Source: Daphnia carinata
Taxonomy: Eukaryota
Assembly: GCF_022539665.2 (NCBI RefSeq)
Contig: NC_081333.1
Location: 3,844,001 to 3,908,000 of the forward strand
DNA: 64,000 nt
Direction of reading: 5' to 3'
Below are positions 1-64,000 of the stretch, piece after piece. Within the stretch, counting starts at the first letter, position 1. The number at the start of each line of letters is the position of its first letter. The notes under the pieces are model-generated. The model was not told the DNA's origin. It did no database searches and saw nothing but the letters and a program-made list of their open reading frames with translations. Both the position numbers and the translations under genes were made by a program.

Positions 1-3000
1 TCGTTCCAGTATGTGTGTGACACGATGATCGTTTGCCGCTGATGCGCGTTCGTACACATTCCGTTCGGGACAGGAAAAAGGACAAGACTCGATTCCTGTT
101 CTATACGGGCAGCAGTTTGAGTTGTATGAGGATAGGCGCCTGCGCTTCACCACAATTGGCTCGTAACCTGTCGGCAGAGTAAGTGCTGACAGATATTATT
201 TCTTTTACTGACATCGTTATAATAATAATAACGAACACAGTGTCGGTGGAATCATCTCTTATGTTAACGCAGTCATTGTAATTCAAAAGCAACCTGACAC
301 GAAGGTCTCATTTTACAATTTGTTCGTTAATTAGTTTTGTTCTTTGAAACTCTTATACAAGAGACCATAAATTTGATACATTTATCTTGTAAAGTTAAAA
401 CTGGTTAAAATAATTTTGATTACTTGTTTGCAATAAATATCTCTGTTTAGACCTCACCTTCTACTAAGCTTGTTTCCCGCACTCGATAAACCGTGCCAAC
501 GTCAACACACGTAAAATTTTTTTTCTTTCATTTGTAATTCGTCATTTGTCTGTCACGCATTTAGTGCTGGTGAGAAAAAAGTATTACTTGTTTTCTGGTT
601 CTTATCTGTTTTTAGCAGGATCTGTCGAATACTTGATCATTGAATGTTACCTCATTATTAATGCAGACCTAAACCTGTAAGAAGGCTCGAACTGCCGTGC
701 ACGTGTTTAGTCTCGCCAAAAGTTTTAGTAAAACAAAGTTTGTTTCTCGTCACGCTTGAGGAAGCAGAATTATTTGTTGATTTTCAAAGTTAATAGTACT
801 GGCATTTCTTTTTATCCAAGGTTCAGCAGGTCCAGATAGACTGTTACTTTATTTGCCTCTTGGCTAAATCGTTGTGGTGGTTGCCAGTCCGAAGTAGTGT
901 GAAGTTTATCATCAGGCCCTCTCTTCCTTACTTTTCCTATAGTCACCATATAGGGGTTTCTAATTATAGAAAAATGTAATATTGGGTGTTATCTTTACTG
1001 TGTCCCCTACAAAAGACGTTTTTAGTTCCAGTCTACGAAAAGGAAAAGGTATCCCTCTTCCATAGTGATGGATGCAGAAGTCTTCTATAGAGAATCTAAT
1101 GGCTAAGACAACATTTGCTGTAGCAACTACATGCAGCTTTCGAAAACTCAATCTATTTGAATACTATTGTATACTATCCTTGTCGTCAAAAGATTTGCAG
1201 ACTACACCCACCAGACATTTAACGTAATCTGGACCATTCCTTCTCTCTTTTTTTTTTCAGTGGGACAAACAGGAGATCAGTTGCTGCTAGGGGTCTTCAA
1301 TCCCAACGTAAGTCAACCCAACTCAACCACTTTACACAAATTAGACCTTTTGTTGGTTTTACAATCCCTCTGCTCTCTGCATGTCTGCGTGATGTGAAGC
1401 GCGACATGCAGTTTGTATACGACCTTCACCGCCTCTTGCCATAAATTTTTATTTTATTTTATTTTTTTTAACTTTTATCCTTATGGCGAAACCACACATC
1501 CGCGTTATGGCCCATCTCAAAGGCAAGCTTCCACTTTGATAGATTTCCCCTGGTGAACGTTCAAACTCTTTTCTTTTAGCTTCCTATCCTCACCATTGAA
1601 AATGTTTGTCGTAGTATCGTAAAAAAAATGAGAACTAAAAATTTGGCTTTCACCTTATTCGCATGACGTGAATTCAGATTTTCCCCCTCTTTTTTAATAT
1701 CCAAAGAGATCTAAACCCACGCACAATTTGCTTTTGGTTTCAAATGCCGTCCATTCTGACGGTCATAAACCATGTGACAAAGGTAGATATATATATTGTT
1801 GTTTTTTTTAACTTGGGCTGGAAAAATAGATATGCGTTTTGTTTTCTAAACACATTCCGTTTTTTTGCTGGGGATTTTGAATTCCGTGTAGCAACAAACA
1901 AACTCGTTTGCATTTATTCCGAAATGGTTTTGATATGCTTTATGATGCAAGAGTTTCTAGCTCTCCCAACATGTATTATATATTGACTTTCATTTAACAT
2001 AAAAAAAAATTACATTTACAAAATGGGAAACCGAAATTTGAAAAAAAACAAAACAAGATATTTATAACAGCAAACGATATTTTTTCTGGAAGACTTTTTC
2101 CCGCACGATCCCGACGTTGTAGTTGTGCGCTTTACAGATTTATTTGATGGCGACGATGGAAGACTTTCTCCAGCACTCTTTCCTGCTTGACAAATAAATA
2201 AAAATTTAGGCGTTTTGCTGGCTGTCGCTATAAAATTCTGCAGAAGTAGTTTGATGAAATAGAAAGCGAGTGTTTATTCGTGTAAACTGCGTAGGGTGAA
2301 CGCCCTCTGCAAAATATCGACATACTTTGCGTGAATCGAACTCTTCTCCGTTCCAAAGCGTCGGTGAGAAATCGGCAATTAAAGAAACCTCCCTCACTGA
2401 TTGTTGCCAACATTTTTCAAAAACTCTGCTGCTTTTATTCTTTCATATTTCGCTGCGTCTCACCACACGGATGCTTTATTTCATTGAAAAAGCTCTCACG
2501 GTGCATTTCACACTTTGATGTTTTGGATGCAAAGACTTTGCTGTGAATGGGTGGTTGGATGATGCCGACACGTCGAAAATTATAGTTCCTTCGTTTAAAT
2601 AATGAGAAAAAAAAAAGTTTCTTGTCTTGTGAGCTCTATGGGATGGATATGCTAGGAAAAGAAAAGAATGTTTACAACTTGATCGATATAGCGAAAGAGC
2701 GGGACATACGTACTCTCTTTAAAGACTTTTTTTTTTTTTTTAATAAATTTTTTCTTTATATGAGCAGTTTTGAAGATTTTAGCGAATGAAAACGTAGTGT
2801 ACTCCATTCCAGACTATTCGAGTAAAGTATACTCTTTTTAAATTGGGCAGGAAATATTCACACTTTTGAAAACATTCTCCTACGACTGATGGTTTTTCTA
2901 TTAGAATTTTTTTAAATACTCGGTTGATGCGATTTGATTTCTAGTAATGCGTAGTGGTAGTCGATGTGAAGGAATACTTGTGTAGAATCGTAGAAAATAG

Positions 3001-4584
3001 CAATTATCTAATAGTACTTGCTGAGCTTACGTCTATCTATTTTTTGACGAATTCTATATTTCATAACTGTATTTATGCGATCTCTTGGATTTTCCCCCGT
3101 AAAAAGATGAGACGTGGGATTGAAAAAAAAAATGAATATGAAAACGAACGATGTTAACACTTGCAGTAAGGGGGGGGGGGGGTACAATGTGGGCGTGTGC
3201 ATCCAGCCAAAAATAGGAGGGATGGGGAACTCGTAACAGTGTCAAATAGTGATTCTTTACATTTGCTTCGTGTTCGATATGTGCGGCCTCCCGCCCTGCA
3301 CCATGCGCCGCTTCGTGATTACCTACCAACTCCCTAGTGCAACTTAAATTCCGCGCAAAAAAAATGAATTTCCGACATCAAAACGATCGCTGTGACGTCA
3401 TTCCATTCGAGACCCCGTCCAAAGAAAAGACAAAAAATAATTCCCTATTGTCAATTCGTCGGAAATAATTAGCCACTGAGGGGATTGCATTAAAATAAAA
3501 ACTCGTTCAAAATAAAAGAAGATTGCGTCCGCTTTTCTCTGATCGATACCGTCCGGACTTAAAGGGCCGTACAGAATTAAAAAAAAAAAAAAAAAAAATT
3601 TTTTGCTTCCCATTTTATTATGACGAGCTGCAAATTCACTTGATACTCTAACGCAACGACAGTTTCTGCTACGCTCATACAAAATTCTGAAATGAAATGA
3701 AATTCTCGTATTTGTTCTTTTTCCGTATTTGTTGTATTTCTCGTATTTGCGTCTAATAGGGAGCTTGGGCGGAGTGACTTGTTGAGAAATACGGAACGCT
3801 TTATATCTCGTTTCTTCTTCTTCTGTGGATGGTGAGGTTTTCAGTCTGGGGAAAACTCATTAGGGGTCGCGTGATACTTCGGGGTCGGTTTTTTGTTTTG
3901 AAAAAACAGAAAAGCCACATTGAAATTGTTCGTTATCTGTCGAGTTCCCCGAGTACGTAACTAGCACCATTAGCGATTTCTTTTTTTTTTTCGGTCCACA
4001 TCTCTAGCCAAGTATTTGCTATGGCTACTTGAAGCCCCACACACACACGCACAAAACAAACCTGATGTGCGCGTCCGTCTTCCGGCGGATGAAACCACTA
4101 TGTGTGTTAGCCTAATATTGACCTTCAGTTAGGCGGCTTCATGTTGTGCCGTGGCTAGGCGCTAAATAGAACTGCACTTGATGAAATTGATTTGGCAGCA
4201 AGTTCAACGCAAAGATGTTGCGTTTCGAGTCTTTGAAGATCTTTTTCTATTCGCCCCAAGCGAATTGTCATGTAATCAATAAACTTAAGACGCCAACTAC
4301 GATCGATCTCGTGTCGTTGACAGGTGATGAATACTACCTCCCTCTAGTTTAATCTCTTCCCATGTTTTCGATGCCGACCCACTTCTTCATTCGAGTAGCT
4401 CGCAAAGTTTCCTCATTCAACTTTCAATTTCGCTGATTGGACATAGTGTTCTTTTTTTCCCCCCTTCCTTTAACAATGTTCTTTTGTTTGGTTAGAGACG
4501 AAGTAGAACAAACTTTAATTGCGTTAAAATGAGGCAAACTAAATTTTATTTTTGTTGCTGTGTGTACCTGAGATGAGAATCGAT

Positions 4585-6133
4585 TCACCAGGCAGTAGAT
4601 TCACGATAGTCGACTGCGGATGCGAGTGGATGAGTGGCGCTGGAAGACGCGATGGGTTGCGATGCTTTGGCCTCGCTGCGGATGACTTGATCCATAAAGG
4701 AGATGTAAGTGATGGCCAGACGGAGGGTCTCGATCCTGGAGAGTCGTTTCTCGTAGGCGAACGTCGGCACTTTTCGCCGCAATTTATCGAAGGCCTCGTT
4801 CAGGTTGAACATGCGACGCCGTTCGCGGATGTTGGCCGCACGACGCTGCGCCACCGTCGCCACCCGTTTCCGCTTTTTCGACGACGCCGACAGCCGGCAA
4901 GGTCTCATTCCCCTTTTTTATTTTTTTTTATTTTTTTTTTTTTTTTAGTTGTGTGAATATAAGAAATGTTTTTAAAAATCGGCTAAGAGCTGCGACAGAT
5001 TTAAAGTCTATTTTAACTGCGTGGATTTGGGTTTAAAAGCAAATGGGGATCAACGTAGTTGCTGATTAAATAGACAGACGTTCGAGCGTTGCCAATTCTC
5101 CCACGAAGTTTTGCTTTTTCTCGGTGTTTTTGTCTGTTTGTTTGCCTTTTAAACTGTTGTGTGTTGGCCACACAATTTCTTTTTATTGTACATAACAGTC
5201 GACCATCTCAAGTAAATAGCTCTCGACTAAGCGGATCAAAAGCTTTTTGCCTCCCTCCATCTATACGTTCGTTTTAGATGTGTGTGTTGTTGTTTTGTTT
5301 GTTTGTTTGTTTTTTTTTTTTATAAGATGGGGAAAGGCTTTAGTTTAGCCGTGTAAAGGAGGGCGGCTCAACAATGTCAGATTTTTTTTTTTTTTTTTTA
5401 ATATACTTATTTGTCTGTGGAAATTGAATAGAATTCGTCCGGAGGTCTCAACCCAACTTAATCAATTAACGCGACCCAACAAACTTCCATCAGTCAATCG
5501 TGTGTTTATTCTTCGCCGCCCTTTTCCTTTTGCACGGCCAGCTTTGCCGATATCGATCACCATTCAATTCGCATCGGCCTTACGCAATCTTTATCTGCTA
5601 GCCCACCAACCGGAAGTTAAATTGAGGAGCTTGGGGTTTTTCTTTTAAAAAATATTTGAAGGAACTATTTTAAAAATTTTTTTTTTTTAAGGTTTCAACT
5701 GATAGATGAAAGAGCTTTTATCCATCGTCATTGAAGCTAATACTCTTCCATTTTACTTCGTGTGCGAAGATGATTCTCTTCAGATTGATGATGACGACCT
5801 TGCGTCCAAATGTTTACGCTGACCCAACTAAAGCAAAACAACTCGTTCCATTTTCATTCACGTCGTTTCGACAGAGACGAGTTCTTGCGCCCCAAATAAT
5901 CAAACCAAAAGCACTGATGAAATCCCCCCTCTTTTTTTCATAGGCTACAAAAAAAAGGAGAACATTTTTATTTATTAATTTTTTTTTATGAATTCTCCGG
6001 ATTTTCACGTTGCCGCTCAAAGCTGTGCGTCTTTTGAGGAAGAAGTTTAACATTTGCGCAGCTTTAATAATCTTAACGGCGAAGCCCTTTTCATTTTATT
6101 GTTCATTAGTTTTATGCAAGAAAAAGGGGATCG

Positions 6134-6166
<33 letters not shown>

Positions 6167-6546
6167 TGTTTTCTTTTATATCTACCGTTGCGCACTGGAA
6201 TTCGCTTCGTATTAACAGTAAAAAAGAAATCACTTGTGAGATGATTGATTTACCTGTTTCCGGTTGATTTAGCCTTTTGCAGAATGGGCTGGCCAATCAA
6301 TTGCGATTGTTCGGCGTGATGAGCGTGGCCGGAATCGGTCGCTCCGATCGGCTGCTGATGAGGATGATAACTCGTTAGGGCGGCCGACATGGAACAGTCT
6401 AGCCGCTGGTGATGATCCGGTGCGCCCACAAAAGAAGAATCCGGTGCGGAAGAGACTGTCGGAGATCGAATACCCGCAACGAGATGATGATAACCGTAAT
6501 CGTGGTGATGAGGATGAATCACAACTCCGCTGCCATTATAAGACAT
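4585..6546 (-). CDS. Fer3: Fer3/NATO3 (48-related 3) family bHLH transcription factor, 2 coding exons (~6546-6254 and ~4913 or 4903-4585)
   Basis: Exon 2 encodes [60 protein letters not shown], the Fer3/NATO3 bHLH signature. The His-rich exon 1 (MSYNGSG...) ends at AG|GTAAAT and joins in frame. Confidence 0.88.
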
Positions 6547-9500
6547 GGCGGAATGCGGATGGACTTTTTTTTTTTCTTTTTTCAATGATTTTCACCCTAA
6601 TCCTTGAAGTAGAAACGAAAATGAACCTGCGGGATCATTGAATAGCTACGTACTGGAACAGATCATGACCAAACTGGATATCCGGCTCTTGCTTTGTTTG
6701 CCCTTGCAATTTATATACCCTGGAAGGGGGGGGGGCATACATACGCGGAAGCTGGATCTATTATAAAAATCATATTTCTCTTATTCATTTTTCTTTTTTC
6801 TTTTTTTTTTTTTGTTCTTCACGTCTTTGCTGTTGGTTGGTCGCTTTAAATCGTTTTGGACAAATCACGAAGCAGCCAGCAGTTTCCACATATTGAAAGA
6901 CGCACTGGCCTATCGCCGTCCGGACACCTGCGACACCCCTCCATTTCTCTTTTCTGGATGTTATTCGCATCCGCACACACACACAAGCGTCCCCCCCCCC
7001 TTCCCTCCGATTTGTGTTATATTAAAAACAAGACTAAACTGTACGCGATATGACTGGCACCGGGTGTTGCCCCTTTTTTTTTCGTTCCGCTCGGGTCGAA
7101 TGTGATGGTCGCACGCGCCGGCACTTGATTAGTAACACAAAAAAAAAAAAAACGAAGGGACCTCCTCCTCACCCCCCCCCCCCCTTTCTCGATAGTTATG
7201 TACTAACTATTATTCTTATTTGCGCCCGTATTAATATCGTAACGTTCGGAATATTGAGCACTTGATTTCTTTTTTTCTTGACTGAATGATCAGAGGAGGG
7301 TAAAATGGGACTGAGCTTTTTAATATTGTTTGATGCGGATTATCCGTACATGACGGAATGACCTCCCCGCCTCCCGCATATTGGAACTGCGGGGACACGC
7401 ATCCGCACCTCCCATATACAAGCGCCTAATTGATTTATGCACCCCCCCCCCCCCTTTTAAGTTGTATATATATTTTCTTTTAACTGTGCATAATAGCGTC
7501 TATCTTTATTCAACAACGAAGAGGGGAGGAGATGATGGTTTATTATTGTTACTTGACTGCTGGATTGTGTGCCGTGCCCCCCTCCCCTTTTTTTTTTTTA
7601 TTATTCCAACAAACAATAACGATGACAGATTGATACAGATATATTAAAGTTGCGCAATGCGCCGGGATCGTGTGAACAAAAAATGAATTAAAATGGGAGC
7701 GTGACTTGGTTTGAAAAGAAAAAAACAAACAATTGAAGAGCGCAAAAAAAAAGAGTTTGGATTGGAATTTGAAAAAAAAAAAAAAGAAAGAAAGAAAACA
7801 ATTGATGTGAGACATTTTAGGGGGATGCGGATTGCGTGCGGGGTTTTGGATCAGTAGATTAATTCATATTCTATAAAAGAAAGGAGCAAGACTACCATTT
7901 TTCAATAATAATAGAAGATTGGGCACGTGTATAAAATGATGCGATTCAATGCGCCTCATTCGCCATGGATGAGACAATAAATAATCTATTCGATCCAGCT
8001 CATATTTTCCAACGTACAAACCTGTTAGTACAAAAAGGGTGAAAAGCATATTTCTTCATTTTCAAAGAATTTCATTTTAAAATAACAAATTTTTGCAAGA
8101 CTTAAACCCCCCCCCCCCCCCACATTCGACATTTCACGATTCCCGCGAAGAATTCAAAAAAAAAAATTTGTTTTGTTTTTTCATCTTGATGTTAAATGAA
8201 ATTTGTAATAATCAATTTCCGTCAGCTGATTGCTGTTGCGTGCAAAGCCTAATGTTAATTTACTAAAGCCTCGCTTCTAATAGACTCAGACTTCTTCCTC
8301 CACTTTCAGAGTTTCGTAACAATTGTCGCAGATTAGATAAGCCACGCGACCATCCGCTTTTATCCCTCCCCCCCCCCTAAACTCGCGCTCTACTTATTTA
8401 TCTACGATTGCATTATTTACTTTTAAAAATGTCATCATTTCCATACGGCGATGGTGTGAGCAAAAAACAGGAAGTTAAGATGATAACGTGACGCAATTAG
8501 GATCCACATTGACTACGTCTTCTTAAAACTTCCATTAATGAACACAACCCCAATGGCCGTTCGTAGAATGTCAGCGTTGCGCTCTTGTTTTTTTTTTTAA
8601 TGCTTCCCACCCCATTCGTTATATGCCGTTAGACTTAAATAGGCCTACCAGTTATCTACGTGTGTGTCTTCTAACCACACGGACTAGATTGTTCATAAAC
8701 GAACCCTCCTGTGCCTATGTGGCGCCCGTTGAAAAGAGGGCAGTCGACGCGGGATCGATATCATCGATCCGAGCTACGCACACACACGTAACAGCTACGG
8801 GCCCTCCTGTCCCCCCCCCCCCTCGTTGCATCCATAAGCCTTTTAAACAGTGACCGTTAGTTATGTTTGTTTTGTTTTTTTAGCCTCTTTTTGTTTCTTT
8901 ACGCAATTCGAATGCGATAGAAAATATCAGACGACTGTGTTGCTGGCTCGCTAGTGGGCTGTTCGGGAAGTCCTCTGGCTCCACAAGTGGCCCAACTGTC
9001 GACTGCATCTTTTGTCATTAATAAAGTAAGAGAAACATAATAGCAAATCATAGCGTAGTATTTTTATTTTTTTTAACTCGTACGGAAGATGTCAAAGATT
9101 TTTGTATATATTTATTTTTTAAATTTCGAGAGATGGATGGATTCGAAAGTGGAGTGCACTCAACCCCGGAACACTCTTCAGAGAGGTTCCAAATTTTTCT
9201 CGTCATATTAGATTTGTTTGACACTGAAAATGTTGAATGTTTATGCAGAAAAATAAGTTAGAACGTGAAAAGCAGTTTTCTTTACGTTATCCATTCCCCC
9301 TTGGACTGATTGAATGTTTAACATCGCTTAACCATTGTCCTTCGTTAATGCATCGCATTATGCGCCTTTCCATCTTTATTGACTCGATTCATTTTTAAAG
9401 GTCTCTTTTAAAAAGAAAAATTTGTTTTAGCATGTTCAAATGAATCTGAAGGAAGGAGCGCCTCTGTCGGCGGAAGAGCTAAACACGATGGAAGGCCTCT

Positions 9501-10164
9501 CTAGTCCCGCACGGTGTGTGCGGGAGTATTGAGCGGGTATCTAGTAAAAGACGTAAGCCCCTACCGAAAAAGAAAAAAAAAAAAAAGAGAAGAAACGGTG
9601 AGGGAGGGGGGGGGGGGGGAGGCGTGTGCTCTAAATGCACCATTTAGTACATCGAACCCTCTCTTGGTCGCCTGAGTTGCTCGGACAACTCTTCGTTTGC
9701 CAAAGCTTTTTCACTTCCTTTCGCCTGTTTGATATTTTCAGCCCACCTCTCGGCTTCATCGTTCCACTTCTCCTCTTCTGGGTTTTTCTTCTTATTTTGC
9801 AACAACCGACAGCTAAAAGTCACGGGGTAGTGCTCGGGTGTCGTGCTATTTTGATTGATTTTTCACCCGTCTAGAAGCGCGTAATACTTGTTGATCGAAA
9901 TCGATTGGTAGTCAAGAGTTACCTACGTTAACTGAATTGCCGTTGTCGTTCTGCTCGTATTGAACGGACCGAGCACGAATGTTCAACAGTTTGTTGTTTG
10001 CATCCACCCACACATCCATCGTGTTGTTTCTTTTTTATTTCATCTTTTCGTTTTACAATGCATTTAATAATATTTTCATTTTCAGGCACGCGGGAGGGAA
10101 AAGGATCTAAGAATTTGATTCCAAAAAAAAAAAATCAAATCAAATCAAATAATTTGGAGGAGAG

Positions 10165-11718
10165 ATGAATCGATTGGCCAACGAATCGGAGATGAAATGG
10201 ATGCCGCTGCTCTACGGCGTGACGGCCGGCATCAGCAGCTTGGTCATCGTCTTGATGCTCGTCTGGATCTTCCAGTTTCGAGACGGTTTCGCCTGGCAGA
10301 ATTTGCCCGCTATCCAGTTCAATTGGCATCCTCTTCTCATGGTCGTCTCGCTTATCGTCCTCTACGGTCACGGTATTTCATTTATTATTTACTTATTTAT
10401 TTATTTATTTTTTTTTACATATTCCATGCGTTTTTTTTAACAACACACTTCATTTCCTAAGATTAGCTGGCAAATTTAAATTATTTTTTACTTTTTTTTT
10501 TTTTTTTTTACTTTACGTACCTTAGTAATCAACGTGTTTTCCAGGCTCTCATGTGCCCCTCAGGATCCACGATATTGAACGAAAGAGAGGGGGTAAAAAA
10601 TAAAAATGCATTTTCATTAGACTAGTTTTTGAACCGAGTTTGGTGAGCAACGTTTTGAATTGCCTTTCCGTACAGAGAACTGTGAAACGTAAACTTTTTT
10701 TTTTTTTTATGTATATATCTTTACAAAGAGGAAGGGGAAAACTTTTGGCGAACCGCCGTTAAAAGGCAGACGCACTGGCTCTAGTGCCGACTTTATTAAC
10801 GCGCTTTTGTTGAACTTTTGGTAGAGGGAGAGCAAAGAAACATGGTTTTCGTGTCGTACAAAAAGGGCCGCTGAGAAATTATCCGAATCTCTCTCTCTCT
10901 CTTTTGTCTCTTTGAGAAAAGAGCAGAACGAGAGAGAGAGATGCGATATTGGAATTCCTGTAGCGTACATTTTCCTCCCTTCCGTCCCTCGTTAAGCAAA
11001 AGGGAATCTTTGATTTTGCGTGATGATTAAAACTTTTCCATTTTTATGGAAGGCCGCAAAAGCGGGTCATTATCTTGCAAGTTTTAAAAACGCGTTCGTT
11101 TCTCTCTGGTTTTGTAGGCATTCTCGTCTATCGTCTGCTGCGTAACGAGCCCAAAAAGAAGCTGAAACTACTTCATGCCGTCATCATGATCTCTGCCTTG
11201 TTGCTGGCTTCCATCGGTCTCAAGGCCGTCTTCGACTCGCACAATCTGGCCGATCCACCGCTGCCCAATTTGTACACGCTGCACAGCTGGATCGGTCTAG
11301 CCGCCGTCATCTGTTTTGCACTGCAGTGGCTCTTTGGATTCGTCGCTTTCTTATTTCCGGGCTGCGCCATTCGCTGCGCTCTTCCTATATGCCGTTGCAC
11401 GTCTTTGGCGGTCTGATGATCTTCGGCTTGGCAACCGCTGCAGCACTCAGCGGACTCCTGGAAAAGGCCATTTTCTCCAGGTTCCTCGGCAAAAAAATAA
11501 ATTTATAATTAATTTGGCCGAAATAATTTGGTTTTTAAAATTATGTTTTCAGAGTGTCGTACGCTCCGTTGACTGCTGAAGGAATCCTCATCAATTCGAC
11601 TGGCATTGCCATAGCCTCTTTGTCGCTTTTGATCGTTTACATCGCCACTCGGTGGCAGTACAAGCGACAACCGCTGCCAGAGGATGAATTGCTTCTTGCC
11701 GACCAATTGGCTGAATGA
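10165..11718 (+). CDS. Cytochrome b561 family transmembrane ascorbate-dependent reductase; exons 10165-10372, 11118-11480, 11553-11718; apparent 1-nt deletion near 11360
   Basis: Motifs [38 protein letters not shown] and [10 protein letters not shown], with four heme-ligand His; canonical GT-AG junctions. Confidence 0.9.
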
Positions 11719-12351
11719 AAAATTTATTGGTAACGTTACCACAAAACAAAGTTATGGAGAAATGGAACGTGATTCATTGTGACAAGAGGGCTTTTGAAAA
11801 TTCATTTTTTTTTTTTTTTTTTTTTTGGACGACTTGAATCTATCTTTGATTGATGGTTAGCGAGTTTGAATCCCCGGTGCAATTCCTATTTGCTTATTTC
11901 CCATTTCTCGGGTTAGTCAAAAACAACGCGAAACAGAGGCAAATCATTTCTTTTTTAAAACATTGATCTATCCATTTTTATTTTTACATCGATCTCCGTC
12001 ATTGCGCGTCACACACGCAGGAATGTTTTGAATCTTTTTAAATTTCCGCCAGTGTCCTCTTTCTTTGTTTTAATCTTTGTGTCCCTAAATGTTGAATATT
12101 TCCTCGTGAATTGATGGATTCACAGAATGGCGCCACAAACCCAAAATTATTCGCGAGTAGTTGGGGGGGGGGGCAGGATTCCATTTCAGTGTTTTTAATT
12201 ATTTTATTTGAATATATTTACAGTGTTTGATTTCTCATATATATTTCAAATACAATCTACATGTTGCAGCAAATTTCCTTCCGGTAGAAGAAGAAAAGAA
12301 AAAAAAAAACAACAGGAAATAAGCGGATCATCTTTTGAAGTTTCTCATTAA

Positions 12352-14703
12352 TTAAATTTTGTAATAGGGTTGAGGATAGACGGCGATGCTGCTCGACGTC
12401 ACATTGAGATTGATCATCGTTTCAGGTAGAATCCGTAATTTGTGTGCTGGATTATTCTTTTTTCGACTTGACAAGTCACCAGGTTTGCCACCGCCGTCGC
12501 TGCTGGAATCTTGCAACTTGAAATTGAGACGACTGGTTCGATAGCTGTAACCGAAATAAGTCGTGATTCCTAGTCAAGGAAGAAGCATCCCAAGAGTTAA
12601 GCAGTAATCGGATAAAAGTAAGTCAAGAAAAAGCACGTCGTCGAGAGTACCTGAAAGTATCCACACTAATGAAACAATCCACGCTAGTGCGGGTAATTGA
12701 AATAACATGATGCTGTGAAACAGGGTGGATCCGATCGGAATCCATGGAACGCAAGGCACCTTGAGCGTTGGATTGCTACTTGTCAGTCTTTGCGGATGGG
12801 TCCAGATGATGAACAGCAAGACGTTGTAGATGACGAACGAGGAGGCAGTGATGGACACGGAGAACCAGTTGAGATCGCTTAATATCCATCGCATTGCTAC
12901 CGACATGACGACAATAGTGATGGACACGGCCAAAAGTAAGTACGGAACTCTGACGGATGTCCTGCTTCCTCCGACTTCTGACCTTTCGGGAGTATTGGAT
13001 ACTTCGGAACCGTTCCATTCCATCACAGTAGCGACGTACATTTGAGTTTTGTAATCATCGACAGCAGCATCGATATCAGTTTCATCCGAATCGGATTCCT
13101 CGGCTCGTGATTGCTCCACCGGACTTGGATCGACGACGTCGTAGCCTCCTCGACGCAGTAAATGACGTTTCTTGGACGTACCGTTTTTATAGCCTTGCAA
13201 TGCTGCCAAATGACGTGACGTCGAGTAACTGCAGTACCGTCTGAATGTGACCACCACGCCCAGAATGGAATCGAGTCCAAGGTGAACGAAGGCAAGGATG
13301 AAGACGAGGTTCAACGTCGAGATGGTCATCTGCAGCCCAATGGATATGACGCAATGAACAATCAATGGCCATTTCGCGTTGGTGGCCAGCTGTTTCCAAA
13401 TCAATCCATCCGAAGACATTTTATTGATTTGACGTTTGGAATCTTGAATCCCCTCGACTAGCGATAAAGAGCCGACTAGTATACAACAGCATGAGAAGAT
13501 GGCGGTTGACCAATGAGGACCCGTTGCCAACGACATTAAAACCTCCAACAAAGGCGAGCCGCTCTTGATGTGGTTTAAAATGCTGATTTAAAAAAAAAAT
13601 ATGAATAATTCCAAATTCAGTGGATTAACAATGAATGTGTGATACTTTGGAGGTAGGAAGCAGTGAAGTATAGACATGATGACGAAGATGAACAGCGTGG
13701 AACAATATTGAATTCCCAAAAAAGCCGACATCAATGATGATTTCGACAGGATGTGAGTTTCCTTGTTTTCGGGCTTAAACGTCATACTTAATAATCCAGC
13801 AGCTATTAGTAATTCTTCTGTTGAAGATTCCTGTATGCATTTCAAGAGGTTAGTATGAATATTGTTTCTGATTCATTCAGGGGCATGTTAAGGGCCATAA
13901 TCAGCCAGCAATAAAACTTGCATCGGTCGATGGTGGATGATGATGCTGTGTGTCTATCTCTGGAACAGTGAAACTTGCAATCTGGGACATGAAGAGCAAA
14001 ATGGCCATCACAATGAATAGCTTGATGGCTACAGCAAATGGTGCAGTCATCTGTTGTTTAATTCATTAGTAAGCCCTCAAAATGTATACATGTTCTCATT
14101 TAAATTTGTTGTTTACCTTTAGGCCGAGAAGGACAAACAAGGAGACAATCAGTTGGGCTATTATTCCAAAGGAATCTTCGTTGACGAAATAGAAATTATG
14201 TTGGAGCAAATGCTTGCCAAACACAAGGACTAGAACAGATCCGATTCCACGGGCCACCAGAGCAGCTACAGCTGCTCTACTCAACACCTGAGTCCAGCCA
14301 TACAAATGGGCAGCGAATTCGCCCATAATCTGATAAGTGCAAATGTATGGGCAGGCTGAGGTATTACGACGGCAGGTCAGAAACTCATATCGACATAGTT
14401 CTGGCAATGTCAACGCGTTTGGTTATACAACAGTCCCGTAACTTGTTTTGTTGTGTAAATACCTGAAAGTAGTGAAGCGATAGAAGCGACAAATACAGCT
14501 GCCAAAAGAGTGGATGGAGCAAGCAGAGCTGAGTATGAAAACACGACGAAATATCCTACGACTAAAGATGGATTGCCCGTCTGCAGCACAGCGTTAATAA
14601 GTGTTCGTGAGTATGGAATTGATGCTGGATTCGGTCGCTGTAAATAATTGACGTCCAACGGTCGTTTTCGAAGCAAACGCGAAAGTTTCACTTTGAAAAT
14701 CAT
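12352..14703 (-). CDS. Cationic amino acid transporter (SLC7/CAT)-like multi-pass membrane protein, divergent, multi-exon
   Basis: YICTYQIMGEFAAHLYGW resembles the CAT YxYxYxxxGExxAFxxGW motif. The C-terminal KVPCVPWIP...LAWI...GITTYFGYSYR matches the CAT C-terminal domain. Many hydrophobic segments; stop at 12352-12354. Confidence 0.75.
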
Positions 14704-15545
14704 TTTTGTTAGGTGTGAATTCTTTTTAACCTATCATCGAGGGATCCCTGGTAATACTGACTGCTTTTCTATGCATTGAGCGTAGAAAACGAAAGTATCG
14801 TAACAGGATTTGTTGACTTTTACGTCAGGGACGGAAGCCGTACAACGAAAGACCTAAAGATTAACTGATCTTTAGTTCTACTTGAATCAAATCTGAATAA
14901 TGTATTTAAGATATTCCTGTTCTATCACACTGTATATCTTGGGTTTCTTCGTTCGGTCAATAATGGTTACGAACCAAGAGATTGTAGCCGCCATTTGTTG
15001 CCCTATCGTTATCGGCAAAGAAATGTGAACCCATATTGCCTATCCATAAAATTTTCATTTAAATAAGAAATTGATCACATGTTTTAACTTTTTCGCGAAT
15101 CACCATTATTCTAAGCAAGAAGAAGACCTTATTCTTCCACGGGAGGTATTATGAGCTTAATCACGGAGTGGCTTCCTTACCACTGTGAAACGATTGAAAA
15201 AAGTTTATCACGTTCCCGCAAAAGTGAAATTGCCCTCCATTTATTAGTCGTCTGCTAGGCCAGTTTGTCACGCGACAAGATGAAAACGAAGCGGTTTTTT
15301 CATCTGTAGAAATGGCTGATTTCGATCAGGGGCCATAGGAACAAGAATACTAGCTGCTGCGTTTCTTCGTCTTTTTTTTTTTTTTTTATATTCAATGAGT
15401 GTATATTTCACCAACATTTTCCCCCAGACTGACAGGAGATATGACAGTCATGGTGCGATAATGATAGCTGAAACTATCATCTAAAGCCAAACAGTACATC
15501 TCGTCGTCATCACCTAAACTGAACGTTAGATTACTGATTGGTTCA

Positions 15546-16721
15546 ATGGCTGAAGAAAGGCTCACATTTACAGAGGAATTGCACATTCCAACACCTTGGG
15601 GATATCTTGCAGGTAATTGTGAAATAACTTTCTTGAGCGTTAAGATTGTTTAAAAAAAGAATACATTGTTTGTTGCTAATGAAACCTCTAGATTAAATTA
15701 TCAATTATTTGTATCTGCAAAAACAAAGCTAAGGTATGGGGCCCCGACAATGGCGTTCCAGTCTTGGCTCTTCATGGATGGCAAGATAATGCTGGATCTT
15801 TTGACACACTTGCTCCTCTGTTGCCTGCCAATATACGGCTGGTGTGCCTAGAGTTCTGTGGTAGGTACAAAAAAGTACTAATGTGCTTAAAAATTCTTGT
15901 CTTGATTGTTTATGTCAACACTACAGGGCATGGTCTCTCATCACACTATCCAACAGGAATGTTCCTGAACTACTATGATCATGTTTACCATGTCAAATTG
16001 GTGATTGACTTCTTTAAGTGGAAAAAGGTGTCAATCTTGGCCCACAGGTTGGCTGAAATTAAAAAAATATTAAAAATCACTTACAGTTCAATCTTCATAT
16101 ATTCTATTTCATAGCATGGGGGCAATTACTGCCATCTTCTTTGTATCCATGTACCCAGAGTTAGTGGATAAGTTTATCAGCCTCGATGCAGTTAAACAAC
16201 TTTCATCGTCTGCCGAATACTTACCAGCTCGTATGAAGAGTATTTTAAACCATTTCCAAGAAGTGTGTCAAAGACTTGAGCAAGGACCGCTATCGACTGT
16301 GTCATACGAGGAGGCTCGCGACAGAATCGTTAAAAATTACGGTGGATCAATTGACGAGAAAGATGCTGACGTCCTCCTTATTCGCGGCTTGCGTAAAGTT
16401 AAAGAGGATAGCGATGAATACGAGTTCACTCGCGATTTGCGTTCCACCATTCGTCCTTATATTTTCAATGACTTTACCACCGAACAGCTCAAAGCCGTGG
16501 CACGAGGTATCGTCTGTCCATTTTTGCTTATTAAAGCAAAAAACACCTCCGTGTTTGAACCAAAAGAACTGTACCGTGAGTTTTACGACCTTTACCGCGA
16601 TGCGAGCGAAGATTTTCGTTACGTTGAAGTAGATGGTAAACATCATGTCCATCTATCTCACCCAGAGTTAGTTGCGCCCATCATTATTAATTTTCTATTT
16701 CCAACAAAATCTAAACTATGA
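15546..16721 (+). CDS. Serine hydrolase-like (kraken/SERHL) alpha/beta hydrolase, copy 1; ends in SKL
   Basis: IPTPWGYLA, WGPDNGVPVLALHGWQDNAGSF, nucleophile AHS|MG (Ser codon split by an intron), VDGKHHVHL; 4 coding exons. Confidence 0.9.
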
Positions 16722-17327
16722 TTAGTGTTATAAATAAGGAAAACTGAAACGTAAAAAGGAACTAGTTTATTTAATACAGGTGATTGTATCTATTGCGCGT
16801 CTTTACAATTCAACTTTCGAGAAGTATTTATTTTCTTAAACTAAAAGAAAACTTTTCATTTTATGTATTATTTTTTATTGTTATTTTATTGCGATCATGC
16901 AAGCGTAAATTGTTGGATTTCACGTAGATTCTGGTTGTGAAGCAACTAGTAGTGTATTCACTCCAGTTGGGCAACTACATAAACAGAGACGTCTTCTTTT
17001 CAAAACCCTAAAAAATTTAACAAATGGAAAGGATTTTTGTTTCCTTTACAAACCAATGATACCGTTCGCGATTGCTATACTTCGTGGTAAAAATGTTTTA
17101 ATTGAAATTTCCTTCAAGAATTTAAAAAATCCCTCTATTCCTAACTGGAAAATTGGCAATTATTTGGTTGTTCAGTTTGCAGCTCAGTCATTTTGAGATA
17201 AGCAGACGAATGTTGATCAAATGCTAATCTTTCATGATGAAACAACAAATGCAAGCAATAGCCTGAACTTAAAAAGCCATTTTTCTTATTAGTTTCTTTT
17301 AATTTCCATGCAGTGTGAAAAATAACA

Positions 17328-18544
17328 ATGAAGTCAGTAAAGGTTAACCACCTTCAGTACAAAGATCTCCAAATACCTGTTCCATGGGGTTTTTTGGCAG
17401 GTAAAATAGTTCAACCTTGTTAACATTTTTCCTACTTACTTTTACTGTTCGATTCCTGTTTGTTTCAATCATTGCCCCTGTCGAACTATACTTAATGTAT
17501 TCTGGTGATACAGCTAAGGTATGGGGACCTGATGATGGTCTACCTGTTTTGGCTCTCCATGGATGGCAGGATAATGCAGGATCCTTTGACACACTAGTTC
17601 ATCTGCTGCCTGAGAATACATGTTTGGTGTGTCTTGAATTTTGTGGTAATCAACCAGTTTTTTTTTCTAAATATCTTTTTGCCAATATTTCCCTAATTTT
17701 TCCATTATTGTACTGTCTCATGTAGGTCATGGCTGTTCCTCGCATTACCATCCTGGAATGTTTTTGTCCCTGTATGACCATATCTATCATGTTAAATTGG
17801 TGATTGATTTTTTTCAATGGGAAAAAATTACCCTTATGGGCCACAGGTAATTTTGTATGATCTTTGGTTACAGACTGGCTTGTAACAGCTATATTTCTGA
17901 TTTTCAGTATGGGAGGTCAAATAGCATTGTTCGTTGCCTCCATATTTCCCGACAAAATTCACAAACTAATCAGTTTGGATGCCATTAAACTTCGATCTTC
18001 TTTACCAGACAGTTTTACCAGTGATATGAAAGCAGTGATAAACGATTTTCAGAGTATTGTTAGAAAAATTGAAAATGTTTCGCGGAAACCTTCCGTCACG
18101 ACATACAATCAGGCGCGTGAGAAACTGGTAAAAAATTATTCTGGATCTGTTGAAGCTGAACACACCGACATCCTTCTTGCCCGCAGTTTGCGAAAGACGG
18201 GCGAAGACGAGTATGTATATACTAGAGACCTGCGCACTGTTATCCGTCCTTTCCTTTTCAACGATTTTACAACCGAAAAGCTCAAAGAAATCGCCAAAGG
18301 AATCAAATGTCCTTTCTTGTTAATCAAAGCGAAATATTCGATTACTTCCGTATCTTCGGAACGAATTGAATTACATCAAGAATTCCTCGATATCTATCGC
18401 AATGCTAGTTCAGATTTCCATTTTGTTGAGGTTAATGGTACCCATCATGTCCATCTAACTCATCCTGAAATGGTCGCACCATACATTTGCAATTTCCTTC
18501 GTAAAAATGTAGAGCAATCAAAAGACGCACACCAAGATCCATAA
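17328..18544 (+). CDS. Serine hydrolase-like (kraken/SERHL) alpha/beta hydrolase, copy 2; no C-terminal SKL
   Basis: IPVPWGFLA, ALHGWQDNAGSF, GHS|MGG, VNGTHHVHL; same intron positions as copy 1. Confidence 0.9.
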
Positions 18545-18991
18545 TAATTTTCCTAGGGAAAAAGGGTGGGAACGTTGTGGTTAATTGTCACCGGAAAAAA
18601 ATACAAAACCACAAACCATTGTTTTTGAACATAGTTTTTAAAAAATTACTAATTTCTAATTTATTACTATAGTGTTAACTGTTTTTGCCTGATTACGCTT
18701 ACGTAAATGTTCGTTTGTTATATCTGCCTGTTTATGTAAACCTGTAAAAGACAAAGTCTCAGTCCCATATCGATTCTTTTATCGATATGACGATTTTTCA
18801 GTTATTTTTTATGCCGTCTGTATTTTCCACCGACCAAACGTTAGTACGTAATCTATTTGATCTCTGAAAGCATCAATGTAAATAGGACCAAAGGGCAAAA
18901 AAAAATATGAGGAAGTGAATAGAGTATACATGTTGTGTTGAACGCAGTCTTTATCTTGGAACGAGTCAGTGAATGAATGAATGTTGTTGGA

Positions 18992-20129
18992 ATGAAATCA
19001 ATTACAGCTGCCCTAGTGAAAAGCCAACAGTTAGAATTCAAATGCGACGTACAAATTCCGGTTCCATGGGGACATATGTCAGGTATGGAATTTAAATGTG
19101 ATATTTTTTTTAAAATGTGGTTGTCTAAGCTGTTATAATACCTTATGGTAATAGCAAAAGTCTGGGGACCTGACCATGGAATACCTGTTCTAGCGGTTCA
19201 TGGACTGATGGACAATGCAGGATCATATGACACATTAGCTCCTCTTTTACCTGCAAACATACATCTTGTTTGCCTTGAACTTTGTGGTATTTTAATTTTT
19301 AAATTACTATCAATTGTACCAGTTAATAAAACAGCTACATGTTACAGGACATGGATACTCATCTTCATATCCGCCTGGAGTTGTCCTTCATTATTTTGAC
19401 CATGCCTATCACGTTAAGCTTGTAGTCGATTACTTTAAATGGGATAAAGTGGTCTTACTTGGTCATAGGTAAATTGAACAAACATTTAGACTAACATCAT
19501 ATATTGCAATGAGTTTTGTTTTGTTTAGCATTGGAGCCATCACACTTTTTCTGTTTGCATCCCTATTTCCCGAAAATGTCAGTAGGATGATCAGCTTGGA
19601 TTTAGTCAAACCGTTCTCAGTATCTGTGAAAAAACTTCCTGTTATCATGAGAGGCATCATAACACAAATGCAAGGATTTTCAGAAGTTGGACCGCCACTA
19701 ACAGTACAATATAAAGAGGCGCGTCAAAGCATCGTCGATAATTACAAGGGGTCAGTTGACGAGAAGGCTGCCGACATTCTTTTAGTTCGTAGCTTGAAAA
19801 AGAAGGCTGATGCTGAAGATGCTTACGAATTGCCAAACGATTTACGCATACTAGTCCGAACACTCACTCTCTCCGAGGAACAAATCAAAGTGTTGGTTAC
19901 AAACATCCGTTGCCCTTTACTCATCATTCGAGCTACTAACGGGCTAAAGAATTTTACCGAGGACGTCTTAAAAGAATATCTCAACATTTATAAATCATCC
20001 AGCGCTGATTTCCGAATTGTCAATGTAGCCGGAAGTCATCATGTTCACCTTACCCATCCTGAGCGAGTTGCTCCCCATATCCGTGAATTTCTACTACCTC
20101 TTACAAGTCTTCGTACTAGCAAACTCTAA
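18992..20129 (+). CDS. Serine hydrolase-like (kraken/SERHL) alpha/beta hydrolase, copy 3; ends in SKL (alternative in-frame ATG at 18977)
   Basis: IPVPWGHMS, AVHGLMDNAGSY, GHS|IGA, VAGSHHVHL; same intron positions as copies 1 and 2. Confidence 0.9.
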
Positions 20130-20246
20130 TAACGGGTCAGAGATGTTTTAGATCACTCAGTGTATTTTTTTTTACAGTAGAATATCTTTTTGAAATGGTA
20201 TAACACGATGGAAAATTTTTTGGAAAATGTAGCATTAAATGTGGGA

Positions 20247-22587
20247 CTAGCGGATAAGGTTGGCTGAATCCAATTGACTACGTGCGGTTTGGAACCCCGC
20301 CTTGTGCGAGTTTGAATGATGGGCGGTTTCGTTCCAGTGCCATAAACACAAAAGCTCATCGACTCCCATTGTTACCAATTGACTGCTGTTGACGGATGCG
20401 GCCATGCTGACAATACCTTCTTCATGCTCTAAAATGCAAACAAGCCAAATGAAAATCGAAGCTGATGATAAACGTATCAAAGTAGATCAAATTTTCCTAC
20501 GGCCTAGTTCCAGTATAGGATTTAGTTTATCAGAATTGAATTTCCACAGCTGAACTGAGCTTTCTTTTCCGTGCATCTATTTTTTAAAAAGAAAAAGGTC
20601 ATTCAATTTTTGTTAAACTTAATTTGCCGTGTAGTACCGCGTGGCTCTCCGTCGCATCTTGAAGACTGGAATGGTGTGACGAAGCAACCTGTTTCAGCTG
20701 TGCGTTGAAATGGATACCCGAAATTTCCGAAGCACATTCAAAGTCGCCCACTAGCATTCCTGTGGCCGTGTCTTCCACAATTCAATTTAATAGTTTTTCA
20801 TCTGTCTGATAGTTTAAACCTGTTAGTGTGTAACTTACTTTGAATGCAGATGCTAGGTCGAGGAAAACTGGAACCGCAAAACAGAATGCTTGGTTTCCAA
20901 GAACACCAATTCACAACCTGCGTTTTATAGTCGAAGCAAGATTAGATTAGCTGAACCAACGGAGAAAAAAAAGGTGAGTTTACTTGGACAGGATTTTTGT
21001 CCTGCGTTTTAAAGATCATCATTTCTTTAGATGGACGACGGACATCCCATAAACAGGTGAATCCAGATTCGCAGCCCCCAGCAAATAGGTGGCCGTTGGT
21101 AGACCAGGAGAGGCAATTGACACTCGAACGCGATTTTAGGGATAAAATGGGTTCAGGGGACTCTCCACCAGTTTGGCGGAGGTCATAAATCCGAACGCCG
21201 TGTCCTACGGTGCCGCTGTTAGAAGAAGAAAATAAAGCACGCCAAAAAAGGAAACCGCTGCCTTGTTCAGATTCGTCAGAATTGCACACAGCGACCTAGA
21301 TCTACTCTTTCTGTTTTGTTTTATGACCCACTTAGAAACGTGAAATAAAAAAGTACAGTTTAAAGGGCAAATAGTAGGGAAGCATATTACCAGGTGAGTA
21401 GGTGTTCTTGTTCGAGAGCAATTGATCGAAGTGTTTGTTTAGCCGTCAGGTACCACTTATTTCGACAAAAGAGACTGCGAACATCGTAGATTTGAATTTC
21501 GCCGCTCATTTTACCACAAATGACCGCGTCACCTGAAACCACGAATCAAATATTGAGCAATTTCATCATTATGAAACAGAAAACAAACAAAAAATCTAAC
21601 CACTGTTATCCCAGATAACATGACAGAATGGGTTTTCCGGATCATGGGTATTGTTGCGAATCTCGGACACGTTACAGTCCTCGTTAATTTTACATACGTA
21701 AACGCCCGTTTCTAAGGCCACAACCAAATTTGCCGATGGCGCCCAATGTGCGCTTTGGAAACCTGTTTTAGACAACAAGCAAATTTATTAGTGCTATCAG
21801 TATTCTCCAAACGAAGTTTGCAGGATTTACCACATTCGAGAAAAGTCCCTGGGGCAGCCATAACTCGATCAGGTTTCGTGGGGATTTTAAATTTCGATTT
21901 GGCATGAACGTTCGTGCCATAAGCTAAAGAGGCCGTAACAAGACTTAGTGGTTTCGCTTTCGTAGTTTTATTTCCGAAATTCAGAATTCGCGTGACTTGA
22001 CGACAGCTGTCTTGTTGCTCAGTATCATTTTCACCTACACCGCCAGGACGATGAGACATTGGCGACAAAAGATGTTGGGCCAATTGCATATCCGTTTGGG
22101 AACGACATGGAATTAATCTGCGTCATACAACGAAGCAGAAAAGAGTGATCACCGACCTTGCGTTTGGATTTTCCTTATCATGACGTCAATAAAAAAATAA
22201 CCAACGTAGCAACACATACCTGTCTTGAATGTTGCGAGGAGATGAAGGACTTGTATTTCGATTATGCTGTTGAGCAAACACAAACGACGGCAACTGAAGT
22301 TTATTTCTGTCGACCGAAGCACTTTGAATTTTCCGACTCGAGTGGGGTAAAACATACGAGGGTGAATGACTAGTTCGCAATGTCGGTGTTAAAAATGCCT
22401 TCCCTTGCTGCTTTTGTTGAATGCCTGACAGGAATCATATCATTACGATCGTGACACGCATTCGGAAAAACTAACGAATGAACAGAGCAAAATTAAACAA
22501 AGAAATGGTACCTTTTTGAGAGGCACTAGATATAACTGGTACGTTGAGATTTTGTTGGCTGGCGGAAGTCAAACACGTGGTGGACAT
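20247..22587 (-). CDS. Divergent Cdc20/Fizzy/Cortex-family WD40 APC/C co-activator
   Basis: Spliced C-box-like DR|LIPCR, RILNF, IPTKPDRVMAAPG (cf. PDRILDAP), WD40 repeats (VRIYDLR, VNCLSWSTNG, CLWDVR, DELLCLWHW) and a C-terminal IR tail (ANLIR*). Confidence 0.78.
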
Positions 22588-24581
22588 CTCGAACGGAAGG
22601 AATAAAAATGATTGACAGGGAAGAGTAACAATAATGACAATGACCACAATGAAAATCGATAATAATAAATCGATTTGACCACTAGCGTTCTTTTTTTAGT
22701 CAAAGGCGGGAAAAATTATGAGTTGGGGATGGGTAAATAAATAGGGTATGGGGTCACACCACAGAGAATCACTCAATCTGTGAAGCGCCACGAAACAGTT
22801 TCATTCGGCCCTGGAGGCAGACAAGGCTGATAGAAAGATGGCCCCTAGCCGTGATCTTTCTGCCACGCGATATTCGATAGTGGATTCGTGGCAAAATGTT
22901 GTTTCCCGATTTGACGTTCTGGAATCTAGCGGGTAATTATATAACATTTGGAAACTATTTCGAAAGCTAACAGTATCGGGTTGGGTTAATCGAGTAAACC
23001 TTGAAAGTAAGCTCCGTACAAAAGTTTTGAATGTTTTTATCGAAAGAAAATCAATGCTCTCGAAGTCGATCTACCGTTACCACAACCAGTTTGTTATATT
23101 GTGCATGTGCCTCTTGTCCCATACAGGTCCCATGGTGCAGGAAGTGTGTGTGTGTGTAAATTTCTGTACTTCTGTGGTCTTTTTTCCTTTGTTGTACCAT
23201 TTTGCAGTAGACAAAAGTTCACGCTCGGTTTGTCCTCCCACTAGAGAGCTCCCAAAACATATTGTCAAACTGCTGCACAGCGTTTTCTATTCAGAAACTT
23301 AATGGCAGTGAGAATCACGATAATGTTGACGGAAACTCGCTTGGTTGAGTGATAATCATCATCCAAGCAGATGAAATGGCGTGGATACATTATGTTTACC
23401 TTTGGAAATTCTCTAGCTGTCCTGAATTCGTTGTTGCTCTGTGACTTGAGGGGAACGAAATGGGGTCATGCATGTCTAAATAATCTTAGTAAACTATCCC
23501 CAAAACTTTCATCTTCTCATGAATGTTTTTTTTTTCATTCCCCTTTGTAAAGATTTTATCATAAAAAAACCCAACACGTTGGGCAAACTTGAGAATTACG
23601 AAACGTTAGCAAAAATGTTAGTAAAATTTTAAGTAGCGTTGGGCGTGGTGTCCTTTCAATATGTCAAATTTTTTATTTTGTTGATTGTCATTAAGAAAAA
23701 CGTATGTTTAGGCCATAGCATGCAATATTTGCCCTTCAGCGGTTTATGGCATGTACTAGCACCTGTGTTGACGTTTATGGAAAAGCTGTTGCACGTACTG
23801 AGGCGTGACAGACGCACTTTTATTATGTTTTCTCTTTTTGCATCGAGGGGGAAGTACCTTTTCACTTTACAGGAGGTATAGTTCATATAATGTTACCTAA
23901 TCATACTTTTATTTCATTTTCAATAGACCGAAGAAGAAATGAAATAGCTTTCTTTATCTTTTACTTAGGACGACGGCGGAGAAAGTTTGAGAGAAATCAT
24001 CCTTTCGTTTCACTTATCGGTTTTAAAAGTGCCGGAACTGATGCGACCCGATGGAAAATCCACATACTTGAGCAAGTTTTTTCTACTCATTAAAAACCAC
24101 GGTAAATTATCATTACGTGTAGAGAACTCTCTTCCATAGATGCTTTGGCTAATAGACAAAAAAAAAGTTTCTAACCGAGAAATTTGTTTTATTTAGACTT
24201 TATGTTGCCTGAAGCCGTCTTCATTGTCCGGCATGTTTATAACGTGCATTGAAGCCAACACTACCACCAACCCCCTGCTTAGCCCATCCCATCACTGTAG
24301 TGGTTGTTCGAGGAAGGGTATTAGTTGCTAGCCCGACTTCATAGCTGGGCTCAGAGCTCGCCGAGCTGCCGACCTCGCCGCACCTGCTTTTTCATTTCAC
24401 GAAGTACATTTTTTTTCCCCTTAAGTTTGCACACATTAAAAGTTTCTTTGCTTTGTTACTAACGATTTCCTTGTTATTTTCCTTTTTTCAGATATTACAA
24501 AAGTGGAAAGCGGGATAATTAAACGGAAACATTTTACTTGTTTCGATCTGGGATTTTGCCGTTTGTGTGTTGCATCTTGAT

Positions 24582-27500
24582 ATGACCATTAGTACACGGC
24601 CGACAAGCATCCTGGAACACGATAGTCAAATGTCTTTGGCTAGCCAACCCAACGCGCGAGATTACGGGTAAGTTTCAATGTTTTTTTTTTTTTTTTGTTT
24701 TCTTTAAATTTTTGGTGACGTGAATCAAAAAGCTTTGCGGTGAAGGTCAAGCACATTGCCTTTAAATGACCCGAGCGTCGCATCAGATGGCCCTGTACTA
24801 TATTTCGTTATTTACAAGTTACTTCACCAATGTCTCCAAGAAACCGAGTCAAAGTCAGTGGGTGTATGCGCATTTTTTTGAAATTGAAACAGGAAATCTT
24901 GATTTGATGATGAGAGTTTTTCTATTATAACTCTTTCACGGGATCCGTTTGCTCGCGTGTAGACTGTATGGGGCTGGCTATAAAAAGCCCTCGGGGCTTT
25001 TTTTTTTATAGTAGAACGTAAAACTTGGTGATCGCCCATTTCCTGCGTCGTGAATTGATTGGCCCCCCTAAAGTCAAACTTTTTTGACAAGTTTAAAGAT
25101 TGAAAACCAACAAATTAATTCGAGCATTATAATACGATACCACGTTTTAACGACGTGACTTAATAGTATAGGTTGTTAAAATTTCTACGTGAATTTCGTT
25201 GGGTGCTAGTACACGGTCAGGGCGTCGTTCTTTCTAAAGCTAGAGTGCGTGCGACTCAAGCGGAAACAAAAGAAACAGGGAAAAGTATTTTTATTCATTT
25301 TTTTGCGTGACTATTCAAAAAGGAAATAAAGAAACAAAAAGGTGACAGGGTGTATGTTATTGCATTGTCAGTGTGTGACCTCGACAAAGCGGAAAATCCC
25401 AGATAGAGAAAAAAAATGTGCGTAAATGCACAATTGTGTAAAATTATTCCCGAATAAGATTGGGATTCAATTCCAAGGTGAATCGTATTACACCCAGAAG
25501 CAAGAGGCCCCTTTTTCTCACATCCGACATCTTGGTGATGAAAATGAGGAAGTTGCCAAAAAAGAAAATGGATCGCCCCAAACAATTCAATTGTGCCCTC
25601 GACGTAATTTGTTTTTCTCTGAAATGCAAGTAGTAGAAATGGAACGTGGTGGGAACGCAGAACTCGACTGGAGCGCCGTCTGTCGCTTTGCGCAACAGTC
25701 GTCGTATTCGTTGCTGTTGGACTAGCCATTGCCATGGCTGCACTAATTTATCGAGGCCAGCAGAATAATCCATCGAAAGGTTGGCTTAATTGGTCATTAA
25801 AACCATCAAATTGGCGATGGAAACCATTTGTATAAACGTTTTTGTTTCTTACAGTTTTCGATAGTGAAACTCTTGCCATGGTTTCGCCCTCTGCCGCAGC
25901 CTTTACAGTAAGCAGTCACGAAGTACTCGATTTAGACAAGGTGACCCATCCCGAAGCCAAAAGCGCCCAGGATATTTGTGACACTCCCGGCTGCGTTTTA
26001 GCAGGTAAGCATGTCTAATTATTTTTAAAACACAAAATGTTTCATATATTTTTGTTTCTTCTTGAAGCGGCCGAGATTCTTAAAAATATGGACAAGTCGG
26101 TCAATCCTTGTGATGATTTCTATTCTTTCGCTTGCGGTGGTTTCGAAACGAGAAATGTTATCCCCGACGATCAGTCGAGTGTGACTACATTCAGTCTGAT
26201 AGGTGATGAAGTGACGGAACAACTTCGAAACCTGATTGAAAGACCCATCAAAGAGGGCGATGCTGAACCCTTCAAATTGGTCAAGAAACTTTACCAATCG
26301 TGCTTGAATAAGACGCGCGCGGAAGAGGTGGGCCTGACCCCTCTCAAGGAGGTCCTTGACCAGTTCGGCGGTTGGCCCGTCGTTGTCGGAGACAGCTGGG
26401 ATGACAGTACTTTTATCTGGTATGAAATGATTTACAAGTTCCGTCGCGTCGGCTATTCCATCGACTACTTTGTCGACTTTTCCGTCACAACTGACTTGAA
26501 GAACTCTACCTCTCGTACGATTGACGTAAGTAGATCCCATTTAAGTCGTCATGAATTGGTAAATCAAATGTTTTGTCTATGTTTCCTGATATAGCTGGAT
26601 CAAGCTACGCTCGGTCTAAGTAGAGAATACCTTATTAAAGGTATGGAAGACAAGGACGTTAAAGCTTACCTTGATTACCAAGTCGGCTTAGCAACTCTTT
26701 TGGGAGCGGATAAAGAGCGCGCACTCAAGGAGCAGAGGGAAGCACTTGAATTTGAAATTAAGCTCGCCAACGTAAGTACACGATAAGTTCTAAATCTCTT
26801 TCTGGTCATTAATATTTATTTGGTTTTTTGGGCGGGGCTTTTCAGATCAATTTACCACGAGAAGAACGTCGTGATGCCAACAAACTTTACAATCCGATGA
26901 CCATTAAAGAATTGAGCCAAAAAGTGCCCGAAATTCCGTGGTTGGTTTACATGAACACTATCCTGGCCCCGCATCATGTTCTAACGGAAAATGAACGTGT
27001 CATCGTTGATGTGCCTGATTACTTCCCTAAGCTAGTCGACTTGTTAGCCAAAACACCCAAGAGGTCTGACTTTAAAAATTCTTTAAATTTCATTTTTCTG
27101 ATTTTATTTTTCTTTCTTTTTTTCTAGGACGTTGGCCAATTATTTGATGTGGCGAGTTTCATCCGCATCGGTTGGGTACCTGAATGAGGCGGCTAGAAAT
27201 TTGCAGCTCAAGTATTCGGCTGTTTTGACTGGAACGACTGAACGCAAACCCCGTTGGGAAGAGTGCACTGACCTCGTGTCTGGCAGGTAAAATATTCTTC
27301 TCGCCATCACTGCCGACTAGCAAAAAAAAAAACACGGTTTATATTGAAAACTTGTATTTTTTTTTCTTTTGATTATTTTGCATATTCCCCATATACATTT
27401 GTGTTTGTCTGGCACAGAGCCAAAAAGTCAAAAGGCAGAATGTAAGATGACACACCCATTTCTATTCTAATCCGCCAGCTAGTCCATTTGCTATTTGAAA

Positions 27501-28862
27501 AGAAACCCAAAAAAAATTATAATAACAGGATTTTGGGTGTGTCTTTTTTAGTTTTGGCAATGCCGTCGGAGCCATGTACGTCCGGGAATATTTTGAAGAA
27601 GATGCCCGTCAATCGGCCAACGAGATGGTCAAAGATATCCGAAGCGTGTTTACTGAGATTATTGACGAACTCGAGTGGATGGACGACGAAACCCGAGTGC
27701 GTGCCAAGGGCAAATCAGCGTCAATGACTACGCACATTGCTTACCCCGACGAATTGCTCGACGACAAAAAATTGATTGATCTCTACCAAAATGTAAAAAT
27801 TTCATTCAAATACTTTCTTTTTGGCTTTTTTTTAAATAATCATATTTTGAATTTAGCTGACTCTCGACGCGACAGACTATCTACGCAATGCCCTCAATCT
27901 CACAGTTTTTGGCACCAATTATGCGTTCAAGAAATTAAGGGAACCCGTTAACAAGACGGACTGGATTTCGCACGGTCGACCAGCTGTTGTCAACGCCTAT
28001 TATTCTCCACTTGAGAATTCGATCCGTGAGTTTTCGTTTTTTTTAGCAAGGAAAGTTAAGTTCACGTGTTGCTACATTTCACCTTTCAATCGTCTCTCAG
28101 AATTCCCTGCTGGCATCCTTCAGGGTGCTTTCTTTGGTAAGAATCGTCCCGCCTACCTCAACTACGCTGCCATTGGCTGGGTCATTGGGCACGAAATCAC
28201 CCACGGCTTCGACGATCAGGTAGTCCTAACAACTGGTTGCATTTTTTCTCCTTCTCATAATTCCCATATCACGAGTTGTTTTTGTTATTCTAGGGACGTC
28301 AATTCGGCCCCGATGGCAATTTGGCCGAATGGTGGGCACCACCAACAAAGAAAAACTATTTGGAGCGAGCCCAGTGCATTATTAGCCAATACGGCAACTA
28401 TTCTTTCCCTGAACTCGGCTTGAACGTAAGCTCAAAATCATTCAAAAACATTGTTTTAAAAAAAACTTACAATTTTAATTCCATTTTAATTCATAGATCA
28501 ATGGTATCAATACCCAAGGCGAAAATATTGCCGATAACGGTGGTATTAAAGAAGCCTACAGGGCCTACATTAAATACGCTACACGCTCTAGGTCCGGCTT
28601 TGAAAACTGGGACCAAGTTGAACAACGATTGCCCGGTTTGAGCGAATACAACGTACGGCAATTGTTCTGGCTTGGTGCGGCTAATGTTTGGTGTCAAAAA
28701 TCACGACCGGAAAGCTTGAAACTGCGCATCCTTACTGGTGCTCATTCTCCATCACGTTTCCGCGTTCGTGGACCGTTCGCCAATATGCCCCAGTTCGCAT
28801 CCGACTACAACTGTCCTCTTGGAAGTGCTATGAATCCAGTACAAAAATGCGCCGTTTGGTAA
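24582..28862 (+). CDS. Nep2: Neprilysin (M13 zinc metallopeptidase), Nep2-like type II membrane protein, multi-exon
   Basis: N-terminal WWERRTRLE followed by a TM anchor, VNPCDDFYSFACGG, VVNAYYS, VIGHEITHGFDDQG (HExxH), GENIADNGG, terminal CAVW*. Confidence 0.9.
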
Positions 28863-29683
28863 AGAAAAAATTTATATTTTTTTTTTTACTAATAACTTGT
28901 CATCATTTATTGTCCAAAAAAATCACGTAATCCACAACTTAATATTAAAAAAAAAAAAAAAAAAAAAGTAAAAAATCAAAAACATTTGAATTTGATCTGT
29001 TTTTGGAAATTGTAGTAGACCGTAATAGGCCAGCATTTTTTTTTCCTCCTAAATTTTGTTCATCTACAACTCCTCCCCTTCGCACACAAACACACAGCTG
29101 GACTGTTATTTTTTTTTTTTTCCTTTTTTTTTTAACGTTCACATGTCCCTAAAAATCCCTATAAGTAAATACACGTTTCGTCGTATTGCCCTAAAGCATC
29201 TTTTTGCTGTTTTGGAGACTTGACCTCGTCGTAGAGCACGGCTATCAGACAGAAAGTCAGAGAAAGAGAAACAAAAATATTCCCATCATGGAGCGTTCGT
29301 GCGTGTGCACACAGCATTATGTGAAAATAATATCTAGGTCAAGGGGGTTGCTTGCGGCATCGTCATCCCCATCTATACAAACGGCCTTATCCGCCAATGT
29401 TCGCGCAAGTGTCAGAGGATCGTGCACTATATCGAACGCACTTAAATGACGTGATAACGAATGTGGCATACGAACATCCGGCCATGCCCATGAGTATTAA
29501 TTGTTTCAACCTTGTTACGAGTACGCCTACACTGATATAGGTATAGACATCCGCCAATGTCGGCATTTTAACTTTCACTTATGCTGCGCTGACCAGCAGA
29601 TTAGAAAGGAAAACATGTCGCGTTTTGTAACAACATTCGTACTAACATTGTCGAACGGACTGTGAGAGTGAACGGACGCGGAA

Positions 29684-30516
29684 ATGGAAGATCAAATCGA
29701 AAGGCAGCGAACTCACCTTCAGCGGAGGAAAATCTCTGCTGCAATCAAGGTAAATTATTCAGAGTGTTGGTTTGCTTTTTAATTGACGTAACTGAAAGCG
29801 AATTTTTCCCCGGATCCCAGCTGGAACGGATACAACGATTTGTTGGAGAAGAAGCAGTCAAAGTGGAAGTTATTGAGGAATTGGAACGGGAATACGACAC
29901 GACTCAAAGGCAGTTAAAGGAATTGGAAATTAGTAACGAAGCTAGAAGAAGGCGTGAAATTCAAACTTTGCGCCGTTTCGGCGTGATGGATAGTGCGCTC
30001 TCCGGAATTCGTTACAGCTTACCTGATATCGAGATTAGCCGCATCCGAAACCACTCGTCTTTGGGCAATCATCATTCGGAAGAGGCTGCCAGTGGGGAAG
30101 AAGAAGTGGTGGATGAAGCCGACGAAGAGGAAGATCTTTACCGAAAGAAAAAAACCTGGAAAGCTTTGGGATGGTTGTCTGCGTCTCCTATTTTCTTTCG
30201 ACCAAGAAGTAGAAGTGAAACAAGCAGTCGAAAGTATCGTGCAATGTCAGCCGGAGTAGTGCCCAATCCGTCATCCACAACGGTTCTAAGTTTAAGGCGA
30301 CTTTACACTGGTCGATCAGAATTTTACGACGTAGAAGACGAAGTCGTGGAGCCAGGCAACAGTGTTACAAATCGCACTGCAGATCAGGCTACAGGAGATA
30401 ATGTTCCACCGGCAAGACCATCGATACTCATCAATCAGAGGACGCTAGACGAAATCAATCGGTTTGAAAGCCTAATCAAAAATTATTTCCTTAAAAAACA
30501 ACACAAGCGATATTGA
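29684..30516 (+). CDS. Unknown protein (~253 aa) with N-terminal coiled-coil-like and acidic regions; exons 29684-29749 and 29821-30516
   Basis: MEDQIERQRTHLQRRKISAAIK ends at AAG|GT and joins cag|CTG in phase 0 to a long open frame; no recognised family. Confidence 0.6.
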
Positions 30517-30797
30517 TGCCCTGGTTTCCACCATTAGCTAGTCAAATCAGGGGCATAATTAAGTATGACAGACTTACCGGTAAATATTTTACACACGTGT
30601 AGCATAGTTTCTAGAAATGACTACACTTCATGTTCGTCAACAGCCATTTTGTTACAAACCTCTGCGCATTAATAAATGGAAGATATATTTTAGAGTGAAC
30701 GCTAGATGGCACCGCAAGTGCAACGTGTTTATCTCGAGCCGATAAAAGTGTTTCTCGAAAAATAATAGAATAGCAAGTTACAACAAATTCGTATTGA

Positions 30798-31520
30798 AAT
30801 CAGAGACAGATATGACAATCCGTTTTACCCCGCAATAAAAAAAGATTTCTTTTTCTCTGTGTTACTATCGCCATCACCGGTCAGATTTCTACTTAATTCT
30901 ATACATGCACTCGCGGAATATTTCTGAAGCATCGCGCTAGCGCTGTAGCGTTCTGGCGCGCTAGCATTGTGTCAAATATTCGGTGTATTTCAAAAACGAT
31001 TAAATTAATGAAAAAAATAGCAATTTTCCCGAAATCAGCATTCAATTTTGAGTGTATCCTGTGATATTCAACCCATTCCGGTGAGTGTCAGTTTTTCCCG
31101 AATAAAAATTTAAGCCCGACCCATAAATAAGCCCGACTCATCAATAAGCCCGACTTTCTGCTACATGGCGCTAGCGCTGTAACGTACTGGCGCGCTAGCA
31201 TTGCGCCAAATACTCGGCGTATTTCAAAAACGGTTAGCTTAATGGAAAAAATTGCAATTTTCTCGGAATCAGCATTCAATTTTGAGTATGTTCTGTGATA
31301 TTCAACCAATTCCAATGAGTGTCAGTTTTTGCAGAAAAATTTTTTAAGCCCGACTAAATAAGCTCGACTAAATAAGCCCGACTTTTCGTTTGAGTGTGTA
31401 GAGAATTAACTAGAAATCTGACCGGTAGATGGCGGTAGCAGCAAAACATAAAAAACTAAATATTTTTTTTTTCGCGGGGGGGCTGGGGGAGGTTTAACGC
31501 ATTGCCATAGATCTCAGATT
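30798..31520. mobile_element. Non-autonomous foldback/MITE-like element: imperfect ~115-130 bp terminal inverted repeats enclosing a ~234 bp direct duplication
   Basis: Left arm ...cgccatcaccggtcagatttctacttaattctatacatgcactc is the reverse complement of right arm gagtgtgtagagaattaactagaaatctgaccggtagatggcgg.... No coding capacity; no target-site duplication identified. Confidence 0.6.
30921..31385. repeat. Two diverged ~234 bp direct repeat units, each ending in three TAAGCCCGAC-type motifs
   Basis: gcgctagcgctgta occurs at 30934 and 31168, and aatcagcattcaattttgagt is present in both units. Confidence 0.9.
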
Positions 31521-31592
31521 GATAAGGCTAGCTAGCCTTAATGCTTACATATTTGAAACCAAAGATTTGTTTTGTGCAAAAAAAAAAATAAC

Positions 31593-33874
31593 ATGAATAA
31601 ACCAGTCGTTATTCATTGGTTTCGCAAAGGACTTCGCCTACACGATAATCCTGCTTTATTGTCTGCTCTTGAAAAGGTAATATCGTGTTCGTGATCAATA
31701 TGATTTTCAAGAACCAGTTTATTGTTCGGTTTTCGATTAATTTTCACTTTTTTTGTAGGTTGGGGAAAGCCATTATGAACTGAGACCAGTCTTCATTCTG
31801 GATCCATGGTAAACATGATAGCTGTAGGAGACAGTTGTATGATCAAAACATATTAATTAGGTTACAGTCATTACAAACCTTGAATAACTAGGTTTGTTAA
31901 AAATGCAAGAGTAGGCCCTAATCGTTGGAGGTTTCTCATTCAAAGCCTTCAAGATTTAGATAACAACTTGAAAAAAATTGGGTCTCGCCTGTTTGTTGTG
32001 AAAGGGTCGCCTTTGGAAGTATTCAAGAAACTCTTGAAGGAATGGAATGTAAAAAAACTGACTTTTGAGGTTGATATAGAACCTTATGCAAAAAGTAGAG
32101 ATGAAGAAATAAAACAGCTTGCTGAAAAGCACTCTGTCACCGTAATTACAAAAGTGTCCCATACAATTTATGATTTGGAACAGTAAGAAATTTCAAATCA
32201 TGTTGCTTATAAAGTTTTAAATATTACTATGTCATCTTATATTTTTTTAGGGTTTTCAAAGCAAATGGTAACAAAGCCCCACTGACCTATGTAAAGTTCC
32301 AGTCTGTGGTAGCGAAATTTGGAATTCCCCAAAAGGCATTTGATTCCCCAGGAAGCTTGCCAAAGCAGTGCCAGACTTTGCTTTTGTCTGAAGACTATAA
32401 TGTTCCGCATTTGGAGGAGATGAGAGTTGACTTGACGGGATTAGGGAAAGAGCTATTTCGTGGCGGCGAGAGTGAAGCTCTAATCAGATTGAATAAGTAC
32501 ATGAATCAACAGGTATTTATAAATGCGTTAGCACTTCTGAGGGTGTTTACCAAGCTAATGTTTATTATTCGGCTTATCTATCTTATCTAGGAATGGGTGT
32601 GTAAATTCAGTAAACCAGATACATCACCAAATAGCATGGAACCATCAACCACTGTGTTGAGTCCCTATCTCAAATTTGGATGCTTGTCGCCTCGCCTAAT
32701 GTACCATCGGATTCATGACGTAAAATATTCTATTAGTGGTTTTTTTATGTTGTGTTTTCGACGCTTAATGCATTCTGTACACGTAGGTAGTTGCTGGTCG
32801 AAAACATACCAGTCCACCGACGTCATTGACTGGTCAGTTGCTTTGGCGAGAGTTTTACTATACTTGTGGCGCATATGTTCCTAATTTTGACAGAATGGAG
32901 GGAAATCCGATTTGCAAGCAAATCCCATGGAAACGTGATCGAGAAGATAAAAATTATCTTGCTTGGAAAGACGTATGCATTTCTGATTTCTAACTAGATG
33001 AAAAAAAAAAAAAACCCAAAAAATTAACATCTGGTACAGGGACAAACAGGATATCCGTTCATAGATGCCATCATGACGCAATTAAGGACAGAAGGTTGGA
33101 TCCACCACTTGGCCAGGCATGCTGTTGCATGCTTCCTAACACGTGGAGATTTATGGGTATCATGGGAACTTGGACAAGAGGTAGCTCTTAGTTTAATTTC
33201 TTGAGTTGTTGGTATCGCTTTTGGTGTTAATCACGTTTGATGAACTTCTGGAAGGTTTTTGAAGAGCTGCTATTAGACGCTGATTGGTCGTTGAACGCTG
33301 GAAACTGGATGTGGCTCTCTGCATCAGCTTTCTTTCACCAGTACTTCCGTGTTTATAGCCCAATAGCCTTTGGCAAAAAAACCGACAAAAATGGCGATTA
33401 CATCAAGTATAAATATTCTTTGCTTCTGCATTCGTTAGAATAGTTCCATTATTCTAATTTTAACAGGAGGTATCTGCCGGTTTTGAAGAAGTTTCCATCA
33501 GAATACATTTATGAACCCTGGAAAGCTCCTTTAAGTGTCCAGCAAAAGGCTGGATGCATTATTGGTAATGACGTAATAGTCAATTCGATTCAGCTAACCT
33601 AAAAATGTGCCCGAACTGTGATTTAGGAAAAGACTATCCGAAGCGAATAGTAGACCATGAAATTGCCGTAAAAGAGAATTTAGCCAAGATGAAGGAAGCC
33701 TATCAAGGCCATAAAGAAGAAGGTAAGCAAATTCAAACTGATGCTTTAGCTTAGGCTTCTTTCCCCCTCTAGATTGAGTTTTGTGCAGGGTCTGAAAATG
33801 TAACTGCTAAACGAAAAAAAGCGCCTTCTAAGGACTCTCCACCCAAAATAACAAAATTCTTGAAAAAGAAATAA
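31593..33874 (+). CDS. phr6-4: (6-4) photolyase (cryptochrome/photolyase family), multi-exon
   Basis: [72 protein letters not shown] and [19 protein letters not shown] are (6-4) photolyase-type rather than CRY1/CRY2-type segments. Confidence 0.88.
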
Positions 33875-34171
33875 CTCGTACCCAACACGAACAGTAACCT
33901 TTGGATCTAAGAAAGTGCAATTATAAAAATGTTCTATGTACATCGTTCCTTTTTTTTTCATCAAATACATTGTAAATTGATACGTACATTGTTGCATTTA
34001 ATTGGGTATCAAAATTGATTTTGTAAGTTGCTTTCATTTCTTTCATCTCTACTGTACCGGAATTTAGATGGCGCCCAAAGTACTTTTAGAATCATTGATA
34101 GATGGCAGTAAACATTTCAGCGCCAAATCGAACTATGGCGCCGGGAACATTATCTGTAACTGCAGTAAACT

Positions 34172-36879
34172 ATGGCAACCACTTCGTCTTTCTCTAAAGT
34201 AGGAACTGTGATTTGGTTTGTAATGGTTTAGTCATTCTGATTTTGTATTCATTGCCATCAGGGTTGTTTTGTCTTCAAAGCTAAACTAGAAAGTAGTGGG
34301 CAAAGTCCAAGGAAGAAAGCCAGAAAATCTTCCAATGTACTTCATAGATCAAATGGCGATCTCGATACTTCATCCTTATTTGGGAAATGTGACAAGTCTT
34401 CTATGGAAGTTAGACAAGATTCCTACAAGAAAATTTGGAAGTTGACAAAAAAGAAAAGCGAGGTCAGATTCCAAACAGTGTTCATTAAATATAAAAAATA
34501 AGTAGTTGTGAATTGCAGGACATCATTTCAGATAGCCACAAACAGCTCCTGCATGATGTAAGTCAATTTGTTAGTGAAAATGCGGATAGTGGACAAAGCA
34601 GCATACCTACTGCATTAGTAGCGTTAGGAGTTAACCTTCCAGGTTCAATGAATTTTTGAGTTTGTGAAAATATTGATTTACCATTTTTTTTGTTGTATTA
34701 TTTACAGATCATGCAGCATTTTTCAACCTTTTGGATTCTACATTAAATACCCATGTATCCCCATTTGTCGCCATGTTAAATTCAAAAGAATGCCCCTCAT
34801 TGAAGAACATGGTACTAAAAGCCATCCAGAAATTGACAAGTTGTGATTTGATAGATGATGATGCCGAAAAGGATGAGGAAGCAGATGAAATTGTACCTGT
34901 CAGATCATCATCTAAGATCAAGACATTCGCTAACCTCGCGACATGGTACTCCAATGTCGTAATTAAAACTCCCTTGATCATCATCCTACAAGATTTGGAG
35001 TCTTTTAGTACTCAACAGTTGCAGGATTTTGTGTTACTCTGCAGGTATACTTTTTTGCTGTAGTACTATATTTGTCTCACATATTAATACATTTTGGCTC
35101 CCTAGGGAATATCGAGTTCGAAATAAGTTGCCTATTCAATTCATTATGGGTATTGCGACGACAGTGGCCCTCCAACAACAACTCCACCATCGCACTTCGG
35201 TCTGTCTTGCGACCAAATCATTCCAGTCACGGCCTTCAATCGTTCTTCTAAACCATCTCATAGAACAGCTCTTTATGAAAAGCAGCGTTTTAAAACTTGG
35301 ACCAAGGCTGATGCAACTTTTACTGGATGGGTTCCTATATCACGACTTATCACTCAGCAGTTTTCTTATGCGTGTCCATCTGATAATAATGCAACACTAC
35401 ATAACCTTACCGGTTTCTTCGCTTTGCTGCTCTATGACTGAACTAAAAGTAATCTGTTCCTTTTTCCGGCTATAGGACTCGCTTGATAATTTTTCTTGTG
35501 TTCTTGGCATGTCAGGATAGAATGAAGCAACTCGGTGCAGCAGATTTAGATCTGTACCGCCAGCTTCCATCGTTTATGAAATTCATTGAAAATAATCGGT
35601 CTAGAGTTTCACTGCTAACGGACGACAAGGAATTCCGATTATTTCTGCAAAAATCGTTAGAGGTAACAATGAATGTAATATCATTCGTTTTCTGGTGCCT
35701 GAAGTGAGCAAACGTTCTAGGATTTGGACAGCTATTCTAAGGACTTCTCATTGAGCTGTCGAATTCTTCATTGCCTAAGCGATGGAATGCCCGATGCATT
35801 GTTTGGCAAAAGTTTACGTGAAGTTTACGTAAATTTCTTGATTGGTGCGGAATCTGAGGATTGGGATCGGTTTATTCAATTGATTAATATTTCCACGTCG
35901 TACGAACTGCAAAGCAGAATCCAAGCTGCCCTGAATAGCCTAAAAGAATCAGACGTGTCCAGTGCTTTGTCGGATTTCTCCACCAGTCTCGTTCTCTTCT
36001 CAGAGGAACTGCAGCGTTTGGAACAAGCACCAGACACCGACGCTGCTACGAGCCCCAAAAGTCCGAATGTCTTTGTACCTAAAGGCAAGAAACTGGACAA
36101 ATTCGAATTGAAAGCTGTAAATATTCCAATAACCTAAATTTCTTTAACACTGACTAACTGTAACAACATAATCTAGCAATTGTTGGCGTCAGCAAAACAA
36201 GCCCGCCCTACTTCAAAATTCGACGAAATAAAATCCGAGATCGTATCCTGGTTGAACTCTCATCTAACACGTCAGCTGAAATCTCCTACCACTATATTGT
36301 TTCATGAAGTATTTTATGCTGGTAGCCAAGTTCAGAGTATGCAATTTTCATTTTTATTATATCTTCCAGTTTTACATAAAACAAATGCGTATGTAATTAT
36401 TTTTATAGGTAGTTGGGATATTGTCCCATGGATTCGGCGCCAGGTTCAACCAGTTCCTAGAGTCGCAATTAGTAAGGCTCTGTCGGATCCGGCGTCATAC
36501 CTTGGTTGCAACTGTTGCTCTTCAAACGGACAAGGATCGCAACTTCTGCCTACCATGCCCGATCTCTGCATAGTCTACAAATTACACACCGAGTGCGGTC
36601 GCTTAATCAACCTTTACGACTGGATGTTGTCTTTCAATGCCATTCAACAAAAGGTAGGAAAATATAACATATGTCTTTATCATTTCGCGCGACAAACGTG
36701 ACAAATTTATTCAATGAAAAAAACAAAACAAAAAGGACAAGGATAACGATAATGAAGAAATCGAGCCAATTATTCAAGCACGTTTTATTCGAGCGGTTGC
36801 GCAATTACAGTTACTTGGATTTATTCAGTCGTCGAAACGGAAGACAGATCATGTTGCTCGCTTAACTTGGGGTGTCTAA
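34172..36879 (+). CDS. ORC3: Origin recognition complex subunit 3, multi-exon
   Basis: N-terminal [56 protein letters not shown] and C-terminal [33 protein letters not shown]. Confidence 0.93.
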
Positions 36880-37670
36880 GCATTCAATGCGGACTTGCAG
36901 TGCTTCAAATCTTTTCTGAAAAGGTACTTGGTGTAGCGAGCCGTACTGCCCATAATACTTTTGTGGTAGAGTTGCTCGAGCTCGAAGCCACGATGAAGGA
37001 AGAATTCTTTTGCCTCTTGTTGGCATTCAGTAATACACGCCTCAATTGAAGAGTATCCGCGTTCGTAACAAAAATGTGAAGCTGCAGAGATTAACTGTGT
37101 AGCAACTTTTTTTCGTTTAAATTCTTGATCAACTGCAAGTCTCTTCAGCCAGCCACTGCAGGCTTTATCTTTGTTACGTGTGATGCCCAAAAACCCTATT
37201 ACTTTTTTTGATTTTGAAGACAGCTCATCTTCTAGTCCTTGAAAATTTGCCATGCTGATGAAGGTGACATTTTCCCGAGGATTCAGATCTATAAGAGGGC
37301 CATAAAATTCTGCCACAAGAAATGTGGTTTTATCTGATTCTTGATATTGCTGCTTCACTAGAGATAATTCATTTTGAATTTCTAGACTTTTCATCATGGC
37401 GCTACTCCATATTGATGCATAAAGAATTGTTATTGTCAATGGCACTGATACTGCACAGTGAAAGAAGGGTATTCCCACTATGATGAATAATACTGCGGCG
37501 AAGAAAACCATCAGCTGAAATATTGTCTCGCGAAACAAAGCCGAAAAGAATGTGCGGTTGACTGTAGACATTATGGTAGTTCCAGCTATTTTCTTGCAAT
37601 CGATTTCGTCGCCTTGTGTAAAAGGACGAATCAAAACGAAGCGCTGTGATTCGCTAGTAGGACTCGACAT
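36876..37670 (-). CDS. NAT8/camello-like GNAT N-acetyltransferase with an internal hydrophobic membrane segment; CDS uninterrupted, 264 aa
   Basis: N-terminal IRPF, a hydrophobic helix, GNAT motif A ([16 protein letters not shown]) and motif B ([13 protein letters not shown]). Confidence 0.8.
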
Positions 37671-38718
37671 TTCAAGAAAGACAACCTACTACGATAAATA
37701 ATTTTATTGACAGATTCACACGTTTACAAGAAAATCAAAACAGTTTTGACTCCCAACCACTTGTTGGCAACTTGTTTTGTTTTTTAACGTCCGTTTCCTA
37801 ATTTGTGGGAATGGACATGGAACAAAGCTAAACTATGGAAGGAAACGGTTATCCTAACCTTTTGTACGTGCGATGCCAACAGTGGTATCACTGTTACAAG
37901 AAAAAAGTTTTGAAAACCAAACTGCTGTTTATACAACACCAGTACCTTGCCAATAAATAGCATTGGATTTCGAAATATCAATCTGCGATTCCTGCTTGAC
38001 AATTACCGAAGGCACTTGATAATAAATTTCCACATTGAAGCCACGTCACCGTAAGCATACATAATATCGCTTGTGTAAATAATTTCATCTCACATTTAAG
38101 TATTTCTAGAATATTTGTTACTGATGTCACTCAAGAAGTAGTAACGCAAGCACACCAAGCAAATCTCTTCTATGAGATGTTGAAACAACTTATTTTCGTG
38201 CCAACCAATGCTGAAGTTCTAAATCCATTATTGACACGCTACTTTGGGACCTAAGAACGTTTCCATATTTTTTACTTCGAAAACAATAGTGGTAAGTGCT
38301 CATTTAATTTAATCACTTGCGAAAGCGCCTCACTGCTGAGTCAAAAAGAATTCCTTAACAATAATTTAGGTTTTCCCATTTGAGCACTTTTCCACTGCTT
38401 GACAAAGTCTTTAGTAAAGATGTGACAGAAAGCTTTCGATTTTGCTGTGTAAAACGGAACCCAATTGCAGTCAAACTAAATTTTATTCGTTTTTTCTTAA
38501 ATCCATATAGAATTAAATTAACTTTTGCTGTAGTAAATGGTGGTTTTTGTGTGAGGAATAAGGGGAATTTTTAAAAAGATTTATTTTTCGGATGCGAACG
38601 GGCCAAACAATAATGTCAACGGTGAGTACAGGTCTTGCTTTTAGCATAGTCTCCTAACGGGGGGACCGGGCGAATATTGAAATTTAATTATCAAACAAAA
38701 GAAACAAATTGCCTTTTA

Positions 38719-41700
38719 TTATTCCCTCCCCGCCGTCCTGTTAGGAGTACCGATACTCATTGCGCGAATACGCGGCTGTTCAGAGGACGATCTAATTTTA
38801 TTAGGTGAGCGGAGACTAATATTTTTGTTGGCCTTATTCTTTTTAGGCATAAAATTCAGATCAATTTTTAAATCCGTCAGTTTCTTTCTATGCCCGTACA
38901 CTTGTGGAGACGAAAGGGATGCCCGATCGTTTTCCAAACTTTCAGCTGCCATATCGTTACTGTTTCGAGAGTCTGCAGATTTACTGGCGTTGAATCCCCT
39001 CTTCGTCATTTCTCTGCTAACTGCCATCTGTAAAATTACATTACAATTTAATCGTTATGAGATCTTAAATTAATTGTTTTTTTTTTTAATTATTATTACA
39101 GGTAAGATGCCAGTGCCATTAAGACCCATGGTGGGTGATTGCTGATTAAGCAAAGTGATGCTCTGGCTAAGAGAATTAGCAAGGGATGATCGGCCAGGAA
39201 TAGAGGTGAGTGAATTTGAACGTTTTAATTGAGGCAATGGAGAAGTTCTTGCTGAAACTGATCCCCCATTCGATGGTTCAATCCTACTGGGCCCGTCAGG
39301 TGATAGCAACGTCATAGTGGGTTGAGACGATCTTCTGTAACGTAAAATCTCTTAGTCTGATTTGTAGGAAAAATTTGCCAATCGTCGTATTAGTACATAG
39401 GCTTGCCCTCAATCTGTTTAATCAAACGTTCGTTATGTTTGGTAACGGCTTCTTGCTGCCTAAGCAGAGCTTCTCTCAAAGAGTAGAGGTCAGCGTTCTC
39501 TTTCCGAAGGGCTCGATTTTCTTGCAATAAACTGTGCAATAACTGATGGGCTTCGTGGGCTGGCAGTTCGCTTAATCTCGGTGTGTCCATTGCCGCTCCT
39601 GTCAGCGAATCTTGTTCTGTATTTGAGGACCTAATTACAGCTGTTACAGGCCTTTCTGGCTGTTGGCCTGTTGATTTTTCCAAATCGATCAAATTTCGCA
39701 AATGGACATTTTCTTCCTGCAGCGCCATCACTGCCCGTTTCAAACTTAGAATCAATGCCTCCCTCGGATCCTGAATGAGTTAATATTCTATATATCATTC
39801 CATTGCTATAGTTTCTTTGCAATGATATTGAAAAATTGTTACCATAACGACGACAGGTTTGTTGCGGATATGTTTTGCTCTAGCCGCGTAACGCAGCGTG
39901 TTTAAAGTTTCAGACAAATTCGATCGTGCCGGAGACACGCACGCCACCTGTTGTTATCATCCAATTTGTTAGTTTTTTTTTTTTTCTTGTAGACAAAATG
40001 AAGATGTAAAGGGTCTAGTTACCATTAAAGTTATGCCATTGCCAGCAAGACTATCAGACAGCAGTTGAGTAAGTTTAGAATCGCGGTAAGGAATATGTCC
40101 GTTTCGCTTCCTCGGATCGCTGAGCTGAGATATGCAATAACCTAATCATACAATGTCAATATAGTTGTCACATTCGTCTGAAAATAAATGTTCAATTACC
40201 TAGGACCATCAAACTTTTATTGATGTTGTTGGCCTCTTCAAGAGTTTTACCCTGGCTGTTGGTTTTCTTGGTCATTTCGCTACCTGCCAAATCGACAAAA
40301 TTGATTTTTCCATGTCTGCTCAGGTAAACTCCTTCTTCTGAAGCCTAGAAATCAATTTAATAATTTAATCATTGTAAATAGTAGATCATCAGTGGGGCTT
40401 TGCAGCAATTCACCTGTAACTCGGAGATGACGTGAACAGTAAGAATCGTATGGCTTCGACTGGAATAATCATTCATCCTGCGTAGCAATTCTGGTATTAA
40501 CTCCGTATTTTTTAAAACACGTACAAAATAAATTTATTACCCGTGACTGCCAACAGCTCGATTCCTCATACCTTCTTCGAGGACGGCAAGCAAATCGTCG
40601 AATTCCTAAACGGGATGTGACACACGAAAAGTTGGTCAACTTTCTTGAAATGTCACCGTGCGAATGTGGTGACAAACACCGTTAGGCACATCGCATCGCA
40701 GGATGTGAAATCATCAAGTACCTCGCATTCTACTGTGAAGAGATTCTCGACGTAAAAACCACCCGATGCTCTCGACCAGCGCACCTGCAGCGGTTTCTTG
40801 AAGGTACTCAAGTTGAGTAAGTCAATCACCTGCGAATTCGTGTCGCAAAAAAAGACATGAAGGATACCAAACTTTAATAGGTAAGCGTTTCCCTTTCCTT
40901 TCTATGCACTTAGCGCGGTGACCAATTATTATAGGCTTCCACTGGAACTACGCAACTTATGGCTTCTGATCGATGTGGTAAAAAAAAAGTAGACGGTGTA
41001 TACGAAAAGTAGGCTTCTACAACTACTAGAGAACTTGCCCACCCCTTTACGTCCTACTCACGCAATCCTCCATTTGGAAACTTTGAGTAATAGAGGGGTA
41101 GTTGTTGGTGGGCGACAGGAATTGTAATATACATGCAGTACAGTACATGTAGATGATATGACGAGGAAAACAGAAAAAAACTCCCGTTTTTTTTCTAGAT
41201 ATATTATTGTAACGTTTTACCTTTTCGTTGTAGATTTCCAGGAATGAAGCTTTGATAACGTAGGTGCAATCCGACTTGGCTTGCTTTTCCTTCAGACGGT
41301 CGAAAAGGTGGACAAATGCCCTGTAGATGAGTCCGTGTTCTTCCGAGAAAGGGTCCGGTTGGTCTTGGAACTATAACATCATTGATCGCATATCGCAATT
41401 TTTGTATCAATTATAAGAAAACGTACTAAATGGGGAGGGCCGGTAAGCGTATGAGTCTTTCCCGATCCTGTCTGTCCATAACAAAAAACTGTGGTAGAAT
41501 AGCCTTCCATGGCCATGGCGATAACCCTTGCCACACCGGACTTGTCCATCATCTCTGACTGGGTAGCAGTCTGGTCAAAAACGGAGTTGAACGTAAAGGT
41601 CTTGGCCGTCAACGTTTGATTGAAAGTAGATTGTGCGCCAGATAGAGCACTTTGTCCATTCGGTCTGACGTCTGGTCGCATCATTATTTGTTCATGACTA

Positions 41701-42250
41701 ATAACTTGAATGATGGTATCATCGTTTCGTTGAATTTCCCTTTCGCTCAATGGTCGTACTCTACGATTTAACCAAATCAATAGGGAAATGATAGCGAATC
41801 ATCCATAACAATTAAAATGTTTAAAGCCGCAAACTCACCTGACAACGACGCTAATATTACCCAAATCATCGACGCTATTGTCATTGCCTAAATCAGCCAG
41901 TGAACCGAACGAACTTGTATTTGAATAAGTCGAAGCGCTTCCAAATCTGCCCACAGTTGTGTTAAATCCATTCATTACCATAAATATTTTAAATTCTAAT
42001 CAAAGTCCATTGCAAATAAAATTGATCTCATACCCTTCGGAAGAGGTGGCTCGTCGTACGGATCCTTTCTTTCCGTTTCTCGTCAGTCCCATGTTGAATC
42101 TCGTGATTTTATTTTTGCTCTCAACGATTAGTGACGAACGACTTACTGATCATTTCCTTCCAAGTCGACTCTCGTTTGGATACTGAAGTCGGTCGATGAC
42201 TGTATGCTGCTAGTGTTGGTTCTTGAAAAAGGCGGACTCCCTTTTTCCAT
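38719..42250 (-). CDS. KIF12: Kinesin-like protein KIF12, multi-exon
   Basis: P-loop [57 protein letters not shown], followed by a coiled coil. Confidence 0.85.
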
Positions 42251-43115
42251 GTGTATTTGAGGTTACCAGAGACCCTTTCTAGTATATATATGTATCTCTG
42301 TACACTATTTCTCCCCTCTTTAATCGATCTTCACTCGTTGGTGTATGTGGAACCGTTGGAAAAGTTATGATGATTGGGCTTCCCTGCCCACCCGCTTCGT
42401 ATACGCACAGTCCCGTTTTGTGTCCTTATTGCCGCTCCCCTTCTCTTGTTTTTACTTTGCCTACCTCCGTATGTACATAGTCAAGGGTATACGACATGAC
42501 AATTTCACAATGCGTGAAGCACAATGTGCGTAAGAAATATTTTCTTTATTATTAAATTTTTAAAAAGCGAAATGTTGGGATAAATAAAAAAATGTTTGGT
42601 TTTTCAGCTTGACACTGGCTAATTTCGCTTTAAACTCACTATTATCAATATGATATTGATTCGTGCTTTAAACACGTTTGTTTTCGTATTGCAAAGCGTT
42701 TTTTGTCCCAAGGTTGGCATGGAAACCAGACGCGACATCATGAATAACTAGTGAATGTGTTTGATTTGTGTTGGCAAATAGCCATATACAAAAACATAAA
42801 CTGTCAGCGAAATCCTGCCTCAAATGCGTATATCTATTTCACCGTTATTTTCAAATTTTGTCAAACCGAATGACAAAAGAAAACGATGAAAATTGAAAAA
42901 TTAATAATTGATGAAAAAATATAGGATGCTTAGCAAATGAAATCTGACAACACTGTTTGTTGGTGAAGCTTTTTGACATTTTTTTAGTTTTCTCTTACCT
43001 CTCCATTTTCCTTGCCTCCATATTCTGCACACTCGTCAGACGGTTTTGTTTGTTTCTAAAGAAAGTGTTTTGAAACTTAAGTCAAAGTCAGGAGAATTTC
43101 TAGGAGGCATTTCGA

Positions 43116-43685
43116 ATGTCTCGGTCAGTGCGAGCGGAAACACGTAGCAGAGCTAAAGATGACATCAAACGTGTCATGCAAGTGGTCGACAAAGTCCGGC
43201 ATTGGTATGTTTTTCCACCCTAAACATGTGATGGTGTACTTTTATATTTGTTCTGTGTTTTTATATTTAGGGAAAAGAAGTGGGTTACCATCGGAGACAC
43301 AACAATGAAAATTTTTAAATGGGTCCCAGTTTCGCAAGTTGAAATGGTGGTAAATCATCATCATAGTGTATCTGGACTACTCGTTTTGTTAACCAAACAT
43401 TTTATTTAACAGAAAAAGAAAAGCAAAGATTCAAAGATGAACAAAGAAAATGACACAGCCAAGAAGGAGTCATCTTTTATCAGTTTCAGTGGCGAAGATT
43501 CCAACACAAGTAATTATCACACAGATTTTAAAATGAACATGATGTTCCTTAACATATTTGTTTTAGGTTTTTCCCTGACAAGTGAATCTCAAGGTCCACT
43601 GGATTTTGCTTCCACCCAGCTTATGGCTTCAGAAGACTCCAATTCGCTATACGAGCCTGGAGTCAAACGATTAAAAATGGAATGA
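43116..43685 (+). CDS. BCL7: BCL7-like SWI/SNF subunit, 4 coding exons
   Basis: [50 protein letters not shown] is the BCL7 N-terminal domain. Confidence 0.92.
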
Positions 43686-44032
43686 CCAAGTATGTTTGAA
43701 TTATTTTATGCTATATTTCAAAAGTGTGTGCAAAATTTTCCAACTGATACTCTTAATAAATTGTTTTTTAAATTACAAAGTTAGTTTGCATGCCAGGATT
43801 TAAAGATAACTTAAGAGTGATTCACCATCAAGTTCAAAATAGAAAGAGTAGTTTTTTTTATTTATATCCTTGTTGCACACAGCTAAAATAGATTCAATAA
43901 TTTAAGAAATAACTGACCTATATAAACTTTTTTTGCAAAAGATGTACAGTTTCTGTTAGCTAAATAGCTTAAACATTCCTTTTATACACCAGCAGCAGCC
44001 AACTAGAATCCCAGTAGACTGAAGTTTGTGAT

Positions 44033-46264
44033 TTATATCCGTCCATTAATTTCTTGATTAGATGGAGATCCTCCTTGGTTAATGTAATGCATGGGCCACA
44101 TACTGTCGTCACAAGCAGTATTGTTCGATGTGTCGGGAGGATGTGAAATTGATGTTGAGGACAAGAAATCGTTGGCCTCATTAAAAAAAAATTCGTAATT
44201 TTCATCTACTGCTATTGATGAGAACGACGAGGCTTCAAAGCCATCCTCCATCTATATTCATTACAGAAGTTGACTTAACCAGTCCAACATTGCTTTTTAA
44301 ACTTAATAAGATCTTTTTTTAGCTTACCGAAGAGGATGACCCCGAGGATGAATTTACTTGCACTTGAGGGTTCGAGACTTCATTAAAATATTCTTCCTCA
44401 CTGTAGGTGAAACGTTAAAATCATACTTTTTCTAAATTATCATTGTAAATAATTTTACTTACTGTATACGAGCGTTATTCAAGATAAATCCCATAACTAA
44501 CTTGTTAGTTGCACTGTCACGGAAGTAAACAAATTCACCTCTAGACTTAACATAGACAATTGTTCCCTGATGTTTCGCCTTTAAAGGGTAAGATATGTAA
44601 TTTTCGCGGCCGTTGTATAACCCTGCCAATAGCAAATTCAAAATTCATGTTGGTTAATGTAGGACATGTGTTGAATCATATTCCCTAGCCTTACAGTTAA
44701 ATTGTGCCTGTGACACAATTGGTAATGCATCTTCGCGAATGAAGTCGTGGGCCGATTTATTTATAACTTCATCACAGGTATAACCCGCTACCATTGTTAT
44801 CCTGTTTAATGTAGTCAAGAATTTAATGTACACTTAAAATCTAACTTCCAAGCACTAAACTTACCTTTTATCGGCTTGAATGATTTTCCCATCTAAGGAG
44901 TGTAGCGTCATATACTGATAGTAAGTATAGATGTGAATAAATGACGCCAATCTGGGCCAAGAAGATTTCGTAGACAACATCAACCTTTGCTTGTCTGGCT
45001 GATTACTTTTCTCCCGAGTTGTTCGGATGCATGGGCGAATATACCCGGTCAAGAAAACCATTTTATATTCCGAAACTGTTTTCAGCCGATGACGAATCGG
45101 CTCTGTTACGCGACATTCGGGGAAACTAAAATCCTTCCTGTCCGTCGTAGAACCGTCGCTCGACCGTCTCAATAAGAAAGTGCGCACAACTTCTGCATAA
45201 TCTTCCGGATGAACTAACTCTGACAAGTTCCGTCCGATCATGTTTATCTGTTGTGAGTTTATGACAAGTTGATTTAACAGGAAAAGAAAAAAATTATCTG
45301 GGTTAGGGTAGTACTCGATCAAAACCCAATGTAGACTCAACATCAGCCGAAACCCAAGTGATGTCAATTATGTTTTCGTCAGTTGTAGAGTATGAAAGGC
45401 CAAGGTGAAGGTTAGGTGGCGTTCCGTTCTGCATATAATCTATTGAATATTGCTTAAAAAATAAGTTGTCAATACATCAGAAAATTTTTATAATTTTTTT
45501 AAGTTCTCTAACCACTTGCTTTATTGCTGGATAAACCATTGGCTGTTGTAATTCCCTGTGAGCTTCACAACGAGCTTCAAAAACTCGTTCGGAAAGTAAA
45601 TTTAACTGCGTTTGAAGCTCGTCGTAAAAACCTGTATAAGTTATTTATGAACATGTAAAGAAATCATTGCTACTGTGCATAGGAAAGATGTGATACTTAG
45701 CGGTCTCTCCGTTGGGGATTTTCCATCAGTGTAAAATTGGATTATACTACGTGGTATTTCAGATAGGCAGGCCCGTGTTAGACGAGCTCTGGTGAGCTCT
45801 TGCAAGTGAATACTTTCGTTTTCTTGTCCCATCACTAGAGACGCCATATCTTTAATGAGTGCACTGATTTCATCTTTACGGTCCTTTTCAGTCTGATTCT
45901 TATTATGTTTTTTTTCGGCCAACCTTTTTTGATAGATAAATGCGATTACAAAGAGAGCACAAACTCCCCCATCGTTTACAGCATACCTGGATACCGAGTC
46001 ATCTACTGTCACAGGAATAGGGCAGATGTGTTTTTCCAAGTCTGTAGTTCCCCCTTTGGGTCCTAAACGACGAATTTGCCTGCAGGATCGACAAACAGCA
46101 TAGCCACGGGGTGACGAAGTGTCAGTAACGTTTTCCTCATTTATCGTAACAACACGTAAGAATTTTTGCCAGGCTTTTTTTGATGTTTCTTTCTCCTCCA
46201 CGAGAACGTAAGAACCATTGTTCAAATTACACTGAATGTGAGTGACGTCGTAAGTGGTATTCAT
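44033..46264 (-). CDS. BED zinc finger + bHLH + PAS-A + PAS-B protein; divergent Methoprene-tolerant (Met)-like, about 9 coding exons
   Basis: BED-like AWQKF...AVCRSC...GGTTDLEKHIC; bHLH NQTEKDRKDEISALIKDMASLV; PAS-A ITWVSADVESTLGFDR|INMIGRNLSELVHPEDY; PAS-B YMTLHSLDGKIIQADKR|ITMVAGYTCDEV...AHDFIREDA...SYPLK...VYVKSRG...FILNNARI. Exons join in frame through GT-AG introns. Confidence 0.78.
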
Positions 46265-47035
46265 TTTAGACGGAGTTCTGTACTTAGAAAAAAAAACGAC
46301 ACTCCAAGGCTCTTCCTATTGAATAACTCCAGCCCTCTCGGTTGCAAGGAGAGATAGTGACTGAATGTCCGGTCAAGTCAATATTACTGAGTCATTCCTT
46401 AAAAATTAAACAATATGGTGACCCATAACTTAAGAGCCCCCTGATTTTCTATGAGAAAACAAATATTGCCCGAGGTTCGCGGGGTTTACTGTTGCTACGC
46501 GGCCAGCAGACTATATGGTCAGCTTGCTATTATCAGTTTTAAATCGATTAAAAAATTCCTGCATGGTATTTGTTTCAGTTAACTAACTGAAAGATCGCCA
46601 AGGAAATCAAGTTTTTAGTTTGCAATGTCAAAGTTACAGTCCAAGGGTCAGGGACTATTATGCTGTACCCACTACCCCGCCATTAGCTTATTATTATTGC
46701 AGCTTTGTGTTTTCCTACGTCTAGACAACAGATAATAATTTGAAAAAAATTTACGTTCCGTTTTCGTCCAAATAATTTTATATTAGATTCTTTGTGTGTA
46801 TTTAGCACTTTTTATGGCGGTAAAACATTTTTTTATTTTGCTTATTTCCAGTTGAAGCAGACGTAAAATTACAGTTTTAGTGTTCAACGATAGGTGTCTC
46901 AGCCGGTGTAAACACCACGTGCTTGTTACTTGCCAAAGTGTTCTCTACTGTTTCATTTAATTGTGGTTAATTCAGTTAATTGTGGAACATATTTAAAAGA
47001 AAAGCTTCAACAGCCTTCAAATTAAAGTTGACACC

Positions 47036-50000
47036 ATGGGGCCGAATAAAAAAGGCTTCAATTGGAAGGCGCGGCAAGTTGTAACTACAAAAATTATTCA
47101 TACAGAAGGGGTAAGTGATATACTAATCGTATAACGTTTCTAAAATCTTTATTCACGCTTCACGTTTAATTACTTAGCTTCTCAGCTGTTTCCGTAACGT
47201 TGACCAATTTATAATATTAGGTTGAAATCGAAATTAGTGGAGCAGAGTCTTCAAAATATGATGAATGCAATGCACTTGTCTTACCATCCAAGAAAAGAGT
47301 AACAAAAATTGTCAAAGAAAAGAAATCCAATCAACGGATTTTGTCAAAGACACAGAGAAAGAAGCTTGAGAAGATTGTAGATGTCAAAAAGAAAAAAGCC
47401 AATGTAAAGTAATTAATTCTGATCAAATTTAAATCTAATTAATTTTTGGCATTTTTCAGAGGGCAGATTTATTGGAGTCTCTAGCAAAGTTGCAACCCAG
47501 TGCTCAAGAGTTTTCCATGATGACGTCTTTGACTTCAGTTCAAACTAAAGGCATTAAGAGATCTATGGCGGAAGTTGAATCTGTTCAATTGTTTGATGAA
47601 ACCGGAGAAAAAATTCAAACATCTGCAACTGCTGGGAGCAAAAGGAGACAGCGTTGGAAAGAAAAGGAAAATGAGGAAAAAGTTATAAACCCAAGAACTG
47701 ATAGCAATGTAATTGGCATAGAAGTAATTGAGGAATCAAGCAGTTCAGAAAATGAAGAAATGGAAGGAGGCGAAAACACAGAAGAACCAGATGAAAGCAT
47801 AGTAGAATCAGATGAAAACACAGAAGAACCAGGTGAAAACAAAGAAGAGGCAGAAGAAAACCAAAAAAAAACCGAAGGAAGCAAAGGAAAACCACGAAAA
47901 GAATTGGAAGAAACTGTTCCTGGAGAAGCTATTTCAAATGCGGACAAAGATATTTCTAATTCTAGCAAAACAGATATCTCTAATGGGAATATTATCGCAA
48001 CGGAAGACTTGACTCCCGTCAACAAAGATGATAAAACATCCACGCCCAAGCGCGAATCAAAACCTGCTATTTTTGTACCAGTACACCGCACGGCAGAAGT
48101 TCAAGCTGCTAGAATGAAACTTCCCATCCTTGCAGAAGAACAAGCAATAGTTGAAGCAATTAATGAAAATCCTGTTGTAATTTTGGCCGGAGAAACTGGC
48201 AGCGGTAAAACCACCCAGGTAACAGGCTCTCCTAAATATGCGAAATTCTAACATTCTAATAAGCCAATGCGATACAGGTTCCTCAATTTCTATACGAAGC
48301 CGGGTATGCAGCCAATGGAAAAATTATTGGTGTCACAGAACCCAGAAGAGTCGCTGCCACCTCAATGGCAAATCGCGTTGCTGACGAAATGAACTTGCAT
48401 GACGGTCAAGTTGGTTATCAAATTCGTTTCGAAGGCAATGTCAAGGATAATACCCGAATTAAATTCATGACTGATGGTGTTTTATTGAAAGCAAGTTTGC
48501 TGTTGGTAATTGGTTATTGCATGTTTATTAAGGAACAATTTTATTTGCAGGAAGTTCAAAAGGATTTCCTCCTAAGTAATTACTCTGTTGTGATTATCGA
48601 TGAAGCTCACGAACGTAGTGTTTACTCAGACATCTTACTCGGTTTGTTGTCGCGTATTGTCATGCTTCGCCACAAAAGGGGTAATCCATTGAAAATGGTT
48701 ATTATGTCGGCCACCCTTCGTGTGGAAGATTTTACGGAAAACCGACGACTTTTCAAGACTAAGCCAGTTGTTATCCAAGTAAAATTATTTTTAGTTTTTT
48801 TTTTAGTTTTTATTTGACTAATTCATAGCATATTTTAGGTTGAAGCTAGGCAATTTCCTGTCTCTGTCCATTTTAATAAGCGGACAGCTTTTGAAGATTA
48901 TGTGGACGAGGCATACCGGAAGGTGTGCAAAATTCATCGACAATTACCGGATGGAGGCATTCTGGTCTTCCTTACAGGTCAGCAAGAGGTCAATGCCCTT
49001 TGTAGAAAACTACGACAAACGTTTCCGGGTGTCAAAAAGACAGAGAAACCAGAGCCTGCAGATGCGTCACCTGCACAACCCGAAGATGTTCCGATTGCGT
49101 CTGAAGAGGTATTAACTTCAAAGCAAATAAAAGTATCAATTGTATCTTGACATGGCCATACGCTAAACAGGACGAAGATGTGGAAAAAGTTTTGGCCAAA
49201 ATTCAAAAAAAGCAACAAAGCATGAAAAAGCGCTCAAAGAAGGAAGTAGATCAGCGAATAAAAATCAATCTGGATCATTACTCTGCGTTGCCATTGCAAG
49301 AACAAGAACAAGATCATGATGAAAATCTTGGAGATTTGGCCGATTCGGATCAAGAGCTAGATATTAATGATGAACAGTCAGAGGCTTTATCTCAGAGTCA
49401 AACTGCTCCTCCCTTATGGGTTCTGCCTTTGTACTCTCTACTACCATCTTATCGGCAACAGAAAGTGTTTGCTCCTCCTCCAGAAGGATCCAGGTTGTGC
49501 GTAGTGTCCACTAACGTCGCTGAAACTTCGCTTACGATACCCAACGTCCGCTACGTGGTCGACACTGGCCGTGTCAAGACCAAGTTCTTCGACAAAGTTA
49601 CTGGAGTATCTGCTTTCCACGTAACGTGGACCTCACAAGCTGCTGCCAATCAGCGTGCTGGGCGAGCTGGTCGTACCGGTCCTGGCCATTGTTATCGACT
49701 CTATTCTTCTGCCGTCTTTAACGACGAGTTTGAAAAATTTTCTTTGCCAGATATCGCGCGAAGGTATTATTATTATAGATTTGGCCACCGTCAAGGGAAG
49801 TATAACAAAGTTTTATTCCAGACCGATCGACGATTTAGTTCTGCAAATGAAGTCAATGGACATTGAAAAGGTGATCCACTTTCCGTTTCCGACGCCACCT
49901 GATATTCAGCAGTTATATGCAGCTGAGCGTCGGCTATTATTGTTAAATGCACTGGAACCGCCGCCGCGCAGCGTAGGACTCAAACGTAAAATCCATACTG

Positions 50001-51302
50001 TTTTTCAATTACATTCTGTAATACTAAAAATCCATTTTTGCATTTACAGAAAGCCAAGAATGGACGTCAAAAATCACTCCACTTGGCAGAGCCATGGCAG
50101 CTTATCCGTTAGCACCGCGCTTTGCAAAAATGTTATTATTAAGCCAACAAAATGATCTACTTCAGCTGAGCATTACCTTGGTGGCTGCCCTATCTGTACA
50201 AGAACTTGTGCTGGATCAGCCAGCCGATTCCGAAGCAGGCGATACTCACAGAAGGTGGCTTGGTCAACGTCGATCCTGGGCTGGAACAGGACAGTCTCTA
50301 CTTTTAGGAGACCCCATGGTACTTCTGCGTGCTGTTGGCGCCGCCGAGTATTCGGGTGATATTGAAGCTTTTTGTTCGACGAACGGGATACGTAGCAAAG
50401 CTCTTCGTGAAGTCCGAAAACTGCGGGTCCAGCTGACAAACGAAACGAACTTGATTTTACCATCGGGCACTGCATCGATTGTGGTCGACCCTCGCATGGC
50501 GCCCCCCACTGAATTGCAAGCCAAACTCTTGCGTCAGATTCTGATGGCTGGACTTCCCGATCACGTGGCTAAGCGAATACCTCCAAATGAAATCAAGGAA
50601 ACCGACGACCGTAGAAAGTACAAATACGCTTATCGCTGTCCAGAAATGGAAGATCCTGTCTTCTTGAACCCATCGAGTATCTTGCGCTATTCGCACCCCG
50701 AATGGATCGTTTACCAAGACATTTATGAACATGACGACAAGATCTATTTACGTGGAATCACCGCTATCGAACCAGAGTGGCTGCCTGTCTTTAGCCCTAC
50801 ACAGTGTACGTTTTCTGCTCCGTTAGAGCTTCCCGCTCCTCGTTACGATTCAGATCAGGGTCGTGTAATGTGTCACATGAATGTTACATTTGGGAGAAGT
50901 GGTTGGCCTCTTCCTGTAATGGAGCTTGAATATCCAGCTGGTATCGACCGATTCAAGTTTTTCGCCCAGTTTTTCCTTAATGGAGAGGTTTGTCGTCCTC
51001 TAGCAAAGTACGTATTGGCTCTAGTTTTGTTCAAATTTTCCAGCCGTACTAAATAAGTGATTTTGTTATGTAGATATACGGCAGTTCTGCTGTCAACTCC
51101 ATCAACAATGGTCAAGACGTGGGCGAAACTCCAGCCCAGGACACAAGTGTTACTTCAACAACTGACAATTGGTAATGTCGATAGCTTAGATTCGCTTCTT
51201 GTCGCTTGGCAAAAAGATAAGTTCTACCTCCTGGACGCCTATAAAGCCTGGGTGCCTGAATCACTCCATGAAGAAATCGATACCCTTTGGCCTCCTGTGT
51301 AA
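47036..51302 (+). CDS. DHX37: DEAH-box RNA helicase DHX37/kurz, multi-exon
   Basis: KGFNWKAR N-terminus, [63 protein letters not shown]. Confidence 0.95.
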
Positions 51303-51493
51303 TTGACTGTAAAATATATTGACTCCTCCATTGCGTAAGTAAACTTATATCGTGAAACCAAGTTCTTTAGTTTAGCAGTAACCTAATATTTTAATCTCTC
51401 TTAGCATAAAAATTAGCAGGGTTTCAAATTAAAAATCATTCATCTCATTTTTATTAAAAACACACCTAAAAATAACTACGGGAAGAATAATCT

Positions 51494-52545
51494 CTACTCT
51501 GCCTTCACGCGCTTTTCTTTTTTCTCCTTGATTGGGTTTTTCTTGCATTCATTATAAATATTGTTGAAATCTAGTTGAACTTTAACATTGTCCTAGAAAA
51601 ACAAAGTTAATCGACAACAAAATAGGAAACCACATATAAGATTTACTTCATTAAAGATGAATTTTTGTAACTGCCCTTTGCTATCGATAGCTGGTCTCCG
51701 ATCATATTCTTCACCATTCTTGAACACAATGATGGTAGGTAGCTGACGACTAAACGACGTGTCGTTGATGTAATACTTTTTTGCTAATTCAGGAAATCGT
51801 CCCACGTCAACTTTACCGAATTTCAAGTTATCCAGTGTATATCTGGATCAGACAAAATAGGACTCTTAAGAACAAAAATTGTTGAAGAATAAATTTTAAC
51901 ATACTCTGCTGATAATTTAGAGAAAATTGATGCAAAATTAACACAGCTTGGACTCCAGACAGTGTAGAATGTAACAATCCACACAACTCTCTTATCTCTG
52001 TTAAGCTCCTCTTCCAAAGTTGTTCCTCTAAAGTACACAACTTTTTCTGGACCAGTGTAAGAAGGTTCTGGAAACAGGATTGCTTGCACTAATGTCGAAG
52101 AAGATTATTAGAACTGTGCAAATAGTTTGCAAAACTTGACATGTTAACTTACAAACAAATAACACCAAAAATACCAAACCATATCTAGGATCAGCATTGA
52201 ACCATAGTATTAAACTAGCCACTTTGCAGTACATGAAACCTGTCGAGAGATAAGCTAACATTGTTACAGATCCAGTCTTTCTTGCTCTCATCACAATCAC
52301 GAAGAGAAGGAAAAACATGATTTCAGATTGTTTCTATAAAAACCAAAATTAGTTGTTAAACAGAATTTTATCGTATTTAAAAAGAATGTGTCTACCATGT
52401 CCAGTTCACATTGAGATTCACCCACTGGAAATAAGTACATACACATGGGAGATACAGTTTTTAATACAAGAAAGGAAATACTTAAAATGCAGTTTACTAA
52501 GTAATATGGACGAAAAAGTTCTTTAATGTCTTGTAAAAACGCCAT
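51494..52545 (-). CDS. TMX2: Thioredoxin-related transmembrane protein 2, multi-exon
   Basis: PYYLVN N-terminus, PEPSYTGPEKVVYF, WSPSC (SxxC site), KFGKVDVGRFP, SRQLPTII and a Lys-rich C-terminus KEKRVKAE*. Confidence 0.9.
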
Positions 52546-52661
52546 GATCAAAGAAAAACTTGAGGTTATGTCTTAGGGTGTCGCCAGTTTAAGCTGACAT
52601 CAAAATAGTTGCCCGGGCAAATAGCAGACGATATAGTAGTAAAACATTGACCCAAAACTGA

Positions 52662-52669
52662 TATCGATA
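52662..52669. promoter_or_regulatory. DRE-like palindrome TATCGATA ~120 bp upstream of the TMX2 start codon
   Basis: Exact match to the DREF-binding element in a housekeeping-gene promoter position. A second copy lies at 18780-18787, upstream of hydrolase copy 3. Confidence 0.4.
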
Positions 52670-53937
52670 GTGTATTTTATTTAATTATTAAATTTAATCA
52701 GTTATATCACGAACGACAGCCATTTAAACATTCAATGAAGGTAGGTAACCAGTTCGTTCATTATGGTTCTTGGAGAAGCAATGCACGTAGTTCTCAGCAC
52801 CCACATCGCAAAAAGGCATCGCTGTTGTGTGCAACATTATAACGACGTTCGAACATGTAGTCTCCCAATGCGCGCCGCCATTGAAAATACAATGGCGATC
52901 GCAATCGTCCTAACAATCGATCAAAAAACTGAATCTGTAGCAGACTTCTCCTTCTTCGAAGTTGTGGTTTATTCAAACCCCTCCTTCGATTGCCAACTTA
53001 AATCGCTGGATGGCAATGTTAATTATCTATTTTTTTTTTGCAAAATAAACAATCGACTAGCGATTAAGAGTTGTCTACTAAAAATTAGGTCAAACGGCGT
53101 TTCGTAACATCAATATCGGCGACAATTGAATCATAAATAGAAACCGTTTGTGTAATAATAAGTTAGTTTATTTATTTTCAGGTTAAACTTGGCCAAGTCA
53201 ACGAATCGTGCATTATGTAGAACTATAGCTCTGGCCGAATACTTTATTGTAAAACTTTCCAATTGAACGTGCCATCCATGTCTAAATAGTTTTGAGAAAA
53301 AAAAAGGAAAAAATGAGGTTTGTTTTCGAGTGAAATAGATATGTTTCTTTAACTAAAAGACCTACAATAATCTAACACTGTAACAAGGTATCCAATGCAC
53401 TCGCAATATAGCTTATTGCACACGTTTGTCATTTGGTAGCCACTAAAACAAGAACGAAAAATCTATACTAACAATTTTATACTATGCGAAATTACTTCGA
53501 AATTCGCAAAGACGATAAATGAATCGTTGCAATTATCTCTTAGCACGTGTTAGCTTCAGGCATTGCAATACACGTTGGTGACAGGATGTACCATGCATTA
53601 TCCAATCGCTAAGCGTATTCTTTCCAACTCTCCTTCCCAACCTTCCCTTTCCCTGGGGATAACAAATTAGAGAGGAAGAGTTAGATAGAAAGTAGAACAT
53701 ATAAGGGGGCAACACGCCCTTACATTTTCCATTATGCCGATCAGCTGAGTCGGTTGTCGACTTCTCCAGAACTTTTTACTATCTCATTCGATCAGGTGAT
53801 GTCTAGCTGAACAGGTCACTCTTCACAAGCAGTTTACAAATTCAGTTGTATCTGAGAAACATAGAAAAACAGTTTCGACCGTCTTAATACTTTTCCTGCT
53901 GAACTTTATTTTATACACAGCCAGGTACCTAGAAAAA

Positions 53938-55554
53938 ATGGATTCTCGTCAGTTTGGAGTTCTACTTCTGGTGGTCTTTCTTGCCATTTTGGCGCCAATC
54001 GAAAATGCAGAGGGTAAGCATGGTCGTTTCTCTTTGTAGTTTTAGAGTAGTAAATGGGATAGTAAGACGTGAAAATTATATGTATTTTCATTGGTAGTCA
54101 ATATTTGAATCTCTAAAAAAAATTAAGTTGATCGATTGCGTGCGATTGCCGCGATGGATTGAAATTACATGGGGGAAAGAAAAGGTTGACATCTTTCAGT
54201 CTTCCACGAATGCTCGCTAATGGCTTTTGCACGGGGACCGTAGTCATGCCAACCAATGTGTTACTATCGTAAATCAATCAATGCTATGTTACTTGAAATG
54301 GCCATTCTTAAGTTTTTTTATTTTTTTTTCTATCAGGGTCAATTAGTTCGAACCCGGTTTCATCGACAACGGAGAACCCTACCAACAATTCCACTGCCCC
54401 AGCAAACACTACTACTACTCAAAATTCGGGTACAACTATTAGCAGTGCACCGTCATCCTCAATCGGAAGTCCTGATTTTACCCATCCCGAGATGACAACT
54501 ACCCCAGCTGTATCAACTCAACTCTCAACTTCGGCGTCCATACCTCCACCAGTTCAGCCAGTTACTGCTATCCCAGCTATTGCCACTACTAATTCAGTTA
54601 CGAACGATCATGGCATCCGTGATGTGTCTTCCGATATGGAAAAGTGCTCAACCAGTTTTGAGGTAAGTGATGTACGTCGATATCATAAACTAATAAATTA
54701 TCTGTATCTGAAACATTAGACTATACTGGAAAAAGAAAAGGAAAACTGGATTCTGGAGAGAGCATTTTTGGCTGTATCGGATGAAGGTTCTACCATCACG
54801 CTCGAGCAGTTTTGGTATTGTTGAAAATAGTGTCGACTTATCCCGATCTAAATATTATCATTTACAGCAAACAATTGCAGACCATCATGCGGCTGGACAC
54901 CATTTGTAACAATGGAAAGAATGCAACGGATGCGGAAGATGTTAAGGTTGCTCCAATTGTTGCCGGTTTAGCTTCCATGTTTACCTCCGTTTGCTCTGAC
55001 CCGAAGACACGACTTAATGGTTAGTTCTGTTGATCCTTATTTATGTTATCGGTACGTTTAATAAGCTTTGCGTCATAGTAACTGTTGGAGACTCTACCTC
55101 TTGCGTCGAATTCATTCGCGTAACAGCCAAAAGTTGTTCGGCGAACCCTCTTACCAAGGCTGTCCATGTCTATCCAACTCAGGTGATCTTCGAAGAAATG
55201 ACTCGCGATAATTGCACGTATGATAAATCATTTTTAATATACCTGGTTGTGTTCTAGTCTTCCGTTTGAAATTCAAGGGTGGTGTCCAACACCAAGGATT
55301 GTATCATCAAGGCATTGGAACACGGTGACAAGTGTTCATCAGCACAGCAAACTATTATCATCGACGCAATCACAAAGATGACTAAAGGGCTGCCGTGTGT
55401 TCTTCCCCATTCCGCAAATGCTGCCACTTCGGCACCGGCGATAACAGGGTCGGATGTCACTACCCCAAAAACTCCTGGTAATGCTGGCACGAATTTCCAG
55501 GTGAACTTTTTCACCATACTTCCAGTCTTATTGTTGGCTTTCAAGTTTTACTAA
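53938..55554 (+). CDS. Secreted, putatively GPI-anchored protein with an S/T/P-rich region and a ~10-Cys domain
   Basis: Signal peptide MDSRQFGVLLLVVFLAILAPIENA, mucin-like stretch, Cys-spaced domain, hydrophobic C-terminus NAGTNFQVNFFTILPVLLLAFKFY. Confidence 0.7.
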
Positions 55555-58500
55555 ATCCAAAGATATCTAAAATGGTTTTAAGCGAAAAAGCGATTCTTTT
55601 TTTTTCAGTCTTTTGTGTTTGAGTTCCTTTAACTTAATTTCAAAAGCACTATCTGGCCATGTAAAAATGTTAGGCAATGTATTTTTCGTCTGTGCAATTC
55701 TTACTTTTTCAATGTGCATTTCGATAGCACTTTTTGTGAGATTGCACTGCTGCACGCAGAAAATTTAACTTAGCTCCATTTCAGTCATGTATCATATCTC
55801 AGATGTGTCGAATACAAATTAACTGTCGTTATATGTCGAGATAGCTTAGGCAAATTAGAAGCCATTGCTGCATGGGATTCAACAAAGAAATCGCTGTTAA
55901 TTATTAATACTTTACTTTTCTTATACTAATTTTAAAATATTGCAAAGGTTTTTATTTGGGTCAAATTTCTACGGCCTTGCTGTCTTTCCCTTGTGATGTA
56001 CCAGTATTTTTAGACGACAAAACAATAATTTTAGTCCAAGTCAGGTGATTACAGTATAGAATGTAGTATTCGAACGGAATAGAATTCGAAATGTTCTGGG
56101 AATTCCGAGTCACGAGTGTTCCTATATTTACGTGCACTGCAGAGTCTACAATTGACTAGTGGATCGATCTTTTTTCAAAGCACAAGTTAATCGAACGATT
56201 AGGACATTGCGTGTGACGTATGTTTTCCCACACATGAATACCTTAATGCCATGTCAAGTCTTGACACTACGTAAGGAGATAATTCAAGTTTGTCGATATA
56301 CATGACGTATATCGACAAACGTGAATAAGTTCTTCTTCCCACATAATTCATATTAAATATGTGACCTAGCAAATAATCGATCATGATTGTTTTACGTAAA
56401 ACTTTATTATACCGGCGAATGGTAACGCGTAGCAATTGGTCGTCCATCTTTGAGCTTTGTTGGTTGCCAGCACTTATTTCAGGACCCCATAGGTCAGATC
56501 CCAACATGTGGCATTTTCGACAACTCCTTAAACATAATTAGGTTCTAGCTGATAGTGGCATTCCGGGAAAAGTTCAATGCACTTGCAATGAAATTGTTGA
56601 AGTTCAGGGTAATGACTAGCAACATTATTATCGTTTTCAAAAATAAAAGATGAAAGTCAAACAAAGAAAAAACAGCACTACAAATAAAAAATTAACCGGG
56701 TAAAAACCATGAAGCATTAATGTGTCACAATTTAATATGCTATCAGCTAGCGCCACCGCGCGCCAGCCCACTAGTCAGCCAGTTGTCATAAATTTGAATT
56801 CGTTTTATTCTTGCAGCAGCTCTGCAGTGATTTGTGTGGCTTGTGTGAATGCAGAGTATGTCAGGCAGTGGTAGATATTGCACAGCAAAAAGGTGACTAA
56901 ATGTGTAATTCATTACTTTAAAAAACATTTTTTCTGCATGAACTTCTTGTTCAAGGCCAGTAGATGTACAGCAAGGTCACTTTCTGCACATGGTACCAGA
57001 TAATATCTTATACTGAGAAGTGTTGCTATATTAAAACTCACCAAAGAGGTTTGCCAAAGTAAGAAGTCTAGTTTCTAAAACAAGGGAAGAATGTTATTGT
57101 AATGTACAGTAATTCTTTTGTGATCAGCCATCATGAGTCATGATCTACACATGTTTAAGTCCTTCGAGGTTAGACAGACTTTCCTGTGTATCTATCTTCA
57201 TCGTTCACCACATATCCATCAACAACATGGTAGGTGTGTGTAAACTTTTTTCTATGAGATTTGGGTTGTTGAATTGTATTGAAATCTTTGTACCACCTAA
57301 TTTCTTTCCTCTGCTTTCAAATCTTATCGTCATATTGGATAGGCTGTAATAGTTTCTTTTAAAGCTTAACAGTCTTTCACCTAGTCAAGTTATAGTGGTC
57401 ATTGCATTTGTCAAAACACTAAAAACAAAAGAATAATGCAGCATGATTTATTTGTCTCGTTTTCCCACAGTTTTATAGATGCTATTGGCTGTGAGTGATA
57501 CAGTACGCCTTAGTCGTTTCACGCTGCTTAGCATTTGAAATTTTTTTCGCCTATCTTCCATCTGCAGTACGATTGTAAAAATATTTAAAATTTTGACACA
57601 AGTGATAGCTAATTCCCTATATTATACGGGTAATTCTGAATCAGTTTTTTTTTCCTATTTTATAAAACATCAGTTGGAAAATGTAACAACTAAACATGTG
57701 CTTGAATTGTTTTGTCTAATTTTTGGTTTGGATTAGAAATAGGTCAACATTCCCTGAAAAGAATGCTTCAGCCTAAGCAGGTGGCCGGACGGGCTTTATT
57801 ATTCGGAATTCTAACGAGATGAACTCGCTTGTCATCAAGAAACGAAATGTTTACCAAATTCTATGTATACAGTAGGCCTTTGATATTGCCCTTCAATTCT
57901 CTACACGTCTTTGTTTTCAAACATATCTAACGATCTTTAAATGTTTACTTTTCAAAGCAGAAAGAAGAATGAAGAACAGAAAAAGAGAAAATCGCTAACA
58001 AAGAAAGCCATGCAAAGATAACGATGCTTCCTCCTTGATAAAGGAAAGGTCCATACCCTCGGCATCTCAGCACGTGAAAGTAAAGCAGCTGGACATTCTT
58101 TATAATGCCTCGTATAGTTCCAAAAGAATTGCAATTTCTTATTCTAGTGAGCTTTTCCTGGAAAACAAGGCTGATCAATTCGGAACGGTGCGGATTAAAC
58201 GAATCATTAGGGAGCCTAGTTGGTTCCCCCTTCGAGCTTTTCCGTTGTTTACTGCTTCGTTGAAACGACAATTACCGACACTGATTCGTATCACGTCGCA
58301 CGGTGGATGGAAACCGATGCAGGAAGTAAAAAAAATGGAAATAATGGAACGGCCGCTGTAGTGTTGTCTACATGTACGGCACGCAAACTCAGGTTGTATG
58401 AAGCAGGACGCGTTCTCTGAATAATACATTTTTTTTTGTCCGCGGTGTTGCCGTCAACCGTTGACGTTGTAGCCAGTCTCCCGTCCACCCCACAGTTAAG

Positions 58501-58684
58501 GAGAGAAACATTTCGACCACAGCACACGGACGTGATATACTTTGGTTTGTGTGTCTTGTTTTTCGTTATCCCGCCAGTGTCGAGCGCACCTTTCCAAGCG
58601 TAGAACTCAAATATCATTCAACCCCCTGATTCGATAGTGGACGGATTGTAGCTATAGCAACACGAGTGTGCGTGAAAAAAGGAA

Positions 58685-60477
58685 ATGGCTTCATATTTAA
58701 GGTAATATTGGTCTCCTTTTCGACAAGGCAATGTGGATGTTTCTAACGATCGCTTCATTATTTTATTCCCCAAAGTGTAATTTCCACGTTAGTGGCTCTC
58801 AGTCTCTGCACAATATGCGCAGGTAATATAAGTAAAGTTCTGTTTATTTGCTTAATGGAAAATAAATAAAAATTTTATTTTGATACACAGAAAACATTGG
58901 ATTTAACAGTGGTGTAGCGGGAGGTACTGCAGGTGGGTCGAGAGCCAACTGGGATCAGCAACAACAAGGACAATTCCGACCTTTTGGCAGTGATAAACCA
59001 TGTTCTGTCTTAGTCAATGTAATTTGATAACGCTGCACCTGTGTGTAATGGATGGTCCAATAATCGTGTATGTTTTATTTCTATAGGAAACAATGACGCA
59101 AAATGACGCCCAAGTGATCATTGAGCGTATCCTGATTACGGCAGATACGATGGGTAACAGCTTTTCCTCCTCATCGTTTACGGGTGGATCCAACCAACAA
59201 CTAGACACATGGGCAGCACAGGCATGCGGGTGTGTCCATAATATTTACAATTTAATCAGCAATTTATATTCCAAATTTTCTGTAACCAGATTAAAATTTT
59301 TAAATTTCTTTTCAGGCAAATGCAAAACATTGTCGGCTATTTGAAATCGGCTTGTCAGTTCAGCCTCAGCGCTAGCTCCATTTCCAGTACGAGCAGCACC
59401 AGCTCAACGGAACTGGTGGCCCAGAAAAAATTAGGCGCCCTGAACGCGGCCAAGGATTACCTCTGTTCCAACAACCAAGTTAACCTGAAAGGTAAAAATC
59501 ATTTGTATTCATTCCGGGTCACGCAGGTCTAGCCAAGACTTAGAGTGGACGACAATAACTTATTTGTGCGGCATATAATTATCTTTAGAAATGGCCATGA
59601 ATAATGGAGCGCAGTGTGCCCGCAAAACTGATTTGAATGAATTCGGTTGCAACGTTCAACAAGGAGCACAGCCTACCTTTATACAAATGTTGCCGTCATC
59701 GAATCGACAAACGTTGAAATACGGGACATCCATTATTCTTAGCATGAATAGCTACAACAACGATGATTGCAAGTATTGAACAACACATCTTGTATATATT
59801 TTCATTGTTACAGCTATTTTTCTAACATGATAAATCTTGCCAGGTACATTGCAGATATAACCAATTGCATCTTGGACAAATATACGCGTGGAACTGATTT
59901 TTGTAGTTCGCGGGCATCGACGCACTTTGGCCGTATCTTTGATGTGATGCTTCAAGGTGTCCAGTGCAAAACGGGTGGCTACTCTACGTTCAACTCTTTT
60001 GACAGTTCCAATAGTTTCAACAACAATCCAGCCTTCAATCGTTTCCCTAGCGGCAGCAATTTGCCAAACAACCAAAACAATTTCGGCTTAAACAGTGGCA
60101 GTTTTCCTCAAAATTTTCCTCAAGGATCAGCAGACAGTAATGGCTTTAATGGACAAGGTATCAATAATTTCGGCATGAACTCTGGAAGTAACTGGCCGCA
60201 AAATCAAAATGGATTCGGAATGAATTCTGGAAGTAACTGGCCACAACAAAATCCAAATTCTTTTGGAATGAATTCCGGAAGTAACTGGCCACAACAAAAT
60301 TCGGGACAAGGTTCCGGTATCTTTGGACAGAGCTCCAATAATCAAGGTCAAAACTCCTTCCAATCAAGTGGAACAATTCCACCATACAATCGGAGGCCTT
60401 ACAACAGCGGAAACGCCATCCAGGCGACCATGACAATGGTTGTTTCAACCATATTTGTCGCGTGTTTGGTTCTTTAA
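58685..60477 (+). CDS. Secreted, putatively GPI-anchored protein with a ~10-Cys domain and an N/Q/G/F-rich repeat tail
   Basis: Spliced signal peptide MASYLS|VISTLVALSLCTICA, Cys-spaced domain, FGMNSGSNWPQ repeats, hydrophobic C-terminus SGNAIQATMTMVVSTIFVACLVL. Confidence 0.7.
60169..60300 (+). repeat. Coding tandem repeat, 3 copies of FGMNSGSNWPQ
   Basis: ggaagtaactggcc occurs three times at 42-45 nt spacing. Confidence 0.9.
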
Positions 60478-61220
60478 ATTATAATTTTTTTTTCTTTATT
60501 TTCGCACTACACAATCCCATGCCCAACTACGGGGAAAGCAGCTGTCCTTCATCCCACAGTAGCATTTGATAAATTCTTTTAATAATAAAATATTTGCTGC
60601 ACTTTCAGTGACAGTACAGCACAAAAAAATGTAAGTAGTTAGTATTTCCGTTACACACTTGGGATATGTATATTTAGTTACTCTTTGAATATCAAAAAAT
60701 TAAAAAAGGACATTTTAAAGCTATTAAAACAAAGAAAAAAAGAGAAACGGCTGATCAGCACTTGGCATTCCTCGTCACGTGACTTGAGGTCTTCGACTTT
60801 GGTCATTGTGTCGATCGACTGTAATTTCGTTATTTCTTAATTTGTTATTTTAAACAAATTTTCAATTTCAGGGAATGGTGGAATCAGGATCAATAGATCG
60901 ATGTACAAAACAACAAGCAAGAAAAATCACCAGCCTTTGGGCAAGAGAATAACGGAAAGAAAAATATACCTGCAATAGCTTTCACAATCGTGGTAAGAAA
61001 AAACAAACAAGACAATTGAGATGATGCTTATAAAACACTGACAAAGCCTTCGTTTTTCAACAAAATATTTTGAAGCATACAACGCGCGCTGAAATCATTG
61101 TATAAATGTGTGACAAGAATAGGTCATCAATGGCAAAGTGATGCACCACCACTTGACTCTTTGAGAAAACAAAATAGAGAGGGAGCAAAAGAGAGCGAAA
61201 ATGAATGGAGAGATACAGAT

Positions 61221-62685
61221 TTAATCAACGAATTTGTCTTCAAATTCATCGTGAGAGAGTTGTTGCTTTTTGGCTTTCAGAAGCTCCTGGGTCTTGTTCA
61301 TCCAATGCCGTTCTTGCTGGGCCACCTTGAGCGTGTTATTGGCGACCCATTGGTCTGCATCGCCATAATTAGGTGGATTGGCTCGAGGATCGTAGCCGAA
61401 AGTAGACAACATCGGTGCAATATCGGGCATGTCTCTAATGACATCCGCTGGAATTTGACCCACCCATTTGCTAAGTGCTTCCAAATTGATGGGTTTCACA
61501 ACCTGATCCGACGATCTTTCAACTCTATTAAAAGTTAACGATATTTAAATTTTCAGGTAATTCAAAAGGTATATGTATATTATTTACTTCGATAGTGAAA
61601 TCCCACCAGGTCGATTGATAAGCTGCTCGTGATGCAAGACTACATCGTCCCATGGAACGTCAAGGAATTGAAGAATTTTCTCCATCCATACCTGAGGGTG
61701 AAGCACGAGTTGTTCGTAATGAACCATCAAGCATCGAGAGGGTCCAACACTTTGACACTCATTGTGCATAATGGTGACAGCTTTATTCCACTTAGTCAAG
61801 CAATCGCGGTAACTGGTTAAATCAAACCCAGTGATTGTCACTTTTCGAGTGATGATCGAGTGTACAGTCGCCCGTCCGTCTCGCACCATCAATACAAATT
61901 TGGCGCGAGGAAACAGCTCGGACAGATAAACGGCCGACTTCATGGTGAACGGGTCCTTATTGCATAAACGCTTGGCTGGCTCGCCGTGCTTGGCGACAAT
62001 CTCTACTATAAACGCCGCGATGGCTGAATTAAGCACCTGTTTACAAAACACAATTATCCCATGGAGATATGAAAAATATTATCTCTTTATTTCGTTTTTT
62101 GTTACCTCGGCGGTGACACCAGCCTCTTCTAGTCGCATTTTTTCTTTTTGAGACTTGACCCACTGGGCTCGCATTTGTAAAAGGCGTGGTAAGACACGTG
62201 TCTCTTCGCCGCAGCGGATATCCGGATGGGCGTCCAGCAAGACACGGGCCAAAGTGGTTCCCGATCGAGGCATTCCTCCGATGAAGATCATCGGCTCCAT
62301 TCGGTCGTAGCTGTACGTCCGCTTTTCGGCGTCCACAACGATGTGCTGTAACAGAGGCTGCTTCGTTTTTGTTGTGTCCATATTTTGTTTGTGTGCAGGA
62401 TTGTGTTTTAAAGGGAAAAGAGCGTGCGAGGGAGAGGTGGAAGAGCCAGATGGGTGAACGTAGGAGAAGGAAGTTAAATTTGTTATATATAAGCCTCCAC
62501 CAGAAAGGTTAATTTTTCAATCACAGATGGTGAAAGTTGATTGGTAAAATGAATAACCATACCTGACCCCCAAATGGAGTTGAGTTGCATGGCCTCTTCC
62601 ATATTTGGAATACCATTATAAGGATGAGAATAGGTATCCCATAGATTAGTATACGCTTTACTCCTACTCCACGTGTGAACACCAT
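61221..62685 (-). CDS. TPST: Protein-tyrosine sulfotransferase, multi-exon (an upstream in-frame ATG also lies at 62781)
   Basis: Type II TM anchor, [66 protein letters not shown]. Confidence 0.95.
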
Positions 62686-63524
62686 TGTGAGGAACCTTTT
62701 TTTCAGACCTAAAGGTGCTTGATGAGAGAAGGAGAACTGAGCCTTCTTACGCTGGTGGTTGGAGACAAATGGCCACTTCATATCATTTCTAAAAGATCTA
62801 GAAGGGTAAACATCATCAGAACAAGATTATCACTGACTGCCTTCTGAGTTGCCCTTTCCTTAGCAATTTGTAGAAGGAACACACATCGGTTAAGAGATGG
62901 ATAAGATAACTATTGTGAGCAGAATATGGCTGCCCATGAATAGTAGTTTGCACAGAAAACTCTACACTTTACGATTTGCCGTAATACTGATCACTTAATG
63001 AAATTTTATAATAAGCAAAACATGTCGAGATGATAGTTCGAACAGACAAGTTTAGTGATCGATAGAAATGATAAGGAAAATTGTTTGCTTTAATGCATTC
63101 GATTATTTTTCAAATAAACGTTACTAACAGAGGACATAAATGGTACCAAAACTAGAAGTGAGTTTCTTACCCTTCTGAAGAACAAGAATAAATACAGGTT
63201 ATTTATATTTTTTTTAGAATAAGGAAATAACCATCCAAATGTCTACATATCCAACGAGTTTCTACTGCTTGCCACGCAAGAATCACAAATCCCTCGTTTA
63301 CGTCACTGGCTAGATTCAAGTTAACCGATTAACTTACCTCGTTGCCACAGCTACGTTGATAGCAGGCGAACAAAACAGACGTAGCAGACTAGCAGCTAGT
63401 AGGAGGGAGCGAGGGACGAAAGCCAACAAATACTTTCCACGTGAGAATTTTTGCATATTTGGGCACAGTGAGTGCGTTAATCTTTAGAACTTGCAAGAGC
63501 TTTGGATGGAAATCCTGTTCAAAA

Positions 63525-64000
63525 ATGAAATACGGTTGGTTTATTATAAAGCGTTGTAGGAGTTGTTTTGGGTCTCAAGGGCCTACACGGATTATTAGAA
63601 GTGAAAGATTGTTCAGTTCCAATACTGATGACAGCAGACATTATGATGTCATTGTTGTTGGGGGAGGTCACGCTGGAACTGAGGCTTGCGCTGCAGCAGC
63701 GAGAATGGGATGCAAAACATTATTACTCACACATAAACTGGAGACAATTGGTAATCATCTCACAGTCAATATGATTTAAACCAAAATTAGAAAATTATTA
63801 TTTGTATTAGGGGAGATGTCATGCAATCCATCGTTTGGTGGAATTGGGAAAGGACACCTGGTATTTGAAATATTATTTATGATTTTATACATTAAAAGTA
63901 TTCTTGCGTAAGCAAAGGTGTTTTTTTTTTAGATGAGAGAAGTTGATGCCTTAGATGGGGTCTGTGGAAGAATCTGTGATTTATCTGGAATCCAGTACAA
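63525..64000 (+). CDS. MTO1: MTO1/GidA tRNA uridine-34 modification enzyme, 5' part only (runs off the window)
   Basis: Mitochondrial presequence-like N-terminus, [49 protein letters not shown]. Confidence 0.93.

Follow-up and report, generated by a model that had tools for sequence, protein, structure and literature searches.

The juvenoid response of Daphnia has so far been explained by one receptor, Met/SRC; a survey from 2026 infers that Met is single-copy in crustaceans, subject to genomic checks (available text of PMC12897451). New transcription factors are known to arise by capture of transposase parts (10.1101/2020.05.07.082677; PMC10027918; PMC9296551; available portions), and in vertebrates host-transposase fusions arise by splicing (10.1101/2020.05.07.082677; PMC9296551; same portions). 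BED domains, among the modules so captured, read DNA through their C-terminal helix, which in the CCHC finger of Hermes reads the major groove (PMC10368747, section 7).

The gene described here lies in a window of 64,000 nt of Daphnia carinata (NC_081333.1, 3,844,001 to 3,908,000, forward strand). Converging tests, each weak by itself, give good support to a hAT-type BED finger predicted in its first exon, and the PAS part that follows is most likely a fast-evolving Met paralog. Like Met/Gce, Daphnia Met (BAM83855.1, BAM83853.1) included, the predicted protein has the order bHLH, PAS-A, PAS-B, Met-type PAS-B residues and its top profile scores with that family; unlike them it has a BED finger, a degenerate basic region and helix 2, a long linker ahead of PAS-A, and Leu for a pocket Cys. 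As in KRABINER and other KRAB fusions, plant BED-NLR proteins and BED-WRKY/GRAS proteins, a transposase-type DNA-binding exon is joined to a host regulator, but here the regulator is a bHLH-PAS receptor of the ligand type, which had a DNA-binding domain to begin with. Transposase capture and crustacean Met duplicates are known; the new element is the BED finger on a bHLH-PAS protein, a combination for which the initial annotation knew no canonical example. We found no description of it, or of this Daphnia gene, in the open literature, subscription journals and bioRxiv supplements being outside the search, and the term bHLH is absent from the main text, so far as available, of two surveys of BED- and transposon-derived transcription factors (PMC10027918, PMC9296551).

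Nine GT-AG exons on the minus strand, with introns of 60-76 nt, run from 46264 to 44033 of the window (Table 1), and the BED and PAS-B motifs quoted in the initial annotation are found there. The CDS has 1,704 nt, and its conceptual splice product (567 aa) matches letter for letter XP_057372656.1 (P0001), whose only database name is 'uncharacterized protein LOC130693515'. The finger fills exon 1 and stops at a phase-2 intron, the pattern expected under exon capture; this in-frame intron of 63 nt parts BED from bHLH. The gene stands tail to tail with a BCL7-like gene and head to head with a DEAH helicase gene; the head-to-head arrangement is found also at the related locus L001. No transposase body or terminal repeats occur around the gene in the window, and no donor element turned up.

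Table 1. Features of the BED-PAS gene, by position in the window
Feature	Position	Strand	Remarks
Exon 1, aa 1-92; start codon and entire BED finger, phase-2 donor at end	45987..46264	-	Intron position also in L003
CCHC BED zinc finger, aa 7-82	46019..46246	-	Hermes-like, including N-terminal extension
Intron 1, 63 nt, in frame, without stops in this window	45924..45986	-	Missing from spliced proteins; stops in L001; read as intron in L003
Exon 2, aa 93-168; degenerate bHLH, aa 97-146	45697..45923	-	E105 and R108 retained; K109 and E135 replace Met-invariant Arg and Lys
Exon 3, aa 169-208; part of long HLH-to-PAS-A linker	45513..45631	-	Helical in low-confidence model; purifying selection, dN/dS about 0.25
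Exon 4, aa 209-254; PAS-A start	45315..45452	-	Pfam and Met profile
Exon 5, aa 255-381; remaining PAS-A and PAS-B start; pocket Y366, T368, I376	44865..45247	-	
Exon 6, aa 382-417; PAS-B; pocket V394, V411	44695..44801	-	
Exon 7, aa 418-470; PAS-B; pocket L431, S444, L465	44463..44622	-	Met has an invariant Cys at L465
Exon 8, aa 471-495; PAS-B end and Ser-rich linker	44328..44400	-	
Exon 9, aa 496-567 and stop; acidic Ser-rich tail	44033..44251	-	Weakly conserved; candidate activation region

The first open reading frame was searched among longer proteins and gave five full-length matches in 457 candidates, all from Daphnia or clustered with Daphnia proteins: the D. carinata protein, RefSeq models from D. 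pulex and from D. pulicaria, each with three isoforms, and a pair of Logan proteins that cluster with D. magna proteins, one of the latter machine-labelled 'putative Gce'. Four intron-free Logan proteins (553-608 aa, from contigs of 1,970-2,769 nt) are D. magna-like, not D. carinata, and contain no intron-coded residues. Since these contigs lack the introns and three of the four are shorter than the 2,232-nt genomic span, they are best read as assemblies of spliced RNA, on which finger and PAS-B would be joined in one frame in D. magna-like relatives. The initial annotation had placed BED and bHLH-PAS in one spliced frame and proposed a search for orthologs in other cladocerans; the contigs of these close relatives speak against separate transcripts, and orthologs were found in D. 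magna, D. pulex and D. pulicaria.

Crude Nei-Gojobori counts against locus L003 (442 codons) gave an overall dN/dS of 0.15, with 0.07 for BED (synonymous sites near saturation), 0.13 for bHLH, 0.25 for the linker, 0.15 for PAS-A and 0.18 for PAS-B; by these counts every domain is under purifying selection. Identity between D. carinata and D. pulicaria is about 67% for the paralog and 94.5% for ordinary Met, so that the gene is conserved yet fast-evolving. An annotation artefact, in which a transposon remnant lies beside a decaying PAS gene, is largely refuted and hardly credible: although locus L001 is broken, the contigs are full-length and intron-free, dN/dS is far below 1, exon structure and neighbour recur in other loci, and the surroundings are free of transposase body and terminal repeats.

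The damage at L001 lies at 1072-1460, a degenerate copy in which the second BED Cys is read as Tyr, the intron-1 donor is without GT and the bHLH has a frameshift; it may be a pseudogene, a disrupted allele or the result of an error in the sequence. The D. magna cluster contains two types (P0006/P0002/P0008 and P0009/P0003/P0011) that are 14-21% apart in the linker and PAS domains and only 2-9% apart in BED and bHLH. One member, P0011, has a finger that belongs to one type and PAS domains that belong to the other, a mixture that suggests a tandem duplicate with gene conversion or a chimeric assembly.

Pfam returned only part of what the initial annotation expected of the spliced protein: PAS (35.2 bits) and PAS_11 (49.2 bits) were above cut-off, whereas neither zf-BED nor HLH matched P0001 at E<=1. 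On relatives, zf-BED scored 13.7-15.9 bits against a cut-off of 20.6, the best ortholog reaching E 0.3 (one of three members). The call of a BED-type N-terminus held up nonetheless, through profile and fold links to BED domains and the presence of all six key residues. These residues, the zinc ligands C58, C61, H79 and C81 together with W32 and F35, do not vary across the 12 N-terminal domains aligned, and the Gly-rich loop ahead of the recognition helix is kept in all 12 relatives. The arrangement C-x2-C-x17-H-x-C is like that of the Hermes BED domain (C51, C54, H71 and C73; PDB 8EB5). Unlike the fingers of Hermes and ZBED1/2, to which it is about 19% identical, the paralog finger is a single copy with its own Gly-rich loop, and the protein is without transposase core or hAT dimerisation domain, Pfam matches to either being absent from P0001-P0005.

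With a three-row profile of exon 1, a search of 1.84 billion proteins gave 15 matches at E<=0.001. Two are plainly false; the others are one ortholog, P0147, P0149, P0152, a longer relative without a name and eight short proteins that resemble exon 1. P0147 has six BED repeats (Pfam zf-BED, 53 bits) and matches the profile at E 1.5e-12; P0149 and P0152, which match at E 2e-5 and 1e-4, are hAT proteins that combine a hAT dimerisation domain with three BED repeats each. P0147 is an unnamed protein that carries C2H2 fingers besides its repeats, and one of the two hAT-type proteins, whose three repeats are in tandem, is named for the oomycete Aphanomyces. In the reverse direction, a profile of those BED repeats scored 28.5 bits on aa 14-82 of P0001, while among 175 proteins no Met protein exceeded 5 bits; this set was picked by the exon 1 profile search and is not independent of it.

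Cluster and fold searches lean the same way. The top three Atlas clusters for aa 1-90 are zf-BED, with scores of 0.86-0.87 (taken as a lead only). For a model of aa 1-92 (pLDDT 52.7), Foldseek ranks 1, 2, 3 and 5 are BED domains at E>=0.12, and a fold search placed the Hermes BED domain first among 48,161 chains, aligned over aa 5-81 (Z 5.0, rmsd 3.1, 68 residues aligned); the best non-BED chain had Z 2.7, and Z 5.0 sits below the tool's caution level of 8. The full-length model, at pLDDT 31, was left out of the fold search. A 12-row profile searched against the PDB likewise ranked the Hermes BED domain first (E 0.17), and searches of the PDB with the single sequence and the three-row profile gave only weak ZBED2 matches amid chance matches.

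Twelve short relatives resemble exon 1. Arg is the last residue of eight, Arg-Tyr closes one, and in the other three an unrelated tail comes after the Arg; since P0014, in the D. pulicaria cluster, likewise terminates in Arg, they resemble gene calls on an unspliced exon 1 and may be linked to PAS exons. Their identity to the D. carinata finger is 35-62%, so the family likely reaches more distant water fleas, beyond the four named Daphnia species. In JGI annotation, the exon-1 fragments P0015, P0019 and P0023 are labelled 'transcription elongation factor Elf1', the finger being misannotated.

A bHLH does follow the finger in frame, as the initial annotation stated, but it is degenerate at DNA-contacting positions, a feature that the annotation had missed. 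The Met-bHLH profile aligns to P0001 only at residues 99-123, basic region and helix 1, where it scores 11.1 bits (highest of 500 shuffles, 4.6); on the two pulex-group proteins it gives 2.3-2.4 bits. The second helix is placed solely by profile-profile alignment, in which hhalign finds a collinear match with Met from bHLH to PAS-B (probability 99.6). The basic region keeps the Glu and first Arg of E-x-x-R-R and the preceding Asn, three Met-invariant Arg residues are Lys, the last Arg among them, and the Met-invariant Lys that opens helix 2 is Glu; the net charge of the basic region is +1/+2 against +3 to +5 in 33 Met rows. In bHLH proteins, recognition of the central CG of CACGTG depends on the last Arg, and the helix-2 Lys holds the backbone. 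Reading of the Daphnia Met response element, CTCCACGTG (available text of PMC12818400), is probably weakened or altered in the paralog because these two residues are replaced. The domain may still read DNA, since E105 and R108 are kept and the bHLH is well conserved between Daphnia groups (72-75%, among the best conserved parts). The linker that leads from it to PAS-A, about 75 residues, is longer than that of Met.

The Met PAS-A and PAS-B profiles score 28 and 65 bits on the paralog, against less than 5 for shuffles. With a profile built from the orthologs, 85 of 90 proteins from the Met search beat the best non-Met solved chain, the non-Met comparators being mostly vertebrate PDB chains. Daphnia Met ranked second and fourth (70.8 and 67.9 bits) in two clusters to which the published Met proteins of D. 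pulex and D. magna belong. Ordinary Met is a separate gene, which in D. carinata lies on a different contig, and its PAS-B is 28-35% identical to that of the paralog in Daphnia. Among the 24 PAS-B columns that are conserved across 33 Met rows, all five paralogs retain 16. At the 11 PAS-B columns that separate Met from an unnamed outgroup protein, which we take to be ARNT-type by its motif, the paralog agrees with Met at eight and with the outgroup at none.

Five trees with AU tests were made from 23-41 of about 95 proteins each, none from Clock, SRC or cycle; the PAS-B tree left out Locusta and Cyprideis, whose sequence is missing there, and the trees drew on a single non-Met arthropod-type sequence. 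The paralog, on a very long stem, is sister to Daphnia Met in one tree (57/39) and stands beside an ostracod in another (81/77). A third joins it without support to the outgroup (45/72), a place inside Met not being rejected (p-AU 0.41), and yet another unites Daphnia Met with Artemia Met (95/96) and leaves the paralog outside. On these alignments the trees neither place the paralog inside Met nor reject that placement. The proposal of a Met paralog stands on its best profile scores and Met-diagnostic residues, whereas the expected grouping with the Met clade lacks firm support. Descent from a different bHLH-PAS gene, whether Clock, SRC, cycle or one of an extinct branch, with the likeness to Met due to convergence or shared ancestry, would suit the long stems, the unsettled trees with their single non-Met arthropod-type sequence, and a Met PAS-B profile score on the paralog (62-67 bits) that is no higher than on the ARNT-type outgroup (65.7). 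We consider it very improbable, for the ortholog profile gives 71 bits on Met and only 38.1 on BMAL1, 37 on HIF-2a and 14.7 on CLOCK, and the diagnostic residues run eight to none.

Other Met-like duplicates were seen under misleading database names, three in Darwinula (P0027, P0028, P0067), two in Artemia (P0102, P0106) and two in Macrobrachium (P0050, P0051), in conflict with the single-copy view of crustacean Met.

Pocket positions were mapped from the beetle sequence by our own numbering (V297, T272, V315 and C366 as published), with spacing consistent with PMC12897451 section 2.2.1 and PMC4498814, so far as their text is available. Seven of the eight residues of the juvenile hormone (JH) pocket match Met (Y366, T368, I376, V394, V411, L431 and S444). 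The eighth is Cys in all 88 Met rows with a residue at that position and Leu (L465) in all nine paralog rows, a change that the initial annotation had overlooked; in Gce, C366M abolishes JH III binding (available text of PMC4498814). V411 is Val as in insects, where Daphnia Met has Thr, and a Thr-to-Val substitution is reported to have made Daphnia Met respond more strongly to JH III (same text, citing the original).

These pocket residues bear on the possibility of a second juvenoid receptor, which would bind methyl farnesoate or a JH III-like compound, recruit SRC and act on a gene set chosen by the BED finger. The agreement of seven residues at so low a PAS-B identity and the JH III-favouring V411 argue for it, but the paralog has Leu for the Cys at a position where methionine abolishes JH III binding, and the pocket positions are buried, so the fold alone may conserve some of them. 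We judge this reading unlikely. Hormone binding may survive the Cys-to-Leu change, since Leu differs from methionine; taken together, the degenerate basic region and the lost Cys weigh against an ordinary methyl farnesoate sensor. A frankly speculative and doubtful extension is a hidden second juvenoid receptor in cladocerans, its DNA targets reset by the captured finger, with a network driven by methyl farnesoate or a related compound and seeded by old hAT transposon ends; if true, this network could feed environmental sex determination or inducible defences.

Inhibitory relatives, AhRR and HIF-3a/IPAS, are known among bHLH-PAS proteins and lose domains. The paralog may compete for a partner as they do, but neither of its PAS domains is lost and a DNA-binding finger has been added. 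As a brake on juvenoid signalling it would bind SRC or ordinary Met through HLH and PAS domains, read CACGTG poorly and raise the hormone threshold for males, while BED tethers it to chromatin or to a protein. The changed Met-invariant residues and reduced charge of the basic region fit this proposal, as does loss of the pocket Cys; Daphnia Met self-associates without hormone (available text of PMC5359607), and Met-Gce dimers form without JH (available text of PMC7953021). A pure decoy, however, needs neither the zinc ligands and Gly-rich loop kept throughout the 12 relatives nor seven of eight pocket residues, and we regard the brake as possible, if rather unlikely.

The most likely reading, which we hold tentatively, is a transcription factor aimed by its BED finger, likely paired with SRC, and with a changed or closed ligand pocket. 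A duplicated Met would have captured the first exon of a transposase by splicing, and DNA recognition would have passed in part to the finger while the invariant Arg of Met's basic region and the Lys of helix 2 were lost. The protein would pair with SRC, a partner presumably carried over from Met, through its HLH and PAS domains, and the finger would select DNA sites. The PAS-B cavity would be kept yet narrowed by the Cys-to-Leu change, so that the protein would probably answer to some other small lipid or need no ligand, and would not read methyl farnesoate in the manner of Met.

A second Met-like protein, apparently expressed but missed by standard domain scans, could modulate or redirect the action of the hormone that determines the sex of offspring, and juvenoid ecotoxicity assays that rest on Met/SRC alone could be affected. 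With this gene, transposase capture would reach a family of hormone receptors, and one could test directly whether a captured finger can replace the bHLH's own reading of DNA. Met signalling in Daphnia can be studied with existing reporter systems and CRISPR (available text of PMC12818400), so the paralog is testable now.

Upstream of the gene, a three-codon open reading frame lies on the minus strand at 46395-46384 of the window, where pulex-group genes start a longer N-terminal extension. Positions 46596-46335 of the window are 71% identical to 717-978 of L001, possibly a conserved promoter or 5' UTR common to the helicase gene. Elsewhere in the window, three or more tandem copies of an alpha/beta-hydrolase gene occupy 15692-20126 on the plus strand, and an exon of an ordinary bHLH gene, unconnected with the BED-PAS gene, lies at 4588-4917 on the minus strand (Pfam HLH, 70 bits).
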